Source: Dehalococcoidia bacterium (GTDB taxonomy: Bacteria > Chloroflexota > Dehalococcoidia > Bin125). Taken from it: 64,000 bases of DNA. Shown piece after piece: positions 1 to 64,000 of this stretch. The position numbers were made by a program, and so were the translations under genes. The DNA is taken from NCBI GenBank assembly GCA_963422755.1, contig OY730488.1, one strand, 5' to 3'. The notes beneath the pieces are model-generated. The model searched no databases. It saw only the letters and a list, made by a program, of their open reading frames with translations, and was not told where the DNA came from. Numbering within the stretch: position 1 is the first letter of the stretch; each line of letters starts with the position of its first letter.

Positions 1-142
1 CCACGCCGAGCGCGCCCTCGCGATGTTCGAGCATCAGCACGACGGTGCGGAAGAAGTTCGGATCGGCCAGGTGGCGGGACGCGACGAGAATCTGTCCGGC
101 TAGGTTGAAGGCTGGATCACGGGGTCGCCACTCGAGCGGCAT
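1..142 (-). CDS. YqgE/AlgH (UPF0301) family protein, N-terminal fragment; gene continues past the window start
   Basis: Reverse-strand translation from the ATG at 142 reads [47 protein letters not shown]. This is typical of the YqgE/AlgH N-terminus. Not in the ORF track because it is truncated at the window edge. Confidence 0.5.
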
Positions 143-251
143 GACAAGCGCTGTTCGGATGCGAACGGGGTCGGTCTCTGCGTCAGAGTATGCGATACCA
201 GCGGACGGTTGGGCGCGGCCCACAGTTCAGTGCGTTAGCCTGAGCGCGCGT

Positions 252-327
252 GGCAGCGTAGCTCAGTAGGCAGAGCAGGGGACTCATAAGCCCCGTGTCG
301 CAGGTTCGAGTCCTGCCGCTGCTACCA
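252..327 (+). tRNA. tRNA-Met (anticodon CAU; elongator-like D-arm, Ile2/lysidine type not excluded)
   Basis: Cloverleaf read by eye. Acceptor GGCAGCG/CGCUGCU, anticodon loop CUCAUAA, T-loop GGTTCGAGTCC, 3' ACCA. Confidence 0.8.
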
Positions 328-341
328 GGCTTCACTCGCTC

Positions 342-418
342 GGGCGATTAGCTCAGCTGGCTAGAGCGTTCGGTTCACATCCGAGAGGCCGCAGGTTCAA
401 GTCCTGCATCGCCCACCA
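342..418 (+). tRNA. tRNA-Val (anticodon CAC)
   Basis: Acceptor GGGCGAT/ATCGCCC, anticodon loop UUCACAU, TPsiC GGTTCAAGTCC, CCA encoded. Confidence 0.85.
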
Positions 419-553
419 GAGTCGTCCGGCAGAGCGGACCACTGGTCGCCCAGCCCTACGGGTCGCCCAGCAAGGCGATCTCGGATAGGCTGAGACTGGT
501 CAGGAATGGTCTGCTGGCAGGCGGAGCGCGCGTGAGCGCGGATCCGTCGCTTG

Positions 554-640
<87 letters not shown>

Positions 641-668
641 CCGACCCTTCCTGCCGATCCCGGTTGAT

Positions 669-745
669 GCGCCCGTAGCTCAGCGGATTAGAGCGCTGCC
701 CTGCGGAGGCAGAGGTCGCAGGTTCAAGTCCTGCCGGGCGCGCCA
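669..745 (+). tRNA. tRNA-Arg (anticodon read as GCG)
   Basis: Acceptor GCGCCCG/CGGGCGC, discriminator G, anticodon loop CUGCGGA, overall close to bacterial Arg tRNAs. Anticodon GCG rather than the usual ACG. Confidence 0.75.
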
Positions 746-811
746 CCCGTTCTCGCTGATCATTCCAGATCTCCCCGCCAGCCGCTGGCGCGCTTCGATA
801 CCCTCGTTCTC

Positions 812-2749
812 GTGAGCACGGACACTACACAGACGCGGACGCAGATCCAGGCGCAACTGCGGGCGCAGGTCGCGGCGATGCCCGCGAAACCCGGCGTCTA
901 CACCTTCCGCGACGCCGACAGCCGCGTGCTCTACATCGGCAAAGCGGCCAACCTCAAGTCTCGCGTCCGTAGTTACTTCGGCTCGCCCCGCTCGCTGGAG
1001 GGCAAAACCCGCATCCTGGCGGCGAAGATTGCACAGCTGGAGTACGTCACCACCCGCACCGAGCAGGACGCCCTGCACCTGGAAGCAACGCTGGTCAAGC
1101 GGCACCAGCCCTTCTTCAACGTCCGCCTCAAGGATGACAAGCACTACCCCTACCTCAAGATCGATGTTGATGCGCCCTGGCCCCGCGTGATGATCACGCG
1201 CCGCGTCGCTAACGACGGCGGACGCTACTTCGGTCCGTACGCCTCAGCCAAATCGGTGCGCACCACGCTTGACTTGGTCAAGAAGCTGTTCCCCTGGCGT
1301 TCCTGCGACAAGGAGATCACCGGCTCCGACCCGCGTCCCTGCCTCGAGTATTACATCCGCCGCTGCATCGCGCCCTGCACCTCCTTCTGCACGACTGAGG
1401 AGTACCGCGAGGTGATCGATCAGACCATGCTCTTCCTCGACGGCAAGAGCGAGATGGTCGTGCGGCAGCTCAAATCGGCGATGACGGACGCGGCCGAGGA
1501 GCTCAACTTCGAGCGCGCCGCGCAGCTGCGCGACCAAATCAGCGCCGTCGAACGCGTGACGGAGACGCAGATCACCGCGGACACCTCAGTGGCCGAGATC
1601 GACGTCTTCGGTCTGGCGGTCGACGGCGACGAAGCCGTCGTACAGGTACTGTTCATTCGCGGCCAGCAGATGGCCGGCTCCGATCACTTCAGTCTCGCCG
1701 GCGTCAAGGACGAGCCGCTTGGCGTCGTGATCGCGTCATTCCTGCGGCAACACTATGAAAGCGGCCTGCAACCCCCGCCGCTGGTGCTGATTCCGGATCA
1801 GGTCGATGACCTCGAGCTGCTCCAGTCCTGGCTGTCGGACAAGCGGGGCGCGCGGGTCGAGGTTCGCCGACCGCAGCGGGGCGACAAACGACGCCTGGTC
1901 GAAATGGCGTCCGAGAACGCGTCGGAGACGATGGCCATGTCGCGGGTGCGCTGGATGGCCGATCGGGGCCGCACCGACGCCGCACTCGCCGAGCTTGAGG
2001 AGGCACTGAGCCTCCCCAATCCGCCGCGCCGCATCGAGTGCTACGACATCTCCAACACACAGGGATCGAACACCGTCGCGTCGATGGTGGTCTTCCTCGA
2101 TGGTCAGCCGGCAACCAACGAGTACCGCCGCTTTCGGATAAAGACCATGGACCCCGCTGACGGCCCAAATGATTTCGCGTCGATGGCGGAGGTCATCCAG
2201 CGGCGCTTCAAACGCCTGGGCGCAGAACGCCGCGCCGAGCGTGTGGCAGGGTTCGAGGCGCCCGACGTCGCGGCTGCAGCGGGCGATGCGGGCCAAGAGG
2301 ATGAGGCGACCGAAGGCTGGGGCGCCGTGCCCGACCTGGTCATCGTCGACGGTGGCAAGGGGCAGGTCTCGGCCGCGCACGATGTGATGCGCAACCTCGC
2401 GGTCGACGACATCCCATTGGCCGGCCTGGCCAAGCGCGAGGAACTGCTCTTCCAGATCGACTCGCCGGATCCCGTGCGTCTGGATCGTCGCTCGCAGGGG
2501 CTCTATCTCGTACAGCGGATCCGTGACGAAGCGCACCGCTTCGCGATCAGCTACCACCGACGCCTGCGCGCCCGGCAGACATCGCAGAGCACGCTCGATC
2601 GCATCAAGGGGATCGGACCAAGCCGCAAGCGCGCGTTGCTGCGCAAGTTCGGCTCGCTCCGTGCGATCCGCGAAGCGGACGTAGCAGAACTCGCTGCGAC
2701 ACCGGGCCTGACCCGCCGCCTCGCCGAACAGCTCAAGCGCGAGCTATAG
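812..2749 (+). CDS. uvrC: UvrABC excinuclease subunit C
   Basis: 645 aa. N-terminal GIY-YIG motif (VYTFRDADSRVLYIGKAANLKSRV), UvrC central region, C-terminal HhH. GTG start. Confidence 0.95.
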   Translation: MSTDTTQTRTQIQAQLRAQVAAMPAKPGVYTFRDADSRVLYIGKAANLKSRVRSYFGSPRSLEGKTRILAAKIAQLEYVTTRTEQDALHLEATLVKRHQPFFNVRLKDDKHYPYLKIDVDAPWPRVMITRRVANDGGRYFGPYASAKSVRTTLDLVKKLFPWRSCDKEITGSDPRPCLEYYIRRCIAPCTSFCTTEEYREVIDQTMLFLDGKSEMVVRQLKSAMTDAAEELNFERAAQLRDQISAVERVTETQITADTSVAEIDVFGLAVDGDEAVVQVLFIRGQQMAGSDHFSLAGVKDEPLGVVIASFLRQHYESGLQPPPLVLIPDQVDDLELLQSWLSDKRGARVEVRRPQRGDKRRLVEMASENASETMAMSRVRWMADRGRTDAALAELEEALSLPNPPRRIECYDISNTQGSNTVASMVVFLDGQPATNEYRRFRIKTMDPADGPNDFASMAEVIQRRFKRLGAERRAERVAGFEAPDVAAAAGDAGQEDEATEGWGAVPDLVIVDGGKGQVSAAHDVMRNLAVDDIPLAGLAKREELLFQIDSPDPVRLDRRSQGLYLVQRIRDEAHRFAISYHRRLRARQTSQSTLDRIKGIGPSRKRALLRKFGSLRAIREADVAELAATPGLTRRLAEQLKREL

Positions 2750-2764
2750 CTGGCCGTGCGGGGC

Positions 2765-4105
<1,341 letters not shown>

Positions 4106-5029
4106 CTAGCTGGCGCGCGGATGCGCGTGCGTATACGCGTCGCGGATGTGCTCGTCGGTGAGCTGGGTGTAGAGCTGGGTGGTCGTGATGTTGGCGTGTC
4201 CCATCATTTGCTGCACGTTGCGCAGCGATGCGCGACCGCGCAGCATGTGCGTCGCGAAGCTGTGACGCAGCGTATGCGGCGTGACGTTCGAGATACCCGC
4301 TTCTTCGGCGTAGTTTCTGATGATCAGCCAGACGCCCTGGCGGGTCAGGCGCTCGCCGCGGCGGTTGATGAAGAGGGCAGCTTCGCGCCGGCCGCGGGCT
4401 AGTTTCGGGCGCGCCTCCCGCAGGTACCGGCTCAGCGCTCCCACGGCGACCTGGTGAATCGGAATCAAGCGCTCGCGTCGCCCCTTGCCGACACAGCGCA
4501 CCGAGGCGTGATTGCCCTGCAATTCGATCGATGACAGATCCAGCGAGACGAACTCCGACACGCGCATACCAGTCGCGTAGAGCATCTCAATCATGGCCAG
4601 GTCTCGTGTCGCCTCGGGGGTATCGGTATAGGCGGGCTGCTCGAGCAGCCGATCGACTTCGTCGATCGAAAGCGTGCGCGGCAGGCTGCGGCCGACGCGG
4701 GGCGATACGAGCTGCTCGGCTGGATTGTCGGAGATCACGTTCTCTGCATGCAGATAGCCGAACAGACTCTTGAGCGCCGCAATCTTGCGCGCCACCGTCG
4801 CTGCGGCGTACTGCTGCTCGCGCAGGTGGGCGATGTACTCCTGCAGTTGCTGGACGTTGATCTCGTCGATCGGCATGACGAGGCGCTCGTCGCCCTGCGC
4901 CTCCACAGCTTGTTCGACAAAGTAGGCGCGCAACTGCGCGAGATCGTTGCGGTAGGCGGAAATCGTGTTCGCCGACGCGCCTCGCTCTGCCGCCATGTAG
5001 GTGAGGAATCGCTGAATCTCGTGTTCCAT
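4106..5029 (-). CDS. xerD: Tyrosine site-specific recombinase XerC/XerD family
   Basis: C-terminal catalytic region HTLRHSFATHML...GHANITTTQLYT. Start taken at internal ATG (MEHEIQRFLTYMAAERGAS...). The upstream ORF extension is arginine-rich and non-protein-like. Confidence 0.85.
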   Translation of the reverse strand: MEHEIQRFLTYMAAERGASANTISAYRNDLAQLRAYFVEQAVEAQGDERLVMPIDEINVQQLQEYIAHLREQQYAAATVARKIAALKSLFGYLHAENVISDNPAEQLVSPRVGRSLPRTLSIDEVDRLLEQPAYTDTPEATRDLAMIEMLYATGMRVSEFVSLDLSSIELQGNHASVRCVGKGRRERLIPIHQVAVGALSRYLREARPKLARGRREAALFINRRGERLTRQGVWLIIRNYAEEAGISNVTPHTLRHSFATHMLRGRASLRNVQQMMGHANITTTQLYTQLTDEHIRDAYTHAHPRAS

Positions 5030-5233
5030 GTGTTGTGGATCTCCTTGGGGCCGACGCCGCCGGCTCTGCTGGTTCACGCCCGTCCGTTGTGGGCGCTCGA
5101 TCCGCTTTGACATCAACGGGGGGCGACGGCGACGGGTCGCCGTTATTAACACAATCCTGTAATCGGATTTATGCCACCGCTACAGGTCGAGCGGCGCATA
5201 ACGCAGGCGAATGGCTTGCGATAACCTCTCTGC

Positions 5234-5791
5234 GTGTCCTCCTCGACGAGCCCCGAACCAGACGCCGCAGCGCTGAGGCGACACGGACGGCTGCGCGCCT
5301 GGTGGGATTTGGGGTCGGGTGGTGCGATGGTCTACAGCGAGCTCCGGCGCGTCCCCGCTGAACGCTGGGACAAAGCGCTCGACAACCTGCCTGGCGACGA
5401 CGGCCCCGAACCGGTGCCACCGCCCGACCGACCGCCAGCCCGCATCGTCGATCTGCCTGAGGTGCTCGCGCTACGGGCGCAGCTCATGGATCGCCGTGTC
5501 GCCTTCGACACGGTCGAACGCTGGATCCGAGCGCTGACCCAGTCCACGCGAATGTTGGATTACGAACGCCCACTGGTCTGGACCGCCGACGATGTCGCAG
5601 CACGGCTGGTGCAGATAGCCAACGGCGGCGAAGGCAGCACCTGGTCGACGCTGGAGGTCGTCCGCGAGCTCTGGGCCTGGCATCCCGACCGACCGTTCAT
5701 CGAGACCCAGAGCGAACGACTGCTGCGCTGGCTAGAAGCGATGCTCGCCGGCGGCCCCGCGAGCGCAACGACGGAGGCGACGCAGCCATGA
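5234..5791 (+). CDS. Hypothetical protein (no recognisable domain)
   Basis: 185-aa ORF with codon usage matching the neighbourhood. Stop overlaps the next ORF start (ATGA), suggesting translational coupling. Confidence 0.45.
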   Translation: MSSSTSPEPDAAALRRHGRLRAWWDLGSGGAMVYSELRRVPAERWDKALDNLPGDDGPEPVPPPDRPPARIVDLPEVLALRAQLMDRRVAFDTVERWIRALTQSTRMLDYERPLVWTADDVAARLVQIANGGEGSTWSTLEVVRELWAWHPDRPFIETQSERLLRWLEAMLAGGPASATTEATQP

Positions 5792-6702
5792 CCGATGCAG
5801 CTGACCCGGTGGAGGACGCTGCGGCGCATCCTGGGCCGCCGAGGCAGCGTATCTCCCCGATCAAATTTCCGTCGCAGACGCCATCACTCACGCGCCCGCG
5901 CGACGATGAGTCACAGGTGCGGCGCGATGCATATCGCGAGACTACGTTCGCGCTGCCGCTTGATCTGCGCTGGCTGCACGAGGCGTTGACGCTGCAGTGC
6001 AAGATCGTCGAGCAGTCTTATGGCGCATCTTTCCGCAATCGGCGTTATGCATCTGCGTTGCTGTTCTGGTCGCGCGTGTACGCAGGCGCGATTGAAGCGC
6101 GGGCGTTGACAGCGCGCGCTGCATACTCCTCCACGCTGCCGCTGTTGCGCGCGATGATGGAGTGGCTGGGCGCGGAGCAAGCGGTGGTCGGAGATGAACA
6201 GAGCGAGTTCGAGGACTGGCTGCGTAACGCCTGGTCTCACCACCCTGAGCAGCATGCCACTGAGATCGGGATGGGTCAGTACATGGCCGGTCAACAGATT
6301 GCCATGGCGCCCGAGACGGCCGCAACCTACCGCGCGGTATCGGAGCTGTCGCGACCGCACTTCGGCGCTTCAGCGCTGCTCAGCGCCGACGGCTCGCACG
6401 ACAAACGCTTGCTCGTCCACTGGGCGGACGAAGCGTTCCATTTGGGTTGGGCGCAATTGCTGCTTGGCTGGCAGATCGTGATTCAAGATCGGCAGTGCCG
6501 CTTCGCGGTCGGCAGCGGACTGTTCGCTGTGGAATCGGCAGACCGACAGGAATATCAGCGCCTGCACCGACAGAGCCAGAGCATCCTCGAGGATCCGCGC
6601 CGCTGCCGTGCCGAGTGGATCGTCGAATGTGGCCGTCAGCGCCTGCTCATCGACGGCTATCGCCGCCAACCGTCCGGTGCCCCCCGACGGCTCATACTCT
6701 GA
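5788..6702 (+). CDS. Hypothetical protein (no recognisable domain)
   Basis: 304-aa ORF coupled to the upstream hypothetical. No family assignable by eye. Confidence 0.5.
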   Translation: MTDAADPVEDAAAHPGPPRQRISPIKFPSQTPSLTRPRDDESQVRRDAYRETTFALPLDLRWLHEALTLQCKIVEQSYGASFRNRRYASALLFWSRVYAGAIEARALTARAAYSSTLPLLRAMMEWLGAEQAVVGDEQSEFEDWLRNAWSHHPEQHATEIGMGQYMAGQQIAMAPETAATYRAVSELSRPHFGASALLSADGSHDKRLLVHWADEAFHLGWAQLLLGWQIVIQDRQCRFAVGSGLFAVESADRQEYQRLHRQSQSILEDPRRCRAEWIVECGRQRLLIDGYRRQPSGAPRRLIL

Positions 6703-6806
6703 CGCTCATACTCTGACGGCGCGGCAAACGGCGGTGACATGCTTGAGTGCATGAGATCGCTCTGCGAGCCTGCGTGGGAGATAGACGCAATGGTTGAGGA
6801 GACCTC

Positions 6807-7832
6807 GTGACGACGAAGATTGGCATCAACGGCTTCGGACGCATCGGGCGACAGGTGCTCAAGGGCATGCTCGACTTTCACGACGGCAATCTGGAAGTGG
6901 TCGCAATCAACGACCTCACCGATCCAGCCACCAACGCGCACCTGTTCAAGTACGACACGAATTACGGCCGCTACCCGGGCGAGGTCGATGTCGTTGACGG
7001 CGACCTCGTGATCGATGGCCGCCGCATTGTGGTGCTCTCAGAGCGTGACCCCGGCCAGATCCCATGGGGCGAGCACGGCGTCGAGATCGTGGTCGAGAGC
7101 ACCGGCATCTTTACCGACGCCGAGCGGGCGCGGGGGCACCTTAACCATGGACCGTCCAAAGTCGTGATCTCGGCGCCAGCCAAGAACGAGGACCTGACGG
7201 TCGTGCTCGGCGTCAACGATGACGCGTATGACCCGACCTCGCACCACGTCGTCTCGAATGCGTCCTGCACGACCAACTGCCTGGCCCCGATCGCGAAGGT
7301 GCTCGATGACACCGTCGGGATTCGGAGCGGGATCATGTCGACGATTCACGCCTACACGAACGACCAGGCGATCCTCGACACCGTGCACGGCGACCTGCGA
7401 CGGGCGCGGGCGGCGGCGATGAACATCATCCCGACCACCACCGGCGCCGCCAAGGCCGTTGGGCTCGTGCTCCCGCATCTCAATGGCAAGCTAAACGGCA
7501 TGGCCTACCGGGTCCCCACCAGCACGGTCTCCGTCGTTGACCTGGTCATCGACGCGGAACGCGAAACATCGGCCGAAGAGCTCAACCTGGCATTTGAGAA
7601 GGCCGCCACCGATCTTGAGTCACCGCTGCACGGCATCCTCGATTACACAGACGAGCCGTTGGTCAGCAGCGACTTCAAAGGCTCGCCCGCCTCATCGATT
7701 GTCGACGCCCTCTCGACGATGGTGCTGGAGGGTAGGCAGGTCAAGGTCGTGAGCTGGTACGACAACGAGTGGGGCTACAGCGTTCGCGTCGGCGACCTCT
7801 GCGTGCGCATGGCCGAGGCCGGCTTGTCCTAG
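6807..7832 (+). CDS. gap: Glyceraldehyde-3-phosphate dehydrogenase
   Basis: 341 aa. N-terminus [16 protein letters not shown] (Rossmann), catalytic [12 protein letters not shown] motif. GTG start. Confidence 0.95.
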
Positions 7833-7885
7833 CTACGCTAGATCGCAGGGCAGCCGCGGGCAGTTCGCAGGCGGAAGACCAAACC

Positions 7886-9235
7886 ATGGCGATGTTCGAT
7901 GCGCTGAGCGGCAAGTTGCAGGGAGTATTCACGACCCTCGGGCGACGCGGCTCGATTACACCCAAGGAGCTGGAATCAGCGCTCCGCGAGGTACGGCTGG
8001 CACTGCTGGAAGCGGACGTCAACTACAAGGTCGCGCGCGATTACATCAAGGCGGTCCGCGCTCGCGCCAACAGCGACGAGGTGATGAAGTCGCCGACCCC
8101 GTTGCAGCGTGTGATCGAGATCATCAACGAAGAGCTGGTCGAGCTGCTGGGGACGGACTCGCCCAAGCTCCAACGCGCTGCACAAGGCCCCACCATCATC
8201 CTCATGGTCGGGCTGCAAGGCTCGGGCAAGACGACGACTGCGTCCAAGCTCGCGCTGCACGCGCGCCAGGCGGGCGAGCGGCCGCTGCTCATCGCGGCCG
8301 ACGTCTACCGACCAGCGGCGATCGACCAGCTCCAGGCGCTGGGCCGTCAACTGAACATCGAGGTCTTCGATTTGGGCGCTGATCAGCGCCCAGTACAGAT
8401 TGTCGAACAGGGACTGCAACGGGCGGCGCAGATCGGCGCAGGCACGGTGATCGTCGACACCGCCGGCCGCTTGCACATCGACGATGACATGATGGCCGAG
8501 CTCACCGAGCTGCGTGATCGCTTCCAGCCGACCGAGGTGCTGCTCGTCGCTGACGCCATGTCGGGGCAGGACGCGGTCAACGCAGCCTCAGCGTTCGATG
8601 AAGCGGTCGGTATATCGGGCGTGGTCTTGTCGAAGATGGACGGCGACGCGCGCGGCGGCGCAGCGCTCTCGATCCGCGCCGTCACCGGTGCGCCAATCAA
8701 ATTCCTCGGGATCGGCGAACGTTCCGATGCGCTGGAGCAGTTTCATCCCGACCGCCTGGCCGGGCGCATCCTGGGACGCGGCGACATGACGACGCTCGTC
8801 GAGCGCGCGCAGCAAGAGTTCGGTGATCAGGACGCCAAACAGTGGCAGCGCCGCCTGCAGGACGGCGAATTCGACCTCGAGGACTTCATCGAGCAGATCG
8901 GCAAGGTTCGGCAGATGGGTCCGATTTCGCAGATCGTGAACATGATTCCCGGCCTCAGCTCGATCAAACGTCAGATCGAGGTCGACGAGATTGACGACGA
9001 CTTCTTCAAGCACTTTGAGGCGATCGTGCTCTCAATGACGCCCGCAGAGCGTCGCAAGCCGGAGATGATCAACGGTTCACGGCGGCGACGGATCGCCAAG
9101 GGGAGTGGCACCTCGCCACAGGAGGTCAATCAACTGTTGAACCAGTTCAAGCAGGCAAAACGGATCATGAAGGACCTCGCCTCAGGCAAGGCCCCCAGCA
9201 TGCCTAGCGTCCGTGCGGCGGCCGGTCGTCGCTAG
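7886..9235 (+). CDS. ffh: Signal recognition particle protein Ffh
   Basis: Start at MAMFDALSGKLQG. GTPase G-domain GLQGSGKTTT, M-domain Met-rich C-terminus. Upstream part of the listed ORF is non-coding-like. Confidence 0.95.
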   Translation: MAMFDALSGKLQGVFTTLGRRGSITPKELESALREVRLALLEADVNYKVARDYIKAVRARANSDEVMKSPTPLQRVIEIINEELVELLGTDSPKLQRAAQGPTIILMVGLQGSGKTTTASKLALHARQAGERPLLIAADVYRPAAIDQLQALGRQLNIEVFDLGADQRPVQIVEQGLQRAAQIGAGTVIVDTAGRLHIDDDMMAELTELRDRFQPTEVLLVADAMSGQDAVNAASAFDEAVGISGVVLSKMDGDARGGAALSIRAVTGAPIKFLGIGERSDALEQFHPDRLAGRILGRGDMTTLVERAQQEFGDQDAKQWQRRLQDGEFDLEDFIEQIGKVRQMGPISQIVNMIPGLSSIKRQIEVDEIDDDFFKHFEAIVLSMTPAERRKPEMINGSRRRRIAKGSGTSPQEVNQLLNQFKQAKRIMKDLASGKAPSMPSVRAAAGRR

Positions 9236-9310
9236 CTCGACAGCGTCAACCGCCGGATGCGTCTAGGCTGGAGCCAATCCGATCGAATCGATGCAGACAG
9301 AGTTGAGCAC

Positions 9311-9616
9311 ATGCTGAGAATTCGACTCGCCCGTCATGGGCGCAAAGGGCGGCCGTTCTACCGCGTCGTCGTGCAGGACTCGCGCAATCCGCGCGACGGA
9401 CGCTTCGTTGAGCGATTGGGCTACTACGACCCATTGACCGAACCGTCCACCTTCGAGGTCAACGGCGAGCGCGTCAAGCACTGGCTGTCGCACGGCGCTC
9501 AGCCAAGCGCAACAGTGCATCGTTTTCTCGCCCAGGCAGGACTAGCCGAGCCCCTGCAGGCGAAGCCGCGTTCCAAGCGCGCCGACGCTAAACGCGCCGC
9601 CGCGCAATCCCAGTAA
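9311..9616 (+). CDS. rpsP: 30S ribosomal protein S16
   Basis: Start at MLRIRLARHGRKGRPFYRVVV, a canonical S16 N-terminus. Confidence 0.9.
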   Translation: MLRIRLARHGRKGRPFYRVVVQDSRNPRDGRFVERLGYYDPLTEPSTFEVNGERVKHWLSHGAQPSATVHRFLAQAGLAEPLQAKPRSKRADAKRAAAQSQ

Positions 9617-9666
9617 GCGACACACTCCAGTAGGCCGATCAACCGGCCCAGTCAGCGGATCCAGCA

Positions 9667-9894
9667 ATGGAAGACTTTATCGAATACGTCGCCAAGTGGA
9701 TGGTCGACGAGCCGGACGAACTCCGCGTCGAACGCATGCAGCGCGGCGACCACGTCGCCGTGCATCTCAACGTGCACACGGATGATATGGGGCGGATCAT
9801 CGGCCGCGAGGGACGCTTGGCGATGGCCATGCGCACGCTGTTGTCCGTGTCGGGCCACGCTCGCGCTGTTGACACCTCGCTCGACATCCGCTGA
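9667..9894 (+). CDS. KH-domain RNA-binding protein (YlqC/UPF0109 family)
   Basis: 75 aa with a GxxG KH motif (IIGREGRLAMAMRTLL). Conserved position between rpsP and rimM. Confidence 0.8.
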   Translation: MEDFIEYVAKWMVDEPDELRVERMQRGDHVAVHLNVHTDDMGRIIGREGRLAMAMRTLLSVSGHARAVDTSLDIR

Positions 9895-9911
9895 ACGGAC
9901 CGCTTGCGCTC

Positions 9912-10460
9912 ATGGCCCGGCGTCTCGGTCAGACAGCGCCCGAGCAACGGATGCCGCGCGACGGCTTCCGCGCCATCGGGCTGATTGAGCGGCCGCGCGG
10001 CCTAAAGGGCGAGCTCAAGGTACGCTCTCTGACCGACTTCCCGGAGCGCTTCGCCCACGGTGCCCGCGTGTTCGTCGAAGGGTTGCCTCGCATCGTGCTG
10101 CATAGCAACTGGCGGAAGGGCGCCGTGTACATCTACATCGACGGCGTCGCGGACCACGATGGCGCCGAGGCATTGCGCGGCGAACTGATCGAAGTGCCCG
10201 TAGACGAGCGTCCCGACACAGACGAACCGTTTTGGTACGTCGAGGAGATCGAAGGTCTGCGGGTGCTCGACGAAGCGGGACTGGAGCTGGGCTGTGTCCG
10301 CGAGGTGCTACAAACGGGCGCCAACGACGTGTACGTCGTCGACCGCGGCACGTCCCGTGACTTGCTAGTCCCGGCCCTGTCCGACGTAGTGCTGGCCGTC
10401 GATCTCAGCGCGGGCGTCATCACCGTTGACCTGCCAGACGGACTATTGCCAACCAGCTAG
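9912..10460 (+). CDS. rimM: 16S rRNA processing protein RimM
   Basis: RimM N-domain ([25 protein letters not shown]) and PRC barrel C-domain. Start could alternatively be the ATG at 9951. Confidence 0.85.
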
Positions 10461-10529
10461 CCCGCTACCGCGCCGACCACCGCGCTGCATGCGGTGGTGA
10501 TGTACGCTAGAAGCGCTCTCGCACCACGT

Positions 10530-10605
10530 GGGGATATAGCTCAGTTGGGAGAGCGCGTCGTTCGCAACGACGAGGTCGGGGGTTCGAGTCCCCCTATCTC
10601 CACCA
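10530..10605 (+). tRNA. tRNA-Ala (anticodon CGC)
   Basis: GGGGATATAGCTCAGTTGGGAGAGCGC with G3:U70 Ala identity pair. Anticodon loop UUCGCAA, CCA encoded. Confidence 0.85.
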
Positions 10606-10624
10606 CCGCACTACCCAGCTAGCC

Positions 10625-11567
10625 TCACACCGAGCCTGTCACATGGTCGCGCAGGAAGTCGATCTGAGCATTGGTGTGGCCGTCAGGATCGTCGCCGAGC
10701 GGCAGCAGATGCCAACCCCCTGCAACCCGATGGAGCTGCGCCTGCGGAATCTCACGAGCCGAGTGTTCGGCGTGGGCAAAGGGAACGTCGCGGTCATGCG
10801 TACCGTGCACGACCAACGTGGGACACTGCACTTCTCTGAGCGGCAGGACGCCGATGTCGCGAAACTGACGCATGTCGTTATGAAAGCCCTCGCGCTGCAA
10901 CGGTGTCAGCGACGCTGACTCCAGCAGCTGGGCGAGGAACGCCCGTCGCGCCGGGTCGGCGAGAATACGATCGACTGTGCGCCGACGCTCGGCGGGCGTC
11001 AGCGTGCTCTCGAAGCTGACGAGCTGGTTGATAGCGAAGCGCGGCAGCCAGCGCATGGAGCTGCGCGTTGAGCCAGTGAAAGAACGCGCTACCGGTCAGG
11101 CTGACGAGCCAGTCGGGTACGTCGGGTTCGAATCGCTGCGAGATCGCGACCTCAAGGATCAGCGCGCTCGACCGTTCCGGGTACCGCGTGGCGAAGAGAA
11201 TCGAGCTCGGGCCGCCGCCTGAGACTCCATAGGCGGATGCGCGTTCGATTCCGAGCTCGTCCAACAGGGCGGCGATAGCGTCGGCTTGCTCCTCGAATGT
11301 ACGGCCTGTCGACAACGGCGTGCGCAGGTATCCCGGCCGCGACGGAGTAATGACATCGAAGCCCGCCTCGACGATCGGCACCGCGTAGAAGCTGGCCTGA
11401 TGGCCTTGCGGCGTGCCGTGGAACATCACCACGACCGGCGTGTCGGCATCGGCGCCAGCTGGTCGTTGACGGGCGAACTCCACGGGGCCGGCGGCGGTAT
11501 CGACCAACGTCGAGCCGGCGTTCAACCGCGCCACCGTTTCTGCACGGACGCCAAGGCCAAGGATCAC
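10625..11567 (-). pseudogene. Alpha/beta-hydrolase-fold protein, split by an apparent frameshift near ~11050
   Basis: Two overlapping minus-strand ORFs (10878-11567 and 10625-11056) in different frames. N-part carries the GVSGGG nucleophile elbow. C-part carries the conserved C-terminal half (VVHGTHDRDVPF...). Confidence 0.5.
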
Positions 11568-11791
11568 GGCGCAGTCTCTTCACTGCCAGCACCGTAGCGC
11601 AACCGCGTCGCGCTTACATGGATGCGGTGAGTTGTCGGGGGGCTTCACGAATCGCCGAGTGGTCTTCGCTAACCTATAGCAGAGTCTTCTGCGTGCGCTG
11701 GCGAGCACGGTGTACGTGCACCACACAGTTGCCAGCGCCCCGGAATGGCGGCGCCGAATAGCCCCTGCGGACACAGTGAAGGGAACCACCA

Positions 11792-12535
11792 GTGGTCACA
11801 ACCGCAGATTTTGCCGACCTACCCGGTCGCTTGATCGTGGTCGAGGGGATCGATGGCTCGGGCAAAAGCACCCAGCTCGATCTGCTGCACAAGTGGTTAC
11901 GCAGCGAGGGGTATGTCACGGTCTTCACTGAATGGAACTCGTCGCCGATCGTCCGCGACACCACCAAGCGCGGCAAGCGCAAACAACTGTTGACGCCGAT
12001 GTCGTTCAGTCTGATTCACGCAGCGGACTTCGCCAGCCGCACGTACGTGCAGATCTTACCTGCGCTGCAAGCGGGCGTGATCGTTCTGGCCGACCGCTAC
12101 GTGTACACGGCTTTCGCCCGCGACGCCGCGCGCGGCGTCAATCGTAAATGGGTGCGAGATCTGTATTCGTTCGCGCCGCCGCCTAATCTCGCGCTCTACT
12201 TCCATGTGTCTCTGGAAGAGTCCATCCGCCGCATCGGCGCCGCCCGAGACGAGATCAAGTTCTATGAGGCTGGCATGGACCTGGGTCTGGCGGAGGACGC
12301 GCGGGAGTCGTTTCGCCTGTTCCAGGGCCGCATCCTGGATGAATACGCATCGCTCTGCGACGAATACGACATCACGCGGATCGACGCCGCACAGTCGCTG
12401 GTCAACCAACAGGTGCAGGTGCGGCAGCTGGTGGAGCCGCTGCTCGCTGGGATGCCCCAGCGCGAGATCTCGAGCGTGCCGACGCATCTGCAGGCGGGGT
12501 TCGCCTCGCTGGCGGCAGGAGGAGGCGGCCGGTGA
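11792..12535 (+). CDS. Thymidylate-kinase-fold P-loop kinase (Tmk-like), paralog 1
   Basis: 247 aa. P-loop LIVVEGIDGSGKST, DRY motif VLADRYVY. GTG start with AAGGGA SD. Confidence 0.8.
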   Translation: MVTTADFADLPGRLIVVEGIDGSGKSTQLDLLHKWLRSEGYVTVFTEWNSSPIVRDTTKRGKRKQLLTPMSFSLIHAADFASRTYVQILPALQAGVIVLADRYVYTAFARDAARGVNRKWVRDLYSFAPPPNLALYFHVSLEESIRRIGAARDEIKFYEAGMDLGLAEDARESFRLFQGRILDEYASLCDEYDITRIDAAQSLVNQQVQVRQLVEPLLAGMPQREISSVPTHLQAGFASLAAGGGGR

Positions 12536-13221
12536 CCCAGGTCAAGTTCTACGGAGAGCCGCCGCCCGGCATCGAGCAGGACTGGCTGCCCGGCCGCCTG
12601 ATCGTGATCGAGGGCACAGACGGCGTGGGCCGCTCGACGATCATTTCGATCCTCAAGGACTTCCTCGAGGCGCAGGGCTGGGGCGTGGTCGACAGCGGCT
12701 TGCGCCGCTCGCCGTTAGTCGGCCCCGGCATCGATCAGGCCAAGGTGGGCCATACGCTGGATCCGATCACACTCAACCTGTTCTACGCCACCGACTTCTG
12801 GGACCGCTTCGAGCGGATCATGCTGCCAGCGCTGCAGGCGGGCATGGTGGTGTTGGCCGACCGCTACATCTTCTCGCTGATGGCGCGGGCGATTGTGCGC
12901 GGAGCGCCACGTGAGTGGCTGGAACAGATTTACGGCTTTGCGATGGTGCCTGACCAGGTGATCTATCTGGACATCGACGCCGAGGGCCTCGCCCTGCGCA
13001 TCCTTGAGCGCGGCTTCGATTTCTGGGAGTCCGGCGGCGACTACTTACACGACCGCAGTATCTACGACGGCTTCATGCAGCATCAACGCGAGCAGCTACG
13101 GGAGATGTTGGCCATGTCCGAGCGCTACGGCTGGGAAGTCGTGGACGCGCGCGGAACGATCGAGGAGGTCTTCGAGCAGGTCCGCCGCGTGGTCATGCCC
13201 ACGGTCGCCAGCATGTCGTAG
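12532..13221 (+). CDS. Thymidylate-kinase-fold P-loop kinase (Tmk-like), paralog 2
   Basis: 229 aa. Variant P-loop LIVIEGTDGVGRST (Lys->Arg), VLADRYIF. GTG start overlapping the paralog 1 stop, strong GGAGGAGG SD. Confidence 0.8.
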   Translation: MTQVKFYGEPPPGIEQDWLPGRLIVIEGTDGVGRSTIISILKDFLEAQGWGVVDSGLRRSPLVGPGIDQAKVGHTLDPITLNLFYATDFWDRFERIMLPALQAGMVVLADRYIFSLMARAIVRGAPREWLEQIYGFAMVPDQVIYLDIDAEGLALRILERGFDFWESGGDYLHDRSIYDGFMQHQREQLREMLAMSERYGWEVVDARGTIEEVFEQVRRVVMPTVASMS

Positions 13222-13300
13222 GACTTGCCGCGAGGCGTACTCCAGTCGCTCGTCGCCGCCGCTCATCGACCAGGCCGCGCGTGTATGCTAGGTCAGCCTG

Positions 13301-13376
13301 GCCGAGGTAGCTCAGTTGGTAGAGCACACGACTGAAAATCGTGGTGTCGGCAGTTCGACTCTGCCCCTCGGCACCA
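13301..13376 (+). tRNA. tRNA-Phe (anticodon GAA)
   Basis: GCCGAGGTAGCTCAGTTGGTAGAGC..., anticodon loop CUGAAAA, TPsiC GGCAGTTCGACTCTGCC, CCA encoded. Confidence 0.85.
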
Positions 13377-13383
13377 GCCTCAA

Positions 13384-16380
13384 CTAGTTCTCTGGCGTTT
13401 CCAGCGCGTCTGAGAGATATTCGACCACATGGCGCGGCTCGCGATCGGTGAAGTGGCCGATCTGCTGTCGACAAGAGACGCCAGTCACTGCCACCGGAAC
13501 GCCCAGCGCGTCGCGAATCGCGGGAAACAGCCTCAGTTCGCCCATCTGCCGCGATACCTCATAATGCTCGGATTCGAAGCCGAACGAGCCGGCCATACCG
13601 CAACAGCCGCTGTCGATCACTTGCGGGTCGTAGCCCGCAGCACGCAACACCGTCAACGTCTGGTCGAATCCCGCCAATGCCTTCTGGTGGCAATGCGGAT
13701 GTACGAGCAGTCGCCCGTGCGCGCCGTGAAACGGTCCTGACGCAACGGCGCCGTCAAGTTCCCGCGCGAGCCATTCATCGAACAGCCACGTCTGTGAGGC
13801 GACCGTCCGCGCGGCATCGTTGCGCAGCAACTGTGGATACTCATCACGGAAGGTCAGCAGACAGGATGGTTCCGTACCGATGATGGGCGTGCCGCGCCGA
13901 GCGTAATCCAACAGCGCGGCAACATTACGCTCGGCCAGTCGGCGAGCGTCGTCAAGCAATCCCTTCGAAACTGAAGGCCGCCCGCAGCAGGCGCCGCGCT
14001 CGATTCGGACGACGCGATAGCCGAGCGCCTCGATGATCCGCGTCGCCGCCATGCCGACCTCAGGATGCACATAGTTGGTAAAGGTGTCATCGAAGAGCAC
14101 AACCTCGCCGCGGAGCGTGCGTGCGTCGGTGGGTCGCGCGCGGCTGCGGAACCAGTGGCTGAACGTCTCACCGGCCAGCTTCGGCAGCGGACGTCGTGAA
14201 CCAATGCCGAGTTGCGCCGTGATTACTCGCGCTGGCCAAGTCGACGCGCATGCGTTGGCGAGCCGCGGCACCCGCGATCCCAACCGCAGCAGCAGCGCAA
14301 TGTGGGCGAAGATTCGATCGCGCAGCGGTACGCCGCGCGCGCGGTGCCGATGCGCCAGCACCTCATATTTGATCTTGGCCAGGTCGACACCCGACGGACA
14401 CTCCGCCTTGCAGGCCTTGCATTCGACGCACAGCTCCAACGCTTCGTACAGCCGGTCGCCCGACAGCTCCTCCAGCGGCATCGCGCCATTGAGCACCTGG
14501 CGCAGCAGGTTGGCGCGGCCGCGGGTGGAATGCTCTTCGTCCTGCGTGACCTGGAATGAGGGACACATACCGCCGTCGAATTTGCGACAAGCGCCTTGCC
14601 CGTTGCACATCTCGGCCGCGCGGGCGAGTCCGCCTTCAGCAGAGAAATCGAGCCAGTCGCCCGGATCATGATTGAGCGTCGCCGGGCTGAGCCGCAGGTT
14701 GTCGCGGAATGGCGGCGTATCGATGATCTTGCCGGGATTGAGCAGTCCGTCTGGATCGAAGATGCGCTTGGTCTCGCGGAACGCGTCGACCAAGCGCGCT
14801 CCGAACATCTTCTCCATGAACGCGCCGCGAACGATCCCATCACCGTGCTCCCCCGAGAGCGAGCCACCGAACTCGATCACCAGATCCGCAATCTCCGACG
14901 CCAGCGCCTCCGTCTGCTCCAGGCCAACAGGGTCTTTGACGTTGACTACCGGTCGGATGTGGAGGCAGCCGGCTGCGGCGTGTCCGTAGTACCCCGCTCG
15001 CAACCCCTGGGCCCGAACGGCGGCATCGAATCGGGCGACAAACTGCGGCAGCCGCTCGGGCGGCACAGCCGTGTCCTCGACGAACGCCACTGGCTTGGCG
15101 TCGCCATGCATCGACATCAGCAGCCCCAGTCCCGCCTGCCGCATCTGCCACATCCGCGCCTGTTGGGCGGAATCGGTCTCAGTGACGAACGCGTACCCCA
15201 TCCCCTGCGCGCGCAGCTCCGTCTCGATGGCGTGCAACTGCTCGGCAAGCTCAGCCTCGGAGTCGGCGAAGCATTCGATCAGCAGGATCGCCCCCGGCTC
15301 GCCGACGACAAACGCCGCCAGCGGTGCGTAGCCCACGCTGGATCGGCAGCGCTCGATGATGATGTCGTCGACCAGCTCAATCGCGGCGGGACGGTGGGCA
15401 TTGGCGGCGAGGGTCGCCTCGGCCGCTTCGATCAGCGTGTGAAAGTGCGCCGCCAGGATGCCTCGATACGCCGGCAGCTGGGCGAGCTGCACGGTCGCCT
15501 CGGTCACCACCGCGAGCGTCCCCTCCGAGCCGACGACCAGCTGCGACAGGTTGACGCCACCCGGATCCAGCAGCGCGTCGAGGTTGTACCCCGACACGCG
15601 GCGGGGGATATTTGGGTAGCGCTCGCCGATGCCATCGCGTTCGCGCTCGGCGAGCTCGCGGAGGTCGCGGTATAACCGCCCCTCGCGTCCGCCCTGGTCG
15701 ATCAGCGACCGCAGCCGTCGCGCGTCGACATGGTCGAAGCGCAGCCGTTCGCCGTCCGAGAGCACCACCTCCATCGCCTCGACGACATCAACCGTCTTGC
15801 CGTAGAGTCCGCTATGGGTTCCGCAGGAGTTATTGCCGATGCCGCCGCCGATCGTGGCTCGATTGGCGGTGGAGGGGTCGATGGGGTAGTGCAACCCATG
15901 CGGGCGGGCCGCCTTGTTCAGTTGTGACAAGACCAACCCCGGCTGGACGCGGGCACGCCGTCGCGCTGGGTCAATCTCCAGCACAGCGCTCATGTGACGT
16001 GTGAAGTCAAGCACGACTGCATGATTGACACCCTGTCCAGCGAGGCTGGTGCCGCCGCCGCGCGGCAGAACGGGTACGCCGTGCGAGCGCGCAATGCCCA
16101 CTGCAGCGGTGACATCGTCGTCGCTACGCGGAAACACGACGGCCACCGGCTCCATCTCGTAGAGAGACGCGTCGGTGGCGTAGAGCAGCCGCGAGGGGCG
16201 GTCGATCAGCAGGTCAGACGGGTCTGAGAGGGCGTCGCGTAGGTCGCCGGCGAGCCCGTTCAGCGCATTCGGGCCGTTGCTCAGCATCGCGCGAGCGCGT
16301 CGCACTGAGCGAAAGCTGGACGGCGCCGCGCCCGCAAGCACACTCCGAACAGACGACGGTGTGGTCACGTGAGCGCTCAT
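13384..16380 (-). CDS. FAD-binding oxidase fused to (Fe-S)-binding/CCG domains (GlcD-GlcF / YdiJ-like)
   Basis: 998 aa. N-terminal FAD-binding PCMH domain (PRGGGTSLAGQ), C-terminal 4Fe-4S ferredoxin motif CVECKACKAECP and cysteine-rich CCG domains. Start overlaps the tenI-like stop (ATGA). Confidence 0.85.
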   Translation of the reverse strand: MSAHVTTPSSVRSVLAGAAPSSFRSVRRARAMLSNGPNALNGLAGDLRDALSDPSDLLIDRPSRLLYATDASLYEMEPVAVVFPRSDDDVTAAVGIARSHGVPVLPRGGGTSLAGQGVNHAVVLDFTRHMSAVLEIDPARRRARVQPGLVLSQLNKAARPHGLHYPIDPSTANRATIGGGIGNNSCGTHSGLYGKTVDVVEAMEVVLSDGERLRFDHVDARRLRSLIDQGGREGRLYRDLRELAERERDGIGERYPNIPRRVSGYNLDALLDPGGVNLSQLVVGSEGTLAVVTEATVQLAQLPAYRGILAAHFHTLIEAAEATLAANAHRPAAIELVDDIIIERCRSSVGYAPLAAFVVGEPGAILLIECFADSEAELAEQLHAIETELRAQGMGYAFVTETDSAQQARMWQMRQAGLGLLMSMHGDAKPVAFVEDTAVPPERLPQFVARFDAAVRAQGLRAGYYGHAAAGCLHIRPVVNVKDPVGLEQTEALASEIADLVIEFGGSLSGEHGDGIVRGAFMEKMFGARLVDAFRETKRIFDPDGLLNPGKIIDTPPFRDNLRLSPATLNHDPGDWLDFSAEGGLARAAEMCNGQGACRKFDGGMCPSFQVTQDEEHSTRGRANLLRQVLNGAMPLEELSGDRLYEALELCVECKACKAECPSGVDLAKIKYEVLAHRHRARGVPLRDRIFAHIALLLRLGSRVPRLANACASTWPARVITAQLGIGSRRPLPKLAGETFSHWFRSRARPTDARTLRGEVVLFDDTFTNYVHPEVGMAATRIIEALGYRVVRIERGACCGRPSVSKGLLDDARRLAERNVAALLDYARRGTPIIGTEPSCLLTFRDEYPQLLRNDAARTVASQTWLFDEWLARELDGAVASGPFHGAHGRLLVHPHCHQKALAGFDQTLTVLRAAGYDPQVIDSGCCGMAGSFGFESEHYEVSRQMGELRLFPAIRDALGVPVAVTGVSCRQQIGHFTDREPRHVVEYLSDALETPEN

Positions 16381-16961
16381 GCGAGCAGGCTACTGTGCAG
16401 CTGATACGCCGCCTCAGACGGATCCTCAGCGCCAAGAATGGCACTCCGCACCGCGATGCCCCAGGCACCGGCTTGCAGCGCCGATTGGGCGTGCGCGGAC
16501 GTCAGACCACCGATGGCGTAGCAGGGCACGACGCCGAGCTGGCCGCTCAGCATCGTCAGATGCTCGAGCCCTGCCCCTGCTCGGTTGGGGTGGGAAGCGG
16601 TCTTGAAGATGGTACCGACAACCGCGTAGTCGACCGTGTCGGCGAGCGCCGTCTGCGCTTCCTCTGCGTCATGCACAGAACGGCCGAGCAAGACCGGTCG
16701 CTCGACCGGCGACTCAGCGGCGGCGGGCAGGTGCAAGCCGATTCCGAGCGCGTCCGCAATCTCGACTCGATTGTTGACGGTCAACACCGTCTGCGGCGGG
16801 ACGCGTCGCTGCACCGCACGGATTAGTGCGATCAATGCCGCGTCGCGCAGGTCCCGCTCGCGAAACTGGACGATCAACTGTCCGCCGACGCCCTGTGCCG
16901 CGCGAACGATGACGTCGGACAGCGGGCGACCTTGCGCCCCCTGTAGATCGGCGATCAGCAT
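16377..16961 (-). CDS. Thiamin-phosphate synthase family protein (second copy; ThiE/TenI-like)
   Basis: TMP-TENI fold (...VLLGRSVHDAEEAQTA...DYAVVGTIFKTASHP...). Start taken at internal Met. Listed ORF N-terminal extension is not protein-like. Confidence 0.7.
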   Translation of the reverse strand: MLIADLQGAQGRPLSDVIVRAAQGVGGQLIVQFRERDLRDAALIALIRAVQRRVPPQTVLTVNNRVEIADALGIGLHLPAAAESPVERPVLLGRSVHDAEEAQTALADTVDYAVVGTIFKTASHPNRAGAGLEHLTMLSGQLGVVPCYAIGGLTSAHAQSALQAGAWGIAVRSAILGAEDPSEAAYQLHSSLLA

Positions 16962-16975
16962 CAGTCGGTGCAGGA

Positions 16976-17758
16976 TCACGGCGACCTCCGCTGAAACCGC
17001 CAGGGGATCGCGCGCCGCTCGAGCAGCACCACTGCCAGGAAGAGCAGATAGCTCAACAGCGCGACCACGAAGATAGCGCCGAAGACGAGGTCGGTGCGGA
17101 AAGACAGTCTCGATTGCTCGAGGAAGATGCCGAGTCCGTCTGTGGCCCCGGCGAGCTCGCCAAAGATCGCACCCAGCACCGCATAGATCGCTGCAATCCG
17201 CAGGCCAGTGAACAGGTCGGGCAGCGCCGCGGGAATCTTCACATAGCGGTACATTTGCCATCTAGAGGCGCCAAACGTGCGCATCAAATCTAGAGTCGGT
17301 CGCTCGGTCGCGGCTAGGCCCGCGGCGAAGCCCAGCACAATCGGCACGAAGGTAAACAAGCCGATCACGATGATCTTCGGCAACATGCCAAACCCGAACC
17401 AGATAATCATCAGCGGGGCTACGACCGGAATCGGTACGGTCTGCGAGGCGACGATCAGCGGATAGAGCGCCCGTCGCAGCGGCGCGGACAGATCGAGCAG
17501 CAGCCCCAGCGTGAGTGCGCAGATGACGCTGATCGCAAATCCCGCGCCGACTTCGGACATGGTGACCAGCGAGTGCCCCCAGATCGAGCCGGCCGACTCC
17601 ACGCTCTCGCGGACGATGCGGATGGGGCCCGGCAGCACCTCGGGGCGAATGTCTGAAAGCCAAACGTAGGCTTGCCAGCTGCTCAGGACCACGAGCGTCA
17701 ACGCTGCGGGCGCGGCCACGCTGAGCGCAAACTCGCGGCTGAGGTTGCGGTAGCTCAC
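16976..17758 (-). CDS. thiX: ABC transporter permease (ThiX-like)
   Basis: Multi-TM permease with N-terminus VSYRNLSREFALSVAAPAALTLVVL. GTG start overlapping the ATPase stop. Confidence 0.8.
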   Translation of the reverse strand: MSYRNLSREFALSVAAPAALTLVVLSSWQAYVWLSDIRPEVLPGPIRIVRESVESAGSIWGHSLVTMSEVGAGFAISVICALTLGLLLDLSAPLRRALYPLIVASQTVPIPVVAPLMIIWFGFGMLPKIIVIGLFTFVPIVLGFAAGLAATERPTLDLMRTFGASRWQMYRYVKIPAALPDLFTGLRIAAIYAVLGAIFGELAGATDGLGIFLEQSRLSFRTDLVFGAIFVVALLSYLLFLAVVLLERRAIPWRFQRRSP

Positions 17759-18522
17759 GGCGGCGACTCCACATGCCCGGTCTCGCGGCGCAGGACGTCG
17801 ATCAGTCGGTGGGCGGTTTCTGTCTCGGCGGCGCGCGCGCCGCGCGGACGCGGCAAATCGACCTCGATCACGTGCGTGATCCGTCCTGGTCGCGGTGACA
17901 TCACATAGACGCGGTCGGAGAGTGCCACTGCTTCGTGCGGATCGTGTGTCACCAGCAGCGCCGAGCCGCCGATCCGATGCCAAGCTTCGGCCAGCCAGGC
18001 CTGGAGCTGTCCGCGCGTGATCGCGTCCAGTGCGCCGAACGGCTCATCGAGCAGCAGAAACGAGCGACCGAGCAGGTAGGTACGCAGAAAACTCGCCCGC
18101 TGGCGCATACCGCCCGAGAGCTCTTGCGGACGCCGATGCTCGAATCCGCCGAGTCCGAACTGGGGACAGAGAGCGGATGCGCGCGCGCGCGCCGCAGCGG
18201 GTCGCTCGCCCTGTACTTCCAGCCCCAGGGACACGTTCTCCAGCACAGTGCGCCACGGGAAGAGCATGTCCTGCTGCGGCATGTAGCCGAAGCGCCTGAG
18301 CCGCTCTGCCGCAGGCGGTGACGCGCCGTCGACCAGGATGCGGCCGGCGTCGGCGTCGTCCAGGCCAGCGATCAGGTTGAGCAGCGTCGTCTTACCGCAG
18401 CCGGACGGCCCAACCAGCGAGACGAACTCACCGTCGCGCACGCGCAGGGAAGCACCGCTGAGCGCCTGCACGCGGTCGACGCCAGAGCCAAACGCCTTCT
18501 CGACCGACTCCACCTCAAGCAC
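17755..18522 (-). CDS. thiZ: ABC transporter ATP-binding protein (ThiZ-like)
   Basis: Walker A GPSGCGKTT, ABC signature LSGGMRQRAS, Walker B LLLDEPFGALD. Confidence 0.85.
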   Translation of the reverse strand: MLEVESVEKAFGSGVDRVQALSGASLRVRDGEFVSLVGPSGCGKTTLLNLIAGLDDADAGRILVDGASPPAAERLRRFGYMPQQDMLFPWRTVLENVSLGLEVQGERPAAARARASALCPQFGLGGFEHRRPQELSGGMRQRASFLRTYLLGRSFLLLDEPFGALDAITRGQLQAWLAEAWHRIGGSALLVTHDPHEAVALSDRVYVMSPRPGRITHVIEVDLPRPRGARAAETETAHRLIDVLRRETGHVESPP

Positions 18523-18528
18523 GGCGGC

Positions 18529-19611
18529 TCAGTCCAGCGATGCCCGCGCCGCCTCGTAGAGGTCATTTGTGAAGTGCGCGGCGTAGTCGGGCGGGTCGTT
18601 GAGCGGATCGCCGTCGACATCGAGCAGCAGGCCCTGAGCGAAGAGCCAGGCGGTATAGCCCTGCCACTGCGCGAGCGTCTGCGAACCCCAGCGGCCATCG
18701 GGATCGACGTAGTACTGCGCCGCCAGCAGCCGAGCCGACTCGTACACCAAATCGAGATTGGGGAAGACATCCTCACCGGCGAGGGCGATCATCATCCGCG
18801 CCGCCTCGTTCGGTTCCGAGACGGCGTACTCGTAGCCTTGAATGGTGGCGGCGAGGAAGCGAGTCAGCAGATCAGGGTCAGCATCGATGAGGCCGCGATC
18901 CGCGACCAGCACGACGCCGGGATAGTCGGGAATACCGAAATCGGCGTACTTCCAGGTTTTCAGCTCGATTCCGCGTTGGCGCGCCTCGATTCCCTCCCAG
19001 GTAACGAAGGGTTCAACGGCCTGCACCCGACCCTCATACAGCGCCTCGTACGCGGCGGTATCGAGGATGACGCCGGAGATGTCGCCGCGGCCGCCGTCGG
19101 CGCGGACAACCCACTCCCACTGCGGCTGCTCGGCAGGGCCGCCGAAGCCACCGTAGAGCTGCCCATCAAGATCGCGCGGTCGCTCGATCGGTCCGTCCGC
19201 CAGTACGGCAACCTCAGTGGGGTTGGTCTGCAGGACGGCCGCAATGGACACGATATCCAAACCGCGCGCGCGGAAGAGCGGCAGGTAGGTCGGAAAGGAG
19301 AACGCTACGTCGGCGACGCCCTGATCGATGAGTATCTCGCCGGCCACACCGCTGTAGGGCAGCAGTTCGACCTCGATCCCTTCGTCCTCATACCAGCCCT
19401 GAGCTAACGCGACGTAGATGCCAGTGTGATTGGTGTTGGGTAGCCAGTCGAGCTGCACGCGGATGACGTTCGGCTCCGACTGCGCCTGTGGCTCCACCAC
19501 CCGCACCGTTGCGCGTTCAGCGTCTTCGGCGTCGGAGCAGGCGCTCGCGGTCAGCGCAGCGCCGAGCAGAAACCACCCGAGCAGCGCGAGCGTCAGACGG
19601 CGCACATTCAT
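18529..19611 (-). CDS. thiY: NMT1/THI5-like periplasmic binding protein (ThiY-like, pyrimidine precursor salvage)
   Basis: 360 aa. Lipoprotein-type signal (LGAALTASAC), SsuA/THI5 fold. Sits between tenA and the ABC ATPase/permease. Confidence 0.8.
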   Translation of the reverse strand: MNVRRLTLALLGWFLLGAALTASACSDAEDAERATVRVVEPQAQSEPNVIRVQLDWLPNTNHTGIYVALAQGWYEDEGIEVELLPYSGVAGEILIDQGVADVAFSFPTYLPLFRARGLDIVSIAAVLQTNPTEVAVLADGPIERPRDLDGQLYGGFGGPAEQPQWEWVVRADGGRGDISGVILDTAAYEALYEGRVQAVEPFVTWEGIEARQRGIELKTWKYADFGIPDYPGVVLVADRGLIDADPDLLTRFLAATIQGYEYAVSEPNEAARMMIALAGEDVFPNLDLVYESARLLAAQYYVDPDGRWGSQTLAQWQGYTAWLFAQGLLLDVDGDPLNDPPDYAAHFTNDLYEAARASLD

Positions 19612-20246
19612 TCCACACCTCCATTGACCCAGGCGGAATCGAAGAAGCGGTACTCGAGCTCCATTGCGGTGCGAAATTTGATCGCCACGGGTGCAGAGTC
19701 GTCACCATGCTCATCGAGCATGTCCTGGATGATCTCCACCTTCTCGAGATAGTCCTGGCTGGAATACATCTGGATCCAGAAACCGTAGCGGTCGTCAAAT
19801 GGTTGGTCGGCCAACTGCGATCCCAGCCAGCCGTAGAGTTTGGCGCACGGGGCCATCGCCGCCAGGTGTTCGCCGATCGTGCCCAACGACGCAGTCGCGA
19901 GGAGGAAGTCCGTGTACTCCCGCGCCGCCGGCAGCGGCTGGACGTCGTCGAGCGAGACGCCGAGTTCGGGCGCGGTCTGTTCATGCAGCGTGCCTTCGCT
20001 CAGAATGCCCGCCAGCAGGGCCCCGAACTGGCGGCGGGTGCCCCAATCCTGAGCGCGCACTGCGCCCCATGCATAGGAGCGCGCGTATGCGTCGAGGTAG
20101 AAGTGGTCTTGCTGCGCAAACAGCCCGTAGCGGGCCGCAGAGAGACTGCCGTCGGCGAGGCCCGTCACGAAGGGATGCTCAAGACAGGCTTCGGCGAGGT
20201 CACGGTTGGCCTCCCAGAGGCATTGCGACAGCGTTGGGTCGGACAC
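19608..20246 (-). CDS. tenA: Aminopyrimidine aminohydrolase TenA (thiaminase II)
   Basis: 212 aa. TENA/THI-4 family signature (HPFVTGLADGSL...YGLFAQQDHFYL). Confidence 0.85.
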   Translation of the reverse strand: MSDPTLSQCLWEANRDLAEACLEHPFVTGLADGSLSAARYGLFAQQDHFYLDAYARSYAWGAVRAQDWGTRRQFGALLAGILSEGTLHEQTAPELGVSLDDVQPLPAAREYTDFLLATASLGTIGEHLAAMAPCAKLYGWLGSQLADQPFDDRYGFWIQMYSSQDYLEKVEIIQDMLDEHGDDSAPVAIKFRTAMELEYRFFDSAWVNGGVE

Positions 20247-20280
20247 GGTGGCGTTCCAATCGATTTCCGTTTCGCACAGC

Positions 20281-21346
<1,066 letters not shown>

Positions 21347-21350
<4 letters not shown>

Positions 21351-22477
21351 CCGGCAGCCTCCTGACGCTGGCGCAAGAAGCGCTCGAAGCTGAACGGCGC
21401 CAGCGCATCGGTCAGCTGGCCTGCGAGCATCGACTCGGCAACCCAGTGCGCCGTGCTCGGCGCCAGCAAGATGCCACCCCGATAGTGCCCGGCGGCGATG
21501 AACACGCCGTCAACGCTCGTCGGTCCGAGCGCTGGCAGATGGTCGGAGAATGCGGGGCGCAAGCCTACATCGATTTCTGTCAGATGTAGGTCGTAGATCC
21601 CCGGCAACACCTCGAATCCGAACCGCAGCAAGTCGAGCACTCCGCCAGCGGTGGGGGTCAAGTCGAAGCCCTGTTCTTCCTCCGTTGCGCCGATCACCAG
21701 CTCACCCCCAGTTCGGGGGACGAGATACACGTCCCTGTTGCGCAGCACGTGCTCGGTCAACGGCTGACCATCTAGATGCAGGATCTGGCCCTTGACCGGG
21801 CGCATACCGACTATCGGCAGCGGGGTGAGCATTCCGTCCTCGAGCCAAACGCCCGAGGCCAGGAGCACCTGATCCGTTTGCAGCGTGGGGCTACCGCCGG
21901 CGGACTCCAGCGCCAGGGTGAGCTGGCCATTGCTCGGCTCGATGGCCGTAACGCTGGTCTGGGTTCGAATCTCCACGCCAAGCGCCTCGCAAGCCGCGCG
22001 CAGCGAGGCGATGAGCATTCGCGGGTTGACCTGCGTATCCCGCTCGACCAGCAGGCCGCCGACGGCGCGCGGGGAGACGTGCGGCTCAATCTGGCGCAGT
22101 TCGCGCCCGGTCAGGCGCTGCGCCGGCATACCGCGATCCTGCTGGATTGCGCAGAGGTGATCTAGCTCCAGCTCGTCGTCACGGTGGCGCGAGACCCAAA
22201 GCGTGCCTTCGTCGCGGTAGCCACAGGACTGTCCGCCAGTCGCCTCGACATCAGCGACGAACTGCCGATAGCGTCGCAAGCTGTCGAGCTGGAGCTCCAG
22301 CAGGGGCGGCGGCGTGTTCTCCAGCTCGGAGGAGGGCGCCAGCATGCCGGCAGCGACTGATGAGGCGCCCGCGCCTAGCGCTACCCGTTCCAGCAAGGTC
22401 ACGTCGAAGCCGCGGCGCGCCAGCTCGAACGCGCAAGACAGCCCGATCACACCGCCGCCTACGATTGCCACACGCAT
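21347..22477 (-). CDS. thiO: Glycine oxidase ThiO
   Basis: FAD dinucleotide fold at the N-terminus MRVAIVGGGVIGLSCAFELARRGFDV. DAO family, located in the thi operon. Start overlaps the thiE stop. Confidence 0.85.
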
Positions 22478-23130
22478 CAGGTCCACCGCGCAATCTCGTC
22501 GGCGAAAGCGCGCGTCGCTCGGCCTGGATCCTGCTGACACACTACGGCGGACAACACAGCGACGCCGTGCGCCCCGGCAGCGAGCAGATCGGCGACGCGC
22601 TCGACCGTGACGCCGCCGATCCCGATGACCGGCTTGTCGACGGCGGCGCAGATCTCGGCAAAGCACTCAAGGCCCAGCATCGGCGCAGCGCGTCCGCCTT
22701 TGGAGGTGGTACCGAAGACCGGTCCGACCCCGAGGTAATCGACTGGCCGCTGCGCGACCGTGATCGCCTCCTCGACAGAATTGGCCGTGCCGCCGATGAT
22801 CGCCTCAGGGCCGAGCATCCGTCGCGCCATATGTGGCGGGAGATCGTCGCGGCCGAGGTGCACAGCCGTCGCACCGACGGCGGCTGCCACATCCACGCGG
22901 TCGTTGACCAGCAGCGTCGCTCCATGCGTGTGACAGGCAGTGCACATCAGCTCAGCGACGCGGATCATCTGCCGTGTTGAGACTGGACGTTTCTCGCGGT
23001 ACTGCACCGTGTCAGCTCCGCCAGCCGCGGCGGCCGTGGCGAGGGCAACATGTGAGGCGCGATCTTGCAACAGCTCGTCCGTAATGACGTGCAGCCGACC
23101 GATCGGTTTGGTGTACGTAGTCATCAGCAA
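22477..23130 (-). CDS. thiE: Thiamin-phosphate synthase ThiE
   Basis: 217 aa, canonical ThiE (HVITDELL...VQYREK...LLVNDRVDVAAAVGATAVHLG...GVGPVFGT). Confidence 0.9.
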   Translation of the reverse strand: MLMTTYTKPIGRLHVITDELLQDRASHVALATAAAAGGADTVQYREKRPVSTRQMIRVAELMCTACHTHGATLLVNDRVDVAAAVGATAVHLGRDDLPPHMARRMLGPEAIIGGTANSVEEAITVAQRPVDYLGVGPVFGTTSKGGRAAPMLGLECFAEICAAVDKPVIGIGGVTVERVADLLAAGAHGVAVLSAVVCQQDPGRATRAFADEIARWT

Positions 23131-23918
23131 CGTCCTCGACAGGCCCAGAAGTGATCGGTAGGCCCGACGCCGTGTCCGATCTCAAGTCCGCCGCGGATCG
23201 CTTCGGTCACATATCGCTTGGCGGAGCTGACCGCGTCCGGTAGCTCGTCGCCGAGCGCCAGCCTGGCGGCGATGGCGGAGGCGTAGGTACAGCCCGTGCC
23301 ATGCGTATGTCGGGTCTCGATCCATTCGCGTTCGATCAGGCGCGTTTCGTCTCGTGTGACCAATACATCTGTGCCGGGCGACTCAGCGAGGTGCCCGCCC
23401 TTGACCAATGCCGCCTCCGCGCCGAGCTCAAGCAACGCAGCGCCGGCGCGCTTGGCCTCGGCAATGGTCTCCACGGCGATGCCAGTCAGCCGCTCGGCTT
23501 CGTGCGTGTTGGGTGTGACTACGCTAGACAGGGGAATCAACCGCGCCCGGAACGTGTCCACCGCCTCGGCAGCGAGCAACGGGAAACCGGTCTTCGAAAT
23601 CATGACCGGGTCGACCACGATCCGAGGCGGTCGGCGTGTTGCAAGCTCGTCGGCGACAGCCTCGATCATTTCCACGTCGCCAAGCATGCCGGTCTTGACC
23701 ACCGCGACGTTGAGGTCGGAGAAGACAGACTCGATCTGCGCACGGACCATCGCGGTCGGGAGTTGGTAGGCGTGCTGGACGCCGAGCGTGTTCTGTGCGG
23801 TCACGGCGGTGATCACGGTGGCGGCGTAGACGCCGTTGGCCGCGATCGACTTGAGGTCGGCCTGGATGCCAGCGCCGGCTGAAGAATCGGAGCCGGCCAT
23901 GCTGCAAACGACGCGCAC
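23124..23918 (-). CDS. thiD: Hydroxymethylpyrimidine/phosphomethylpyrimidine kinase ThiD
   Basis: AGSDSSAGAGIQADLKS N-terminus, ribokinase fold. GTG start with AGGA SD. An alternative ATG at 23900 is possible. Confidence 0.85.
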   Translation of the reverse strand: MRVVCSMAGSDSSAGAGIQADLKSIAANGVYAATVITAVTAQNTLGVQHAYQLPTAMVRAQIESVFSDLNVAVVKTGMLGDVEMIEAVADELATRRPPRIVVDPVMISKTGFPLLAAEAVDTFRARLIPLSSVVTPNTHEAERLTGIAVETIAEAKRAGAALLELGAEAALVKGGHLAESPGTDVLVTRDETRLIEREWIETRHTHGTGCTYASAIAARLALGDELPDAVSSAKRYVTEAIRGGLEIGHGVGPTDHFWACRGRC

Positions 23919-23969
23919 GCCACATCCTGTCGGGTGCGAGTGGTCGGTTAGCGGTTAGGCGGCTCGTGG

Positions 23970-24055
23970 TCTGAGAGGCTCGTCGCTCCCTGCGCCGGCA
24001 TTACCCGGATCAGGTTCGGCGGGTGTGTTCTCAGGCCCGAGTACGCTGGAGCGCG
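23970..24055 (-). ncRNA. TPP (THI-box) riboswitch
   Basis: Minus-strand sequence ...CGGGCCUGAGAACACACCCGCCGAACCUGAUCCGGGUAAUGCCGGCGCAGGGAGCGACGAG... matches the THI-box core (CUGAGA ... ACCUGAUC.GGUAAUGCC.GCG.AGGGA). It lies directly upstream of thiD. Confidence 0.85.
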
Positions 24056-24124
24056 ACCGGACCACCCCGGGATCGGTGTCGTAGCCAATGCTAACACACG
24101 GACCGTCCCATGCGGCGAGAGAGG

Positions 24125-24535
24125 CTAGCGCCAGGTCTGCACCCGTGGCGCCCACGTGAAGATCGTCGCGCCCCAGAGGCCGTAAATCAGCGGAGAACTG
24201 TTGACGCCACCGATCCGCAGCACACCCACAGAGTTATACCCACCGATCGAGATGAGACCCACGCTGTTCACCCCGCCGATCGACACGACTCCGATGGAGT
24301 TGACCATTCCCAGCGAGACCACGCCGATGGCGTTGATGCCGCTAATGGCGATAAATCCAATCGCATTGACCGAACCGGCGGCGAGGGAGTCGACTTCGCT
24401 GACGATGAGACCTCCAGCGAAGTCGCTGCCGGGAATCAGTGCAACCAGAACAATCATGACGGTGAGCGACAGGCCCCAGACGAACGTGATGCCCTGTTTG
24501 GCGTTGCGATCATGTTCGGTGCTGGCGTTTGACAT
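24125..24535 (-). CDS. Hypothetical small membrane protein with five 11-aa repeats
   Basis: 136 aa. One N-terminal TM helix (ITFVWGLSLTVMIVLVALI) followed by repeats of about I-G-G-V-N-S-V-G-x-I-S, encoded by imperfect 33-bp tandem DNA repeats. Confidence 0.5.
   Translation of the reverse strand: MSNASTEHDRNAKQGITFVWGLSLTVMIVLVALIPGSDFAGGLIVSEVDSLAAGSVNAIGFIAISGINAIGVVSLGMVNSIGVVSIGGVNSVGLISIGGYNSVGVLRIGGVNSSPLIYGLWGATIFTWAPRVQTWR
24201..24400 (-). repeat. Five or more imperfect 33-bp tandem repeats inside the coding sequence
   Basis: Units such as ccaccgatcgagatgagacccacgctgttcac and cccgccgatcgacacgactccgatggagttgac, recurring every 33 nt. Confidence 0.6.
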
Positions 24536-24602
24536 GAGCGCCTTACTCTCGCTTGCTCACTCCAGCTGTCAGCCGGCTTGCTGACACGGGACTCGGACGG
24601 GG

Positions 24603-25877
24603 CTAGTCATCGGAGACGAGCACCAGGGTGCCGGTCGTCGAGAGCGAGCCACCGGTGCCGTTCACGACACAGCTGCGGGCGCTGGTCTGCTTGCCTGGGT
24701 CACCTGAGAACCCATCGTCCTCGGCTGTGCCGGAGAGCTGGCGATAGGCCTCGACCAGCAGCTGCATGCCGTACATGCCGGAGTGGTTGAAGCTCAGTCC
24801 GCCGCCGTTGGTATTGATCGGCAGGCGTCCGCCTGGCGCGGCATGGCGGTCTTTCCAAAGCGCGACGCCTTCGCCCGACGGGGCGAGCCCCAGCATCTCG
24901 GCCGTGATCCCGGCGGTGACCGTAAAGGAGTCGTAGATCATGGCCATTTCCATGTCTTCGGGACCCATCCCCGCCATCCTGTAGGCGGCGGCCGCCGAGC
25001 GCCCAGCCGAGGTCTCCGTGAAGTCGCCCATTTCGAGCATGTTCCAATGGGAGATGCTCTCGCCCGCGCCGGCGATCCAGACGGGCGGCGTCTTCGACGT
25101 TTTGGCGATCTCGGGGCCGGTGATCAGCACCGCGCCGCCATGATCGGTCACGAGGCAGACGTCTAGCAGCTTGATCGGCCAGGAGATCGGCCGAGAGTTC
25201 ATCACGGTGTCGACCGTGATCGGTCCACCGAAGGTGTGGCCGCGCTTGCCGCCGCCCCATTCGCCTTTCTCCAGCGGCGGCGGGTTGCCATTCTCGCCAT
25301 CCGCCTTGCGATACATCACCGCGCGGGGGTTCAGGGTGGCCCATTCACGGGTGACGACCGCGATTTCGGCGAAGTCCTCCTGGGTCGTGCCGTAGCGTGC
25401 CATGTGCCGGTTGAGGGCGTGTGAATATGAGGTGGGCGCGCCGCCCAGTCCGTAGGCCGACGTGTGCTGCACGCCCGGGTCCCATGGGTCGCCGGCGCCT
25501 CCCGGTCGACCGGTACCCTTGCCCTGGGTGAAGCGCTGGCTAAAGCCCATCTCCCCATGCGAGACGAGCGCCACGTCGATGACGCCAGCATGAATGGCGG
25601 CCAGTGCGTGATGTACGTGCATCTCGAACGAGCATCCGCCCACTGCGGTGGTGTCGATGTATTTGGGATGCAGGCCGAGATACTCGGCGAGTTGCGGCGA
25701 CCAGCCGGCGGAAAAAATTCCGTCGATCGCGGCGATCGGAATGCCGGTCATGTCGCAGACATTCTTGATCGCCTCGATGTGGAGGGTGAGAGACGACTTG
25801 GGCGTCTGCGGATAGCCGATCTCGTTGGCTTCGGCAGCGCCGATGATCGCGGCGGCCTTGGATGCTGCGCCAGGCAT
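24603..25877 (-). CDS. Thiolase-family protein (SCP-x-like thiolase, partner of DUF35 protein)
   Basis: 424 aa. Thiolase N/C domains with catalytic Cys/His regions (VGGCSFEMHVHHA...). Adjacent to a DUF35 OB-fold/Zn-ribbon gene, as in lipid-transfer-type thiolase pairs. Confidence 0.8.
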   Translation of the reverse strand: MPGAASKAAAIIGAAEANEIGYPQTPKSSLTLHIEAIKNVCDMTGIPIAAIDGIFSAGWSPQLAEYLGLHPKYIDTTAVGGCSFEMHVHHALAAIHAGVIDVALVSHGEMGFSQRFTQGKGTGRPGGAGDPWDPGVQHTSAYGLGGAPTSYSHALNRHMARYGTTQEDFAEIAVVTREWATLNPRAVMYRKADGENGNPPPLEKGEWGGGKRGHTFGGPITVDTVMNSRPISWPIKLLDVCLVTDHGGAVLITGPEIAKTSKTPPVWIAGAGESISHWNMLEMGDFTETSAGRSAAAAYRMAGMGPEDMEMAMIYDSFTVTAGITAEMLGLAPSGEGVALWKDRHAAPGGRLPINTNGGGLSFNHSGMYGMQLLVEAYRQLSGTAEDDGFSGDPGKQTSARSCVVNGTGGSLSTTGTLVLVSDD

Positions 25878-25921
25878 GGGACTCTCCTATGTCTCGTGGG
25901 TCGGTGTGTCGAGCGGAGGGG

Positions 25922-26344
25922 TTAGGCGGGGCGCCAATATGGGATATGGACGTCCGCTGTCGCTTCCTCGAACTCGATCTGGACCGCGCCGCCGATCTCG
26001 ATCGAACCGGGATCGTTCGGGTCGACGCCCTTGAGGACGGTCAACATGCGGTCGCCCTCGGCGAGGTCGATGTAGGCCGAGACGTAGGGCACGCTATCGG
26101 CCCAACCGCGCGCTACGAGCCCTTTGTTGTGCTGCACGGCGAAGGTGTGAATCGTGCCACGCCCCGTGCCCTCGACCCACTCAATGTTCATCGAGTGGCA
26201 GAATGGACAGATCACCCGCGGATACCAGTGGACTCGGTTGCAGTCGGAGCAGCGGGGCAGCATCAGCTTGCCCGCTTTGGCCCCGTCCCAGAACGGCTGT
26301 GAGACCGGATCTGGGCTCGGAATCGGCTTGGTGTAGTCGGCCAC
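25922..26344 (-). CDS. Zn-ribbon + OB-fold protein (DUF35 family)
   Basis: 140 aa. CxxC...CxxC ribbon (CSDCNRVHWYPRVICPFC) followed by an OB fold. GTG start with GAGGGGA SD. Confidence 0.8.
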   Translation of the reverse strand: MADYTKPIPSPDPVSQPFWDGAKAGKLMLPRCSDCNRVHWYPRVICPFCHSMNIEWVEGTGRGTIHTFAVQHNKGLVARGWADSVPYVSAYIDLAEGDRMLTVLKGVDPNDPGSIEIGGAVQIEFEEATADVHIPYWRPA

Positions 26345-26457
26345 CGCGCTCCCCTCTCAGCGATCGCTGTTTCGCGCTGTTTCGTCCGCGCAATTCGTCT
26401 CGTCCCAGCAGGTTGCGGTTGCGCAGCCTGCTGGGAGTCAGCCCGTGAGCGAGATCA

Positions 26458-26473
26458 TGTGACAACGTTCACG
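26458..26473. promoter_or_regulatory. CRP/FNR-type palindromic box TGTGA-N6-TCAC
   Basis: aTGTGAcaacgtTCACg. The centre of symmetry is itself the palindrome AACGTT. About 115 bp upstream of the DUF35/thiolase operon, in a 635-bp intergenic region. Confidence 0.35.
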
Positions 26474-26979
26474 GAGCCTGCAGTGTACAGCGACCATGTC
26501 GACTGGGGCTCAGCAGAGATCACGACTAGTGCGGCATGAGCGCATCTGCGCTAGCGGCCGAGTCGGACAAGCCGCCTGATCGCGCTGATGATCAGCGTGG
26601 CGAAGGAGGGCGCGGAGTCGAGGCCACCCTGCATGATCCAGCGGCGTTGGGCCACAGCGCGCAGATGGGCGTTGCTGTGCTGCGGACGCTGCGGCATCCC
26701 CGGCACGTGCATTGGAGTCTCACTCATGTGGCATTCTCCTTGGGCTCCTTGAGCCCTTGGGGCAGCGGAGGTCGTCGTACGACGCGCGCCGTGGTCGCCT
26801 CCTTCTTCGACGGTATGGCGACGGCATGGACTGTGAGGGGGCCGGCATCGTCTCTGGCCATTGTGTTGGCTGGCCTGCTCAGACTTGACACCTGCGTTGA
26901 CAACCGCGTCGCAGTCGGACGGTACCCTGCCACACAGTTCATCCGTTGCATCTTGCCTGTTACATCTCAGGAGCCCGCC

Positions 26980-28065
26980 ATGTTGAAGCAGTTTGCCGTT
27001 CCCGAGGAGATCGCCGTGCGCATCCCTAGCGATGTGATGCGCGGCGCGGTGCACGAGATCTTCATGGCGCTCGGCATGCCAGAGGATGACGCCCAGCGCA
27101 GCACCGACACCTTGCTCTACGCCGATCTGCGCGGGATCGATTCGCACGGCGTATCCAACATGCTGCGCGCCTACGTCGCCGGCGTTCGCTCGGGCGACAT
27201 TAATCCAACGCCCAACTGGACGTTGGAGCGCGATGCACCAGCTGCGGCCACGATCGACTGCGATCGCGGACTGGGTCTCACCGTCGGCCCACAGGCGATG
27301 GAGATTGCGATTGAGAAAGCGCGGACGTGCGGAGTTGCGACGGTGGTCTGCAACAACGGACGTCACTTCGGCGCTGCCGCCTATCACGCCCAGATGGCGC
27401 TCGCGCACGACATGATCGGACTGTCGATGACGGTCGGCGGGCTGTTAGTCGCGCCAACGCACGGGGCCCAGGCTATGGTCGGGCTGAACCCACTCAGCAT
27501 CGCCGCGCCGGCCGCTGAAGAAGCGCCGTTCATTTTCGACGCCTCGATGTCGTCAGTGGCGGGCAACAAGATTCGTCTGGCGCAGCGGCTGGGCGAGGAT
27601 CTGCTGCCTGGCTGGGTCGCCGCTGCCGACGGGACTCCAATGATGGAGAGCGCTCCTACGCCTGACGAGTTCCTGATGCTACCGCTCGGCGGCACGCGGG
27701 AAATCGGCTCGCACAAGGGCTACTCGCTCGCGGCGTCGATCGACATTCTCAGTGGAATCATGGCCGGCGCCGGCTCGGCGCTGCACCGATTCAAGGGCGT
27801 CGGACATCACTTCACCGTCTTCAACATCGCCGCCTTCACCGATGTCGACGAGTTCAAGTCGAACATGGACCAATACCTGAAGTCGCTACGCGAGACGCCG
27901 ACGGCGCCCGGCCACGAGCGCGTGCTCTATGCCGGCCTGGAGGAGCATGAGCAGGAGATCGAACGTGCTGAGCGAGGAATTCCCTATCACCCTGAGGTGA
28001 TCGACTGGTTCCGCTCAGCGTTCAGCGACCTCGGCCTCCGCGATCACTTCGCTGGCGTCGTTTGA
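26980..28065 (+). CDS. Malate/L-lactate/L-sulfolactate dehydrogenase family (Ldh_2) oxidoreductase
   Basis: Start at MLKQFAVPEE preceded by AGGAG SD. Ldh_2 fold features (ADLRGIDSHGV...GSHKGYSLA). The listed ORF upstream extension is non-coding-like. Confidence 0.8.
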   Translation: MLKQFAVPEEIAVRIPSDVMRGAVHEIFMALGMPEDDAQRSTDTLLYADLRGIDSHGVSNMLRAYVAGVRSGDINPTPNWTLERDAPAAATIDCDRGLGLTVGPQAMEIAIEKARTCGVATVVCNNGRHFGAAAYHAQMALAHDMIGLSMTVGGLLVAPTHGAQAMVGLNPLSIAAPAAEEAPFIFDASMSSVAGNKIRLAQRLGEDLLPGWVAAADGTPMMESAPTPDEFLMLPLGGTREIGSHKGYSLAASIDILSGIMAGAGSALHRFKGVGHHFTVFNIAAFTDVDEFKSNMDQYLKSLRETPTAPGHERVLYAGLEEHEQEIERAERGIPYHPEVIDWFRSAFSDLGLRDHFAGVV

Positions 28066-28779
28066 CCGAGCATCGTTTGACCTGGTGTCGGTTGGCAACG
28101 TGGTAGCGCGAGCGCGCCCCAGCGCACTGGCGTCCGTCGCCTTACGGATGCGGTCGAGCGTCCACAGGAACAGGGCAAGATTAATTGGCCACGCCACCAG
28201 CGTCCGGACCCACACGTAGGTATCCGTCTCGATTGTGTCGAGCAGCCACAGGCGGAAGAACCCGGTCGCCAGCATCTTGAGCCCCCAGACGATCGTGATC
28301 GTTCGCCAGACACGGTGCTCACCCGGTAGTCGATCGGCAAGCTGCGGGAACAGCTCGCGCGCGAAGGGCCCGACGATCGGCCGGCCCAACAGCACACTGC
28401 CCAGAAAGATCGCTGCGGTGGCGAAGTCGTCGACCGGATCGGCCGTCCAGAACAGGTGGCCGTCTTCCCAGATGAGACCTGCGATGGCAAAGCCGATCAT
28501 CAGCGCCAGACCCAGCATGCTGATCATGTAGACCACTCGCGCACGGGGGCGCAGCCGCCGCTGGACGATGAACACCACCACCGCGGCGATCACCGCCGAT
28601 GCGATCGCCGCGCGGACGTCCCAGATCCGGTCGAAGAGCAGGTACAGAGCCACTGGCGCGAAGCCCAACAGCACAACCGGGTCGATCTGCGGGATCGACT
28701 CGAGCTTCTGCGCCCAGGCGGGCAGCTCCGGATCATCCTTGAGCGTTGGAGTCGATTGGGGAGCGTCGCGATCGGGCAA
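28015..28779 (-). CDS. Hypothetical polytopic membrane protein
   Basis: At least 5 predicted TM helices, no family assignable. Start provisionally at TTG just after the stop of the upstream small ORF. Tail overlaps the convergent Ldh_2 gene by ~50 nt. Confidence 0.5.
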   Translation of the reverse strand: MPDRDAPQSTPTLKDDPELPAWAQKLESIPQIDPVVLLGFAPVALYLLFDRIWDVRAAIASAVIAAVVVFIVQRRLRPRARVVYMISMLGLALMIGFAIAGLIWEDGHLFWTADPVDDFATAAIFLGSVLLGRPIVGPFARELFPQLADRLPGEHRVWRTITIVWGLKMLATGFFRLWLLDTIETDTYVWVRTLVAWPINLALFLWTLDRIRKATDASALGRARATTLPTDTRSNDARSNDASEVIAEAEVAER

Positions 28780-28787
28780 GAAGCGGC

Positions 28788-29129
28788 CTAGTGCTTCCAG
28801 AGCGGGGAGGCGACGTTGAGCGAGACCGCCGCCGCCGTCTCGCAGGCAGCGCGAATCGTCACCGTCTGCACGACCTCCGCTTCGGGCGAGGAACGCGGGT
28901 GCTGCTCGGGGTACCAGTTGACCTCGGCGATGCCCCATTCGTCCGAGTCGACCTGCCGCTCGCGTCCACCGCTGGAGGCCAGCGTGCCCGGACCGTCGAC
29001 GATCGTGAAGGCGACCGGCGCGCTGGCCAGCGATCCCTCACGGCTGCTGATCGACGCCGACACCATCCGATAGCCGACCTCGCCTCGGTCGGCCATACGC
29101 ACGCTGATCTTAATCGTGTCTTCCGGCAT
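28788..29129 (-). CDS. Hypothetical small protein (113 aa)
   Basis: ORF starting MPEDTIKISVRMADRGEVGYRMV..., no recognisable domain. Upstream ORF extension is Arg-rich junk. Confidence 0.4.
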   Translation of the reverse strand: MPEDTIKISVRMADRGEVGYRMVSASISSREGSLASAPVAFTIVDGPGTLASSGGRERQVDSDEWGIAEVNWYPEQHPRSSPEAEVVQTVTIRAACETAAAVSLNVASPLWKH

Positions 29130-29222
29130 ACCTACTCCTGTGCTGGTCCGATGTACCCAGCCTACCAGCGACGCTCGCCGCTCCACTATCCTGCGCCCAG
29201 ACGTACGTGACTGGAGCCGCAC

Positions 29223-30458
29223 ATGGTCCGCACCGAAGACATGCACCCCGACATGGCCAAGAACCTGCTCAGTCTGCCCCTGCCGCAGATCGAGCCTCAG
29301 CCGTGGATCGCGCCGCGACCGCTGGCGCAGACGACGGTGGCGATCGTCACCACCGCCGGCATGCATACGCATGGCGATCGCCCCTTCAATCCAGGATCAG
29401 TCGAGTATCGGCTGATCCCGGGCGACGTGGAGTACACCGACCTGCGGATGTCGCACCTGTCGGTCAACTTCGATCGCTCGGGCTTCCAGCAGGACATCAA
29501 CACCGTCTTCCCACTCGAGCGCCTGCGCGAGCTCGAGGACGAGGGCGTGGTTGGCGGGGTGAGCCGCTATCACTACTCGTTCATGGGCGCCCAAGCCGAC
29601 CCAACGCGGCTGGAGCGAACAGGTAAAAAGATCGGCCGACTGTTGGCCGAAGATGGTGTCCAGGCAGCTTTCCTGACACCCGTTTGACCGTTCTGCACGC
29701 GCTCCGTGGGAGCGCTGAGCCATTACATCGAGCTGGGCAGCGAGGGACGCGTCGCCACAGCGGGCGTCTCGTTGATCCGCGAGCACACACTCGGCATGCA
29801 GCCGCCGCGCGCGCTCTGGGTCCCCTTCCCGCTCGGACGCCCCTTGGGCGCGCCAGACCAGCCTGACTTCCAGCGCGATGTGCTGCGCGCCACCCTGGCC
29901 TTGCTGGAGTCGGCGACCGAGCCGACGCTCGCCGATTACCCGCACGACGCGCCGAGCTCGGGCGATGACCCCTGGGCCTGCGCCGTCGCGCTCACCCCAC
30001 CCGAGCCGTCCAGCGAGTCTGAGGCGCTGCGCGATCAGCTGGTCGAGGAGATTCGCCAGCTCGCGCCTTGGCATGCAGAGTCGCGCAAACGCCGAGGGCG
30101 CACGACCGTCGGCGTTTCGGGCGCCTCGGTCGATCAGATCGAAGACCTCGCCACGCTACTGGCGGATTTCGCGAGCGGCGTCGAGCCCTTGGACGGTGAC
30201 ATTGACTGGAACCATCCCATGCCGGTGCGCCTGAAGTTCGCCTCCGACGATCTGCGAGCCTTCTATCACGAGGCGGCGACGGCCCAACCAGGAGCGGGCG
30301 ATCCGACGGACGCCGAACTCAACGATTGGCTGTTCAATCAAACGCTGCTAGGGACCGTGTTGCGACAGATCGTCGGTCGGATGCGGGGGAGCGAGGATCG
30401 TCGTGTCGCCGGCCTCGTGATCGGCATGATTCCAGCTGGCTTCGCGCGTGCGCGCTAG
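29223..30458 (+). CDS. PrdB/GrdB-family (D-proline reductase subunit B-like) protein with in-frame TGA at 29685-29687; probable selenoprotein with C-terminal extension
   Basis: Two listed ORFs (29223-29687, 29706-30458) are in the same frame, separated by one TGA. Conservation runs across the TGA: ...YHYSFMG...AAFLTPV-[TGA]-PFCTRS...PRALWVPFPLGRPLG.... As I recall PrdB, its Sec region reads ...MHYGFMG...VVLTAG-U-GTCHRS...PRAVAPRVPMGANAG..., which this mirrors. A SECIS-like hairpin follows. Confidence 0.6.
29699..29715 (+). promoter_or_regulatory. Candidate bacterial SECIS hairpin
   Basis: GCGCUCC-GUG-GGAGCGC, a perfect 7-bp stem with a G/U-containing apical loop, beginning 11 nt 3' of the in-frame UGA. 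Confidence 0.55.
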
Positions 30459-30619
30459 TTGATGCCGTGCACGCTTCAGGCTGATCGGGAGCGCGACGGC
30501 CGCGTCGAGCTCAGTGTCACACGGAATTGCCCCACCAGTTGTGCGCAGCTATGTTCGCTAACGACGCGACTTGAGCTTTCCCATCCCGGTGGCAGATCGG
30601 GTACGACTGGCTGGCGAGC

Positions 30620-31900
30620 ATGAATATTCACGAGCATCAGGCGAAACAACTTTTTCGCGAGCGGGGGGTGCCAGTCCCGGCGGGCGGAACGGCGACGACG
30701 GAGCGCGAAGCACGCGAACTGATCAAGGCGCACGGCCCGGACGTCGTAATCAAGGCGCAGGTGCACGCCGGCGGGCGCGGCAAGGGGCGGATCGTGAAGC
30801 GCGACCGGGCCAGCCGTATGTACAACGATCTGCGCCGCGAGCCAGAGCGCTACGAGGGCCAGATCAAGGGACGACGGCGCGGCGGCGTGCGACTCGCCAG
30901 CGGAGTCGAGGAGGGGCTGAAAGAATTCCGCCCGCTGATAGACAAGGCGAACCGCCTCGTCAGCGTCCAGACCGGACCAGAGGGCGCCACAATCTCGGCG
31001 GCGCTGATCGAAGCGCAGACTTCGATTGCACACGAGTACTACTTCTCGATCCAGGTCGACGGCGCCAGCGGTCAGCCGCTGATCATCGCCTCGGCCGAGG
31101 GTGGTCAGTCGATCGAAGAGGTCAACCGCACCAATCCGCGCGCGGTACTACGCGTACCGGTCGACCCGACCGAGGGGTTCCCCGCGTTTCGCGGCCGCGC
31201 ACTCGCCAGCCAACTGGGGCTGCCGTCATCAGTGATTCGCCAGGCAGGCGAGATGTTCGCCCGCCTCTACCGCGTGTTCACGGAGATGGACGCCTCACTG
31301 GTTGAGGTCAATCCCTTCGTGCTGAGCAGCGAAGGGACGGTCCTGGCGATCGACGGCAAGGTCGGCTTGGACGACAACGCTTCGTTCCGACACGACGGCT
31401 ATGAGGCATGGCGCGATCGTTCGCAGGAGAATCCCACCGAGATAGAGGCTGAAGAAGCAAACATCGGTTCGTACATCAAGCTCGACGGCAACATCGGCTG
31501 CGTCGTGAACGGCGCCGGTCTCGCGATGGCGACGATGGACACTTTGAAGCTGCATGGCGGCGAGCCGGCCAACTTCCTCGACATCGGCACCGTCAACCGC
31601 AAGGACCGCGTCGTCGAGGCGCTGCGCATCATCGTGAATGATCCCGACGTGCGCACGATCTTCATCAACATCTTCGGCGGACTTGCGCGCGTCGACATCG
31701 TCGCTGAAGGTGTCGTCGACGCCGTGCGCGAGCTGCAGATCAAGCAGCCACTGGTGGTTCGCTTAAATGGCTCCAACGTCGAGGAAGGGAGGCGCGTGTT
31801 GCACGACTCGGGTATCGACGTGCAAACGGCGGACGAACTGGGCGACGCCGCCGCGCTGGCCGTCGCCGCCGCACAGCTGGCCAAGCGGCGCTCCCACTAG
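30620..31900 (+). CDS. sucC: Succinate--CoA ligase [ADP-forming] beta subunit
   Basis: 426 aa. ATP-grasp N-domain (MNIHEHQAKQLFRERGVPVP...KAQVHAGGRGKG), CoA-ligase C-domain (DGNIGCVVNGAGLAMATMD). Contains a lineage-specific ~30-aa Arg-rich insertion after GGRGKG. Confidence 0.9.
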   Translation: MNIHEHQAKQLFRERGVPVPAGGTATTEREARELIKAHGPDVVIKAQVHAGGRGKGRIVKRDRASRMYNDLRREPERYEGQIKGRRRGGVRLASGVEEGLKEFRPLIDKANRLVSVQTGPEGATISAALIEAQTSIAHEYYFSIQVDGASGQPLIIASAEGGQSIEEVNRTNPRAVLRVPVDPTEGFPAFRGRALASQLGLPSSVIRQAGEMFARLYRVFTEMDASLVEVNPFVLSSEGTVLAIDGKVGLDDNASFRHDGYEAWRDRSQENPTEIEAEEANIGSYIKLDGNIGCVVNGAGLAMATMDTLKLHGGEPANFLDIGTVNRKDRVVEALRIIVNDPDVRTIFINIFGGLARVDIVAEGVVDAVRELQIKQPLVVRLNGSNVEEGRRVLHDSGIDVQTADELGDAAALAVAAAQLAKRRSH

Positions 31901-31969
31901 CGGCCGCGGACACGACTTACGGATAGCACGAACAGTGTGCACGACCAGCCTGAGACAGGACAACGGCGC

Positions 31970-32890
31970 ATGAGCATCCTCCTCAACAACCGCACACGGC
32001 TGCTGATCCAGGGCCTGGGCAACGAAGGTCAAAACCAAATCCGGCGCTCGCTCGATTACGGCACGACCGTGGTTGCCGGCGTGCATCCAGGCTTTCGCGG
32101 CGGCGAGACGTTCACGCACGGCGCCAACACCTTTCCCGTCTTCCCCACGGTGTCCGAAGCCGTCGAGCAGACCCAGGCGAACTGCACGATCATCTACGTG
32201 CCGGCGCCTGGCGCGGCTGACGCCATCCTCGAGAACATCGCCGCGGCAGTCCCCCTCATCGTCTGTATCACCGAGGGCGTGCCCGTGCACGACATGATCC
32301 GCGTGCGTTCCGCATTGGCCGATTCCGCGAGCAAGCTGATCGGGCCGAACTGCCCCGGCATCATTCAGCCGGCCTCAAACTGTCGCGTGGGCATCCACCC
32401 ACCCGACGTCTTCATGCCCGGCAATGTGGGCGTGGTCTCGCGTTCGGGGACACTGGTGTACGAGGCGGTCGACCAGCTCACACGGGCTGGTATCGGACAG
32501 TCGACCTGCGTCGGAGTCGGCGGCGACCCGATCATCGGTGAGCAGCAGCAGGAGATTCTGCGCCGCTTCCAGAATGATCCCGACACCGACGCGGTCGTGT
32601 TGATCGGCGAGATCGGCGGGCTCGCCGAACAGGCGGCGGCGGCTTACATCAAACGCAGTATGACCAAGCCGGTGGTGGCGTTCATCGCCGGCGCGACGGC
32701 GCCGCCAGGACGCCGCATGGGGCACGCGGGCGCGATCATCGAGGGTGAGGCGGGGACCGCCGAGGCGAAACTCCAGGCGCTGGAAGATGCCGGCGCGGTC
32801 ATCTCGCGCAGCCCAGCAGAAATCGGCGCGACGATGCGCCGAGTCCTCGAAGAGGCCGGCAAATACCAGCCACCAGGCGTGCCTGCATGA
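31970..32890 (+). CDS. sucD: Succinate--CoA ligase alpha subunit
   Basis: Start at MSILLNNRTRLLIQGLGNEGQ. CoA-binding and catalytic phosphohistidine region (GHAGAII). Confidence 0.9.
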   Translation: MSILLNNRTRLLIQGLGNEGQNQIRRSLDYGTTVVAGVHPGFRGGETFTHGANTFPVFPTVSEAVEQTQANCTIIYVPAPGAADAILENIAAAVPLIVCITEGVPVHDMIRVRSALADSASKLIGPNCPGIIQPASNCRVGIHPPDVFMPGNVGVVSRSGTLVYEAVDQLTRAGIGQSTCVGVGGDPIIGEQQQEILRRFQNDPDTDAVVLIGEIGGLAEQAAAAYIKRSMTKPVVAFIAGATAPPGRRMGHAGAIIEGEAGTAEAKLQALEDAGAVISRSPAEIGATMRRVLEEAGKYQPPGVPA

Positions 32891-33120
32891 CCAGCGACGG
32901 AGGGTACGCCGTGAGCGAAGAACCGCGAACGCCCAAGCAAGAGGGGCAACGGGCGGTTCTCGCCGGCCTGCTCGCGCCCTTACTCGGTATCGCGCTGATG
33001 GTGATTGTCAGCGTGGCGGTGGACGTGCTGATCGGTGTCATTGTCGGAGCGGTCGCTGTGATCGTCCTCGTGCCGATCGCGCACTGCCTGTTGCACCGCC
33101 GGCGCGGCCGCGACTCCTGA
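32887..33120 (+). CDS. Possible small membrane protein (77 aa)
   Basis: ATG overlaps the sucD stop (ATGA). One to two strongly hydrophobic helices (LAGLLAPLLGIALMVIVSVAVDVLIGVIVGAVAVIVLVPI). Confidence 0.3.
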   Translation: MTSDGGYAVSEEPRTPKQEGQRAVLAGLLAPLLGIALMVIVSVAVDVLIGVIVGAVAVIVLVPIAHCLLHRRRGRDS

Positions 33121-33149
33121 GAGAGATTGTCATAGCAGCAGATATCGTC

Positions 33150-33773
33150 GTGGAGGCTAGGGAAGAGCATCCATCAGCGGTTCGGATTCTCGATCACCTG
33201 CCGGCGGAACACGTCGATGAAGCGCTAACCATCCTGTTCGAAGCGTTTCGGCGGAAGTTTCGCCACGGCTTCCGCGATGCCGACGACTTCAGCGCCCTGT
33301 TTCGCCGCGACATCCAGCGCCAGCATTGCTTCACAGCCGTCATCGATGATCGACTGCTGGGCATCGCCACGATCAGCTCTTCGAGGCCGCCACGTGAGTT
33401 CTACCGCGCGGGGCTGTGGCACCTGCTCACGACGTTCAATCCCATTCGCACGCTTCGGGTCTGGTTCAACCTCTTCCTGCTCAGCGGATCCGCGCCACTC
33501 GACCAGCTGATGGTGGAATCGATCGCGGTCAGTCCGGATGCCCGTGGACTCGGCGTCGGTACGAAACTGATGAACGCCTGCGAAGAGCTGGCGCGGTCGG
33601 AGTCCTATCCCACGATCTCGCTGGACGTGATTGGCGAGAATGTTGGCGCGATCAAGCTCTACGAACGGCTCGGCTACACGATCGTTCGCACCACGTCGGG
33701 CTTCTGGGTGCGCTTGGCGACCGAGCAGGAGACCGTGCACCGCATGCAGATGCCACTCAGCGAGGAGGGCTAA
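33150..33773 (+). CDS. GNAT-family N-acetyltransferase
   Basis: Acetyl-CoA binding motif region (...IAVSPDARGLGVGTKLMNACEELAR...IKLYERLGY). Start uncertain (GTG at 33150 chosen). Upstream part of the listed ORF is Arg-rich and non-protein-like. Confidence 0.6.
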   Translation: MEAREEHPSAVRILDHLPAEHVDEALTILFEAFRRKFRHGFRDADDFSALFRRDIQRQHCFTAVIDDRLLGIATISSSRPPREFYRAGLWHLLTTFNPIRTLRVWFNLFLLSGSAPLDQLMVESIAVSPDARGLGVGTKLMNACEELARSESYPTISLDVIGENVGAIKLYERLGYTIVRTTSGFWVRLATEQETVHRMQMPLSEEG

Positions 33774-34747
33774 CCGCCCTGCTGCTCGTTGTCGTCCTCA
33801 TCCTCGGGCGGCCAGCACTCTAGGTCGGGATCGGCGTTGGGCGCGAGATTGCGCTTTTCCTTGCCCAGCACGGTACTCGGGTCATTGAGGAAGCCGACGA
33901 GCTCTTGGACAGCATCGGCGCCGATCGCCTCATCGTCGAGTATTTCGGTGCCATGTAAGTCCGTCTCGTAGATCACCAGGCGAACCGGTTCACCAGCACG
34001 TTGGAAATAGCGATTCGACTGCCAGTACGAACATTGGTTCCGGGCGCCGACCATGAAGAGCTTGGGCGCACCGACATCGGCGATCGTGCCGATGCCATCC
34101 AGGCGGTCGAAATCGCTGCCGCCTCGATCTGAGTTGGTGGGCGCCTTGTTGGGGAAAATGTTGGGGCTGGAGATCGCGCTGACGGCGTCGAATTCATTGC
34201 GGTAGGCGGCGACCTGCATCAGGCTGGTCCCACCCATGCTGACGCCGACGCCCAGAATGCGCGCCGCGCCCTCTGCGACGGCATAGTCGATCGCGGCTTC
34301 CCATTCGAGGTAAATCTCTGGCACGTCCTCGATCTGGCGACGGCTGTAGACGCATGGGGTGTCGCCGTGGCAACGGAAGTCCCAGCGCAGCACACGGTAG
34401 CCTTCCGCGACCAAGCGCTCGACGAGCTGGTCCCAGATGCCGCGGTGGGTCGGGTTGGTGTGTTTGGTGCGGTACATGTGACCGAGCAGCACCCACTCCT
34501 CACCGTCGCCATTGACTTCGGCGACGAATCGCGCACCGTCGTACGACTGCAGCACGAATGGGTCGTTGGCGTCGCTCTTGGTCGCGAGCGCAAGCGGCAC
34601 TGCAATGGCCAGCGCAATGGCGACCGCGCTGAACGCGCCCAGCAGCGGCATCCAACGGTTGGTCGTCAGGAGCGGCAGCAGGCGCGCCACCAGCGTTTGC
34701 GGACGCAGCCACTGGGTCACCTGTTCCCGCATATCTCCCACTGTCAT
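33770..34747 (-). CDS. Alpha/beta hydrolase (dienelactone-hydrolase/peptidase-S9-like) with N-terminal membrane anchor
   Basis: 325 aa. TM helix near the N-terminus (LGAFSAVAIALAIAVPLALA), nucleophile elbow GVSMGG. Confidence 0.7.
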   Translation of the reverse strand: MTVGDMREQVTQWLRPQTLVARLLPLLTTNRWMPLLGAFSAVAIALAIAVPLALATKSDANDPFVLQSYDGARFVAEVNGDGEEWVLLGHMYRTKHTNPTHRGIWDQLVERLVAEGYRVLRWDFRCHGDTPCVYSRRQIEDVPEIYLEWEAAIDYAVAEGAARILGVGVSMGGTSLMQVAAYRNEFDAVSAISSPNIFPNKAPTNSDRGGSDFDRLDGIGTIADVGAPKLFMVGARNQCSYWQSNRYFQRAGEPVRLVIYETDLHGTEILDDEAIGADAVQELVGFLNDPSTVLGKEKRNLAPNADPDLECWPPEDEDDNEQQGG

Positions 34748-34845
34748 TCGCTCACTGGCGCGTGCTGCCGACAGCGCCGCGAGAAGGGCGCAGGGACGGC
34801 GTCACTTCACGCAGCATATGCCTCGCACGCTGCTAGGCTCGCAGT

Positions 34846-34935
34846 GGAGGGTTCGCATAGTGGCCTAGTGCGCCCGCCTGCTAAGCGGGTTCGGGGGAGA
34901 CTCCGTCGAGGGTTCGAATCCCTCACCCTCCGCCA
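34846..34935 (+). tRNA. tRNA-Ser (anticodon GCU), type II
   Basis: Acceptor GGAGGGT/ACCCTCC, anticodon loop CUGCUAA, long variable arm TCGGGGGAGACTCCGTC, TPsiC GGTTCGAATCC, CCA encoded. Confidence 0.85.
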
Positions 34936-34959
34936 CCGGGACGAGCGAGCGATTGAGCG

Positions 34960-36327
34960 ATGCCGCAGTATCACATCTGGACCGTCGGCTGCCAGGTCAA
35001 CACGGCCGACTCGGCGAAACTCGCGGCCGGTCTGCGTCGGCTGGGGATGGACCCCACCGACCAGCCTCGGGACGCAGATCTGATCGTGCTCAACACCTGC
35101 GCCGTTCGCCAGCACGCTGAGGACAAGGCGCAGGCCAAACTCGGCTCGCTCAAGCACCTCAAGCGCGCCAACCCCGACCTGCAGATCGCCGTCATGGGCT
35201 GCATGGTTGGTCCGCACACAGCGCGCGGCGACGACCCCATCACCAAGCGCTTCCCCTTCGTCGACGTCTGGGCCCAGCCGCAGCGATTCGAGCAGGTGGT
35301 CGGCTTGCTCGATCTTCCCGGCTTGCCCCAGGCCGAGGATGACGGCGGCGAATTTTGGCCGGACATTTTCCCAGACCAGGCGCAGACGACTGCGTTCGTG
35401 CCGGTGATTGAGGGTTGTGACAAGTTCTGTACGTACTGCATTGTCCCGCTGCGGCGAGGGCGCGAACGCTCACGCCCAATTGATGAGATCGCGCGTGAGG
35501 TGGAAGCGCACACGCAGCGCGGCGTCCGCGAGGTGACGCTGCTCGGTCAGACGGTCGAGGCGTACGGCAAGGATCAAGCGGCGGTCGATCCCGCCACCGC
35601 GCACGCCGACCTCTCCGATCTGATGCGCGCGATCCACGATCTGCCCGGCCTGCGGCGTATTCGCCAGCTGACCAGCTATCCGCCTGACATGACTGATCGG
35701 ATCCTTGAAGGGATGGCGGCGCTGCCCAAGGTCTGCGAGGCGTTCTCGCTGCCGGTGCAGGCGGGCTCCGACGACGTGCTGGCCAACATGCGCCGGGGCT
35801 ACAGCGTCGGCCAGTTTCGAGACCGGGTCGCGAAGGTCCGCTCGCTCTGGCCGGAGGTCAGCATCTCGACCGACATCATCGTTGGCTTTCCGGGCGAAAC
35901 GGAGCAAGATTTCCAGGACACCTACAACCTGCTCGCCGATCTGCGGTTCGACAAGGTCCATGTAGCGGCGTACAGCCCGCGCGCCGGCACCTATGCCCAG
36001 CGGCATCAGCCCGACGATATCCCGCATGAAGTCAAGATGGAGCGGCTGCACCGCGTCGAGGAGCTGCAGCGTGGGATTTCCTTTCAGATCAACAACCGTT
36101 ACCTGCTCACCGACGTTGAAGTCCTGCTGGAGTCGAGCAAACGGTCGGAGACAGACGGCATCGAGCGTCATACAGGCCGCACGCGGACGATGAAACTGGT
36201 CCACTTCGATGCGCCTGTTGGTCAGTACCGACCAGGTGACATGCTGAGCGTGTCCGTCACCCGGGTCGGTGCATGGAGCCTGCAGGGCGAGCCCGCGGGG
36301 GGGCTTGCCGCTGTTTATGACGACTGA
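34960..36327 (+). CDS. miaB: tRNA-2-methylthio-N6-dimethylallyladenosine synthase (radical SAM methylthiotransferase)
   Basis: 455 aa. MTTase N-domain cysteines (WTVGCQVN...NTCAV...), radical-SAM CxxxCxxC (CDKFCTYCIVP), C-terminal TRAM domain. Confidence 0.9.
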   Translation: MPQYHIWTVGCQVNTADSAKLAAGLRRLGMDPTDQPRDADLIVLNTCAVRQHAEDKAQAKLGSLKHLKRANPDLQIAVMGCMVGPHTARGDDPITKRFPFVDVWAQPQRFEQVVGLLDLPGLPQAEDDGGEFWPDIFPDQAQTTAFVPVIEGCDKFCTYCIVPLRRGRERSRPIDEIAREVEAHTQRGVREVTLLGQTVEAYGKDQAAVDPATAHADLSDLMRAIHDLPGLRRIRQLTSYPPDMTDRILEGMAALPKVCEAFSLPVQAGSDDVLANMRRGYSVGQFRDRVAKVRSLWPEVSISTDIIVGFPGETEQDFQDTYNLLADLRFDKVHVAAYSPRAGTYAQRHQPDDIPHEVKMERLHRVEELQRGISFQINNRYLLTDVEVLLESSKRSETDGIERHTGRTRTMKLVHFDAPVGQYRPGDMLSVSVTRVGAWSLQGEPAGGLAAVYDD

Positions 36328-37015
36328 GGCCGTCAGCCCATCCAACATTGACCCGAGCATTAACCCGGGCATCGAGGCGAGCGCGGTGCGGTGGCCGACG
36401 GTCGCGGCACTGGTGGTGATCTTCACCGTCGTCGATGGCTCCCTGCAGGTGCTGCTGATTGAGCGTTCGGCCTCCCCGGCCGAGGGGCAATGGGCGATCC
36501 CCGGTGGCGCGCTGCGCCATGACGAGACGCTCGAACAGGCCGCTGTCCGCAAGTTGGCTGAAGAGACTGGCGTCACCGACGTGTTTCTCGAACAGCTCTA
36601 CACCTTCGACGATCTGGATCCGTCCTCAGCCGATGGCAGCGTCGGCGTAGCCTGGTTCGCCCTGGTCGACCCGTCGCGGGTGCGTCTGGCGCAGCGAACG
36701 GCATGGCGACCGGCCTGGTGGGATCTCGACGCGATGCCGCCCCTGGCCTTTGACAACGAACGCGTGATCGACGTCGCCCGTACACGCTTGATCAACAAAC
36801 TGCAGTACACCGACGCCGCCTACTCGCTGCTGCCGGCACGCTTCACGATGCGCCAGCTGCAGCAGGTCTACGAGGCGATTCTGGGCAGGACGTTGGACAA
36901 ACGGAACTTTCGGCGACGTCTGCTGGCGACGGATTTCATTGCGGCGACTTCGGAACAGCGCAGCGACGGACGGCATCGGCCGTCGCGGCTCTATCGCTTC
37001 GCCAACCGCTCCTGA
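36317..37015 (+). CDS. nrtR: NrtR-type Nudix-related transcriptional regulator
   Basis: N-terminal Nudix fold (GGALRHDETLEQAAVRKLAEETGV) plus a C-terminal NrtR winged-helix signature (FTMRQLQQVYEAILGRTLDKRNFRRRLL...RPSRLYRF). Directly upstream of nadABC. ATG overlaps the miaB 3' end. Confidence 0.8.
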   Translation: MTTEAVSPSNIDPSINPGIEASAVRWPTVAALVVIFTVVDGSLQVLLIERSASPAEGQWAIPGGALRHDETLEQAAVRKLAEETGVTDVFLEQLYTFDDLDPSSADGSVGVAWFALVDPSRVRLAQRTAWRPAWWDLDAMPPLAFDNERVIDVARTRLINKLQYTDAAYSLLPARFTMRQLQQVYEAILGRTLDKRNFRRRLLATDFIAATSEQRSDGRHRPSRLYRFANRS

Positions 37016-37051
37016 CCGCGCAGCGCTTGACAACCCGCGCGCGGAACTGCA

Positions 37052-37087
37052 ACACTGTCTATTATTGAATAGTGTCATACTGACACT
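37052..37087. promoter_or_regulatory. Candidate NrtR operator: overlapping palindromes upstream of nadA
   Basis: ACACTgtctattattgaatAGTGT and AGTGTCAtacTGACACT (perfect 7-bp inverted repeat, 3-nt spacer), 35-70 bp upstream of the nadA ATG. Confidence 0.5.
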
Positions 37088-37120
37088 AAGTGATCGAGCC
37101 CTCCGATCAGAGAGTCCGCC

Positions 37121-38338
37121 ATGACTGAAGCGACCATCGTTGAGACGACCTACGCCCCCGATTTGCTTCCGCCTGACCTGCCTGACGACGCGTGCGAGAC
37201 CGACATCGCCACAGTCCCGCTAGTGTCCGAGCAGCACCTACCCAATTGGCAGCCTGACATTCCGCAACGCTACCTGCAGCTCTCTGGCGATGAGCTGCGG
37301 GAGCGGATCAGGGCAGCGCGGACTCAACTGGGCGACCGCCTGCTAATCCTGGGCCACCACTACCAGCGCGACGACATCATCGAGTTCGCCGATTTTCGCG
37401 GCGACTCGTTCAAGCTGGCGCAACAGGCGGCGGAGAATACGACAGCGGATTACGTCGTTTTCTGCGGCGTGCACTTCATGGCCGAAAGCGCCGACATCCT
37501 GACCCAACCGGCGCAGACCGTGATCCTGCCCAATCTCGCCGCTGGCTGCTCGATGGCCGACATGGCGCAGCCCGACGATGTCTACGACGCCTGGGCAGAC
37601 CTCTCGGACGTGGTCGACACCAGCCGTGTGATTCCGATTACCTACATGAACTCGGCCGCCTCTCTGAAAGCGTTCGTCGGCAAGCATGGCGGTGCCGTCT
37701 GCACCTCGTCCAATGCGACCGCAGTGCTCGAATGGGCGTTCGAACAGGGCGACCAGGTGCTCTTCTTCCCTGATCAGCATCTGGGGCGCAACACCGGCAA
37801 GCGGCTGGGCATCGACCCGCGCACGCAGACCGCCGTCTGGAGTCCGCGCAAGGCGCTGGGCGGACTCTCGGAGGCGCGCATCGCGCAGAGCAAGATCCTG
37901 CTCTGGCAGGGGCACTGCTCCGTCCACATCCGCTTCCGCGTCGACCAGATCGAGCGCGCCCGCGCTGAGCATCCCGATGTTCGCGTCGTCGTGCACCCCG
38001 AGTGTCCGGAGCCAGTCGTCGACGCCGCCGACGCCGATGGCTCGACAGAATTCATCATCAATTATGTCCGCAACGGCCCGCCCGGCGTCTACGCCATCGG
38101 GACCGAGATCAATCTCGTGCACCGACTCAACGAGGAAGTGGCGGCGCAAGGGAAATCGGCGTTCTGTCTGGACCCGGTGGTTTGTCCCTGCGCGACGATG
38201 TATCGCATCCATCCGGCGTATCTGGCCTGGGTGACCGAATCGCTGGCCGCCAACCGCGTCGTGAACCCGATCCGGGTCGATGACGACACCCGCGAGTGGG
38301 CCCGCGTCGCGCTGGACCGCATGCTGGCCATTACCTAG
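37121..38338 (+). CDS. nadA: Quinolinate synthase A
   Basis: 405 aa. NadA fold with conserved cysteine ligands, and an N-terminal extension typical of the long NadA type. Confidence 0.9.
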   Translation: MTEATIVETTYAPDLLPPDLPDDACETDIATVPLVSEQHLPNWQPDIPQRYLQLSGDELRERIRAARTQLGDRLLILGHHYQRDDIIEFADFRGDSFKLAQQAAENTTADYVVFCGVHFMAESADILTQPAQTVILPNLAAGCSMADMAQPDDVYDAWADLSDVVDTSRVIPITYMNSAASLKAFVGKHGGAVCTSSNATAVLEWAFEQGDQVLFFPDQHLGRNTGKRLGIDPRTQTAVWSPRKALGGLSEARIAQSKILLWQGHCSVHIRFRVDQIERARAEHPDVRVVVHPECPEPVVDAADADGSTEFIINYVRNGPPGVYAIGTEINLVHRLNEEVAAQGKSAFCLDPVVCPCATMYRIHPAYLAWVTESLAANRVVNPIRVDDDTREWARVALDRMLAIT

Positions 38339-38366
38339 CGGCCGTACCGACGAACCGTACCGAATC

Positions 38367-39863
38367 ATGCGGGTGCTGGTCATCGGGAGTGGGCTGGCGG
38401 GCATCAACGCTGCGTTGTTGGCCTCCGAGTTCGCGGACGTCACCCTGCTCGCCAAGTCCGACCTGTCGCAGACCAACACACAGCGCGCGCAGGGCGGGAT
38501 CGCCGCCGCCGTTGATGCGCTCGACGACCCCGAGACGCACGCCGCCGACACGATCCGCGCAGGCGCTGGACTTTGCGATCCTGGCGTGGTGCAAACGCTG
38601 ACCGCCGACGGACTCGAGGCGATCCAGCGTCTGGCTGCGTTGGGCGTGCAATTCGACCGCGACGGCAGTGGCCGACTGGCGCTCGCGACCGAGGGCGCGC
38701 ATTCGACACCGCGCGTCCTCCATGCCGGCGGCGACCAAACCGGCATGCACATCCAGTCAGCGCTCGTAGACCGTCTGGCCGAGTCGGAGGTGGACGTGCG
38801 CAGCGGCCTCGCCGTCACCGAGTTGGCGATCGACGCCGGCCGCTGCGTCGGCGCGGTCACCAGCGAGCGGCACACGCTCAGCGCCGACGCCGTCGTACTT
38901 GCGACGGGCGGCGCGGGAGCGTTGTATCGCACGACGACCAATCCGAGCAATGCGACTGGCGACGGCGTCGCGCTGGCGTTCCGCGCGGGAGCGGTGGTCC
39001 GCGATTTGGAGTTCGTGCAGTTCCATCCGACTGCACTCGTCTCGGAGGACAGCGCGTTCCTGGTCTCCGAGGCGCTGCGCGGAGACGGGGCGGTGTTGCT
39101 CGACCGCAACGGCGACCGCTTCATGGCGCAGATTCATCCCGATGCCGAGTTAGCGCCGCGCTCGGTCGTGGCGCAGGCGATCTCGGAGATCATGCGACGC
39201 GACGTGACCGACCATGTCCTGCTCGACATCTCCCATCGCGATCCCGACTACCTGCACGAGCGATTTCCCGGCGTCTATCGCGGCGCGCTCACGCGCGGCG
39301 TCGATCTCACCGCTGGCCCAATACCAGTCGCGCCGGCGGCGCACTACCACATGGGCGGCGTCTACACCGACCGCGACGGTCGCACGACCGTGCCTGGCCT
39401 GCTGGCGGCCGGGGAATGCGCATCGACCGGCGCGCACGGCGCCAATCGGGTTGCTTCCAATTCGCTGCTCGAAGCGGCCGTCTTCTCGACTCGGGCAGTA
39501 TCGGCGCTCAGACGCGGCACCTATCTGAGCGGCGCGACGCACCCACCTGAAACTGCCCTGACTCCGCCGATGGCGCTCGACGCCGTAGCGCCGAACTGGC
39601 ATGTCTTGCAGACAACGATGAACGACTTCGTAGGCATCACTCGCGCGGCCGATGATCTATCGGCGGCGCTCCAGCGCTTCGACGCCTGGTCCTCCGAGGC
39701 ACGCGCTGATCCCTCACTCCCGTTGGCTACATTGACCGCGCGCCTGATCGCAGAAGCGGCGCTGACGCGGACGGAGACGCGAGGGGCGCACCTGCGCCTG
39801 GACTTCCCTTCATCCGACTCAAGCTGGGCGCGGCGCTGCGCCTGGCGCTTGGCGCGCGAATGA
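38367..39863 (+). CDS. nadB: L-aspartate oxidase
   Basis: Start at MRVLVIGSGLAGINAALLA (FAD dinucleotide fold). Succinate-dehydrogenase/fumarate-reductase flavoprotein family features (RAQGGIAA, HYHMGGV). Confidence 0.9.
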   Translation: MRVLVIGSGLAGINAALLASEFADVTLLAKSDLSQTNTQRAQGGIAAAVDALDDPETHAADTIRAGAGLCDPGVVQTLTADGLEAIQRLAALGVQFDRDGSGRLALATEGAHSTPRVLHAGGDQTGMHIQSALVDRLAESEVDVRSGLAVTELAIDAGRCVGAVTSERHTLSADAVVLATGGAGALYRTTTNPSNATGDGVALAFRAGAVVRDLEFVQFHPTALVSEDSAFLVSEALRGDGAVLLDRNGDRFMAQIHPDAELAPRSVVAQAISEIMRRDVTDHVLLDISHRDPDYLHERFPGVYRGALTRGVDLTAGPIPVAPAAHYHMGGVYTDRDGRTTVPGLLAAGECASTGAHGANRVASNSLLEAAVFSTRAVSALRRGTYLSGATHPPETALTPPMALDAVAPNWHVLQTTMNDFVGITRAADDLSAALQRFDAWSSEARADPSLPLATLTARLIAEAALTRTETRGAHLRLDFPSSDSSWARRCAWRLARE

Positions 39864-40723
39864 CTCGGCTCGACACCGCGCTCGTTCAGCGTTTGGTCGA
39901 TGCCGCGCTCGCGGAAGATCGCGCCGATCTTGACGTGACGACGAATGCGCTCGGCCGCTGGATCGACGGGCGGCACGGGACGGCGCAGCTAAACGCGCGC
40001 GCTGAGGGGGTGATCTGCGGCCTCGACTTCGCACGCGCGGCGTTTACCGCTACCGATCCCGAGGTCCGATTTCTCACCGCTCTCGAGGACGGCGCACACG
40101 TAACCGCTGGCCAATCGATCGCGAACGTGAGCGCTCAACTCTCAGCACTCCTGCGGGCTGAGCGCACCGCGTTGAACTGGCTGCAGCGCCTCAGCGGCAT
40201 CGCGACCATGACCGCGCAAGCCGTCGCTGGGGCAGGGTCACACACGAACATTCTCGACACGCGTAAGACCACACCACAATTACGGGCGGCGGAGCGATAC
40301 GCCGTCCGCTGCGGCGGCGGCCTCAACCACCGTGACTCGCTCGCGGCGGGCGTGTTGATCAAGGACAATCACATCGCCTCCGTTCGACAGGCCGGCGGCA
40401 CGCTCGCGGACGCTGTCTCCACTGCCTTGGCCAACGTTGGACCGGCCACGGGCGTAGAAGTAGAGGTCACCAACCTCGACGAGGCGCGGGAAGCGCTCGA
40501 GGCGGGCGCGGCCGCACTGCTGCTGGACAACTTCTCGGTCGACGATCTCCCGCCCGCGGTCGCGCTGGCGCGCCAGCGGGGTGCCCGCACCGAAGCCAGC
40601 GGCGGGATCACCCTCGAACTGGTTCCCCGCGTGGCGGCGACCGGAGTGGACGCCATCTCACTCGGCGCGTTGACGCACTCGGCCCCATCGCTGGACATCG
40701 CGCTGGACATCACCGCCGCCTAA
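39860..40723 (+). CDS. nadC: Nicotinate-nucleotide pyrophosphorylase [carboxylating]
   Basis: 287 aa. QPRTase N- and C-domains (...[10 protein letters not shown]...). ATGA overlap with nadB. Confidence 0.9.
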
Positions 40724-41184
40724 GCGCGTCGCGGGCGCTCCAAATCGGCGGAGTCGATCACGATGGTGCAGGGGCCATCGTTGACCGATTCGACCAACAT
40801 CGTCGCCCCGAACACACCCGTCGCCACCACGATCCCCTGCTCGCGCAAGGACTGTGCGAAGCGCGCAACGAGCGGCTCAGCCGCCTGCGGTCTCGCCGCG
40901 CGAGTGAAGCTGGGACGGCGCCCCTTGCGGACATCGGCGAACAGCGTGAATTGGCTCACCACCAGCGCTTCGCCGCCAATGTCGAGCAGACTCTCGTTGA
41001 TACGGCCTGCGTCGTCAGCGAAGATACGCAACCCGGCGGTCTTGTCGGCCAGGGCGTCTGCCTGGTCGGCGCTGTCCTCCGCCGCGACGCCCAGCAGGAT
41101 CAGCAGTCCACACCCGATGGCGCCGACGGTCTCGCCATCCACCGTGACGGATGCGTGGCGCACACGCTGGAGCACGACTCTCAT
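40720..41184 (-). CDS. dtd: D-aminoacyl-tRNA deacylase
   Basis: 154 aa. MRVVLQRV...SQFTLFAD...[11 protein letters not shown], canonical DTD with SQFTL and GP motifs. Confidence 0.9.
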
Positions 41185-41211
41185 CAGCGAGCGCGCAGTG
41201 GCGTCAGCGGC

Positions 41212-41532
41212 TTAATCAGCTGCCGCCGCCGAGGCCTCACGTTCGCCGGAGCTGGGCGTAGGGCCATCCGACGCAGCGCCGTCACCGTCGCCACCGTCAT
41301 CGGCGCCGCCCTCGCCGCTGTCACTGTCCTCGTCGCGTCGCGACTTCCAGCTGCTCTTCTTGCTGTCGGTCGAGTACCAACCGGAGCCTTTGAAGACGAT
41401 GGCAGGTGGGCTCGGGATGCGCTGCAGGGTGTGGTCGCACTCGCTGCAGGGCTGCTGGGCTGGGGCGCTCCAGCCTTCCAACTTCTCGACCGTATGGCCG
41501 CACTCGAAACACTCGTACACGTAGCGGGGCAC
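41212..41532 (-). CDS. FmdB-family zinc-ribbon protein
   Basis: MPRYVYECFECGH...CSECD: two CxxC pairs at the N-terminus, acidic Gly/Asp-rich tail. Confidence 0.8.
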   Translation of the reverse strand: MPRYVYECFECGHTVEKLEGWSAPAQQPCSECDHTLQRIPSPPAIVFKGSGWYSTDSKKSSWKSRRDEDSDSGEGGADDGGDGDGAASDGPTPSSGEREASAAAAD

Positions 41533-41731
41533 GTACTTCCTCCGCGTAGAACATCAGACAACACCTCCTAAGCTATCACGGCCTGAAATCACAGCGATTT
41601 GTTGCAGCGACCGAGACGCCACCCCCTATACTCGGGACGGTACCCGCGCTTGCGGGCCCGAACAGCGTGAGATTATTTCCGCACGCTCGCACCGCCATAA
41701 CCGCGCCGCGACAGAGCACCCGAGGAGCCGG

Positions 41732-42481
41732 ATGACGACACCGATCTCAATGCGCGACCTGCTGGAGGCTGGAGTCCACTTCGGCCACCAGACCGGGCGC
41801 TGGAATCCCAAGATGGCGCCATTCATCTTCGGCGCCCGCAATGGCGTGCACATCCTCGACCTCGCCCAAACCGTGACCCGCTTGGCAGAGGCTACGGAGG
41901 TGGCGCGGGAATTGTCGTCATCGGGCCAGCAGATCCTGTTCGTTGGCACCAAGCGCCAAGCGCAGGACGTGATTCGCAACGAGGCCGATCGCGCCAACAT
42001 GCCCTACGTCGTCACCCGCTGGCTCGGCGGCACGCTGACCAACTTCCAGACGATCCGCAAACGCGTCGACTACATGCTCGAACTCGAGCGGCGTGAAGAG
42101 GCCGGTCAGCTCGATCTGTTGCCGAAGAAAGAGGCGCTGAAACTGCGCGACAATCTCACTCGGCTGCACCGCTACCTGCGCGGATTGCGCGACATGAACA
42201 CACTGCCCGGCGCACTGTTCATCGTCGATGTCCCGCGCGAACACATCGCCGTCGCAGAAGCGCGGCGGCTGCGGATCCCCATCATTGCAATCTGTGACAC
42301 CAACTCCGACCCCAATCTGATCGACTACCCGATTCCCTCCAATGACGACGCGATTCGAGCCGTGCGGCTGTTGGCCGCGCAGATCGCGGAGGCGGCGCAG
42401 GAGGGCGGCATGATGCGTCAGAGCGCGGTCGAAGGTGACGACGGGTTCGAGTCGGCGGCCGAGCCGGCGCTGACGCGCTAA
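41732..42481 (+). CDS. rpsB: 30S ribosomal protein S2
   Basis: 249 aa. MRDLLEAGVHFGHQTGRWNPKM, canonical S2. Confidence 0.95.
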   Translation: MTTPISMRDLLEAGVHFGHQTGRWNPKMAPFIFGARNGVHILDLAQTVTRLAEATEVARELSSSGQQILFVGTKRQAQDVIRNEADRANMPYVVTRWLGGTLTNFQTIRKRVDYMLELERREEAGQLDLLPKKEALKLRDNLTRLHRYLRGLRDMNTLPGALFIVDVPREHIAVAEARRLRIPIIAICDTNSDPNLIDYPIPSNDDAIRAVRLLAAQIAEAAQEGGMMRQSAVEGDDGFESAAEPALTR

Positions 42482-42583
42482 CACCCACGTCCGACACATC
42501 CGAGCGGCGTTGCGCCGAAGCTAGGCGAGCTGGCGGCGCCGCTCAGCCATCAGATCTGATACCGCCACCGAAGGAGCTGCCCT

Positions 42584-43078
42584 GTGCCCGTAACAATTGA
42601 CCAGATCAAGGCGTTGCGCGCCGAGACCGGCGCTGGCGTGATGGACTGCCGCCAGGCGCTGACCGAGGCCGACGGAGACCTCGAGCGCGCCCGCCTCCTG
42701 CTGCGTGAACAGGGCATCGCCACTGCCAACAAGCGCGCCGACAAAGCGACTGGGCAAGGGCTGATTCACAGCTACATTCACGGAGGCCGCATCGGCGTCC
42801 TCGTCGACTTGCGTTGCGAGACCGATTTCGTCGCCAAGACGGAGCCGTTTCAGGAGCTCGCGCATGACATCGCCATGCAAATCGCGTCGATGAATCCACC
42901 GGTCGTCCGCGCGGACGACCTCCCCGATGATGCGGATGCCGACGCCGTCGCATTGCTGGACCAAGAGTTCATTCGCGACAGCTCACAGACCATCGCCGAT
43001 CGAATCAATGACGTCATCGCCTCGATCGGCGAGCGGATCGAGGTCGCACGCTTCACACGCTACGAGCTGGGACGATAG
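42584..43078 (+). CDS. tsf: Elongation factor Ts (short form)
   Basis: 164 aa. N-terminal UBA-like IKALRAETGAGVMDCRQAL, conserved core. Confidence 0.9.
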   Translation: MPVTIDQIKALRAETGAGVMDCRQALTEADGDLERARLLLREQGIATANKRADKATGQGLIHSYIHGGRIGVLVDLRCETDFVAKTEPFQELAHDIAMQIASMNPPVVRADDLPDDADADAVALLDQEFIRDSSQTIADRINDVIASIGERIEVARFTRYELGR

Positions 43079-43134
43079 CCGAACGCGCGCTGGACAACGG
43101 GCGCGAGCAGAGCGGTGCAGAACCGAGGCCGCAG

Positions 43135-43890
43135 ATGACAGTCCCCCGACCGCGCCGCGTTGTGCTCAAGGTCTCGGGCGAGTCGTTGCAGGGGGGGCGT
43201 GACTCCGGCATCGACACGGCAGCCCTGAACGACATCGCGCGCCAAATTGTTGAGTGTCGAGAGCGCGGCGTCGAGATCGGCGTGGTCGTTGGCGGCGGGA
43301 ATCTCTTTCGCGGACGTTTGGCTGCGCAGCTGGGGATGAGTGAGGCGACGGCGCACTACGCGGGCATGCTCGCCACGGTGATCAATGGCCTGGCGCTGCA
43401 GGACGCGATTGAGGCGGCGGGCTGCGAAGTGCGCACGATGTCGGCGCTGCAGGTCCGACAGGTGGCGGAGATTTTCATTCGCCGTCGCGCGCTGCGCCAC
43501 CTCGAGAAGGGTCGCATCGTGCTCTGCGTGGGCGGAACGGGAAATCCCTACGTGACCACCGACACCGCCGCCGCCCTGCGCGGCATCGAGCTCGACGCGG
43601 ATGAGTTGCTGATGGGCAAGCACGGCGCCGACGGCGTCTACACGGCAGATCCTGCCACGCACCCCCATGCGCGCCGCTACGCCACGCTCAACTACCGCGA
43701 GGCGCTGCGGCAGAATCTGGGTGTGATCATGGACGCTTCCGCGCTGGCGCTCTGCGAGGAGCACTCGCTGCCGATCGTCGTGTTTAACATCGAGTCGTCG
43801 AACGCTATTGTGAGCACGGTGATCGACGGTCCGGACCTTGACCAGGCGGGAACGAGGGTGGGCCACGGAGATACCGTGTTGGCTGACTGA
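43135..43890 (+). CDS. pyrH: Uridylate kinase
   Basis: 251 aa. VLKVSGESL...VVGGGNLFRG, amino-acid-kinase fold. Confidence 0.95.
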   Translation: MTVPRPRRVVLKVSGESLQGGRDSGIDTAALNDIARQIVECRERGVEIGVVVGGGNLFRGRLAAQLGMSEATAHYAGMLATVINGLALQDAIEAAGCEVRTMSALQVRQVAEIFIRRRALRHLEKGRIVLCVGGTGNPYVTTDTAAALRGIELDADELLMGKHGADGVYTADPATHPHARRYATLNYREALRQNLGVIMDASALALCEEHSLPIVVFNIESSNAIVSTVIDGPDLDQAGTRVGHGDTVLAD

Positions 43891-43936
43891 GCGCAGCGCC
43901 TGCCCGCTTCGAGGCAGCGCCGTTGAGGGGCGTGAG

Positions 43937-44509
43937 ATGTCCGAGAATGAGCTCCTGGATCTCGCGTTCGAGGATGCCAATACACGCATGGCCGGCGCCG
44001 TCAGCTCGCTGGATCGCGACCTGATGGTGATCCGCACCGGCCGCGCGCACACATCCCTGGTCGACCAGTTGCGGGTGGACTACTACGGGACCACGATGGC
44101 GCTCAACCAGCTCGCCACGATCTCGGCGCCAGAGGCACGGCTGATTGCGATCCAGCCTTGGGACCGCAACGCCTTCGAGCCGATCACGAAGGCGATTCAA
44201 GCCTCGGATCTTGGGATCAACCCGCAGTCTGACGGCATCCTGATTCGCCTGGCGCTGCCGGAATTGACTGAGGAGCGGCGACGCAACCTGGTCAAAATCG
44301 TGCACCAGAAAGTGGAGACGGCACGGGTGGCGATCCGCAACGTGCGCCGACATACTCACGATGATCTGCGCGGCCTGCAGCGCGACGGCGACCTGTCGCA
44401 GGACGAAGAACGGCGCGCGGAATCGCAGCTCGATACCCTGACCAGCGAGTTCATCGCTAAAGTGGATGCTGCGGGCAGTCAGAAGGAGCGCGAGCTCCTC
44501 GAGGTCTAG
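43937..44509 (+). CDS. frr: Ribosome recycling factor
   Basis: Start at MSENELLD. RRF family (TGRAHTSLVDQLRVDYYG...). Confidence 0.9.
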   Translation: MSENELLDLAFEDANTRMAGAVSSLDRDLMVIRTGRAHTSLVDQLRVDYYGTTMALNQLATISAPEARLIAIQPWDRNAFEPITKAIQASDLGINPQSDGILIRLALPELTEERRRNLVKIVHQKVETARVAIRNVRRHTHDDLRGLQRDGDLSQDEERRAESQLDTLTSEFIAKVDAAGSQKERELLEV

Positions 44510-44513
44510 TACA

Positions 44514-45347
44514 TTGTCCAGCCCATACGCCTCCACCGCTGCCCGACGCGACGCCGCCTTCGCCCATCCCGATCCACCCGAATCGTCTCTGCTCGCGCCA
44601 GTATCGGCGAACGGCCATCGGCTGCCGACTGAGCCAGCGCCGACCACACTCCTACCCAGCCATGTCGCGGTGATTATGGACGGGAACGGCCGTTGGGCAG
44701 CGCAGCGCGGGTTGCGTCCGACGGACGGGCACCGCGCCGGTACCGAGAATATCCGCGCCGCGATCGAGGCCTTCGCCGAGCGTGGCATCCACTGCCTGAC
44801 GCTCTTCGCATTCTCAACTGAGAACTGGAAGCGTCCGCGCCCTGAGGTGCGGGGCTTGATGCGGATCCTGTCGTCGACGATCGACCGTGAGCTCAGACCG
44901 CTGCACGACGCGGGGGTTCGGCTGCGCTACATCGGCAGGCTCGACGCGCTCGAGCAGCGGTTACGGCGCAAGATCGACGATGCGATCGCGCTGACCTGTG
45001 ACAACGACCGGATCACCGTCTGCATCGCCTTCAACTACGGCTCGCGAGCAGAGCTGGTGGACGCGGTACGCCAGATCGTCGCCAGCGGTGTAGGTCCGAA
45101 TGACGTGACCGAGCGGATGCTATCCGAGCATCTGTACACCCGAGACTTGCCCGACCCTGACCTGATCATTCGTACCGGCGGCGACCAGCGTGTCTCCAAT
45201 TTCCTGCTCTGGCAGGCTGCCTACGCCGAGTACGTGTTCTCGGACACCTACTGGCCCGACTTCGACGCGCGCGACATTGACCAGGCGTTGTCCGCCTACA
45301 CACAGCGTCAACGCAACTTCGGCGGACGCCCGGCGCGTGACGAGTAG
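44514..45347 (+). CDS. uppS: Isoprenyl transferase (undecaprenyl-diphosphate synthase)
   Basis: HVAVIMDGNGRWA ... FAFSTENWKRP ... cis-IPPS family. Start provisional (TTG at 44514 just after the frr stop). The listed ORF begins inside frr. Confidence 0.8.
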   Translation: MSSPYASTAARRDAAFAHPDPPESSLLAPVSANGHRLPTEPAPTTLLPSHVAVIMDGNGRWAAQRGLRPTDGHRAGTENIRAAIEAFAERGIHCLTLFAFSTENWKRPRPEVRGLMRILSSTIDRELRPLHDAGVRLRYIGRLDALEQRLRRKIDDAIALTCDNDRITVCIAFNYGSRAELVDAVRQIVASGVGPNDVTERMLSEHLYTRDLPDPDLIIRTGGDQRVSNFLLWQAAYAEYVFSDTYWPDFDARDIDQALSAYTQRQRNFGGRPARDE

Positions 45348-45414
45348 TCCACGTCTTCCGCACGGTCTGCACGGCGCGGGGCTGGGGCCTCGGCTGGTTA
45401 GCGCGGCGGTCGGC

Positions 45415-46197
45415 ATGCCGCTCATCATTGGCGTCGTGCTGGTGGGCGGACCGCTGTTTGCCGGGTGTGTCGCGTTGGCGTTGGTGGTGGCGCTGGGCGA
45501 GATTGCACGGATCGTCGGCGTCTCCGTACGGAGTCCACTGTTCCTCTGCGGGGCTGCGACGATCGGAGCGGTGATTGGGGCTGCGGAGAGTGCCGCGATC
45601 ACCATGTTCTGGCCCGTTCTGGCCGCGCTGATCGGGATCGCCTCGCTCACGACATGGACGGCCGTGCGCGAGGTCCGCGTTCCACAGCCGGCGCTGCTGC
45701 GGCCAATCCTCTCAAGCGGGCTGGCCATGCTGGGCGCGGCGCTCTATCTGGCTTTGCCGGGTGCGACGTTCCTGATGGTGCGGTCCGGTCCCGAGGGTAT
45801 GGACTGGTTTCTGATCGCAATCCTGGCCATTATGTCGGCCGACGCAACGGCCTACGCCGGCGGCCGTCTGTTCGGGCGACGTCAGCTGGCGGCGTCCGTC
45901 TCGCCCAACAAGACTGTTGAAGGCGCGATCTTTGGCTGGCTCGGCGGCTTCGGCGCGACGCTCGCGCTGGACCAGATTCTGGGCACGCAAGCAGGGCTCT
46001 GGCCCTTGCTCTTGCTTGCACTGACGCTACCGTTGCTCTCGCAGCTCGGCGACCTGACCGAGTCCTTGTTCAAACGCGCCATGGACGTCAAGGATTCCTC
46101 GCAGCTGATCCCAGGACACGGCGGCGTGCTCGATCGGCTCGACTCGCTCCTGTTTGGACTGCCCGTCGTATTCTTCTTCTTGCAATGGACGACCTAA
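45415..46197 (+). CDS. cdsA: Phosphatidate cytidylyltransferase
   Basis: C-terminal signature SQLGDLTESLFKRAMDVKDSSQLIPGHGGVLDRLDS, multi-TM. Start uncertain (first in-frame ATG; a non-ATG start slightly upstream is possible). Confidence 0.8.
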   Translation: MPLIIGVVLVGGPLFAGCVALALVVALGEIARIVGVSVRSPLFLCGAATIGAVIGAAESAAITMFWPVLAALIGIASLTTWTAVREVRVPQPALLRPILSSGLAMLGAALYLALPGATFLMVRSGPEGMDWFLIAILAIMSADATAYAGGRLFGRRQLAASVSPNKTVEGAIFGWLGGFGATLALDQILGTQAGLWPLLLLALTLPLLSQLGDLTESLFKRAMDVKDSSQLIPGHGGVLDRLDSLLFGLPVVFFFLQWTT

Positions 46198-47357
46198 GCG
46201 ACGAACCCACTCCGATCATCAATCTGGTGCTGCTGGGATCGACCGGCAGCATTGGGCGGCAAACGCTCGACGTGGTGCGTGCGATGCCCGAACGTTTCAA
46301 CGTGTTGGGGCTGGCCGCTGGCAGAAATCTGTCGGCGCTCGAGGCGCAGACGCAGGAGTTCCGTCCGCGTTACCTCTGGGCGGCGTCCGAGGATGAGACC
46401 GCGCTGGCCGAGATTGCCGACGGCGTCGGCGCGGCCGTCGCGCCGATGGATGAGATGGCCGCCGATCCTTCGGGCGATGTGCTGGTTGTGGGAACCGCCG
46501 GGCGGGCTGGGCTGGAGCCCACCCTGACCGCCCTGGAACGCGGCGGGGCGGTGGCGCTCGCGAACAAGGAAGTCGTCGTGATGGCGGGGCAGCTCGTCCG
46601 CGACGCCGTCGAGCGCGGTGGCGGTCAGCTGCGCCCAGTCGACTCTGAGCATTCCGCAATCTGGCAGTGTCTATGGGGCGAGGAGGACCATGAAGTTCGA
46701 CGCATTCTGCTGACCGCCTCGGGCGGGGCGCTACGCCATCTCGCAGTCGAGGCGCTGGCGATGGTGACGCCCGAGCAGGCGCTCGATCATCCGACTTGGA
46801 ACATGGGCGACAAGATCACCGTCGATTCTGCGACGTTGATGAACAAGGGTATGGAGACGATTGAAGCGAAGTGGCTGTTCGACGTCCCGTACGAGCGTGT
46901 CGAGATCGTGCAGCACGCCGAGTCCATTGTCCATTCGCTCGTCGAGTTCAGCGATGGCTCGGTCAAGGCGCAGCTGGGATATCCCGACATGAAACTACCG
47001 ATCCAGCTCGCGCTCGGCTACCCGCAGCGGCTCCAGCCGACGGTCGCACCACTCGATCTCGCAGCGGTGGGCGCGCTCCACTTCTCGCGTCCCGACCTCG
47101 ACCGCTATCCCTGCCTCAAGCTGGCGCAGCAAGCCGGCCGCGCCGGGGGAACCTATCCGGCCGTGATGGCCGCTGCGGACGAAATCGCCGTCGAGGCGTT
47201 CCTGGAACGCCGGCTCCGGTTCACTGAGATCGCCGACTACATCCTTCAGGCGATGGACGCGCACCGCAACACGCCGAACCCTGACATCGAGGGGATCGAC
47301 GCCGCTGACGCCTGGGCGCGGGGGTTCACGACGGGGCGCATCGCCGCCTCCGTTTGA
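46185..47357 (+). CDS. dxr: 1-deoxy-D-xylulose 5-phosphate reductoisomerase
   Basis: 390 aa. LGSTGSIGRQTLDVV NADPH-binding N-terminus. Conserved DXR core (SEHSAIWQCL...). Confidence 0.95.
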   Translation: MDDLSDEPTPIINLVLLGSTGSIGRQTLDVVRAMPERFNVLGLAAGRNLSALEAQTQEFRPRYLWAASEDETALAEIADGVGAAVAPMDEMAADPSGDVLVVGTAGRAGLEPTLTALERGGAVALANKEVVVMAGQLVRDAVERGGGQLRPVDSEHSAIWQCLWGEEDHEVRRILLTASGGALRHLAVEALAMVTPEQALDHPTWNMGDKITVDSATLMNKGMETIEAKWLFDVPYERVEIVQHAESIVHSLVEFSDGSVKAQLGYPDMKLPIQLALGYPQRLQPTVAPLDLAAVGALHFSRPDLDRYPCLKLAQQAGRAGGTYPAVMAAADEIAVEAFLERRLRFTEIADYILQAMDAHRNTPNPDIEGIDAADAWARGFTTGRIAASV

Positions 47358-47410
47358 CTGTCCATTGTGCTTGGCTGCCCTCACTTGCCCACACAGGTAC
47401 GCTAGAAACG

Positions 47411-49111
47411 ATGGTCTTCCTCGAAACGATCCTGCCGTTCATCGGCATTCTGCTCGGGCTCGTCGTGCTGCACGAGCTGGGACACTTCGTCGCCGCCAAG
47501 CTGGCCGGCGTGCGGGTGGAGGAGTTCGGCATCGGTCTGCCGCCCCGAATCGGCAAAGGCTGGCAGTTCGGCGAGACACTCTATTCCTTCAACTGGTTGC
47601 CGATCGGCGGGTTCGTACGTCTGACTGGCGAGGAGGCTTCGGGCCTGTTGGTGATCGACGTCGAGGAAGACTCCCCTTTCCGAGACCATCTCGTGGCCGG
47701 CGACCGCATTCTCCGGGTCAGCGGCAAACGCGTGGTCAGCCCGGACCAGCTCGTGGAGCGTCTGCTGGCCACCGCCGGCGAGCCGCAGTGGGAAGTCACG
47801 TACGACCACACAGAAGCTGACGGAGGCAAGACGACCTGGACCATCTCGCGACCCACGGGCAACGAGGCGTCAAGCCTGTCCAGCATCAACACCACTCCGG
47901 AGCAACGCCAGCAATTCCTGAACGAGCGTGGTGACGCGAGCATCTTCGGGATCAGCGTGGGCATCGATCCGCGCTCTCTGGGCGCGAAATCCCGGCTCAC
48001 GCGGATCGGCATCCTCGCCGCCGGCGCCGGTGTCAATGCGGTGCTGCCGTTCCTGCTCTTCGCCGTCGGCGCGTTGATTCCCGACAACGTGCCGGCTGGT
48101 CCAGCCGTCGTCACGAGCACCGTCCAAGGCGCGCCGGCGCACGAGGCGGGAATTCGCGCTGGTGACCACATCATCGCCGTCAACGGCGAGCCGATTCAGA
48201 ACGCATCCGACCTGTCACGACTGATCCAGCTCAACCTGGGCGAGCGACTCGAGCTGTCGGTCGAACGTCCGCCGTCGGGCGCGCTGACCGACAGCCGCGC
48301 GGCGCGCGAGCCCGAGCGGTTCGACACGCTCGTCCGCGCGCGGCTCGCGCCGCAACCGCTCACCCACGTGGTACAGCTGGACGACTCGGTGCACGACATC
48401 TCCGAAATCCTCGGCGTCCCGCCGGCGGCGGTGATCGCCGCCTGGGGAATCGAGACGGAGGAACTCCGGACCGGTCTCGAACTTGAGCTGCCCGGCGGCA
48501 TGACCTATGTCACACAAGACGGCGACACGATGCTGCGCATCGCGATCGAGGAGTCTGTGCGGATGGCCTCGCTCTACGCAGCGCTCGGGATTGACCCGCT
48601 GCATCCGCCGCCAGGGGCAGTGATCGAAGTACCCCAGGGCGCGACTGGCATCAGCATCGCCAACGGAACCACTCGCGTGATTCGCGACAGCCCCTCGCTG
48701 GGCGAGGCGGTCGCCTCCGGCTGGACCCAGACGCGCGACACGTTCATCCTCGTACGTAATCGGATTCGATCCTGGATTGCCGGCGGCGAGCCGATTGAGC
48801 TGTCGGGACCAGTCGGCATCGCGCGGGTCACGGGCGAGGTGGTCGACCGCGCCGGCTGGACACGGCTGATTGAGCTGGCTGCACTGATTTCGCTGAACCT
48901 TGCCATCATCAACATTCTGCCGCTGCCGATGCTCGACGGTGGGCGGATCATGTTCGTGCTCATCGAGATCGCGCGGCGTGGCAAGCGAATCAGCCCCGAG
49001 CGCGAAGGCCTGGTACACATGGCCGGCTTCGCGGCGCTGCTGCTCTTCATCGTCGTGATCAGCTACTTCGACATCATCAAGGCGGTCTCCGGAGAGCCCG
49101 CGATCCCCTAG
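47411..49111 (+). CDS. rseP: RIP zinc metalloprotease RseP (site-2 protease) with PDZ domains and a LysM-like insertion
   Basis: HEXXH (LHELGHFVAAKL) in the first TM, PDZ domains, LDG motif near the C-terminus (LPLPMLDGGRIMF). Segment YVTQDGDTMLRIAIEESV...LYAALGI resembles a LysM domain. Confidence 0.85.
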   Translation: MVFLETILPFIGILLGLVVLHELGHFVAAKLAGVRVEEFGIGLPPRIGKGWQFGETLYSFNWLPIGGFVRLTGEEASGLLVIDVEEDSPFRDHLVAGDRILRVSGKRVVSPDQLVERLLATAGEPQWEVTYDHTEADGGKTTWTISRPTGNEASSLSSINTTPEQRQQFLNERGDASIFGISVGIDPRSLGAKSRLTRIGILAAGAGVNAVLPFLLFAVGALIPDNVPAGPAVVTSTVQGAPAHEAGIRAGDHIIAVNGEPIQNASDLSRLIQLNLGERLELSVERPPSGALTDSRAAREPERFDTLVRARLAPQPLTHVVQLDDSVHDISEILGVPPAAVIAAWGIETEELRTGLELELPGGMTYVTQDGDTMLRIAIEESVRMASLYAALGIDPLHPPPGAVIEVPQGATGISIANGTTRVIRDSPSLGEAVASGWTQTRDTFILVRNRIRSWIAGGEPIELSGPVGIARVTGEVVDRAGWTRLIELAALISLNLAIINILPLPMLDGGRIMFVLIEIARRGKRISPEREGLVHMAGFAALLLFIVVISYFDIIKAVSGEPAIP

Positions 49112-49221
49112 CTCGTTGGCTCAACTGGTCTCGCACCGAGGGCGCTGCGCTCCGACTGATTAGTGTCACGCGCGTTACAATGAGCGTGATCGATCTCGTT
49201 CTCATGCCCGAAGGAGCAGCC

Positions 49222-50418
49222 ATGGCGTTCCAGACGTTTATCGACGCCGACACTCACATCACTGAACCTGCCGATCTGTGGACTTCCCGCGTAGCGTCCA
49301 AGTGGGGCGACAAAGTCTTGCATGTGAAGCAGGACCAACAAGGCACGAATGCCTGGTTCGTGGGCGACGAAAAGGTCGCCAACGCTCCCTCGGGGGTGTT
49401 TGCTGGCTGGAAGGGCAAGTTCCCCAGCTCGCCGCCGACCTACGAAGAGGCGCACCCGGCCTCATTCGATGTCCATGAGCGGCTCAAGCTGATGGACGAG
49501 ACCGGCGTCTATGCCCAGGTGCTGTATCCCAATGTGGCGGGCTTCGCCTCGCAGCGCTTCCTCTCGCTCGGCGACCCCGAGCTGATGCTCGAATGCGTGC
49601 GCGCCTGGAACGACTTTCAGATCGACTGGATTTCCGTCGCCCCAGAGCGCTTCGTCGCCAACATCTCGATCCCCTTCTGGGACATCGAGGCATCGGTCCA
49701 AGAGATCGAGCGCGTCGCGCCCCAGGGGATGCGCGGCATCCTGTTCACCGGCGACCCGCAGTCGCACGGCCAGCCGTTCCTGGGCGACCATCACTGGGAC
49801 CCGCTCTGGAACATCGCCTCGGACGCCGGCCTGCCGATCTCGTTCCACATCGGCTCCGGGGACTTCACCGACGGCTTCACGCCGGAGCGTCTCGCGGTCG
49901 ACGGACCCGAGGTCACGTACGCACGCACCTCGACCGTGCTCTTCATGGCCAACGGTCTGCAGATGACCGACCTACTGCTGTCGGGTGTACTGCCACGCTT
50001 CCCCGAGCTCAAGTTCATCTCAGTGGAATCCGGCATTGGCTGGGTACCGTTCTGCCTCGAGAGCTGCGACTACCACTTCCTCGCCGCCGACATTCGCAAG
50101 GCGCGGCCCGAGTTTGAGATGATGCCGTCGGATTACTTCCGTCACCAGGTCTACGCCTGCTACTGGTTCGAGAAGATCGCACCACGCAAACTGATCGACG
50201 ACATCGGCGCCGACAACATCCTGTTCGAGACCGACTTCCCGCACCCCACATGCCTCTATGGCAATGTGCAGGAGACGATCGAGGATGGCCTTGAGGGACA
50301 GAGCGAAGCGGTTCGCCGCAAGATTCTCTGGGAGAACTCGGCGAAGCTCTACAACATCGAGGTGCCCGAGGCCATGCCTGCGGGCCTCGCCGCTGCAGTG
50401 GCAGCCGGCGGCGACTGA
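49222..50418 (+). CDS. Amidohydrolase-2 family protein (ACMSD/LigW-like metal-dependent hydrolase/decarboxylase)
   Basis: Start at MAFQTFIDADTHI (His-x-His metal motif). TIM-barrel amidohydrolase_2 features (FHIGSG..., ETDFPHP). Confidence 0.8.
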   Translation: MAFQTFIDADTHITEPADLWTSRVASKWGDKVLHVKQDQQGTNAWFVGDEKVANAPSGVFAGWKGKFPSSPPTYEEAHPASFDVHERLKLMDETGVYAQVLYPNVAGFASQRFLSLGDPELMLECVRAWNDFQIDWISVAPERFVANISIPFWDIEASVQEIERVAPQGMRGILFTGDPQSHGQPFLGDHHWDPLWNIASDAGLPISFHIGSGDFTDGFTPERLAVDGPEVTYARTSTVLFMANGLQMTDLLLSGVLPRFPELKFISVESGIGWVPFCLESCDYHFLAADIRKARPEFEMMPSDYFRHQVYACYWFEKIAPRKLIDDIGADNILFETDFPHPTCLYGNVQETIEDGLEGQSEAVRRKILWENSAKLYNIEVPEAMPAGLAAAVAAGGD

Positions 50419-50429
50419 CCGTCACAGTC

Positions 50430-51191
50430 ATGGATATCCAGGGCAAGGTCGCGGTCGTCACCGGATCATCGTCGGGCGTCGGCGAGGCAACGGCGAAGCT
50501 GCTCGCTTCGCTCGGCGCGTCGGTGGTCGTCAACTACTTTCGCGGAGCTGAGGCGGGACAACGCGTGGCCGACGAGATCCAGGCCGAAGGCGGCGCTGCG
50601 ATCGCCGTTCAGGCCGACACCCGCTCCGACGCTGACTGTCGCAGGCTGATCCAGTCCGCAATCGACGAGTTCGGCCACCTGGAGATTCTGGTCAACAACG
50701 CCGGGATGACGCACTTCATCGCTCACGACGATCTCGAGGCGGTCACGGACGAGGTCTGGGACGATATCATCGGCGCGAATCTGCGCGGAGTCTTCAACTG
50801 CACGCGGGCCGCCGCTCCGCACATGCGCGCCGCCGGCGTAGGCGCGGTCGTCAATGTCAGCAGCATCGCCGGCGCGGGCGGCGGCGGTTCCTCCATTCCC
50901 TACGCCGCCAGCAAGGCGGGCGTCAACGTGATCACCAAATCACTGGCACGCGTGCTAGGGCCCGAGATCCGCATCAACACCATCGCGCCCGGCTTCATCG
51001 AGGGCCGCTGGCTCAGGGGCGGGCTCGGCGTAGAGACGTACGAAGCCGGTCGCAAGCGACTCGGCGAGACGGCCCCACTGCGTGGCGTCGCCACGCCCGA
51101 GCTCTGCGCCGACGCGATCGTCGCGCTGATCGAGCGGAACAGCTTCGTCACAGGCCAAACGATCACGGTAGACGGCGGCGCAACGCTGTAG
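50430..51191 (+). CDS. SDR-family short-chain dehydrogenase/reductase
   Basis: 253 aa. TGSSSGVGEA cofactor motif, catalytic YAASK, NNAG. Confidence 0.9.
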   Translation: MDIQGKVAVVTGSSSGVGEATAKLLASLGASVVVNYFRGAEAGQRVADEIQAEGGAAIAVQADTRSDADCRRLIQSAIDEFGHLEILVNNAGMTHFIAHDDLEAVTDEVWDDIIGANLRGVFNCTRAAAPHMRAAGVGAVVNVSSIAGAGGGGSSIPYAASKAGVNVITKSLARVLGPEIRINTIAPGFIEGRWLRGGLGVETYEAGRKRLGETAPLRGVATPELCADAIVALIERNSFVTGQTITVDGGATL

Positions 51192-51236
51192 GCCTGCCTA
51201 CCGCGGTACCATTGGGATACTGATAGAGATGATCCG

Positions 51237-52781
51237 ATGCCCAAACTGCAGGAAACTTTCAGCCGTCAAGCACTTATAGCAACGGCTACCAACTATCGCA
51301 ACGTCGCTGAAGCCATAATGGAGTTAGTCGATAATCCATTCGACTACCGTAGAGGTCGCCACCTTACTATCGATATTGCTATCGATCGTTCCAAAGATAT
51401 CCTTCGCATCACCGACTTCGGCGGCGAAGGCATGGACGATAACGCGCTGATCGATTGGATTCAATGGGGAGAAGGTCACAGCCACGGCGCACAGGACATC
51501 GGTCAATACCACGTTGGAGGCAAGTCAGCTGCGATCTATCTGGCAGAATCGCTGGAAGTGGTTTGCCGAAAGGCTGACGCTAACCAGATTTGGCGTTTCC
51601 ATGACCCTCATTGGGGATCGCGAACCTCTCCACTGAACACAGATGTAACCAAACTTTCTAACGTGCCGTCTACTCTATTCCGCCCTGTCACTAACGACCA
51701 AGGATTTGTTCAACTTACACTTAGTGGGCTTAAGCCTCATAGATACGAGACTGAAATTCTTCGGCAACGCCTGGCAGACACGTACCGCACACTTCTCGCG
51801 CAAGGTCACTGCACTATACGTATCAACAACAACGCCTTAGAGCCGATCGAGGTGCCATGGTCCGCCTCGATTCAGGAAGTTATCTTTGAACCGACAAAGT
51901 TGGAAAGTGGTATTCGCATCAAGGGGCGCATTGGCGCGGTCGATAAAGATCGTCTACCGACAGGTCGCGGATTTCGTTTTCAGCATGGGATCCGGACTGA
52001 ACACAACGGTAGGAAAATCACAGGCGGCGAAGAATTTGGCCATAACCTTAATGGGCGAGGGACGCTCATGCGCCTGTACGGAGAAGTGAGCATCAGCGGT
52101 GGAACACTCAGGCCAAATCAGCTGAAGACAGGATGGCCGTCCGACAGCGACGATTGGCAAGTGATCGAGGCTACGATGCACGAGCTTATGGCGAGTGTCG
52201 TACGGCAGCTGAACGAAGCCGCAGATGCGAAACCAGTTTCCCGACAGGAACGAAAACGGGCGAACAGTGCACGTAGACGAGTAGAACACGCCATGAAACG
52301 GCTGCACCAGATCGATCAGCTTGCAGGCAAAGGCGTTATCCCTCTTCGAACGGCACACGGGGGACGCAGGCCGCCATCAGAGCCGGCCAAGAGCGAAACT
52401 TCGTCACGGCCTCAGCGAACTCGAACTGAACCAACCAACCGTACGCCGCCTCCTACGAATCCGGTTGGCAGACTGTTACGGAAGGTAGGAGGAATGCCTC
52501 CTGTGCAGCTCGACGGGCTTGGTGACAAATCAGAACGTAGCGCCTGGCGAGAAGACCGCGATGCACGTACCATAGTCGTCAATACAGATTACCCTCTCTA
52601 CCAGTCGCTCGGCACGAATGAAGATTACATCTTTGAGTCGCTCGTGATGCACATGCTGAACGATGATGAGGAGCTGTCTCTCACCGAAGCAAAAAGCCTG
52701 TTCGACCAGATCATCTGGTTGGATCGCTCAGCCGAAGATGAAGAGCCCAGTCCGGAAGAGCTCGACGACATCGTCCCGTAG
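51237..52781 (+). CDS. GHKL-superfamily ATPase (MORC/Hsp90/MutL-like, HATPase_c_3-type) with uncharacterised C-terminal region; lower-GC foreign gene
   Basis: 514 aa. Bergerat-fold motifs: N-box AIMELVDNPFDY, G1 ITDFGGEGMD, G2 GQYHVGGKSAAIYLA. Followed by ~350 aa without recognisable domains, including a basic low-complexity stretch. Nucleotide composition visibly AT-richer than both flanks. Confidence 0.75.
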   Translation: MPKLQETFSRQALIATATNYRNVAEAIMELVDNPFDYRRGRHLTIDIAIDRSKDILRITDFGGEGMDDNALIDWIQWGEGHSHGAQDIGQYHVGGKSAAIYLAESLEVVCRKADANQIWRFHDPHWGSRTSPLNTDVTKLSNVPSTLFRPVTNDQGFVQLTLSGLKPHRYETEILRQRLADTYRTLLAQGHCTIRINNNALEPIEVPWSASIQEVIFEPTKLESGIRIKGRIGAVDKDRLPTGRGFRFQHGIRTEHNGRKITGGEEFGHNLNGRGTLMRLYGEVSISGGTLRPNQLKTGWPSDSDDWQVIEATMHELMASVVRQLNEAADAKPVSRQERKRANSARRRVEHAMKRLHQIDQLAGKGVIPLRTAHGGRRPPSEPAKSETSSRPQRTRTEPTNRTPPPTNPVGRLLRKVGGMPPVQLDGLGDKSERSAWREDRDARTIVVNTDYPLYQSLGTNEDYIFESLVMHMLNDDEELSLTEAKSLFDQIIWLDRSAEDEEPSPEELDDIVP

Positions 52782-52784
52782 CGG

Positions 52785-54056
52785 TTACACAGCCCGATAG
52801 CTGATTGGTAGGCGCTTGATGCCTCCGATCAGCTGGCTGGACAGGCGTTCCGCCTCTCCGTTGCGCTCGAACTGATCGAGCCGACCGATCACGTGACGGA
52901 AGATGGAGCGCATCTCCAGCCGGGCGAGGTTGGCGCCGAGGCAGAAGTGTTCGCCGAAGCCTCCGAAGGCGAGATGGTCGTTCGGTGAACGGTTGATGTC
53001 GAACTCGTCGGGACGTGCGAACACGTCCTCGTCGCGGTTGGCCGATGGATACCACATCGCCAGCGTCTCGCCCGCGCGGATCGGGACTCCGCGGATCTCC
53101 GTGTCACGCGTCGCCGTACGGGCGAAGTGGATGACCGGCGATGTCCAGCGCAGCATCTCCTCGACCGCGCTGTTCAGTAGCTGCGGATCGTCGCGCAGCC
53201 GCTCGAACTGTTCTGGATGCTCGATCAGCGCCAGCATGCCGCCCGACGTTGCGTTGCGCGTCGTTTCGTTGCCCGCCAGGATGAGCAGGATCGCGTAGGA
53301 CAGGATTTCCTGGTCGGGCATCGGCGCGCCGTCGATCTCCGCCTGTACGAGTGTCGTCATGACGCTCTCGTCGGGAGCGCAGCGCTTGCGCTCGATGTGC
53401 GCTGTGAAATAGCCCATCAGACCGCGCATGCCTGACTGCCAGGTCTCGCGTCGGCTGCGGCCGCGTTGGTACTCTGGGTCCTCCGAGCCGAGGAACTCGT
53501 TGGTCCAGCTGAAGATGTCCTCCCACGACTCGCGCTCGACCGCGAGTAGCTCGCAGATCGCGGCCATCGGCATCTTCGCCGCGACATCGCGGACGAAGTC
53601 CATCTCGCGCCGTCCGCTGAGCTGGTCGACCAGGTGCGCGGCGGCAGCATCGATCACCCGCTCGGCGATCTCGTCAATGCGTTCCTCGAGCAACCTCATA
53701 CCGCGTGGCGAGAAGCGACGGTTGGTCGCCGCGCGGTACTGGCCGTGCTCAGGCGGATCCATGTTGATCAAATTGGGAATCGCGAGCGACGGGTCGTTGG
53801 CGCCGCCGTCGCCCGAGCCAGCCGCGCGGACCACGAGCCGCTGACTGCTGATGAACGTCTCGGGGTCGCTGGAGATCGTCTGGATGTCGTCGTATTTGGT
53901 GATCGCCCAGAACGGCGTCACGCCTGGCTGCTCGTACCAGTAGACCGGCGCCTCGCGGCGCAGCAATGCCCACCCTGCCCACGGATAGCCGCGGCTGCCA
54001 TAGAGTTCTGGCGTGACGAGGTCAATCTGATCGAGTCTGCTCGCTGTTGTGGTCAT
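52785..54056 (-). CDS. Cytochrome P450
   Basis: 423 aa. Heme-binding loop FGGFGEHFCLGANLAR, K-helix ExxR, oxygen-binding region. Confidence 0.9.
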   Translation of the reverse strand: MTTTASRLDQIDLVTPELYGSRGYPWAGWALLRREAPVYWYEQPGVTPFWAITKYDDIQTISSDPETFISSQRLVVRAAGSGDGGANDPSLAIPNLINMDPPEHGQYRAATNRRFSPRGMRLLEERIDEIAERVIDAAAAHLVDQLSGRREMDFVRDVAAKMPMAAICELLAVERESWEDIFSWTNEFLGSEDPEYQRGRSRRETWQSGMRGLMGYFTAHIERKRCAPDESVMTTLVQAEIDGAPMPDQEILSYAILLILAGNETTRNATSGGMLALIEHPEQFERLRDDPQLLNSAVEEMLRWTSPVIHFARTATRDTEIRGVPIRAGETLAMWYPSANRDEDVFARPDEFDINRSPNDHLAFGGFGEHFCLGANLARLEMRSIFRHVIGRLDQFERNGEAERLSSQLIGGIKRLPISYRAV

Positions 54057-54095
54057 GATCAGCTCCTCTCGTGCCAGTCGTGCCAGCGCGGCGCG

Positions 54096-55382
54096 CTACT
54101 GCGCTTCGCGTGCTGAGAACGCAATGGGCAGATGCTTGATGCCACCCACAAAGCCTGACCGCAGTCGCTCGACCTCGCCGTCGAGCTGGATGTCATCGAG
54201 CCGATCGAGCACGTGCTTGAAGATCGAGCGCAACTCCATCCGCGCCAGGTTGGCGCCGAGGCAGAAGTGCTCACCGAAGCCGCCGAAGGCCAGGTGCTCA
54301 TTCGGTTCGCGGCTGATGTCGAATGTGTCGGGCTGGCTGAATATCTCCGCGTCGCGGTTGGCTGATGGGTACCACATCATCAGTTTGTCGCCGGCTGAGA
54401 TTAACTGGCCACCGATCTCCACATCGGCGGTCGCGAGCCGACCAAAGTGAATGATCGGAGAGGTCCAGCGCAGAATCTCCTCGATGGCGCTGTCCAGCAA
54501 GGCCGGATCGTCACGCAGTCGGCGCAACTGCTCTGGGTGCTCGATCAGCGCCAGCAGGCCGCCCGACGTTGCGTTGCGGGTCGTCTCGTTGCCACCCAGG
54601 ATCAGGATGAAGGCGTACGACAGCAGGTCGATCACGTTGAGTGGTTCGCCGTCTAGCTCGGCCTGCACCAGCGTGCTCATCAAATCATCGGCTGGCTGCT
54701 GACGCTTGTGCTCGGCCAGCTGCATGAAGTAACCGAACAGCGCCATCGCGCCAGCCTGCGCGGTTTCGCTCTGCGAGCGCCCGCGCTGGAACTCTGGATC
54801 GGCGGCGCCAATCGTCTCATTGGTCCAGAGGTGGATGTCATCCCAACGCTCGCGTGGTACGCCCAACAGCTCACAGATGGCCGCCAACGGCAGGCGGGCA
54901 GAGACATCAGCGACGAATTCTGCGCGCCCGCGCTTCGAGAGATCATCGACCAGTTCCAGAGCGACCCGATCGACGATGCCCGTAGCGATCTCGTCGATCC
55001 GTTCCTCCAGCAGCTGGAGGCCGCCCGGCGTGAAGCGTCGGTTGACCAGCGAGCGGTAGGCGGCATGCTCGGGCGGGTCCATCTCCAACAGGTGATGCGT
55101 GGGTTGCGAGCTGGCGAAATCGTCCTCGGACGGTTCGGGACGGATCGTGATATCGGTCTTGTTGGAAAAGGTCTGCGGGTCGCGCGAAATGCGCTGGATA
55201 TCGTGATATCTGGTGATCGCCCAGAATGGCGCGATGTTGGGGCGCTCATACCAGTACACGGGCGCGTGCGCCCGCAGATACGCCCAGTGCGGATAGGGAT
55301 AGCCGTTGACCACGTAGGCGTCGGGAGAGGTGAGGTCCACCTCGTCCAGCGATTGCGGTGTGGCGACGAACGCTGCGGTCAT
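54096..55382 (-). CDS. Cytochrome P450 (tandem paralog)
   Basis: 428 aa. FGGFGEHFCLGANLARMEL. About 55-60% identical by eye to the downstream P450. Confidence 0.9.
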   Translation of the reverse strand: MTAAFVATPQSLDEVDLTSPDAYVVNGYPYPHWAYLRAHAPVYWYERPNIAPFWAITRYHDIQRISRDPQTFSNKTDITIRPEPSEDDFASSQPTHHLLEMDPPEHAAYRSLVNRRFTPGGLQLLEERIDEIATGIVDRVALELVDDLSKRGRAEFVADVSARLPLAAICELLGVPRERWDDIHLWTNETIGAADPEFQRGRSQSETAQAGAMALFGYFMQLAEHKRQQPADDLMSTLVQAELDGEPLNVIDLLSYAFILILGGNETTRNATSGGLLALIEHPEQLRRLRDDPALLDSAIEEILRWTSPIIHFGRLATADVEIGGQLISAGDKLMMWYPSANRDAEIFSQPDTFDISREPNEHLAFGGFGEHFCLGANLARMELRSIFKHVLDRLDDIQLDGEVERLRSGFVGGIKHLPIAFSAREAQ

Positions 55383-55487
55383 GGCGTCTCTCCCAACCAG
55401 CGAGCGATAGACTCGCCCGAACAGGGCTTCGTTGCGAGCCTACCAATCCAACCCAGCGCATGGCGCGCCAGTCACAGCGGAATACAC

Positions 55488-57380
55488 ATGAGCGCGAAAC
55501 GGTCCATGCTTGGCGTCTATGAAGGATTCACCGATGCTATCGCCGACGGCTACGCGCGGGAATCCCAGTATCTAACGATGGCGGATGGTTGCCGCATCGC
55601 GATCGACGTGCTGCATCCGACACTCGGTGGCGAGATCGTTGATGGTCGGACGCCGACGGTGCTGCACGCGACGCCCTATCGGCGCGCGTTCGAGATCACG
55701 GGCAGGGCGGACCCGGTCGCGCGCTACGCCGAGGAACTGCGCAGCATGGAGCCCGGCCAACTGATCACGCAATATGAGGAGCGGCCGATCGCGCGGGATA
55801 TGATTCAGCACGGCTACCGATTCATCTCGGTCGACATCCGTGGCACCGGCGCCTCATTCGGCGCGGTGTACAACGATTCCTGGTTAGCCGGCCAAGACAT
55901 TGCCCAGGTGATTGACTGGATCTGCGAGCAGCCATGGTCGTCGGGGCGCGTCGGTATGGTCGGCATCTCGTACGAGGGGATGATGCAGTTCTTTACGGCG
56001 GCCCAGCGGCCTGTGGGGCTCAAGTGCATCGCCCCGCAGTATCCCGGCTTGCCGCAGTGTTACGTCGACGGGGGACTCGCGATCTCCAGCTTTGCGCGCG
56101 TCTGGGAACGGCTGCACAAGGGACTCTCGGAACACGAGCCGGCGGCACCCGTCGATGGACCCGAGGGTGAGCGCCTGCGCGACGCAGCGACCGCCGAACG
56201 CTCGTCCGACCGCTATCGCTGGGTAGAAACGTTCTCGAGCATGGATCCGCGCGACGTGACGCGCATGTCCTCATACGATGGCTTACGCCGACAGCAACGG
56301 CGCGCCGACGTCGGACTCGGTGAGGTGGCCAGCGGCTGGTTTGAGTCTTGCGACCTCGTGAACGCCAGCGGCGTCCCAACTTACCTGGTCACCGGGTGGT
56401 GGGACCTGACGTTCCCCGGCTATCTGATCGATGCATTCAACCGCCTGGACGTGCCCAAAAAGCTGATCGTGGGGCCGTGGAATCACGGGCAGGGCGGCGA
56501 TCCGGAGCTGCGCCGCTGGTTCGATTACTGGCTCAAGGACATCGACAACGGAGTGCTGGACGAGCCGCCCGTGCACTACGGCACCAGCGAGCCGTCGGGG
56601 GCGACGACCTGGAAGTCGGCGCCACGCCTGCCGCTGCCTGAAGCTGGCCTACGCGCGCACTGGCTGACCGCTGACGGCGCGCTCACAGTCGAGCGTCCCG
56701 GCGCAGCGGACACGCTGAGCTACGAGGTGGACCACACGGTCAGCCTGGGCGAGATGACGCGTCACAGCTACTACGTGGACGACATGTATATCAACACAAC
56801 CGACCTCAATGCGCGAGCCGAGCGATGCCTCACATTCACCAGCGGACCGCTGGCGGCCGATGTTGAAGTTACCGGCTGGCCCGCCATCGCGCTGGAACTG
56901 TCAACCTCCGCTGACTGTGGCGCAGTCGTGGTGACGCTGGAGCAACTCGACCAGGACGGATCGGCCGCCTATCTCTCGGAGGGATTCCTCAACCTCGAGC
57001 ATCGCCGTGTTGGAGGCGATCCAGGTGGACACGAGGGGCCTGTCTGGCATAGCTGGAGCAAGGCCGACCTCGCGCCGGTGGCGCCGGGCCAGGCGATGGA
57101 TGTGCAGGTCGAGCTGTATCCGATCTCATGCATCGCTCGCGCAGGTCAGCGGTTGCGGTTGACCATCGCCGGCGCCGATGCGGATAATCTGATCGTCCCC
57201 ACACAGGGCGGTGAGGCAACGCTGGCGATCCACGTTGGCGGCGAGCGAGGGGCGCGCCTGCTGCTGCCGATCGTGAACGAATCCGTCACACCAACGGCGC
57301 ATATCGTAGAGGGCGGCTTCAACGGAGGATCGGGCGGCTTCGCCTTCCGCCGCCCCGATGATCCACCGATGACACGCTAG
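55488..57380 (+). CDS. CocE/NonD-family hydrolase (X-Pro dipeptidyl-peptidase S15-like)
   Basis: Start at MSAKRSMLGV. Alpha/beta hydrolase domain with GISYEG nucleophile motif and C-terminal beta-sandwich. The 5' 780 nt of the listed ORF is antisense to the P450 and rejected. Confidence 0.8.
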   Translation: MSAKRSMLGVYEGFTDAIADGYARESQYLTMADGCRIAIDVLHPTLGGEIVDGRTPTVLHATPYRRAFEITGRADPVARYAEELRSMEPGQLITQYEERPIARDMIQHGYRFISVDIRGTGASFGAVYNDSWLAGQDIAQVIDWICEQPWSSGRVGMVGISYEGMMQFFTAAQRPVGLKCIAPQYPGLPQCYVDGGLAISSFARVWERLHKGLSEHEPAAPVDGPEGERLRDAATAERSSDRYRWVETFSSMDPRDVTRMSSYDGLRRQQRRADVGLGEVASGWFESCDLVNASGVPTYLVTGWWDLTFPGYLIDAFNRLDVPKKLIVGPWNHGQGGDPELRRWFDYWLKDIDNGVLDEPPVHYGTSEPSGATTWKSAPRLPLPEAGLRAHWLTADGALTVERPGAADTLSYEVDHTVSLGEMTRHSYYVDDMYINTTDLNARAERCLTFTSGPLAADVEVTGWPAIALELSTSADCGAVVVTLEQLDQDGSAAYLSEGFLNLEHRRVGGDPGGHEGPVWHSWSKADLAPVAPGQAMDVQVELYPISCIARAGQRLRLTIAGADADNLIVPTQGGEATLAIHVGGERGARLLLPIVNESVTPTAHIVEGGFNGGSGGFAFRRPDDPPMTR

Positions 57381-58294
57381 CGAGCGTTGAGCACTTTCTC
57401 GGGCTGCCAGGTCGCGGCGCTCAGCTCGTCGCGGCGCAGCACAGCAGTCACCTCACGCTCGGCGTTCAGGGCGAGCGCCTTGTCCCAGCCGTCAACGGGC
57501 GTGTGACGAATCGCCTGGCCACGCTTGACGCGCGCGAGCTGCTCACCGTGCAGGTGGAACTGGGGCCAATCAGGAAAGAGCTGGGCCGGTGAGAGAGCGA
57601 GCGACCAAATGTCGCCCTGCTCGGCGGCGGCGGCGAGCGCGGCGGGCGTATGCGCGTCCGTGGCTGAGTTGGCGCCGATCATCGTACGGCGCATTTCCGT
57701 CACATGCCCCCCGCAACCGAGCGCCTGACCCAAGTCCCGCGCGATCGCGCGGACATAGGTGCCCGTGCTGACCGACATCGACAGCGTCACGTAGGGTATG
57801 GCGACTGAAGTGACCACCAGCTCATGCACGGTCACCGGGCGCGGTTCGATCTCGACGTGCTCGCCCGAGCGGGCTGTTCGATAGGCGGCGACGCCGTTGC
57901 GCTTGACAGCACTGAATTGCGGCGGCGTCTGTTCGATGTCACCGCGAAACTGCTCGAGCGTGGCATCGATGTCCGCCGCGCTGAGGTCAGGCACTGGCGC
58001 TGTGGCGACGACCTGCCCCTCGCTATCGTCGGTGTCGGTCGCCTGGCCGAGCAGGATCGTGGCCTCGTAGGACTTGCGATACGGCGCGAGATACTCGTTC
58101 AAGCGGGTCGCCGCGCCGACGAAGATCGGCAACAGGCCGCTGGCCAGCGGATCGAGCGTGCCTCCGTGTCCGACACGGCGCAGCCCAGTCCATCGCCGGA
58201 GTTCGCGCACGATGTCGTGCGACGTTGGCCCTTGCGGTTTGTCAACGAGGAAGACCGCGCCAGGATGCTGCGGTTCGCGACGGCGACGGCTCAT
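57377..58294 (-). CDS. truB: tRNA pseudouridine(55) synthase
   Basis: 305 aa. GVFLVDKPQGPTSHDIV...GHGGTLDP catalytic Asp motif, PUA-like C-terminus. Confidence 0.9.
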   Translation of the reverse strand: MSRRRREPQHPGAVFLVDKPQGPTSHDIVRELRRWTGLRRVGHGGTLDPLASGLLPIFVGAATRLNEYLAPYRKSYEATILLGQATDTDDSEGQVVATAPVPDLSAADIDATLEQFRGDIEQTPPQFSAVKRNGVAAYRTARSGEHVEIEPRPVTVHELVVTSVAIPYVTLSMSVSTGTYVRAIARDLGQALGCGGHVTEMRRTMIGANSATDAHTPAALAAAAEQGDIWSLALSPAQLFPDWPQFHLHGEQLARVKRGQAIRHTPVDGWDKALALNAEREVTAVLRRDELSAATWQPEKVLNAR

Positions 58295-58743
58295 GAGGCG
58301 TCCAGAGCGCGCAGTCGTTCCTGCATCAGGGCCGCGCCGACGATGCGGGGATCGAACTCAAAGCGCAGCCGGGGCACACGTTTCATGCGCAGATGCCGCC
58401 GAATCGTGCGGTGGATAAATGGCGCTGCGCTGTTCAATGCGGCAATCGCATCCATAGCCAATGCCAGATCCTGATCGTCAGGCGTGTCGGGCGGCGGCAT
58501 CGCCGAGACCATCACGGTGGCATTGCCGAGATCACGCGAGGCGCGCACCTCGGTCACACTCACCAGCACCAACGACAGTCTGGGATCCTTGAGTTCGCGC
58601 GCAACCACTTCGGCGATCGTGTCACGCAGCAGCTCGTTGACGCGGTCCATACGATCGACGCCGTCGGCACCACGGGCGCTGAGCGCGCCATAGGGGCGCT
58701 GCCCGCGTGCAGAATTCCCACGTGCAGGGCGTGCCATGATCAT
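58291..58743 (-). CDS. rbfA: Ribosome-binding factor A
   Basis: RbfA KH-like core (RVNELLRDTIAEVV...LVSVTEVRASRDLGNATVMVS). N-terminal ~30 aa may be an over-extension; an internal Met start is possible. Confidence 0.8.
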   Translation of the reverse strand: MIMARPARGNSARGQRPYGALSARGADGVDRMDRVNELLRDTIAEVVARELKDPRLSLVLVSVTEVRASRDLGNATVMVSAMPPPDTPDDQDLALAMDAIAALNSAAPFIHRTIRRHLRMKRVPRLRFEFDPRIVGAALMQERLRALDAS

Positions 58744-58751
58744 GCCTGCGT

Positions 58752-60611
58752 TCAGCGAGCGACATTGCGGATTTCGCCGCCCTGGACGATTCGCGACTGC
58801 GTCTCGATGTGGAAGAACTCGAGCTGGTCCCCGGCGCGGAAGGTGTCGAAGCGGGCGAGCGCGACGCCAAACTCCTGGCCAGCATCCACTTCCTGCACAG
58901 TGTCCTGGAAACGCCTCAGGCTCGAGATCGGCGATTCTGCGATCTGTTCGCCGTTGCGGTACACATGGACTTGGGCATCATTGCGGATCGAACCGTCGAG
59001 TGAGCGACAGCCGGCGATGTTGCCCAGACCGCGAATCGGAAATACTTGCAACACTTCAGCGTGTCCGTCGACGACTTGCATCTGGACAGGCTGCAGCAAT
59101 CCGCTGATCGCCGCTTCGACCTGCTCGATCACCTCGTAGATGATCGAATAGCTGCGAATCTCGACGTGTTCCAGCTCCGCAAGGCGCTCGGCGCCGGGTT
59201 CGACCGGGATGTTAAACGCGACCACGAGTCCTTCGGATGCCAGCGCCAGGTTGACATCGGCAACTGAGACCGGTCCAGCGGCCGCGTGAATCACCTTGAC
59301 GGCGACCTCCTCATTGGAGAGCTGTTCCAGTGAGTCGCGCAACGCCTCGACAGAGCCGACGACATCGGTCTTGACGATCAGGTTGAGCGCCGAGACATCG
59401 CCGCGAGAGATCTCGCCGAACAGCGCGTCAAGCGAGGCTGAGTGCTGGATCTGAGCGTCGCGCGCCTCACGCTCGCGGCGCGCTTGCGTGTAGATTCGCT
59501 TCGCCTCTCGGTCGCTGCTGACGGTGCGGAAGGCGTCACCCGCCTCCGCAACGTCCTGCAATCCGAGTACAACGACTGGCGTGGAGGGAGGGGCTTCGCG
59601 GATGCGCTTACCGACAAAGTCGGTCATCGCCTTGATCCGCCCCCAGGTCTGTCCAACCAGCAGGGCATCGCCCTGCCGCAGCGTCCCGCGCTGGACCAGC
59701 AGGGTCGTACGTGGGCCTTGACGGCGGTCGAGCTCAGCCTCGAGGACGACGCCAGCGGATGCGCGTCCGGGATTCGCACGTAGCTCCGCGAGGTCGGCGA
59801 CGAGCACCAGAGTTTCCAGCAGCTCATTCATGCCGTCGCCGCGCGTGGCCGAGACGGGGATCAGCGGTACGTCGCCGCCGTACTCCTCGACCTGTACACC
59901 CACGTCTGCGAGCGCCGCCTTGACGCGGTCGGGATTGATGTTATCGAGATCCATCTTGTTGAGCGCCACGACGTACGGCACGCCGGCTGCGTGAATGTGG
60001 CTGATCGCCTCGCGCGTCTGAGGCATGACGCCATCGTTGGCGGCGACGACCAGCACAGCGATATCCGTAGCCTGGGCGCCGCGCGCGCGCATTTCAGTGA
60101 AGGCGGCGTGGCCGGGTGTGTCGATGAAGGTGATCAAGCGTTCGCCGACAGTCGCTTGATAGGCCCCGACCCGCTGCGTGATCCCGCCCGCCTCACCAGC
60201 GGCGACGTTGGCGTTGCGGATGTAATCGAGCAGCGAAGTCTTGCCGTGGTCGACATGACCCAGCACGGCGACCACCGGCGGGCGGTCCTGCAAGCTCGCT
60301 GGATCATCCGCATCTTCGTCCCCGGTGCCCAGCAGATCGATCGCCGTGCGCGTTTCCTTCTCTTCGACGACGTCGCCGGCTTCCTCCGGCTCGAAACCGC
60401 GTTCCATCGCGACGATAGCCGCGGTGCCATAATCGAGCGTCTTGGAGACGTCGGCCATAATGCCGTTGGTCATCAGCGTCTTGATGATGGTGACGGGTGT
60501 ATCGCCGAGCAGGTCCGCCAGCTCGCGCACGGTCAACGTACGCGGAATGAGCACCGTGCCGTCGGGCGGCGCGGACGTGGGCGATTGGCGAGTGCGCTGT
60601 TGTGTGGTCAT
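58752..60611 (-). CDS. infB: Translation initiation factor IF-2 (short N-terminus form)
   Basis: 619 aa. G-domain ([21 protein letters not shown]) and C-terminal beta-barrels. Lacks a long N-terminal domain. Confidence 0.9.
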
Positions 60612-60638
60612 GGCGAACTCCGTCTGGATGATGAAAGG

Positions 60639-60938
60639 CTACGCGATTCGTTGGAGCTGAGAGAGCAGGGCGGCGGTGGGAGCGCAGCGCAAGGCGCGGG
60701 CGAGGTGCTTCGGCTGCGCAGCAGCCGTGCGCAGGCAGCCCGCATCGCGGTGGAGATAGGCGCCGCGCCCGTGAGCGTGATCACTCATCGCCAGCGCCCC
60801 GTCGGGTCGTCGGACGACCCGCAGCAGCACTGATTTGGGCGCGGATATCCGACATACCACGCATCGACGACGCGGACCGTCAGCGTTCGGAGACGGCGGA
60901 GGAAGGACCGTACCGTGAGTCGACTGTGGAGCAGGCAT
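60639..60938 (-). CDS. YlxR-family (DUF448) RNA-binding protein
   Basis: RRCVVCR...LLRVV...GRGAYLH signature. Conserved position between nusA and infB. Confidence 0.75.
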   Translation of the reverse strand: MPAPQSTHGTVLPPPSPNADGPRRRCVVCRISAPKSVLLRVVRRPDGALAMSDHAHGRGAYLHRDAGCLRTAAAQPKHLARALRCAPTAALLSQLQRIA

Positions 60939-61012
60939 CGAATTCCTTTGCACTCCGCAGGCTGGAACTGGCGTTGACGCCTACGAGCGAGATGTGACCA
61001 GCGCAGAGCGCC

Positions 61013-62485
61013 CTAGGGGTTGTCCTCGAACTCGTTTTCGTACTGGGCGTACTCGGCGTAGGGGTCGTCTTCGAGGCCTTCATCACTTTCGTGATATCGG
61101 GGGCGCCGCCGGCGGGCACGCTGGGACTCCTGTTCCTGTTCACGTCGCAGGACGTCTTCGGCGAAGCGAATCTGGCCCTCGTCGCGCTCAGCCGATGCGA
61201 TCTCCGTGGCCTGCAGGACCGGTTCAGGCTCCGGCTCTTCTTCCGCGAGCTGCGGTTTTTCAGTCGGCGCGGGCGGGCGGGCAGAGTCCACATCCTCGAC
61301 TGGCGGTAGCGTCGGCAGAGCGGCGTCGACCTGTGGCACCGGCGGCGGCGGCACTGGCTCGGGCGCGGCAGCCGGTTCTGGCTCGATCTCGAAGTCCTGC
61401 TGTGGGGCGAATGGTCCGCGCCCATCCTGCTGCATGCGTTCTGCGACGGTCTGCGGCTTGATGTCGATGCGGTAGCCGGTCAGGCGGGCGGCGAGACGCG
61501 CGTTCTGCCCCTCACGGCCAATGGCCAGGCTGAGTTGCATGTCCGGCACGGCGCACTCGGCGGTGTTGGTCTCGGGGTCGATGCGCACTGCGAGTATCTG
61601 CGCGGGGCTCAGAGCGTGCTCGACGAACCGGCGCGGATCGCGATCCCACTGCACTACATCAACACGCTCGCCGTTCAGTTCGTTGACGATGTTCTGGATG
61701 CGCATCGCGCGCATCCCAATACAGCTGCCAATGGGGTCGATCCCCACCTGCTGCGAGGAGACGGCAACCTTGGTGCGATGGCCAGGTTCACGAGCGACGC
61801 CGCGAATCTCGACGACTCCGCGGCTGATCTCTGGCACTTCCAACTCAAACAGTCGCTGGACGAACTCAGGGCGCGAGCGCGAGGTGATGATTTGCGGTCC
61901 CTTGTTCGCCCGCAGCACCTCGACCAATAGCGCCTTGATCCGTTGTCCGCTGCGATAGCGCTCCATCCGCACCATCTCCCGGGAGGGCATCACGGTCTCG
62001 GTAGTGTCGCCGAGCTCGACGATCACCTGGTGTGGCTCCACGCGCTGGACGGTGCCGCTGACGATCCCGCCTTCGTCTCCCGAATAGCGGGCGAAGATGG
62101 CGTCCCGCTCCGCCTCGCGCAGTGCCTGCAGCACGACCTGCTTGGCGGTCTGCGCTTCGATTCGCCCGCCGACGTTGTCGATGGCGTGATCCCGGCGCAG
62201 GGTTGAGCCGATCTGCATCGACTCGTCGGCCTGACGGGCGCGTTCGAGTTCGATTTGCAGGTCAGGCTCGGCGATGTCCTCCTCGATCTCGACTACCTCC
62301 TGCTCCGACCAGACTTTCATGTCGCCGTCGTAGCGATCGATCTGGACGAAGACGTTGCCGGGTAACTCGTAGCGCCGCTTGACCGCAGCGGCCATACCAC
62401 GCTCCACCGCCTCGAAGATGGTCTCGTCGTCGAGATTCTTGTCGGCGCGCAGCTGCTTGATCGCGAGCAGGAAATCGGTCTTCAT
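61013..62485 (-). CDS. nusA: Transcription termination/antitermination factor NusA with Pro/acidic-rich C-terminal extension
   Basis: Start at MKTDFLLAIKQLRADKNL. N-terminal domain, S1 and two KH domains, then ~130 aa Pro- and Glu/Asp-rich tail. Confidence 0.9.
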   Translation of the reverse strand: MKTDFLLAIKQLRADKNLDDETIFEAVERGMAAAVKRRYELPGNVFVQIDRYDGDMKVWSEQEVVEIEEDIAEPDLQIELERARQADESMQIGSTLRRDHAIDNVGGRIEAQTAKQVVLQALREAERDAIFARYSGDEGGIVSGTVQRVEPHQVIVELGDTTETVMPSREMVRMERYRSGQRIKALLVEVLRANKGPQIITSRSRPEFVQRLFELEVPEISRGVVEIRGVAREPGHRTKVAVSSQQVGIDPIGSCIGMRAMRIQNIVNELNGERVDVVQWDRDPRRFVEHALSPAQILAVRIDPETNTAECAVPDMQLSLAIGREGQNARLAARLTGYRIDIKPQTVAERMQQDGRGPFAPQQDFEIEPEPAAAPEPVPPPPVPQVDAALPTLPPVEDVDSARPPAPTEKPQLAEEEPEPEPVLQATEIASAERDEGQIRFAEDVLRREQEQESQRARRRRPRYHESDEGLEDDPYAEYAQYENEFEDNP

Positions 62486-62713
62486 CGAGTCAGCCGTCCA
62501 GCTAGAAACACACAACGAGTCAGCATGGGACGGGTCTGTACCTGCGGCGCAGGATCAGACCAGGCCGCCCGACCCTCACCCAGCCTCCACATAGTTGACT
62601 ATACACCGCATCCTGACTGCCAACGCAGTCAGTAGCGCTAGCAGCTCTAGTGATCTCTATGGCATAGACATCAGCATCGGCGACAATCGCTTGGGCGCGT
62701 CGCGTGACGCGGG

Positions 62714-64000
62714 CTAGGGCAGCGAGGCAAGTGCCGCCAACGCCGCCTCGACCGCATGGTCGAGCGGCACGGACGCGGTATCCGCTTCCCGGCGGGGCTT
62801 CAGCTCGATCATTCCCCGCTTGAGCCCCCGTGCGCCGATCGTGATGCGCAGCGGCGCGCCGAGCAGGTCGGCGTCGTTGAACTTGACACCCGCCCGTTCA
62901 TTGCGGTCGTCGGTGAGGATCCGTAGCCCGGCATTGGAGAGTGATCCGGCGATGTCGTTGACCGCTGCCAGTACGTCGGCGCCACCGCCCAGCGGGACGA
63001 TGTGGACATCGAACGGCGCCACGGAGCGCGGCCAGACGATGCCAAGCTCGTCGTGATTCGCTTGCACGATCGCGGCCATCAAGCGCTCCACACCGATGCC
63101 ATAGCAGCCCATAATCGGCGTGCGCCGCGCGCCTTCGGCGTCGAGGAAGGTCGCATCCATGGGCTCGGCATAGCGTGTGCCGAGCTTGAAGATATGGCCA
63201 AGCTCGATGCCGCGCTGCATCTGCAGTCTCCCGCCGCACGTTGCACAGGCGCGCCCCGGTTGGGCGAGCGCAATATCGGCGACGGTTGACGCCGACCAGT
63301 CGCGGCCGTAGGTCACATGGCGCAGGTGCGCGTCGGGCTGATTCGCGCCTGCGATCAGCCCAGCAGTGTCAACGACGCTGGTGTCGGCGACCACGCGCGA
63401 GGGGTCGACGCCGATCGGCGAGGCGTAGCCGGCGACCCAGCCGGCGGCGTCGACCTCCTCGGGCAGCAGCGGCCGCGCCTCCTGCGCGTCGAGCGCGTTG
63501 AGCAGCTTGAGCTCGTTGACCTCCAGGTCGCCGCGGATCACGACGAAGGTCGGCTCGCCGTCGACCAGGAAGAACGCTGCCTTGGCGGTCGCCTGCTCGG
63601 GCACGCTGAGGAACTCGGCCAGCGCCTGGATCGTATTCACGCCCGGCGTCTCGACTGTTTCTAGATCGCCGTCTGAGCCCGCCGCTTCGCCGCGGGCGAA
63701 CTCCGCCCGTTCCTGGTTGGCGGCATAGCCGCAGGACGGACAGCGGATGATGTTGTCCTCGCCGATCTCGGTCAGAAAGATGAACTCCTCCGACTGCTTA
63801 CCGCCAATCGCTCCTGAATCAGCTTGCACGGCGACCACGGGCACGGCACATCGTTTGAAGATGTTGTGGTAGGCCTGTCGCATCGCTAGATAGTTGGCCT
63901 GAAATGCGTCGTCGTCGACGTCGAACGTGTACGCGTCCTTCATGATGAACTCGCGCACGCGCACCAGACCACCACGCGGGCGCGGCTCGTCGCGGAACTT
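62714..64000 (-). CDS. proS: Proline--tRNA ligase, C-terminal ~430 codons; gene runs off the window end
   Basis: Class II aaRS motif 2/3 region (FRDEPRPRGGLVRVREFIMKDAYTF continues in-frame to the window edge). Editing/anticodon-binding domains follow. Confidence 0.85.
   Translation of the reverse strand, partial: KFRDEPRPRGGLVRVREFIMKDAYTFDVDDDAFQANYLAMRQAYHNIFKRCAVPVVAVQADSGAIGGKQSEEFIFLTEIGEDNIIRCPSCGYAANQERAEFARGEAAGSDGDLETVETPGVNTIQALAEFLSVPEQATAKAAFFLVDGEPTFVVIRGDLEVNELKLLNALDAQEARPLLPEEVDAAGWVAGYASPIGVDPSRVVADTSVVDTAGLIAGANQPDAHLRHVTYGRDWSASTVADIALAQPGRACATCGGRLQMQRGIELGHIFKLGTRYAEPMDATFLDAEGARRTPIMGCYGIGVERLMAAIVQANHDELGIVWPRSVAPFDVHIVPLGGGADVLAAVNDIAGSLSNAGLRILTDDRNERAGVKFNDADLLGAPLRITIGARGLKRGMIELKPRREADTASVPLDHAVEAALAALASLP

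Follow-up and report, generated by a model that had tools for sequence, protein, structure and literature searches.

Two overlapping genes in the window (the whole stretch of DNA analyzed, 64 kb from a Dehalococcoidia bacterium) very probably encode the two subunits, one catalytic and one regulatory, of a family-3 polyphosphate kinase (PPK3); this family was reported from archaea for the first time in 2024-2026 (PMC12995831; preprint 10.1101/2024.08.28.610084). We assign ORF1, whose database name is "dTMP kinase," as the predicted catalytic subunit (cPPK3) and ORF2 as the predicted regulatory subunit (rPPK3), drawing on observed orthology, conserved pairing of the two genes, operon context in relatives, residue patterns, and purifying selection; the predicted function is read from identities of 44% (c) and 28% (r) to the characterised archaeal proteins and from synteny in relatives. 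In Sulfolobus acidocaldarius, Saci_2019 (catalytic) and Saci_2020 (inactive), both once annotated as dTMP kinases, make up a heteromeric polyphosphate kinase, an a2b2 tetramer with an r-dimer core, and this is the only enzyme of the family for which polyphosphate (polyP):ADP phosphotransferase activity has been shown (PMC12995831). Formation of ATP from polyP is strongly favored, with polyP synthesis occurring only at a high ATP/ADP ratio, and the archaeal enzyme is most active at a 1:1 subunit ratio (PMC12995831). An earlier, sequence-only reading of the pair had suggested a catalytic subunit joined to a regulatory or pseudo-kinase partner, which matches the orthologous Saci_2019/Saci_2020 complex; however, it kept the proteins among the nucleotide-monophosphate kinases and missed the polyP substrate.

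Both genes lie on the + strand, as do all features given below. ORF1 (11792..12535; 247 aa) and ORF2 (12532..13221; 229 aa) start with GTG and share a 4-nt GTGA start/stop overlap at 12532..12535. Each is preceded by a visible Shine–Dalgarno-like sequence, AAGGGA (11779..11784) 7 nt 5' of the ORF1 GTG and GGAGGAGG (12518..12525), within the 3' end of ORF1, 6 nt 5' of the ORF2 GTG. A scan around the pair in this high-GC organism gave no promoter-like site, and terminator-like sites at chance level only. Pfam matches both products to PF02223 (Thymidylate_kin), at 70.6 bits for ORF1 and 60.1 bits for ORF2. The coordinates, the spacing of the Shine–Dalgarno-like sites, and these matches confirm the two coupled genes of thymidylate kinase (Tmk) fold described from sequence alone, whereas the accompanying statement that the two are only distantly related was too strong: at 35% identity (E 9e-40), each is nearer to the other than to canonical Tmks. 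S. acidocaldarius shows the same arrangement: two neighboring genes of dTMPK fold, c preceding r, whose reading frames overlap.

The arrangement is not due to chance. Of 80 species-level genome loci, 79 have c before r, and the remaining one begins at the second gene; the 4-nt overlap persists in 72 of the 92 loci scored (a set into which the window and a few duplicates are counted), with gaps of 6-22 nt in most of the others. The GTGA overlap would couple translation of ORF1 and ORF2, which fits the 1:1 ratio of the most active archaeal enzyme. In the Dehalococcoidia clade of the window (46 species loci, at least 66% identical to ORF2), the pair is under strong purifying selection, with a dN/dS of ~0.07 for both genes against the 46 clade orthologues. 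Using two peptide patterns on a collection holding one genome per species, we confirmed the pair in 333 candidate stretches; Dehalococcoidia, Chloroflexia, Actinomycetota, and Eisenbacteria are among the matches listed. Natural c-r fusions occur in P0019, which adjoins ppx, and in P0361, while P0373, P0400, and P0411 carry c-r-Ppx/GppA domain III fusions. These fusions and the conserved translational coupling give indirect support to the formation of a heteromer. Four further candidate fusions (P0018, P0026, P0084, and P0424) resemble chimeras produced by a frameshift or deletion and were excluded from the evidence.

Relatives that are 57-62% identical to ORF2 (loci L049-L086) place the pair in a polyphosphate operon, with ppx directly upstream and sixA and a CYTH-CHAD gene downstream. 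Hosts of this ppx–c–r–sixA–CHAD arrangement include Actinomycetota, Chloroflexia, Eisenbacteria, and other Dehalococcoidia, and the loci often adjoin pstSCAB-phoU. S. acidocaldarius and Sulfurisphaera tokodaii have this same operon.

The best solved relative of ORF1 is S. tokodaii STK_15430 (2plr/5h70; 172.8 bits, E 8e-50), a structure identified as a cPPK3 homologue (PMC12995831), whereas canonical Tmks reach at most 49.6 bits. Identity to Saci_2019 is 44% (E 5e-61), and the two proteins share the TEWNSS, FSLIHA(T/A)DF, DRYxYTAxARD, and K..EAG.D motifs. A neighbor-joining tree, for which the outgroup was a single Thermus thermophilus Tmk, puts ORF1 in the c clade with 77% bootstrap. The Walker A motif, EGIDGSGKST (11843..11872; K25 codon 11864-11866), contains the canonical GIDGSGKST noted earlier and is followed by a DRY motif (D101-R102-Y103; 12092..12100); the ATP-site residues K25, R102, and R147 (the LID Arg) are each present in 100% of 234 c-type sequences, and ORF1 has all three. 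By these comparisons, ORF1 is an ortholog of the characterised cPPK3 (Saci_2019/STK_15430), apart from the canonical dTMPKs.

ORF2 falls in the r clade of the same tree together with Saci_2020 and the S. tokodaii r-subunit (88% bootstrap), although it is only 28% identical to Saci_2020, the Sulfolobales r-subunits forming a long branch. By sequence, its best solved relative is again STK_15430 (2plr/5h70; E 3e-29). An AF2 model (pLDDT 84.5, pTM 0.84) has 5h70 as its closest fold (TM 0.79/0.86), compared with TM ~0.70/0.85 for the T. thermophilus and Staphylococcus aureus Tmks. STK_15430 (ST1543; PDB 2plr/4nzy/4rzx/5h70) is thus the best solved relative of both ORFs; unlike the ORF1–ORF2 pair, it is a catalytic-type subunit solved alone, and it was deposited as "dTMP kinase." The PDB search matches included no solved r-subunit and no solved complex. 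Judged by its r clade placement and the same operon position in relatives, ORF2 is an ortholog of rPPK3 (Saci_2020).

The Walker A motif of ORF2 is degenerate, EGTDGVGRST (12610..12639), with Arg at position 34 (codon 12631-12633) in place of the catalytic-type Lys. The Lys-to-Arg change had been noted in the sequence-only reading, and it proves to be an r-type signature across bacteria rather than a peculiarity of this locus: all 119 r-type sequences carry Arg, as do all bacterial and Nitrososphaera-like r-subunits with a readable motif, and at the Lys position Cys, Ser, His, or Thr occurs in other r-type representatives. The predicted pseudo-kinase lesion in a catalytic motif of ORF2 is this substitution. 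The published inactivity of rPPK3 is instead explained by loss of the DRX Arg (PMC12995831), a replacement absent from ORF2, where the DRY motif (D110-R111-Y112; 12859..12867) is intact, its Arg being shared by 100% of r-type sequences. Saci_2020 has the reverse combination, a Walker A Lys (GIMSSGKTT) and DGY; among the loci examined, ADGY in place of DRY is confined to Sulfolobales, namely Saci_2020 and the S. tokodaii r-subunit. Because the bacterial and Nitrososphaera-like ppx-operon pairs examined keep DRY, and the paper counts such pairs as PPK3, we treat loss of the DRX Arg as a probable trait of the Sulfolobales proteins and not of the PPK3 family.

ORF2 also begins with a longer N-terminus (12532..12591), the distinct extension remarked on earlier, which bears a conserved F-Y-G-x-P-P-G motif (F6-Y7-G8-x-x-P11-P12-G13). 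Across the 119 r-type sequences F is kept in 98%, G in 100%, the two P in 99% and 94%, and the final G in 97%. In the AF2 monomer, mean pLDDT is 91 for the first 10-residue block and 89 for the second. A related YYGKG extension is present in a Nitrososphaera-like r-subunit (L088), whereas the Sulfolobales r-subunits lack the F-Y-G-x-P-P-G extension. Invariant basic residues specific to the r-type include R59 (100%) and also R22, K42, R95, and R207, and ORF2 retains R119, R123, and R156 besides DRY. Since the DRX Arg is intact and most nucleotide-site arginines are kept, the label of inactive scaffold is unproven for ORF2. The invariant Walker A Arg, the intact DRY, the r-type's own invariant arginines, and the ordered F-Y-G-x-P-P-G arm lead us to a tentative reading, possible though on balance doubtful, in which the widespread bacterial and Nitrososphaera-like r-subunit binds nucleotide or polyP as a sensor and tunes how the enzyme responds to the ATP/ADP ratio, instead of being a dead scaffold; the explanation by DRX loss would then hold for Sulfolobales only, and PPK3 would be a polyP kinase common in Chloroflexota and Actinomycetota, not an archaeal enzyme found in "a few bacteria."

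The window differs from its operon-bearing relatives in its surroundings. A tblastn search of the 64 kb with the relatives' proteins (E 1e-6) found no ppx, sixA, CHAD, PPK2, pstS, phoU, or NUDIX gene, and among 20 more window ORFs put through Pfam, all the largest included, none matched PPK1, PPK2, or Ppx. Within ~8 kb on each side of the pair in the 46 species loci of the clade, ppx, sixA, CHAD, PPK2, pstS, and phoU are likewise absent. The orphan pair of the clade sits between tRNA-Ala and tRNA-Phe, and the neighbors scanned or called are housekeeping or metabolic (rpsP, rimM, tRNAs, an oxidase, thiamine genes). In this respect the locus is unlike that of S. acidocaldarius, which has sixA-ppx and CHAD neighbors; the window host is moreover bacterial and presumably mesophilic, and its pair is known here from sequence. 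Because polyP genes are absent near the pair throughout the clade and from the window, the argument from operon context is indirect for this lineage.

It is conceivable, though we consider it unlikely, that the pair derives from PPK3 and has taken on a modified role in the Dehalococcoidia clade, with a different polyP acceptor, or with ORF2 serving to sense nucleotide or polyP by binding it, or providing a weak second active site. The clade-wide separation from ppx, sixA, and CHAD and the position between the two tRNA genes are in keeping with such a change, as are the DRY, R119, R123, and R156 of ORF2, its r-specific invariant basic residues, and its conserved, apparently ordered N-terminal motif. 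P-loop proteins with a Walker A Lys-to-Arg change generally retain nucleotide binding, which also speaks for this possibility. However, the c- and r-type signature residues are all the same as in the ppx-operon relatives, with no clade-specific motif change, and lost gene linkage does not by itself imply changed function.

A second alternative, that one or both ORFs are genuine dTMP kinases and ORF1 possibly the housekeeping Tmk, follows the database names of the homologues, and tblastn found no third Tmk-like sequence in the 64-kb window. Canonical Tmks (TIGR00041, PF02223) do share the fold of the window proteins, with P-loop, DRY, and LID, and ORF1 scores 87.6 bits against the TIGR00041 equivalog model; yet this is barely over the cut-off of 83.25, and ORF2 is under it at 66.1 bits. 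Identity to canonical Tmks is only ~25%; among themselves these reach 90-145 bits, compared with only 58 bits when they are scored against the cPPK3 homologue. The residues that define the dTMP site point the same way. R38-E39-P40 of T. thermophilus Tmk correspond to E47-W48-N49 in ORF1 and G56-L57-R58 in ORF2; the thymine-stacking F65 to H76 and Y85; and the phosphate-binding R69 to F80 and F89, respectively. Neither ORF keeps the dTMP-binding residues, the "EP" motif among them.

Biochemical data on the orthologs agree with the residue pattern. Neither Saci_2019 nor Saci_2020 formed dTDP, whereas the canonical Saci_0893 did (PMC12995831), and the earlier claim that STK_15430 is an unusual Tmk rested on ADP formation alone (10.1101/2024.08.28.610084). 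Canonical dTMPKs are also typically homodimers, unlike the a2b2 heterotetramer of the characterised PPK3 (PMC12995831). Bit scores, the tree with its one T. thermophilus outgroup, and the dTMP-site residues thus place neither ORF with the orthodox Tmks, where the sequence-only reading had allowed that one copy might group, and we regard a dTMP kinase function as very improbable.

Least likely of all is a kinase for modified dNMPs (for example, of the phage hmdUMP type), which had also been proposed from sequence and for which only the Tmk fold and the altered dTMP site speak: the neighbors scanned include no phage or DNA-modification gene, the relatives lie in polyphosphate operons, and the stacking and phosphate-clamp residues give way to a conserved basic patch, not to a different base pocket. 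Both of these kinase readings were rejected on residues, orthology, and context.

The basic patch is a feature of the c-type. At five positions, K/R63, K64, R122, R152, and K156, conserved basic residues are found in the 234 c-type sequences only, and the r-type has Q/V, Gly (100%), Glu (92%), Thr, and Asp (98%), respectively. We infer that these five positions line the published polyP cleft; their distribution fits the statement that this cleft is conserved in c and not in r (PMC12995831). S. acidocaldarius PPK3 shows the same combination, a lost dTMP site and conserved basic residues in c only. By analogy with the Sulfolobus biochemistry, from which we take the expected activity, reaction direction, complex formation, and role of ORF2, we propose that ORF1 would bind ATP/ADP at its normal P-loop, hold a polyphosphate chain, rather than dTMP, in the basic cleft, and transfer phosphate reversibly between polyP and ADP. 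ORF2 would be a non-catalytic partner that oligomerizes with ORF1 and stimulates it.

A comparable division of labor is found within the two-domain class II PPK2 (for example, Pseudomonas aeruginosa PA3455), in which an inactive duplicated P-loop kinase module aids oligomerization and activates the catalytic module, and in which, as in PPK3, polyP-dependent nucleotide phosphorylation is favored (PMC12995831). Class II PPK2 nevertheless comes from another P-loop kinase family (PF03976). It consists of one polypeptide, its acceptors are AMP/GMP, and its ADP and polyP sites are swapped relative to those of PPK3 (PMC12995831).

Most likely, then, the window pair is a bacterial instance of the already known PPK3 system, located away from the polyphosphate genes that usually accompany it. 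In neither PPK3 paper does the main text mention the Walker A Arg or Chloroflexota, and both present PPK3 as a largely archaeal enzyme with few homologues in bacteria (PMC12995831; 10.1101/2024.08.28.610084). Relative to these main texts, two observations seem to be new: the Walker A Arg combined with an intact DRY in bacterial and Nitrososphaera-like r-subunits, and the orphan pair with no ppx, sixA, or CHAD nearby in the clade of the window. The Walker A Arg and intact DRY offer a testable handle on how the regulatory subunit works. Because such genes are annotated as "dTMP kinase" and ORF1 exceeds the NCBIfam equivalog cut-off, reconstructions would include false tmk copies and overlook a polyphosphate kinase, an error that would affect metabolic reconstructions of Dehalococcoidia, other Chloroflexota, and Actinomycetota.

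ORF1 (11792-12535; 247 aa) and ORF2 (12532-13221; 229 aa) lie on the same strand, each with a GTG start, and overlap at GTGA; purine-rich, Shine-Dalgarno-like stretches, read from the sequence, are found 7 nt 5' of ORF1 (AAGGGA) and 6 nt 5' of ORF2 (GGAGGAGG). Both products match Pfam Thymidylate_kin (70.6 and 60.1 bits, respectively) and contain DRY, with P-loops EGIDGSGKST in ORF1 and EGTDGVGRST in ORF2. Since the ORF calls, overlap, P-loops, DRY, and Pfam matches agree, the sequence-only reading was correct in describing an overlapping pair of thymidylate kinase (Tmk)-fold genes, the second with an Arg P-loop; it overstated their divergence in calling them only distantly related, as the proteins are 35% identical (E 9e-40). 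No third Tmk-like sequence occurs within the 64-kb window, whose sequence, from a Dehalococcoidia MAG, matches ENA ERZ21742402 contig_1 (2.34 Mb) identically.

By a wide margin, the best solved relative of both ORFs is ST1543/STK_15430 of Sulfurisphaera tokodaii, a "probable thymidylate kinase" (2plr, 4nzy, 4rzx, 5h70), which matches ORF1 at E 8e-50 and ORF2 at E 3e-29, versus just ~1e-12 to 1e-13 for canonical Tmks. Canonical Tmks score 90-145 bits against one another and only 58 bits against STK_15430. The AF2 model of ORF2 (pLDDT 84.5, pTM 0.84) has 5h70 as its nearest fold (TM 0.79/0.86), ahead of the Tmks of T. thermophilus and S. aureus (TM ~0.70/0.85).

STK_15430 is a homologue of Saci_2019, the catalytic subunit (cPPK3) of the polyphosphate kinase PPK3 described by Hofmann et al. 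(J Biol Chem 2026, PMC12995831; preprint 10.1101/2024.08.28.610084). The adjacent "thymidylate kinases" Saci_2019 and Saci_2020 of the S. acidocaldarius operon sixA-ppx-2019-2020-CHAD form this heteromeric enzyme, an a2b2 complex, in which Saci_2020 (rPPK3) is inactive alone and boosts activity, with a maximum at a 1:1 ratio; the reaction is reversible, with polyP + ADP → ATP strongly favoured (PMC12995831). Neither protein makes dTDP, the real dTMPK being a third gene, Saci_0893 (PMC12995831). Thus, the earlier suggestion of a heteromer of a catalytic and a regulatory or pseudo-kinase subunit was right in kind, and the dTMP or modified-dNMP substrate class that came with it is unsupported.

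Orthology was examined using the recovered S. acidocaldarius (L087) and S. tokodaii (L090) loci. ORF1 shares 44% identity with Saci_2019 (E 5e-61). ORF2 shares 28% with Saci_2020 (E 3e-24) and more with Saci_2019 (34%), since r-subunits evolve fast in Sulfolobales. A neighbour-joining tree of 11 sequences of each type, with T. thermophilus Tmk as its root, groups every c-type sequence, ORF1 and Saci_2019 among them, in one clade (77% bootstrap) and places ORF2 in an r-type clade together with Saci_2020 and the r-subunit of S. tokodaii (88%); as a simple distance tree with one outgroup, it is supportive, short of definitive. NCBI and JGI label homologues as dTMP kinase or thymidylate kinase. 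Against the NCBIfam dTMP-kinase equivalog TIGR00041 (cut-off 83.25 bits), ORF2 scores under the threshold at 66.1 and ORF1 barely over it at 87.6, a margin of 4 bits; cPPK3 is probably systematically mis-annotated as Tmk.

Residue patterns were compared across 234 c-type and 119 r-type sequences. The Walker A position is Lys in every c-type (K25) and Arg in every r-type sequence (R34), and the DRY arginine (R102 and R111, respectively) is invariant in both. The equivalents of T. thermophilus Tmk R38-E39-P40 read E-W-N in c-type (≥98%) and G-L-R in r-type (G and L 99%, R 57%); the thymine-stacking F65 is replaced by His (97%) and Tyr (100%), and the phosphate-binding R69 by Phe in both (96%). 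Conserved K/R at c-type positions 63, 64, 122, 152, and 156 become Q/V, Gly (100%), Glu (92%), Thr, and Asp (98%) in r-type, which has invariant basic residues of its own (R59, where c-type has Ser in 100%, and R22, K42, R95, and R207) and an N-terminal F6-Y7-G8-x-x-P11-P12-G13 motif, confidently modeled by AF2 in the ORF2 monomer (mean pLDDT of 91 for the first block of 10 residues and 89 for the second). In published PPK3, likewise, dTMP-binding residues are unconserved and a basic cleft is kept in c and not in r (PMC12995831). The authors ascribe rPPK3 inactivity to a lost DRX arginine (PMC12995831); Saci_2020 retains the Walker A Lys and reads DGY, unlike ORF2 with its Walker A Arg and DRY. 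This DGY lesion is confined to Sulfolobales r-subunits among the loci examined. The r-subunit on a contig labelled Nitrososphaera sp. (L088) has an Arg P-loop, an intact DRY, and an extended N-terminus like those of bacterial r-type proteins, and that of L089, an ENA contig, has the Arg P-loop and intact DRY. Arg at Walker A together with DRY occurs in 72 of the best 143 unfused 50%-identity representatives, a few having Cys or Ser instead; fused forms have His or Thr.

A search for relatives of ORF2 in a collection with one genome per species confirmed 333, and 80 loci were kept. In 79 of these, the r gene is directly preceded by a co-oriented c-type gene; the remaining contig begins at the r gene. 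Of 92 loci scored, a total that includes the window and a few duplicates, 72 keep the 4-nt start/stop overlap, with most others showing gaps of 6-22 nt. In distant loci (57-62% identity to ORF2; Actinomycetota, Chloroflexia, Eisenbacteria, and some Dehalococcoidia), ppx is directly upstream of the pair and sixA and a CYTH-CHAD gene are downstream, often with pstSCAB-phoU and sometimes with NUDIX and PPK2. Natural c-r fusions exist (P0361 and P0019, the latter adjoining ppx on locus L091), as do triple fusions (P0373, P0400, and P0411; 650-696 aa representatives), in which a c-type Tmk-fold domain and an r-type domain whose P-loop is degenerate are joined to a C-terminal Ppx/GppA domain III/HD domain. 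Together, context and fusions link the bacterial pair with polyphosphate metabolism and suggest that the c and r modules associate physically. The triple fusions form a single-chain "polyP module," of which we noticed no mention in the main text of the PPK3 paper or preprint. Two further proteins (P0456 and P0465; 454-471 aa) have an N-terminal Tmk-like domain without a recognisable Walker A, followed by one with EGIDHAGRST (an Arg P-loop) and DRY, and may be another kind of fusion or a relative of the pair that has been rearranged.

Most genomes with PPK3 are reported to lack PPK1 and PPK2 (PMC12995831). In several Actinomycetota and other loci, PPK2, often with NUDIX, lies no more than a few kb from the ppx-c-r-sixA-CHAD operon, so PPK3 coexists with PPK2 in some bacteria; both genes follow the pair by a few kb in L056, L064, and L086, and L068 and L073 have PPK2 only, with weaker matches.

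The window's pair shares with S. acidocaldarius PPK3 the adjacent dTMPK-fold c then r genes, but is without its sixA-ppx and CHAD neighbours. No ppx, sixA, CHAD, PPK2, pstS, or phoU is detectable in 46 species loci of the window's clade (≥66% identity to ORF2; ~8 kb on each side) or the whole 64-kb window, and a Pfam search of 20 more ORFs from the window, the largest included, found no PPK1, PPK2, or Ppx. The recurrent order in this clade is rpsP-KH-rimM-tRNA-Ala-[c-r]-tRNA-Phe-FAD/FeS oxidase-thiE, and the pair is under strong purifying selection there (median dN/dS: c, 0.066; r, 0.075). L089 (ERZ25039536 contig_43286) carries a c-r pair at 6001-7532 with a Nitrososphaera-like r signature (GPDASGRTS), and the surrounding 6 kb likewise has no ppx, sixA, or CHAD; PPK3 pairs therefore occur as orphans beyond the window's clade too.

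The repeatedly adjoining oxidase and thiE look ordinary in content: in the window, a 998-aa FAD-linked oxidase fused to 4Fe-4S and CCG domains (GlcD/GlcF-like; 13384-16380, - strand) and a thiamine cluster (thiE, an ABC transporter with an NMT1-type binding protein, tenA, thiG, thiS, and thiO; 16377-23918). Just upstream of ORF1, an alpha/beta-hydrolase gene (10625-11567, - strand; 943 nt) is broken into two ORFs that overlap and differ in frame (10878-11567 and 10625-11056); it is a single 942-nt gene (313 aa) in the near-identical assembly L002 and is called at 276 aa in L001. The difference is a one-base indel, so the gene is a pseudogene or the assembly is in error here. A cluster of tRNA genes for Met, Val, Leu, and Arg (252-745) also occurs in the relative L024, where it is on the opposite strand and precedes the PPK3 pair by ~3 kb, a sign that close genomes have rearranged locally.

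The orthology, the conserved pairing, the gene context of relatives, the motif states, and the purifying selection observed here make ORF1 and ORF2 most likely a bacterial PPK3. By analogy with archaeal PPK3, from which we infer activity, reaction direction, stoichiometry, and the role of ORF2, ORF1 would most likely transfer phosphate between polyP and ADP/ATP, with ORF2 as its oligomerising, activating partner; translational coupling would yield equal amounts of both subunits. The family is already published, and the pair is another bacterial member. Bacterial PPK3 was described as "a few" cases, the preprint naming mainly Acidobacteriota and Candidatus taxa (10.1101/2024.08.28.610084). The main text of neither PMC12995831 nor the preprint mentions the Walker A Arg signature, the bacterial abundance, or the orphan clade. 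The majority r-subunit signature, Arg at Walker A alongside an intact DRY, unlike the lesion published for rPPK3, is an apparent addition, as is the retention of the pair as an orphan bicistron in the window's Dehalococcoidia clade, and PPK3 appears to be much commoner in bacteria than published.

Follow-up and report, generated by a model that had tools for sequence, protein, structure and literature searches.

A predicted Sec-containing GrdB/PrdB-superfamily gene in a Dehalococcoidia bacterium, ortholog of an already catalogued marine selenoprotein family

We analyzed a stretch of 64,000 nucleotides from a Dehalococcoidia bacterium (hereafter the window) and focused on one locus of the plus strand. 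An ATG at 29223 opens a reading frame in which the single internal stop is a TGA at 29685-29687, and the same frame then runs to a TAG at 30456-30458. The following features were assigned, together with the evidence on which each is based:

29213..29216, plus strand: GGAG Shine-Dalgarno-like motif, 6 nt before the ATG at 29223 (read from the sequence)
29223..30458, plus strand: complete predicted selenoprotein gene of 411 codons, with Sec as codon 155 and TAG at 30456-30458 (sequence and frame, PrdB HMM, dN/dS)
29292..29918, plus strand: PrdB-like alpha/beta domain, residues 24-232 (TIGR04483)
29685..29687, plus strand: predicted UGA selenocysteine codon, codon 155 (TGA at 86/86 sites, Cys in full-length relatives)
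29685..29696, plus strand: U-P-F-C redox motif (Sec155 to Cys158), followed by a nearly invariant Thr-Arg (alignments)
29699..29715, plus strand: predicted SECIS hairpin, 7-bp stem GCGCUCC/GGAGCGC with apical loop GUG at 29706-29708 (fold, covariation)
29955..30455, plus strand: family-specific C-terminal region, residues ~245-411 (conserved motifs, predicted helical bundle)

Gene callers split this frame into a 154-aa ORF labeled 'GRDB' and a 250-aa unannotated ORF, and the 99%-identical genome of relative P0001 is likewise annotated with two ORFs; on database look-up, the exact record of the window's 250-aa ORF was absent. The called start of the second ORF, a GTG (Val codon) at 29706, is the apical loop of the hairpin, and the U-P-F-C motif, which starts with the TGA, precedes any codon at which translation could restart. 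Alignments showed that the N-terminus (MVR...) is common to homologs, and the local context around codon 155 reads AAFLTPV-U-PFCTRSVGAL. The original prediction considered the ORFs 29223-29687 and 29706-30458 as a single gene with an in-frame TGA and a read-through product of 411 aa carrying a U-x-x-C motif. Frame, PrdB HMM and dN/dS all agree with this proposal, the motif being U155-P-F-C158; judged from the sequence, positions 29223-30458 are one gene, predicted to encode a 411-residue Sec-containing protein of the GrdB/PrdB superfamily.

We used the fused translation, with Sec replaced by Cys, as query for HMM searches. Results showed a match to TIGR04483 (PrdB) with E=1.6e-32 and 112.8 bits, covering profile positions 15-222 of 238 in one stretch that crosses codon 155, while Pfam GRDB PF07355 matched residues 23-152 with 41.5 bits and passed its gathering score of 22. 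Family conservation straight across the stop, as originally proposed, is therefore visible in a formal alignment (residues 24-232 of the protein). The score remains below the equivalog cutoff of TIGR04483 (300 bits), and the 49.2 bits obtained with TIGR01918 are below its subfamily cutoff of 65.45. As the Pfam model is passed but TIGR01918 is missed, membership is at superfamily level only.

About 165-180 residues lie beyond the 238-position PrdB profile (residues 233-411 are outside of it), and no Pfam or NCBIfam model matched the C-terminal region. Its invariant elements are W-A-C (Cys253), P-W, RRGRTTVG, D-L-R-A-F-Y-x-E-A and A-Q-P-G, and Cys relatives have in common the motifs W-A-C-P, P-W-Y, RRGRTTVG, DLKAFY-EA and AQPG. 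A PrdB-like module with a novel C-terminus of ~165 aa had been predicted; both module and extension exist, but the extension is a family-wide feature and not a new one, being conserved in every Sec-form locus examined, in the aligned full-length Cys relatives and in published GOS reads. We also made an AlphaFold2 model of a Cys homolog (P0069; pLDDT 86, pTM 0.85), showing a Rossmann-like three-layer alpha/beta fold followed by a C-terminal domain of six or seven helices. In this model the CxxC motif, corresponding to UxxC, is in a loop joining a beta-strand to the N-terminal end of a helix, where redox-active pairs are usually located. Structure and fold searches found no PDB relative of the C-terminal helical domain.

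We then consider how the TGA is conserved. A homolog scan with one genome per species gave 80 loci, from Dehalococcoidia, Acidimicrobiia, Alpha-, Beta-, Gamma- and Delta-proteobacteria, Sumerlaeota and others, and in all of them (80/80) the Sec column is occupied by an in-frame stop. With tandem paralogs and the window included, the codon is TGA in 86/86 sites, spanning Chloroflexota, Actinomycetota, Pseudomonadota, Desulfobacterota and others; TAA and TAG do not occur. The Dehalococcoidia orthologs are 80-86% identical, several of them coming from MAGs with sponge-style isolate names. Full-length Cys relatives (408-427 residues) align end to end with the window protein, with PVCPNCSR opposite its PV-U-PFCTR, so that the homolog survey suggested by the original prediction found the expected Sec/Cys pattern at this position and the C-terminal extension in both Sec-form loci and aligned full-length Cys forms.

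An exhaustive profile search collected 3463 relatives at E<=1e-3, with 425 at E<=1e-30. Among the best 149 representatives, 128 are fragments shorter than 300 aa, 81 of these 128 starting right after the UxxC segment, and 20 are at least 330 residues long, 16 of the 20 with CxxC at the site. As the top representatives are mostly short fragments and few are full-length CxxC proteins, most of the diversity of the family is in the Sec form, in agreement with the published GOS counts of Sec and Cys forms. Translation through the TGA was also supported by the comparison of 13 same-clade orthologs (dS ~1), in which median dN/dS was 0.096 upstream versus 0.083 downstream of the TGA and the downstream region contained no in-frame stops. 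In the alignments, the stretch from the TGA to the first restart codon holds the P-x-C-T-R codons, which vary little or not at all. Moreover, the chromosome of the 86%-identical ortholog (L001) carries two further tandem TGA-split paralogs with PV-U-PxCT, each with its own hairpin. Other in-frame-TGA candidates sought over the whole window were shadow-frame artefacts only, such as one at 45918 inside cdsA.

The hairpin predicted downstream of the UGA is perfect and starts 11 nt after it (+14 to +30). Taken alone it is not exceptional: a perfect hairpin of at least 7 bp is found 8-20 nt after 23 of the window's 1746 TGA triplets (1.3%), and the 66-nt fold at the site (z = +0.67) is no more stable than shuffled sequence. 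Being only mildly unusual in a single sequence, the hairpin has its case resting on comparative evidence, which is strong. When 83 distinct sequences were aligned without gaps, the helix columns 21-27/31-37 were paired in 87% of cells, and pairing fell to 29-60% when the register was slid by 1-3 nt. Five of the seven pairs changed on both sides, and compensatory cells numbered 21 versus 4.7 expected, with 0/500 shuffles reaching the observed values. The offset from the TGA is constant over the 86 sites, the first loop base is an invariant G, and the second is U in more than 90% of sequences, while the stems of paralogs differ strongly (for example GGUACC-GUC-GGUACC). Hairpins of Sec forms have a median energy of -10.7 kcal/mol, versus about -5 in two independent Cys-form lineages. 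The perfect hairpin with G/U in its loop, noted initially from the window sequence, is thus present at 29699-29715, and covariation makes it significant. A Gly codon is replaced by Cys in the closest relatives (L001-L014), which removes 2 of the 7 pairs, and there a shifted, more stable hairpin with loop UCC is found; therefore, the exact SECIS geometry varies within the clade.

We compared this element with bacterial SECIS elements of the E. coli fdhF type and with the bSECISearch consensus of Zhang and Gladyshev. With these the hairpin shares its location within the coding region 11 nt past the UGA, a G(U) apical loop and a G+C-rich stem kept through covariation. It differs by a very short triloop lacking the bulged U, by a stem that the closest relatives have in a partly broken or displaced form, and by the outcome of an Rfam scan, in which no SECIS family matched at the gathering threshold or at a permissive one. 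On comparative grounds, UGA-155 is shown to behave as a codon read as Sec, in a predicted bacterial selenoprotein with a SECIS.

The gene neighborhood in the window agrees with what had been described for it, a divergent membrane protein and sucCD. The upstream membrane protein is DUF3159/IspA-like, sucC and sucD are downstream, and further neighbors are Ldh_2, a GNAT protein and a hydrolase; no prd or grd partner gene is among them, also as predicted. Base composition in the window is uniform (~65% GC), with no sign of an island. The gene had been called an orphan, which is correct for its operon context but not for the genome level, as the nearest complete relative genome has three paralogs of the family.

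We consider it very probable that the locus is a single gene for a 411-residue selenoprotein, recoded by SelB and SECIS, working through a PrdB-like reductase cycle on a substrate that is probably not D-proline. The protein would be cytoplasmic and of the GrdB/PrdB superfamily. SelB- and SECIS-directed Sec insertion is the standard bacterial mechanism; here, the mRNA hairpin 11-31 nt past the UGA, with its G-first apical loop, would recruit SelB and Sec-tRNA(Sec). The selenolate of Sec155 would then be the catalytic nucleophile, attacking an electrophilic center of a small substrate, and Cys158 would resolve the adduct, giving a Se-S bond to be re-reduced by a cellular thiol or disulfide-reductase system. 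Such a cycle would resemble that of PrdB/GrdB but would probably need no pyruvoyl PrdA/GrdE partner; binding of substrate or reductant may instead fall to the C-terminal domain. The stand-alone Sec-dependent reductase of the original prediction is supported in this respect, by a Sec gene with a SECIS and no partner nearby, but its supposed novelty is not, as discussed below.

We also considered that the protein may work in selenium handling, reducing selenium compounds or delivering them to SelD, and not in catabolism, a role that would explain the position of the family gene beside sel genes in some genomes. SelA or SelB adjoin the family gene in five loci (L024, L025, L054, L060 and L061), tRNA-Sec is within a few kb in four of these five (L025, L054, L060 and L061), and SelD-like matches are nearby in L024, L025, L060, L061, L064 and L077. 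L054 has them arranged as family gene, selA, selB, tRNA-Sec, and in L058 the gene is near another selenoprotein-family gene, rSAM+DUF3641. Several observations make this explanation unlikely: the adjacency concerns only about 5 of 80 loci, clustering would equally arise from joint inheritance of the Sec trait and its main client protein, Cys forms occur where no sel genes are nearby, and up to three paralogs per genome fit substrate diversification better.

In the window, tblastn of SelA, SelB and SelD over the 64 kb found no selA, selB or selD, and no tRNA-Sec was found there either. The sole SelB-like match, at 59805-60275, belongs to IF-2, within a nusA-infB-rbfA-truB operon. Good indirect support for Sec machinery comes from the sel genes and tRNA-Sec next to family members in the loci named above, and many Dehalococcoidia MAGs encode SelA.

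The single selenoprotein gene with a substrate other than D-proline has also to be compared with a genuine PrdB subunit of D-proline reductase, whose PrdA partner and PrdC/D/E/F would be encoded elsewhere in the genome. D-proline reductase PrdB is the enzyme of Kabisch et al. 1999, as cited in selenoproteome papers, and the literature gives this family the name 'proline reductase'. The best HMM of the window protein is indeed that of PrdB (TIGR04483): the alpha/beta domain is homologous (E=1.6e-32), Sec is in a U-x-x-C motif at the equivalent position, and a reductase cycle with a Se-S intermediate is presumably common to both. On the contrary, the score is 112.8 bits versus the required 300, the 49.2 bits with TIGR01918 compare with a cutoff of 65.45, and the protein has 411 residues versus about 240, the extra ~165-180 forming a helical C-terminal domain absent from the profile. 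No prdA/prdC/prdDEF context recurs, and the hosts are not limited to amino-acid-fermenting anaerobes but include surface-ocean and other aerobic lineages. The number of paralogs, reaching three per genome, also argues against a genuine PrdB.

We looked for partner genes around the family gene in 80+ loci (~+/-8-10 kb each). Results showed that no partner gene family recurs beyond single lineages, and none of the ~45 neighbors scanned against Pfam is a PrdA/GrdE-type protein. Similarly, grdA, grdE, grdC and grdD were not found around the gene. Neighborhoods are heterogeneous and give no consistent clue to a substrate over the 80+ loci. Several candidates for a conserved context were discarded. 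The largest neighbor 'cluster' is made of antisense shadow ORFs of the GC-rich gene and not of synteny partners, the adjacency of a TauD dioxygenase is found in only ~3 lineages, and MEDS+HTH regulators in just four loci, all from Desulfobacterota. Three other contexts (Met-biosynthesis genes; DUF547 with a disulfide reductase; rSAM/DUF3641) are confined to a single lineage each, and a published methyltransferase cluster does not concern the PrdB-like family. We regard the genuine PrdB subunit as quite improbable: because of the score far below cutoff, the lack of a recurring PrdA-type partner and the extra helical domain, the window protein is probably not a true D-proline reductase.

The comparison with GrdB/GrdF/GrdH gave a similar picture. 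The window protein passes Pfam PF07355 (41.5 versus 22) and is homologous to the Sec-bearing C-terminal half of GrdB; unlike these proteins, it is below the TIGR01918 cutoff (49.2 versus 65.45) and is without the ~200-residue N-terminal half of GrdB. The GrdB motif is UxxCxxC, in place of which the window family has UPxCTR.

It could also be argued that a residue other than Sec is inserted at the UGA, through read-through with Trp or Cys or through genome-wide reassignment, considering that no Sec machinery is encoded in the window. However, UGA is the ordinary stop of 6 of the 13 confident other genes of the window, and therefore there is no genome-wide UGA reassignment. Moreover, the column is Cys in relatives without UGA, a classic Sec/Cys pair, the hairpin has SECIS placement with an invariant loop G, and family genes adjoin selA-selB-tRNA-Sec in several genomes, so that insertion of another amino acid is very improbable. 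Finally, two separate genes or a pseudogene, with the TGA as true stop or nonsense mutation, would agree with public annotations calling two ORFs and with a GTG at 29706 able to act as start, but this arrangement appears excluded, being already contradicted by the comparative data: the same TGA kept 86/86 across phyla, full-length Cys forms joining both halves, invariant P-x-C-T-R codons preceding any restart codon, purifying selection equal on either side of the TGA, and a supposed start that is the apical loop of a covarying hairpin.

Considering the family as a whole, we favor, with some reserve, the interpretation that the group of ~410 residues defined by PV-U-PxCTR and a helical C-domain is not a proline reductase but a self-sufficient and very widespread selenoenzyme with no pyruvoyl partner, a new substrate and a C-terminal domain of unseen fold. 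If this is true, the group would be among the most widespread selenoproteins outside anaerobic fermenters, present in several phyla with up to three paralogs per genome and mostly in the Sec form, and the 'PrdB' label of an abundant marine selenoprotein would be a misnomer hiding an enzyme family. The name 'proline reductase' has been carried for ~20 years without the partner subunit or the score defining that enzyme. In ocean and sponge-associated bacteria the family is abundant, Sec being kept over Cys in most of its diversity; identifying its substrate would explain the costly Sec machinery kept by many aerobic bacteria. Practically all public genomes with the Sec form also show the gene wrongly as two ORFs, the 250-aa half being a Pfam-less 'hypothetical protein', and re-joining the halves would correct hundreds of records.

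To this picture the window contributes one more ortholog only. The original prediction spoke of a novel selenoprotein, a claim that did not hold. The Sargasso Sea survey listed 'Proline reductase PrdB' with 42 Sec versus 1 Cys sequences (Zhang & Gladyshev 2005, PMC1088965), and the GOS survey 'Proline reductase' with 235 Sec versus 110 Cys (Zhang & Gladyshev 2008, PMC2398784), PrdB (pfam07355, UxxC) being in both among the most abundant marine selenoproteins (PMC1088965, PMC2398784). Related surveys of 2005-2007 described 'proline reductase' selenoproteins in Anaeromyxobacter, Geobacter and the Olavius Delta-1 symbiont, and one of our loci (L043) is from this symbiont. The selenoproteome literature that we searched does not discuss the separation from true PrdB, the C-terminal domain or the missing PrdA.

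The supplement of the GOS survey contains sequences of the family with U annotated, under 'Proline reductase' (PMC2398784), and we compared them with the window protein. JCVI_READ_802599 is 47% identical (E=8e-91) over residues 40-346, across the Sec site, in a match including PV-U-PxCTR, PPRAxWVPF-LGRP-G-P, W-A-C-P, P-W-Y and RRGRTTVG. JCVI_READ_929035 (33% identity, E=1e-42) spans the C-terminal region to residue 398. As reads with both Sec and the C-terminal region were published in 2008, the family is already catalogued, and the window gene is, by sequence comparison, a Dehalococcoidia ortholog added to a known family of predicted selenoproteins, the same as that of the GOS and Sargasso 'Proline reductase' sets, in both of which Sec forms outnumber Cys forms. 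The published GOS set is heterogeneous, as it also includes PNUPVCHQ and PSUGLCNQ subtypes.

Some genomes have the family gene in more than one copy. The locus L086 lies on the same 3,638,100-bp chromosome as L001, the locus carrying the 86% ortholog, and holds two further tandem paralogs:

L086 9497-10828, family paralog
L086 11242-12570, family paralog

Both contain a TGA within PV-U-PxCT, each followed by a hairpin of its own, and therefore this closely related genome has at least three Sec-containing copies of the family. Five alphaproteobacterial loci (L030, L034, L037, L048 and L057) likewise have two Sec-containing family genes in tandem, separated by about 1.2 kb, with murJ and glnD upstream of the pair in four of them.

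We also found family genes lying next to the selenocysteine machinery. In locus L054 (10001-15703), the family gene is followed by a 221-aa ORF and then by:

L054 12175-13593, selA
L054 13590-15515, selB
L054 15608-15703, tRNA-Sec

The sel genes adjoin the family gene in a similar way in L024, L025, L060 and L061. A SelB-like tblastn match in the window itself proved false, its source being the GTPase domain of infB.

Considering the SECIS hairpin, the closest relatives (L001-L014) carry UGU instead of GGA within the stretch +14 to +30 downstream of the UGA, a Gly to Cys change (SVCAL) that removes 2 of the 7 pairs of the perfect hairpin of the window. In its place, a shifted 8-bp hairpin with the loop UCC is predicted in these loci. 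We also observed that gene callers start orphan ORFs of about 250 aa, annotated as "hypothetical protein", at the conserved GUN Val codon of the SECIS apical loop:

29706-29708, miscalled start at the apical-loop Val codon (equivalent codon in related loci)

Many database fragments have M/V-G-[AG]-L as their N-terminus.

The "Proline reductase" sequences published from GOS are heterogeneous and fall into at least three subtypes, namely PV-U-PxCTR, to which the window gene belongs, PN-U-PVCHQ and PS-U-GLCNQ, which differ in their N- and C-terminal regions (PMC2398784, supplementary file 3, part 21).

Among other neighbours, a TauD-family dioxygenase (PF02668) is encoded beside the family gene in several loci (L081-L084, L059 and L064), which are Cys-form apart from two Sec-form loci of Alphaproteobacteria and some of which also have sulfatases and an MFS transporter close by; the dioxygenase neighbourhood may hint at the substrate of the family. 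In the Desulfobacterota loci L047, L058, L065 and L071, the family gene is followed after 13-42 nt by a regulator of the DcmR type (MEDS+HTH_17). Beyond it are DUF547 and a pyridine-nucleotide disulfide reductase in L071, and in L058 an rSAM+DUF3641 gene, a member of a known selenoprotein family.

The window has the following other features:

252-745, tRNA cluster (Met, Val, Leu, Arg)
23970-24079, minus strand, TPP riboswitch (Rfam RF00059, 58.7 bits)
29632-29650, minus strand, terminator-like hairpin with T-run
34846-34935, tRNA-Ser(GCU)
44466-49111, plus strand, housekeeping operon uppS-cdsA-dxr-rseP
57377-62515, minus strand, housekeeping operon nusA-infB-rbfA-truB

The terminator-like hairpin, antisense within the family gene, is probably a chance match. 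Thiamine-biosynthesis genes (thiG, thiS, thiE-like and others) were placed at the riboswitch region via the near-identical contig L085. The tRNA-Ser(GCU) is conserved in the 15 loci of the clade that extend far enough, where it follows the selenoprotein gene at a distance of 5-8.5 kb, mostly about 6 kb.

What the first reader, a model, noticed from the sequence alone, without database searches (positions are those of the whole stretch)
51237..52781. Single-gene lower-GC island encoding a MORC/Hsp90-like GHKL ATPase with an uncharacterised C-terminal half (candidate defence or selfish element)
This 1.5-kb gene is visibly AT-richer (roughly 50% GC) than its flanks (~66%). It is inserted between a native amidohydrolase-SDR pair and two convergent P450 genes, with only ~3 bp to the converging stop. 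There are no integrase, tRNA or obvious direct repeats at the borders. The N-terminus carries the Bergerat ATPase motifs of the HATPase_c_3 class (AIMELVDNPFDY, ITDFGGEGMD, GQYHVGGKSAAIYLA). The remaining ~350 aa, including a basic low-complexity stretch (RQERKRANSARRR...RPQRTRTEPTNRTPPP) and an acidic tail, match nothing I recognise. GHKL/MutL-like ATPases are recurrent components of prokaryotic anti-phage and restriction-like systems, usually with nuclease partners. Here the gene stands alone, which suggests either a single-protein system or a new fusion architecture.
Basis: partly seen in the sequence, partly recalled or inferred. Interest (0 to 1): 0.75.

Follow-up and report, generated by a model that had tools for sequence, protein, structure and literature searches.

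The report
Standalone MORC-like ATPase in defence hotspot
This low-GC gene encodes a bacterial relative of the eukaryotic MORC gene-silencing ATPases and sits alone in a chromosomal slot that, in sister genomes, is empty or holds restriction enzymes, so it is probably an uncatalogued one-gene defence against foreign DNA.

Summary
ORF 51237-52781 (+, 514 aa) has GC 0.535 and GC3 0.54, against GC3 0.80-0.84 in its neighbours. It is the only compositional outlier among 49 ORFs in the window. It lies 45 bp after an SDR gene and 3 bp before a convergent P450 gene, with no tRNA, integrase or flanking repeats.

The protein is a MORC-type ATPase. It has a GHKL domain, an S5 transducer with the MORC lysine motif, a basic helix, a flexible linker and a family-specific C-terminal domain with no nuclease signature. 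The closest solved structures are MORC3 and MORC4.

The SDR|P450 junction is a defence hotspot in related Dehalococcoidia MAGs. It is empty (21-28 bp) in 7 relatives and near-empty in 7. Elsewhere it holds deeply divergent MORC alleles (35-70% identity), GmrSD type IV enzymes, a type II R-M pair, a type IIG R-M fusion, or HARE-HTH proteins. Two genomes about 97.5% identical in their flanks carry MORC alleles only 41% identical, which is a clean cassette swap.

In other lineages the family is paired or fused with a HARE-HTH protein; the window has none. PADLOC does not recognise the protein. Defence function and mechanism are inferred, not shown. It is a new variant of a known kind.

The parts
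50430..51191 (+). Left anchor of the hotspot: conserved short-chain dehydrogenase (SDR) gene
   Evidence: 92-94% aa identity to orthologues in L001, L002, L005 and many Dehalococcoidia MAGs. Pfam adh_short on the orthologues.
51192..51236 (+). 45-bp upstream spacer, left edge of the cargo; no promoter consensus found
   Evidence: In the L002/L009 pair the swapped segment begins about 60 bp upstream of the MORC start.
51237..52781 (+). MORC-like GHKL ATPase gene (514 aa), low GC (0.535; GC3 0.54); the cargo
51237..51731 (+). GHKL (Bergerat) ATPase domain, residues 1-165; motif I E29/N33, motif II D60-G62-G63-G65, motif III G89-G94-G95-K96
   Evidence: Pfam HATPase_c_3. These residues are invariant in 62 homologues. 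AF2 pLDDT is mostly 88-98.
51732..52148 (+). S5-fold transducer domain, residues ~166-304, with invariant G251, R253, R259, E265, G282, P293 and K297 (putative gamma-phosphate lysine)
   Evidence: The family profile aligns 249-306 to MORC4/MORC3 'G..NRLI...G.IE...LKP..NKQDF'. Foldseek's top hits are the MORC3/4 ATPase cassettes over ~390 columns. Invariance.
52149..52328 (+). Two long helices (305-330 acidic; 331-364 basic, family mean charge +6, conserved R336/K340/R341); likely DNA-contact or coiled-coil arm
   Evidence: AF2 secondary structure; charge conservation.
52329..52460 (+). Disordered Pro/Gly/Ser/Thr-rich linker (365-408) with conserved GGRRPP and TPPP motifs
   Evidence: pLDDT below 60; conservation of G376, R377, T403, P406.
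52461..52736 (+). Family-specific acidic alpha/beta C-terminal domain (409-500; invariant R434, N449, P453; near-invariant Y464, E467, W494); no catalytic signature
52737..52781 (+). Acidic tail (…EEPSPEELDDIVP) and stop codon
52782..52784 (.). 3-bp right junction to the convergent P450 stop
   Evidence: In L002/L009 the right breakpoint of the cassette swap coincides with the P450 stop.
52785..54056 (-). Right anchor of the hotspot: conserved cytochrome P450 gene
   Evidence: 82-85% aa identity to orthologues. Pfam p450 on the orthologues.

Best explanation
The gene encodes a prokaryotic MORC-type ATPase. Its parts are a GHKL domain, an S5 transducer, a basic helix, a flexible linker and a C-terminal domain. 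It is the sole cargo of a small chromosomal defence hotspot: the convergent SDR|P450 junction of a clade of Dehalococcoidia. Cargo in this slot turns over by recombination through the conserved flanking genes, not by a dedicated mobile element. I infer that the protein is a one-gene system against invading DNA (phage or other mobile elements). By analogy with MORC and MutL, two protomers would be held together constitutively, perhaps through the helices or the C-terminal domain. ATP binding would then dimerise the GHKL heads, closing a ring around DNA that is contacted by the basic helix and linker. Trapping or compacting the foreign DNA would block its replication or expression, or mark it for host nucleases. 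In sister lineages a HARE-HTH module, as an adjacent gene or a C-terminal fusion, would add DNA or DNA-modification recognition. Shown here: the domain identity, the intact catalytic motifs, the hotspot, the cassette swapping and the HARE-HTH linkage. Inferred: the defence function, the dimeric clamp, and compaction rather than cleavage.
For: Identity. HATPase_c_3 scores above its cut-off, and all Bergerat residues plus K297 are invariant in 62 homologues. The family profile hits MORC4 (3.8e-7) and MORC3 (1.7e-6) in two stretches, GHKL and S5. The AF2 model has pLDDT 86.8 and pTM 0.70, and its best Foldseek matches are MORC3 (1e-13) and MORC4, followed by TRAP1, SMCHD1 and MORC2-DNA.

Hotspot. 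Among SDR-anchored loci the slot is 21-28 bp in 7 genomes and 53-222 bp in 7. Elsewhere it carries GmrSD enzymes (L012, L032), TdeIII REase plus MTase (L029), a type IIG R-M fusion (L048), a radical-SAM protein (L024), HARE-HTH proteins, or MORC alleles. All cargo is low-GC.

Turnover. The flanks are equidistant among genomes (dxr 84-85%, SDR 92-94%), but the MORC alleles are 69, 66 and 42% identical. The slot alleles fall into at least 4 deep lineages interleaved with non-syntenic homologues. L002 and L009 share 97.3-97.6% nucleotide identity in their flanks but have no nucleotide similarity across the cassette, and the MORC alleles are 41% identical over the ATPase module.

DNA link. Helix 331-364 is conserved as basic. 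A HARE-HTH partner lies upstream in L004, L089, L091, L092, L093 and L104, and is fused in the P0063/64/68/74/77 alleles. Iyer et al. 2008 (PMC2292703) place prokaryotic MORCs in R-M contexts. MORC2 acts as an ATP-dependent DNA clamp and compactor (PMC12216690).

Not mobile-element borne. There are no hits in phage records, IMG/VR or plasmids.
Against: There is no experimental evidence, and guilt by association with a hotspot is probabilistic. No effector (nuclease, TIR, protease motif, etc.) is detectable in the protein or in the slot. Classic prokaryotic MORCs are described with helicase, REase or MTase partners, which are absent here. PADLOC has no model that matches. Dimerisation and DNA binding were not tested. 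I examined only about 10 kb on each side of the SDR anchor, so genomes with an empty slot might carry a copy elsewhere, as L010 does in a neighbouring gap.
Confidence: 0.6

Rival explanations
1. It is one subunit of a multi-gene restriction-like system whose partners (a nuclease, helicase or methylase, or the coiled-coil HARE-HTH protein) are encoded elsewhere in the genome. On its own the ATPase only remodels or loops DNA for them.
For: Iyer et al. 2008 report about 70% of prokaryotic MORCs next to SFII helicases and nucleases. This family has a recurrent HARE-HTH neighbour or fusion in other lineages. No effector domain was found in the protein.
Against: In the window, L001, L002, L009 and L016 the slot holds this gene only. 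The L002/L009 swap exchanges exactly one gene, which suggests the gene is the selectable unit. Across 46 neighbours in 15 diverse loci the only recurrent neighbour family is HARE-HTH, with no nuclease, helicase or MTase. No HARE-HTH homologue is detectable in the 64-kb window.
Confidence: 0.2
2. It is a lineage-specific housekeeping chromosome-organisation or repair ATPase (MutL/Hsp90-like) that is an old resident of this housekeeping neighbourhood. Its low GC would reflect low expression or amino-acid composition.
For: It occupies the same position downstream of frr-uppS-cdsA-dxr-rseP in L001, L002 and L005. There are no mobility genes. Orthologues elsewhere sit among metabolic genes.
Against: The slot is empty in at least 14 close relatives and holds R-M or GmrSD genes in others. 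The allele phylogeny is incongruent with the flanks, and there is a clean swap at about 97.5% flank identity. GC3 is 0.54 against ~0.8. The family is sparse, with small clusters.
Confidence: 0.07
3. It is a selfish or addictive element, or cargo of an unrecognised mobile element, that inserts at convergent intergenic sites and gives the host no benefit.
For: It is compositionally foreign, patchy and horizontally exchanged. A related allele occupies a second nearby gap in L010.
Against: There is no transposase, integrase, terminal inverted repeat or target duplication at the occupied or empty sites. No toxin-antitoxin-like partner is present. The protein is absent from phage, viral-contig and plasmid collections. 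The other tenants of the slot are bona fide defence genes.
Confidence: 0.08

Closest known systems
Prokaryotic MORC / paraMORC GHKL-S5 ATPases of restriction-modification systems (Iyer, Abhiman & Aravind 2008, PMC2292703)
   Same: It has a GHKL domain with all ATP-binding motifs and an S5 transducer with a conserved basic residue. The G251…R259 pair has the spacing of the MORC 'GhXhhpXXRhl' motif. Its distribution is patchy and horizontally transferred, and its context is genetic conflict.
   Different: No SFII helicase, REase or methylase is adjacent. It has a distinct C-terminal domain with no nuclease motif (unlike paraMORC3), no TIR (unlike paraMORC4) and no HxH (unlike paraMORC5). The partner, where present, is a coiled-coil HARE-HTH protein. 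Pfam's MORC S5 model does not detect it in any of 62 members.
Eukaryotic MORC3/MORC4/MORC2 ATPase modules (PDB 5ix2, 7k7t, 9cdj)
   Same: They are the best sequence-profile and fold matches over GHKL plus S5. The P-x-x-x-K lysine motif is shared (LKPxxNKQDF against P293-N-Q-L-K297). MORC2 is an ATP-dependent DNA clamp and compactor, which is the mechanism I infer here.
   Different: Identity is only 14-16%. There is no CW zinc finger, chromodomain or the MORC2-type coiled-coil insertion. The linker and C-terminal domain are different, and the setting is bacterial.
VcSduA / Shedu type I-D (GHKL ATPase + clamp + DUF4263 nuclease; PMC12137116)
   Same: It is a single-polypeptide defence protein with an N-terminal GHKL ATPase and a middle clamp-like domain. 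It is an experimentally validated precedent for a GHKL-led one-gene system.
Core defence hotspots flanked by conserved genes (e.g. Pseudomonas aeruginosa cDHS, PMC10250203; E. coli defence islands, PMC10121019)
   Same: A fixed chromosomal slot between conserved core genes has variable, mutually exclusive, low-GC defence cargo and empty alleles.
   Different: The slot is very small, usually one or two genes. It lies at a convergent stop-stop junction in uncultured Dehalococcoidia, with no mobile-element hallmarks.
MutL and Hsp90/HtpG
   Different: There are no Pfam or NCBIfam hits to MutL or HtpG families. MORCs outrank Hsp90 and GyrB in both searches. The C-terminal match is not significant.

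Membership tests
GHKL (Bergerat-fold) ATPase superfamily | Motif I (E…N), motif II (DxGxG), motif III (GxxGxG-type lid/phosphate loop) and a Bergerat fold | tested here: met
   E29/N33, D60-G62-G63-G65 and G89-G94-G95-K96 are invariant in 62 homologues. Pfam HATPase_c_3 scores 30.9 bits against a cut-off of 25, and hits 62 of 62 members. The fold matches GHKL structures.
MORC family sensu Iyer et al. 2008 | S5-fold transducer immediately after the GHKL domain, supplying a conserved basic residue | tested here: met
   The AF2 model has an alpha/beta domain at 166-304. Foldseek aligns ~390 columns to the MORC3/4 ATPase cassettes. Invariant K297 aligns with the MORC 'NKQDF' lysine.
MORC family sensu Iyer et al. 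2008 | MORC-specific GhXhhpXXRhl motif in the S5 domain | tested here: inconclusive
   Invariant G251 and R259 have the right spacing (+8) and align to MORC3/4 G…R. The hydrophobic positions are not conserved (family 'G-I-R-T-E-F-N-G-R-x-I'). The S5 stretch alone is weak (i-E 0.5-1.1). Pfam's MORC S5 model hits 0 of 62 members.
MORC/paraMORC restriction-modification operons | Conserved neighbourhood with an SFII helicase, restriction endonuclease and/or DNA methylase | tested here: not met
   The window slot holds only this gene. Among 46 neighbours in 15 diverse loci, HARE-HTH is the only recurrent family.
paraMORC3 (standalone GHKL-S5 with C-terminal RE-fold nuclease) | C-terminal E-D-ExK restriction-endonuclease-fold domain | tested here: not met
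Shedu type I-D (VcSduA-like) | DUF4263 PD-(D/E)xK nuclease domain at the C-terminus | tested here: not met
   There is no DUF4263 or Shedu hit in Pfam at E<=1 or in PADLOC at E<=1, and none in 62 family members.
Hsp90/HtpG chaperones | Hsp90 middle domain and C-terminal dimerisation domain; HtpG family model | tested here: not met
MutL mismatch-repair proteins | DNA_mis_repair S5 domain and MutL_C dimerisation/endonuclease domain | tested here: not met
   Neither Pfam domain is detected in the query or in any of 62 homologues. No MutL appears among the top 50 Foldseek matches.
Catalogued anti-phage systems (PADLOC-DB 2.0.0) | A match to any system protein model | tested here: not met
   There are 0 families at E<=1 for the query and none for the short allele L016. 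DefenseFinder models were not available.
Chromosomal defence hotspot | A fixed slot between conserved core genes, with empty alleles, variable mutually exclusive cargo enriched in known defence genes, and compositionally foreign cargo | tested here: met
   There are 7 empty and 7 near-empty alleles. Cargo includes GmrSD (2), type II R-M, type IIG R-M, radical SAM, HARE-HTH proteins and MORC alleles. Cargo GC is 0.51-0.58 against flanks of 0.62-0.67. A cassette swap occurs at about 97.5% flank identity.
Integrative mobile element (island with integrase/tRNA/att repeats) | An integrase or transposase, a tRNA target, and direct or inverted terminal repeats | tested here: not met
   There is no tRNA, no significant border repeats, and no scars when empty and occupied junctions are compared.

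The most novel reading that the evidence does not exclude
This is a nuclease-free, single-protein bacterial immune system. A MORC-type ATP-driven clamp entraps and compacts or silences invading DNA, with target or modification reading supplied in some alleles by a HARE-HTH module. That would make it a prokaryotic counterpart, and possibly an ancestor, of MORC-mediated silencing of transposons and viruses in eukaryotes.
Probability: 0.22. Interest if true: 0.85.

Novelty: new variant of a known kind. Interest (0 to 1): 0.62.

Why it matters
Eukaryotic MORCs silence transposons and viral DNA. Their bacterial relatives were predicted in 2008 to work in restriction-like systems, but I found no standalone bacterial MORC shown or catalogued as a defence system in PADLOC 2.0 or in the literature I could search. 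This family has three useful properties. It is compact (514 aa). It is clearly under the turnover regime typical of immune genes. It lacks any recognisable effector. If it protects on its own, it would add a DNA-clamping or silencing mode to bacterial immunity and another deep link between bacterial and eukaryotic genome defence. The MORC/HARE-HTH pairing (adjacent, fused or absent) is a natural experiment in how target recognition is added to the ATPase. The locus also shows that small 'core' defence hotspots with clean one-gene cassette swaps exist in uncultured Dehalococcoidia.

Tried and rejected
- Hsp90/HtpG-like chaperone: rejected, because MORCs outrank Hsp90 in both searches and no HtpG model hits.
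- Shedu-like GHKL-nuclease fusion: rejected.
- Recent arrival by an integrative element: rejected, with no tRNA, repeats or integrase.
- 'Ancient resident' on the basis of synteny in L001, L002 and L005: rejected after wider sampling showed empty slots and incongruent alleles.
- Phage, plasmid or viral-contig origin: no hits.
- Small HARE-HTH slot proteins as decayed remnants of MORC-HARE fusions: they match only the HTH tail and have their own coiled-coil N-terminus, so they are a separate gene family and not fragments.
- ORFs downstream of the short alleles as split-off partners: they look like spurious out-of-frame ORFs of a flanking gene.
- Acidic 'DDIV' tail as a family motif: it is not family-wide.
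- The afdb50 fold library was unavailable.
- Exact look-up of the window protein in the contig index found nothing.
- Cluster look-ups gave no organism names for distant members.
Full report
**1. The observation**

Its GC is 0.535 against 0.650 for the whole window. At third codon positions the contrast is stronger, 0.54 against 0.80-0.84 in seven neighbouring genes. Among 49 ORFs of at least 150 aa in the 64-kb window (GC3 mean 0.778, sd 0.054) it is the only marked outlier. The sliding GC profile dips to 0.51-0.58 only between about 51.2 and 53.0 kb.

The gene begins 45 bp after the stop of an SDR gene and ends 3 bp before the stop of a convergent P450 gene. There is no tRNA in 45-60 kb. There are only short chance repeats at the borders. 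No promoter or terminator consensus was found.

**2. What the protein is**

A search of 5.8 billion proteins found 87 homologues. Nearly all are about 500 aa, align over 92-100% of the query, and carry no name or are called 'ATP-binding protein' from Chloroflexota/Dehalococcoidia MAGs. In a 62-sequence alignment (A1) these residues are invariant:

- Motif I: E29, N33
- Motif II: D60, G62, G63, G65
- Motif III: G89, G94, K96
- A second cluster: G251, R253, R259, E265, F267, G282, P293, K297
- A C-terminal set: R434, N449, P453

A profile of A1 searched against all PDB sequences gives MORC4 (3.8e-7) and MORC3 (1.7e-6) as best hits, in two stretches. One is the GHKL domain. The other is residues 249-306, aligned to the MORC S5 transducer. 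There G251, R259, E265, G282, P293 and K297 coincide with the MORC residues of 'G..NRLI..E..G…G.IE…LKP..NKQDF'.

The AlphaFold2 model built on A1 is confident (mean pLDDT 86.8, pTM 0.70) and shows this architecture:

| Residues | Element |
|---|---|
| 1-165 | GHKL domain |
| ~166-304 | alpha/beta S5-like domain |
| 305-330, 336-364 | two long helices |
| ~365-408 | disordered linker |
| 409-510 | compact alpha/beta domain |

Foldseek against PDB ranks the MORC3 and MORC4 ATPase cassettes first (1e-13, about 390 aligned columns). TRAP1, SMCHD1, MORC2-DNA, GyrB and Topo VI-B follow. The protein is therefore a MORC-type GHKL-S5 ATPase and not an Hsp90.

Iyer et al. (PMC2292703) define MORCs by GHKL plus S5 plus a 'GhXhhpXXRhl' motif. 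Here the G and R are invariant with the correct spacing, but the hydrophobic positions differ. Pfam's MORC S5 model detects none of the 62 members. I therefore place the family inside the MORC/paraMORC radiation, closest to MORC, and do not call it a canonical MORC.

**3. The C-terminal part**

Helix 331-364 is basic across the family (mean net charge +6; conserved R336, K340, R341). The linker is rich in Pro, Gly, Ser and Thr, with conserved GGRRPP and TPPP motifs. The C-terminal domain is acidic (mean -6.5).

**4. Genomic context: a defence hotspot**

At first the gene looked like an old resident. Homologues at 70%, 66% and 42% identity sit at the same SDR→gene←P450 junction, downstream of the same rpsB-tsf-pyrH-frr-uppS-cdsA-dxr-rseP block (L001, L002, L005). 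Two things contradicted that reading.

First, the flanking genes are equally related in all three genomes (dxr 84-85%, SDR 92-94%, amidohydrolase 93-95%, P450 82-85%). The ATPase is 69, 66 and 42% identical, and the 42% allele is more distant than non-syntenic homologues from unrelated loci at 49-50%.

Second, anchoring a search on the SDR gene retrieved 80 loci from species-representative genomes. The closest are all Dehalococcoidia/Chloroflexota MAGs. In these the junction has the following states:

| Slot state | Loci |
|---|---|
| Empty, 21-28 bp | L017, L018, L021, L022, L025, L026, L030 |
| Near-empty, 53-222 bp non-coding | L013, L014, L015, L019, L023, L027, L028 |
| MORC-family alleles, 35-70% identical to the query | window, L001, L002, L009, L011, L016, L040, L044, L054 |
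| GmrSD-type type IV restriction enzymes (PADLOC HEC-05 / HEC-06) | L012, L032 |
| TdeIII restriction enzyme plus N4/N6 methylase | L029 |
| HSDR_N + N6_Mtase + Eco57I fusion (type IIG-like) | L048 |
| Radical-SAM protein with weak viperin similarity | L024 |
| Small HARE-HTH proteins | L010, L031, L036, L038 |

All cargo is low-GC (0.51-0.58) against flanks of 0.62-0.67. Empty and filled junctions show no target duplication or terminal repeats. This matches the definition of a chromosomal defence hotspot flanked by core genes (compare PMC10250203 and PMC10121019).

**5. Cassette turnover**

A neighbour-joining tree of the ATPase module puts the slot alleles into at least four deep lineages. 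The window/L001/L002 clade is sister to non-syntenic alleles (L003, L004, P0008, P0016, P0025) and not to the other slot alleles.

The clearest case is L002 against L009. Their flanks are 97.3-97.6% identical in DNA over 9.9 kb on the left and 3.8 kb on the right. Between L002 9941-11553 and L009 10876-12511 there is no detectable nucleotide similarity, and the two MORC proteins are 41% identical. The right breakpoint is the P450 stop codon, and the left one lies about 60 bp upstream of the MORC start. So one gene was exchanged cleanly between near-conspecific genomes, most simply by homologous recombination in the conserved flanks (inference).

The low GC is therefore a property of a horizontally circulating gene pool. 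Orthologues are 7-17 points below their flanks in high-GC hosts and roughly equal to them in low-GC hosts.

**6. Is it really alone?**

In the window it is. The gene fills the slot, and tblastn finds no HARE-HTH partner in the 64 kb. Across the family, however, one partner recurs. A 146-170-aa protein with an N-terminal coiled coil and a C-terminal HARE-HTH lies immediately upstream of the MORC gene in L004, L089, L091, L092, L093/L094 and L104. HARE-HTH is the only Pfam family shared by more than two of 46 neighbours from 15 diverse loci. In the alleles P0063, P0064, P0068, P0074 and P0077 a HARE-HTH is fused after the C-terminal domain.

HARE-HTH is an R-M-derived DNA-binding module proposed to discriminate DNA modification (PMC3417536). 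A short subfamily (~405 aa; L016, L040, L054, P0100) replaces the linker and C-terminal domain with a short helical tail. So the ATPase-S5-helix core is constant and the C-terminal recognition or accessory modules vary. No nuclease, helicase or methylase recurs.

**7. Distribution**

An exhaustive profile search of 1.84 billion cluster representatives finds 121 at E<=1e-30 and 404 at E<=1e-10, mostly about 500 aa and full-length. Ten distant representatives that I looked up are all unnamed metagenomic proteins in tiny clusters. There are no relatives in 50,697 phage records, 2.9 million IMG/VR contigs or, effectively, 72,556 plasmids. PADLOC-DB 2.0 has no matching model. The papers I could search contain no MORC-type one-gene defence system or MORC/HARE-HTH pairing. 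The nearest validated precedent is VcSduA, a GHKL-clamp-DUF4263 nuclease of the Shedu family (PMC12137116), whose nuclease domain is absent here.

**8. Most likely mechanism**

Shown here:

- an intact MORC-type ATPase module with every catalytic residue conserved
- a conserved basic helix and flexible linker
- no recognisable effector
- residence in a defence hotspot, with immune-gene-like turnover
- evolutionary linkage to a DNA-reading HARE-HTH

Inferred: the protein works as a dimeric ATP-operated clamp, like MORC2 (PMC12216690) and MutL. ATP-driven GHKL dimerisation would close a ring around DNA held by the basic helix and linker. That would entrap or compact invading DNA and block its replication or expression, or expose it to host nucleases. 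Where HARE-HTH modules are present they would tune target choice.

My confidences are about 0.6 that the gene is a defence or conflict gene of this kind, and about 0.2-0.25 that it acts alone without a nuclease by clamping or compaction.

Rival explanations:

- a subunit of a dispersed multi-gene system (0.2)
- a selfish element (0.08)
- a housekeeping chromosome-organising ATPase (0.07)

**9. Verdict**

- The family is MORC-type and not Hsp90-type.
- About half of the 'unknown' region is the S5 transducer plus a basic helix.
- The island is cargo of a recombination-driven defence hotspot and not an insertion by a mobile element.

The finding is a new variant of a known kind. GHKL-S5 ATPases in prokaryotic conflict systems were predicted in 2008, but this standalone architecture, its HARE-HTH partnership and its hotspot behaviour are not catalogued in the resources I could query. 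Function is untested.

Noticed in passing
L001 ~9830-9860; L002 and L009 just after the SDR stop; L016, L027; variants in L023, L028: A GC-rich hairpin (GTCCCCGCCnCCGAGCGGGGAC; variant GTCCCCGAyTCATTCGGGGAC) recurs immediately downstream of the SDR stop in several relatives, in both occupied and near-empty slots. It is absent from the window. It may be a terminator or a REP-like element that marks the hotspot edge.
   Followed up: no
L004 9486-9926; L089 3285-3776; L091 5498-5986; L092 696-1067; L093 1808-2320; L104; slot proteins in L010, L031, L036, L038: A family of small coiled-coil + HARE-HTH proteins lies directly upstream of MORC-family genes in other lineages. It also occupies the SDR|P450 slot on its own in some genomes. 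The L010 copy has a sub-threshold WH_Rok match (E = 5e-4).
   Followed up: partly
L010 6101-7543 (rseP|amidohydrolase gap); window 49112-49179: There is a second variable gap in the same neighbourhood. In L010 a MORC-family allele (39% identical to the query) sits between rseP and the amidohydrolase, where the window has only 69 bp. Several relatives have 0.5-1 kb there.
   Followed up: no
L045-L047, L052, L055, L058-L081 (SDR match at locus position ~10001-10759): The SDR neighbour has 76-79% identical homologues in Acidobacteriota MAGs (Thermoanaerobaculia, 'Ca. Multivorans', Holophagales) that lack the dxr/rseP/P450 synteny. That is unusually high for different phyla and suggests inter-phylum transfer, possibly among co-resident symbionts. 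Several MAG names look like those of sponge-microbiome studies, which I did not verify.
   Followed up: no
window 52785-54056 (-) and 54096-55382 (-): There are two tandem paralogous P450 genes (57-62% identical to each other's orthologues). L005 has the same arrangement, whereas L001 and L002 carry only one.
   Followed up: no
window 54708-57380 (+): The mechanical 890-aa ORF is over-extended and overlaps the second P450 on the opposite strand. By tblastn to orthologues, the real gene is the ~626-aa Peptidase_S15/PepX_C protein ending at 57380.
   Followed up: partly
window 52737-52778; L016, L040, L054, P0100, P0084 C-termini: The window allele ends in an acidic tail '…EELDDIVP'. The short (~405 aa) subfamily and P0084 end in similar DDIV-type tails, but most family members do not. 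By my own recollection it is reminiscent of SSB-type acidic C-terminal tips; I did not test this.
   Followed up: partly
L024 5722-8520: In one relative the slot holds a 362-aa radical-SAM protein with weak similarity to prokaryotic viperins (PADLOC pVip 4e-8; Pfam Radical_SAM just below its cut-off), plus a 196-aa protein with no match. This may be another uncatalogued defence cargo.
   Followed up: no
L033 10860-11426; L034 10797-11414 (-); L037 10834-11436 (-): Three relatives carry slot inserts of about 0.9 kb with 188-205-aa ORFs. The L033 ORF has no Pfam or PADLOC match; the other two were not scanned.
   Followed up: no
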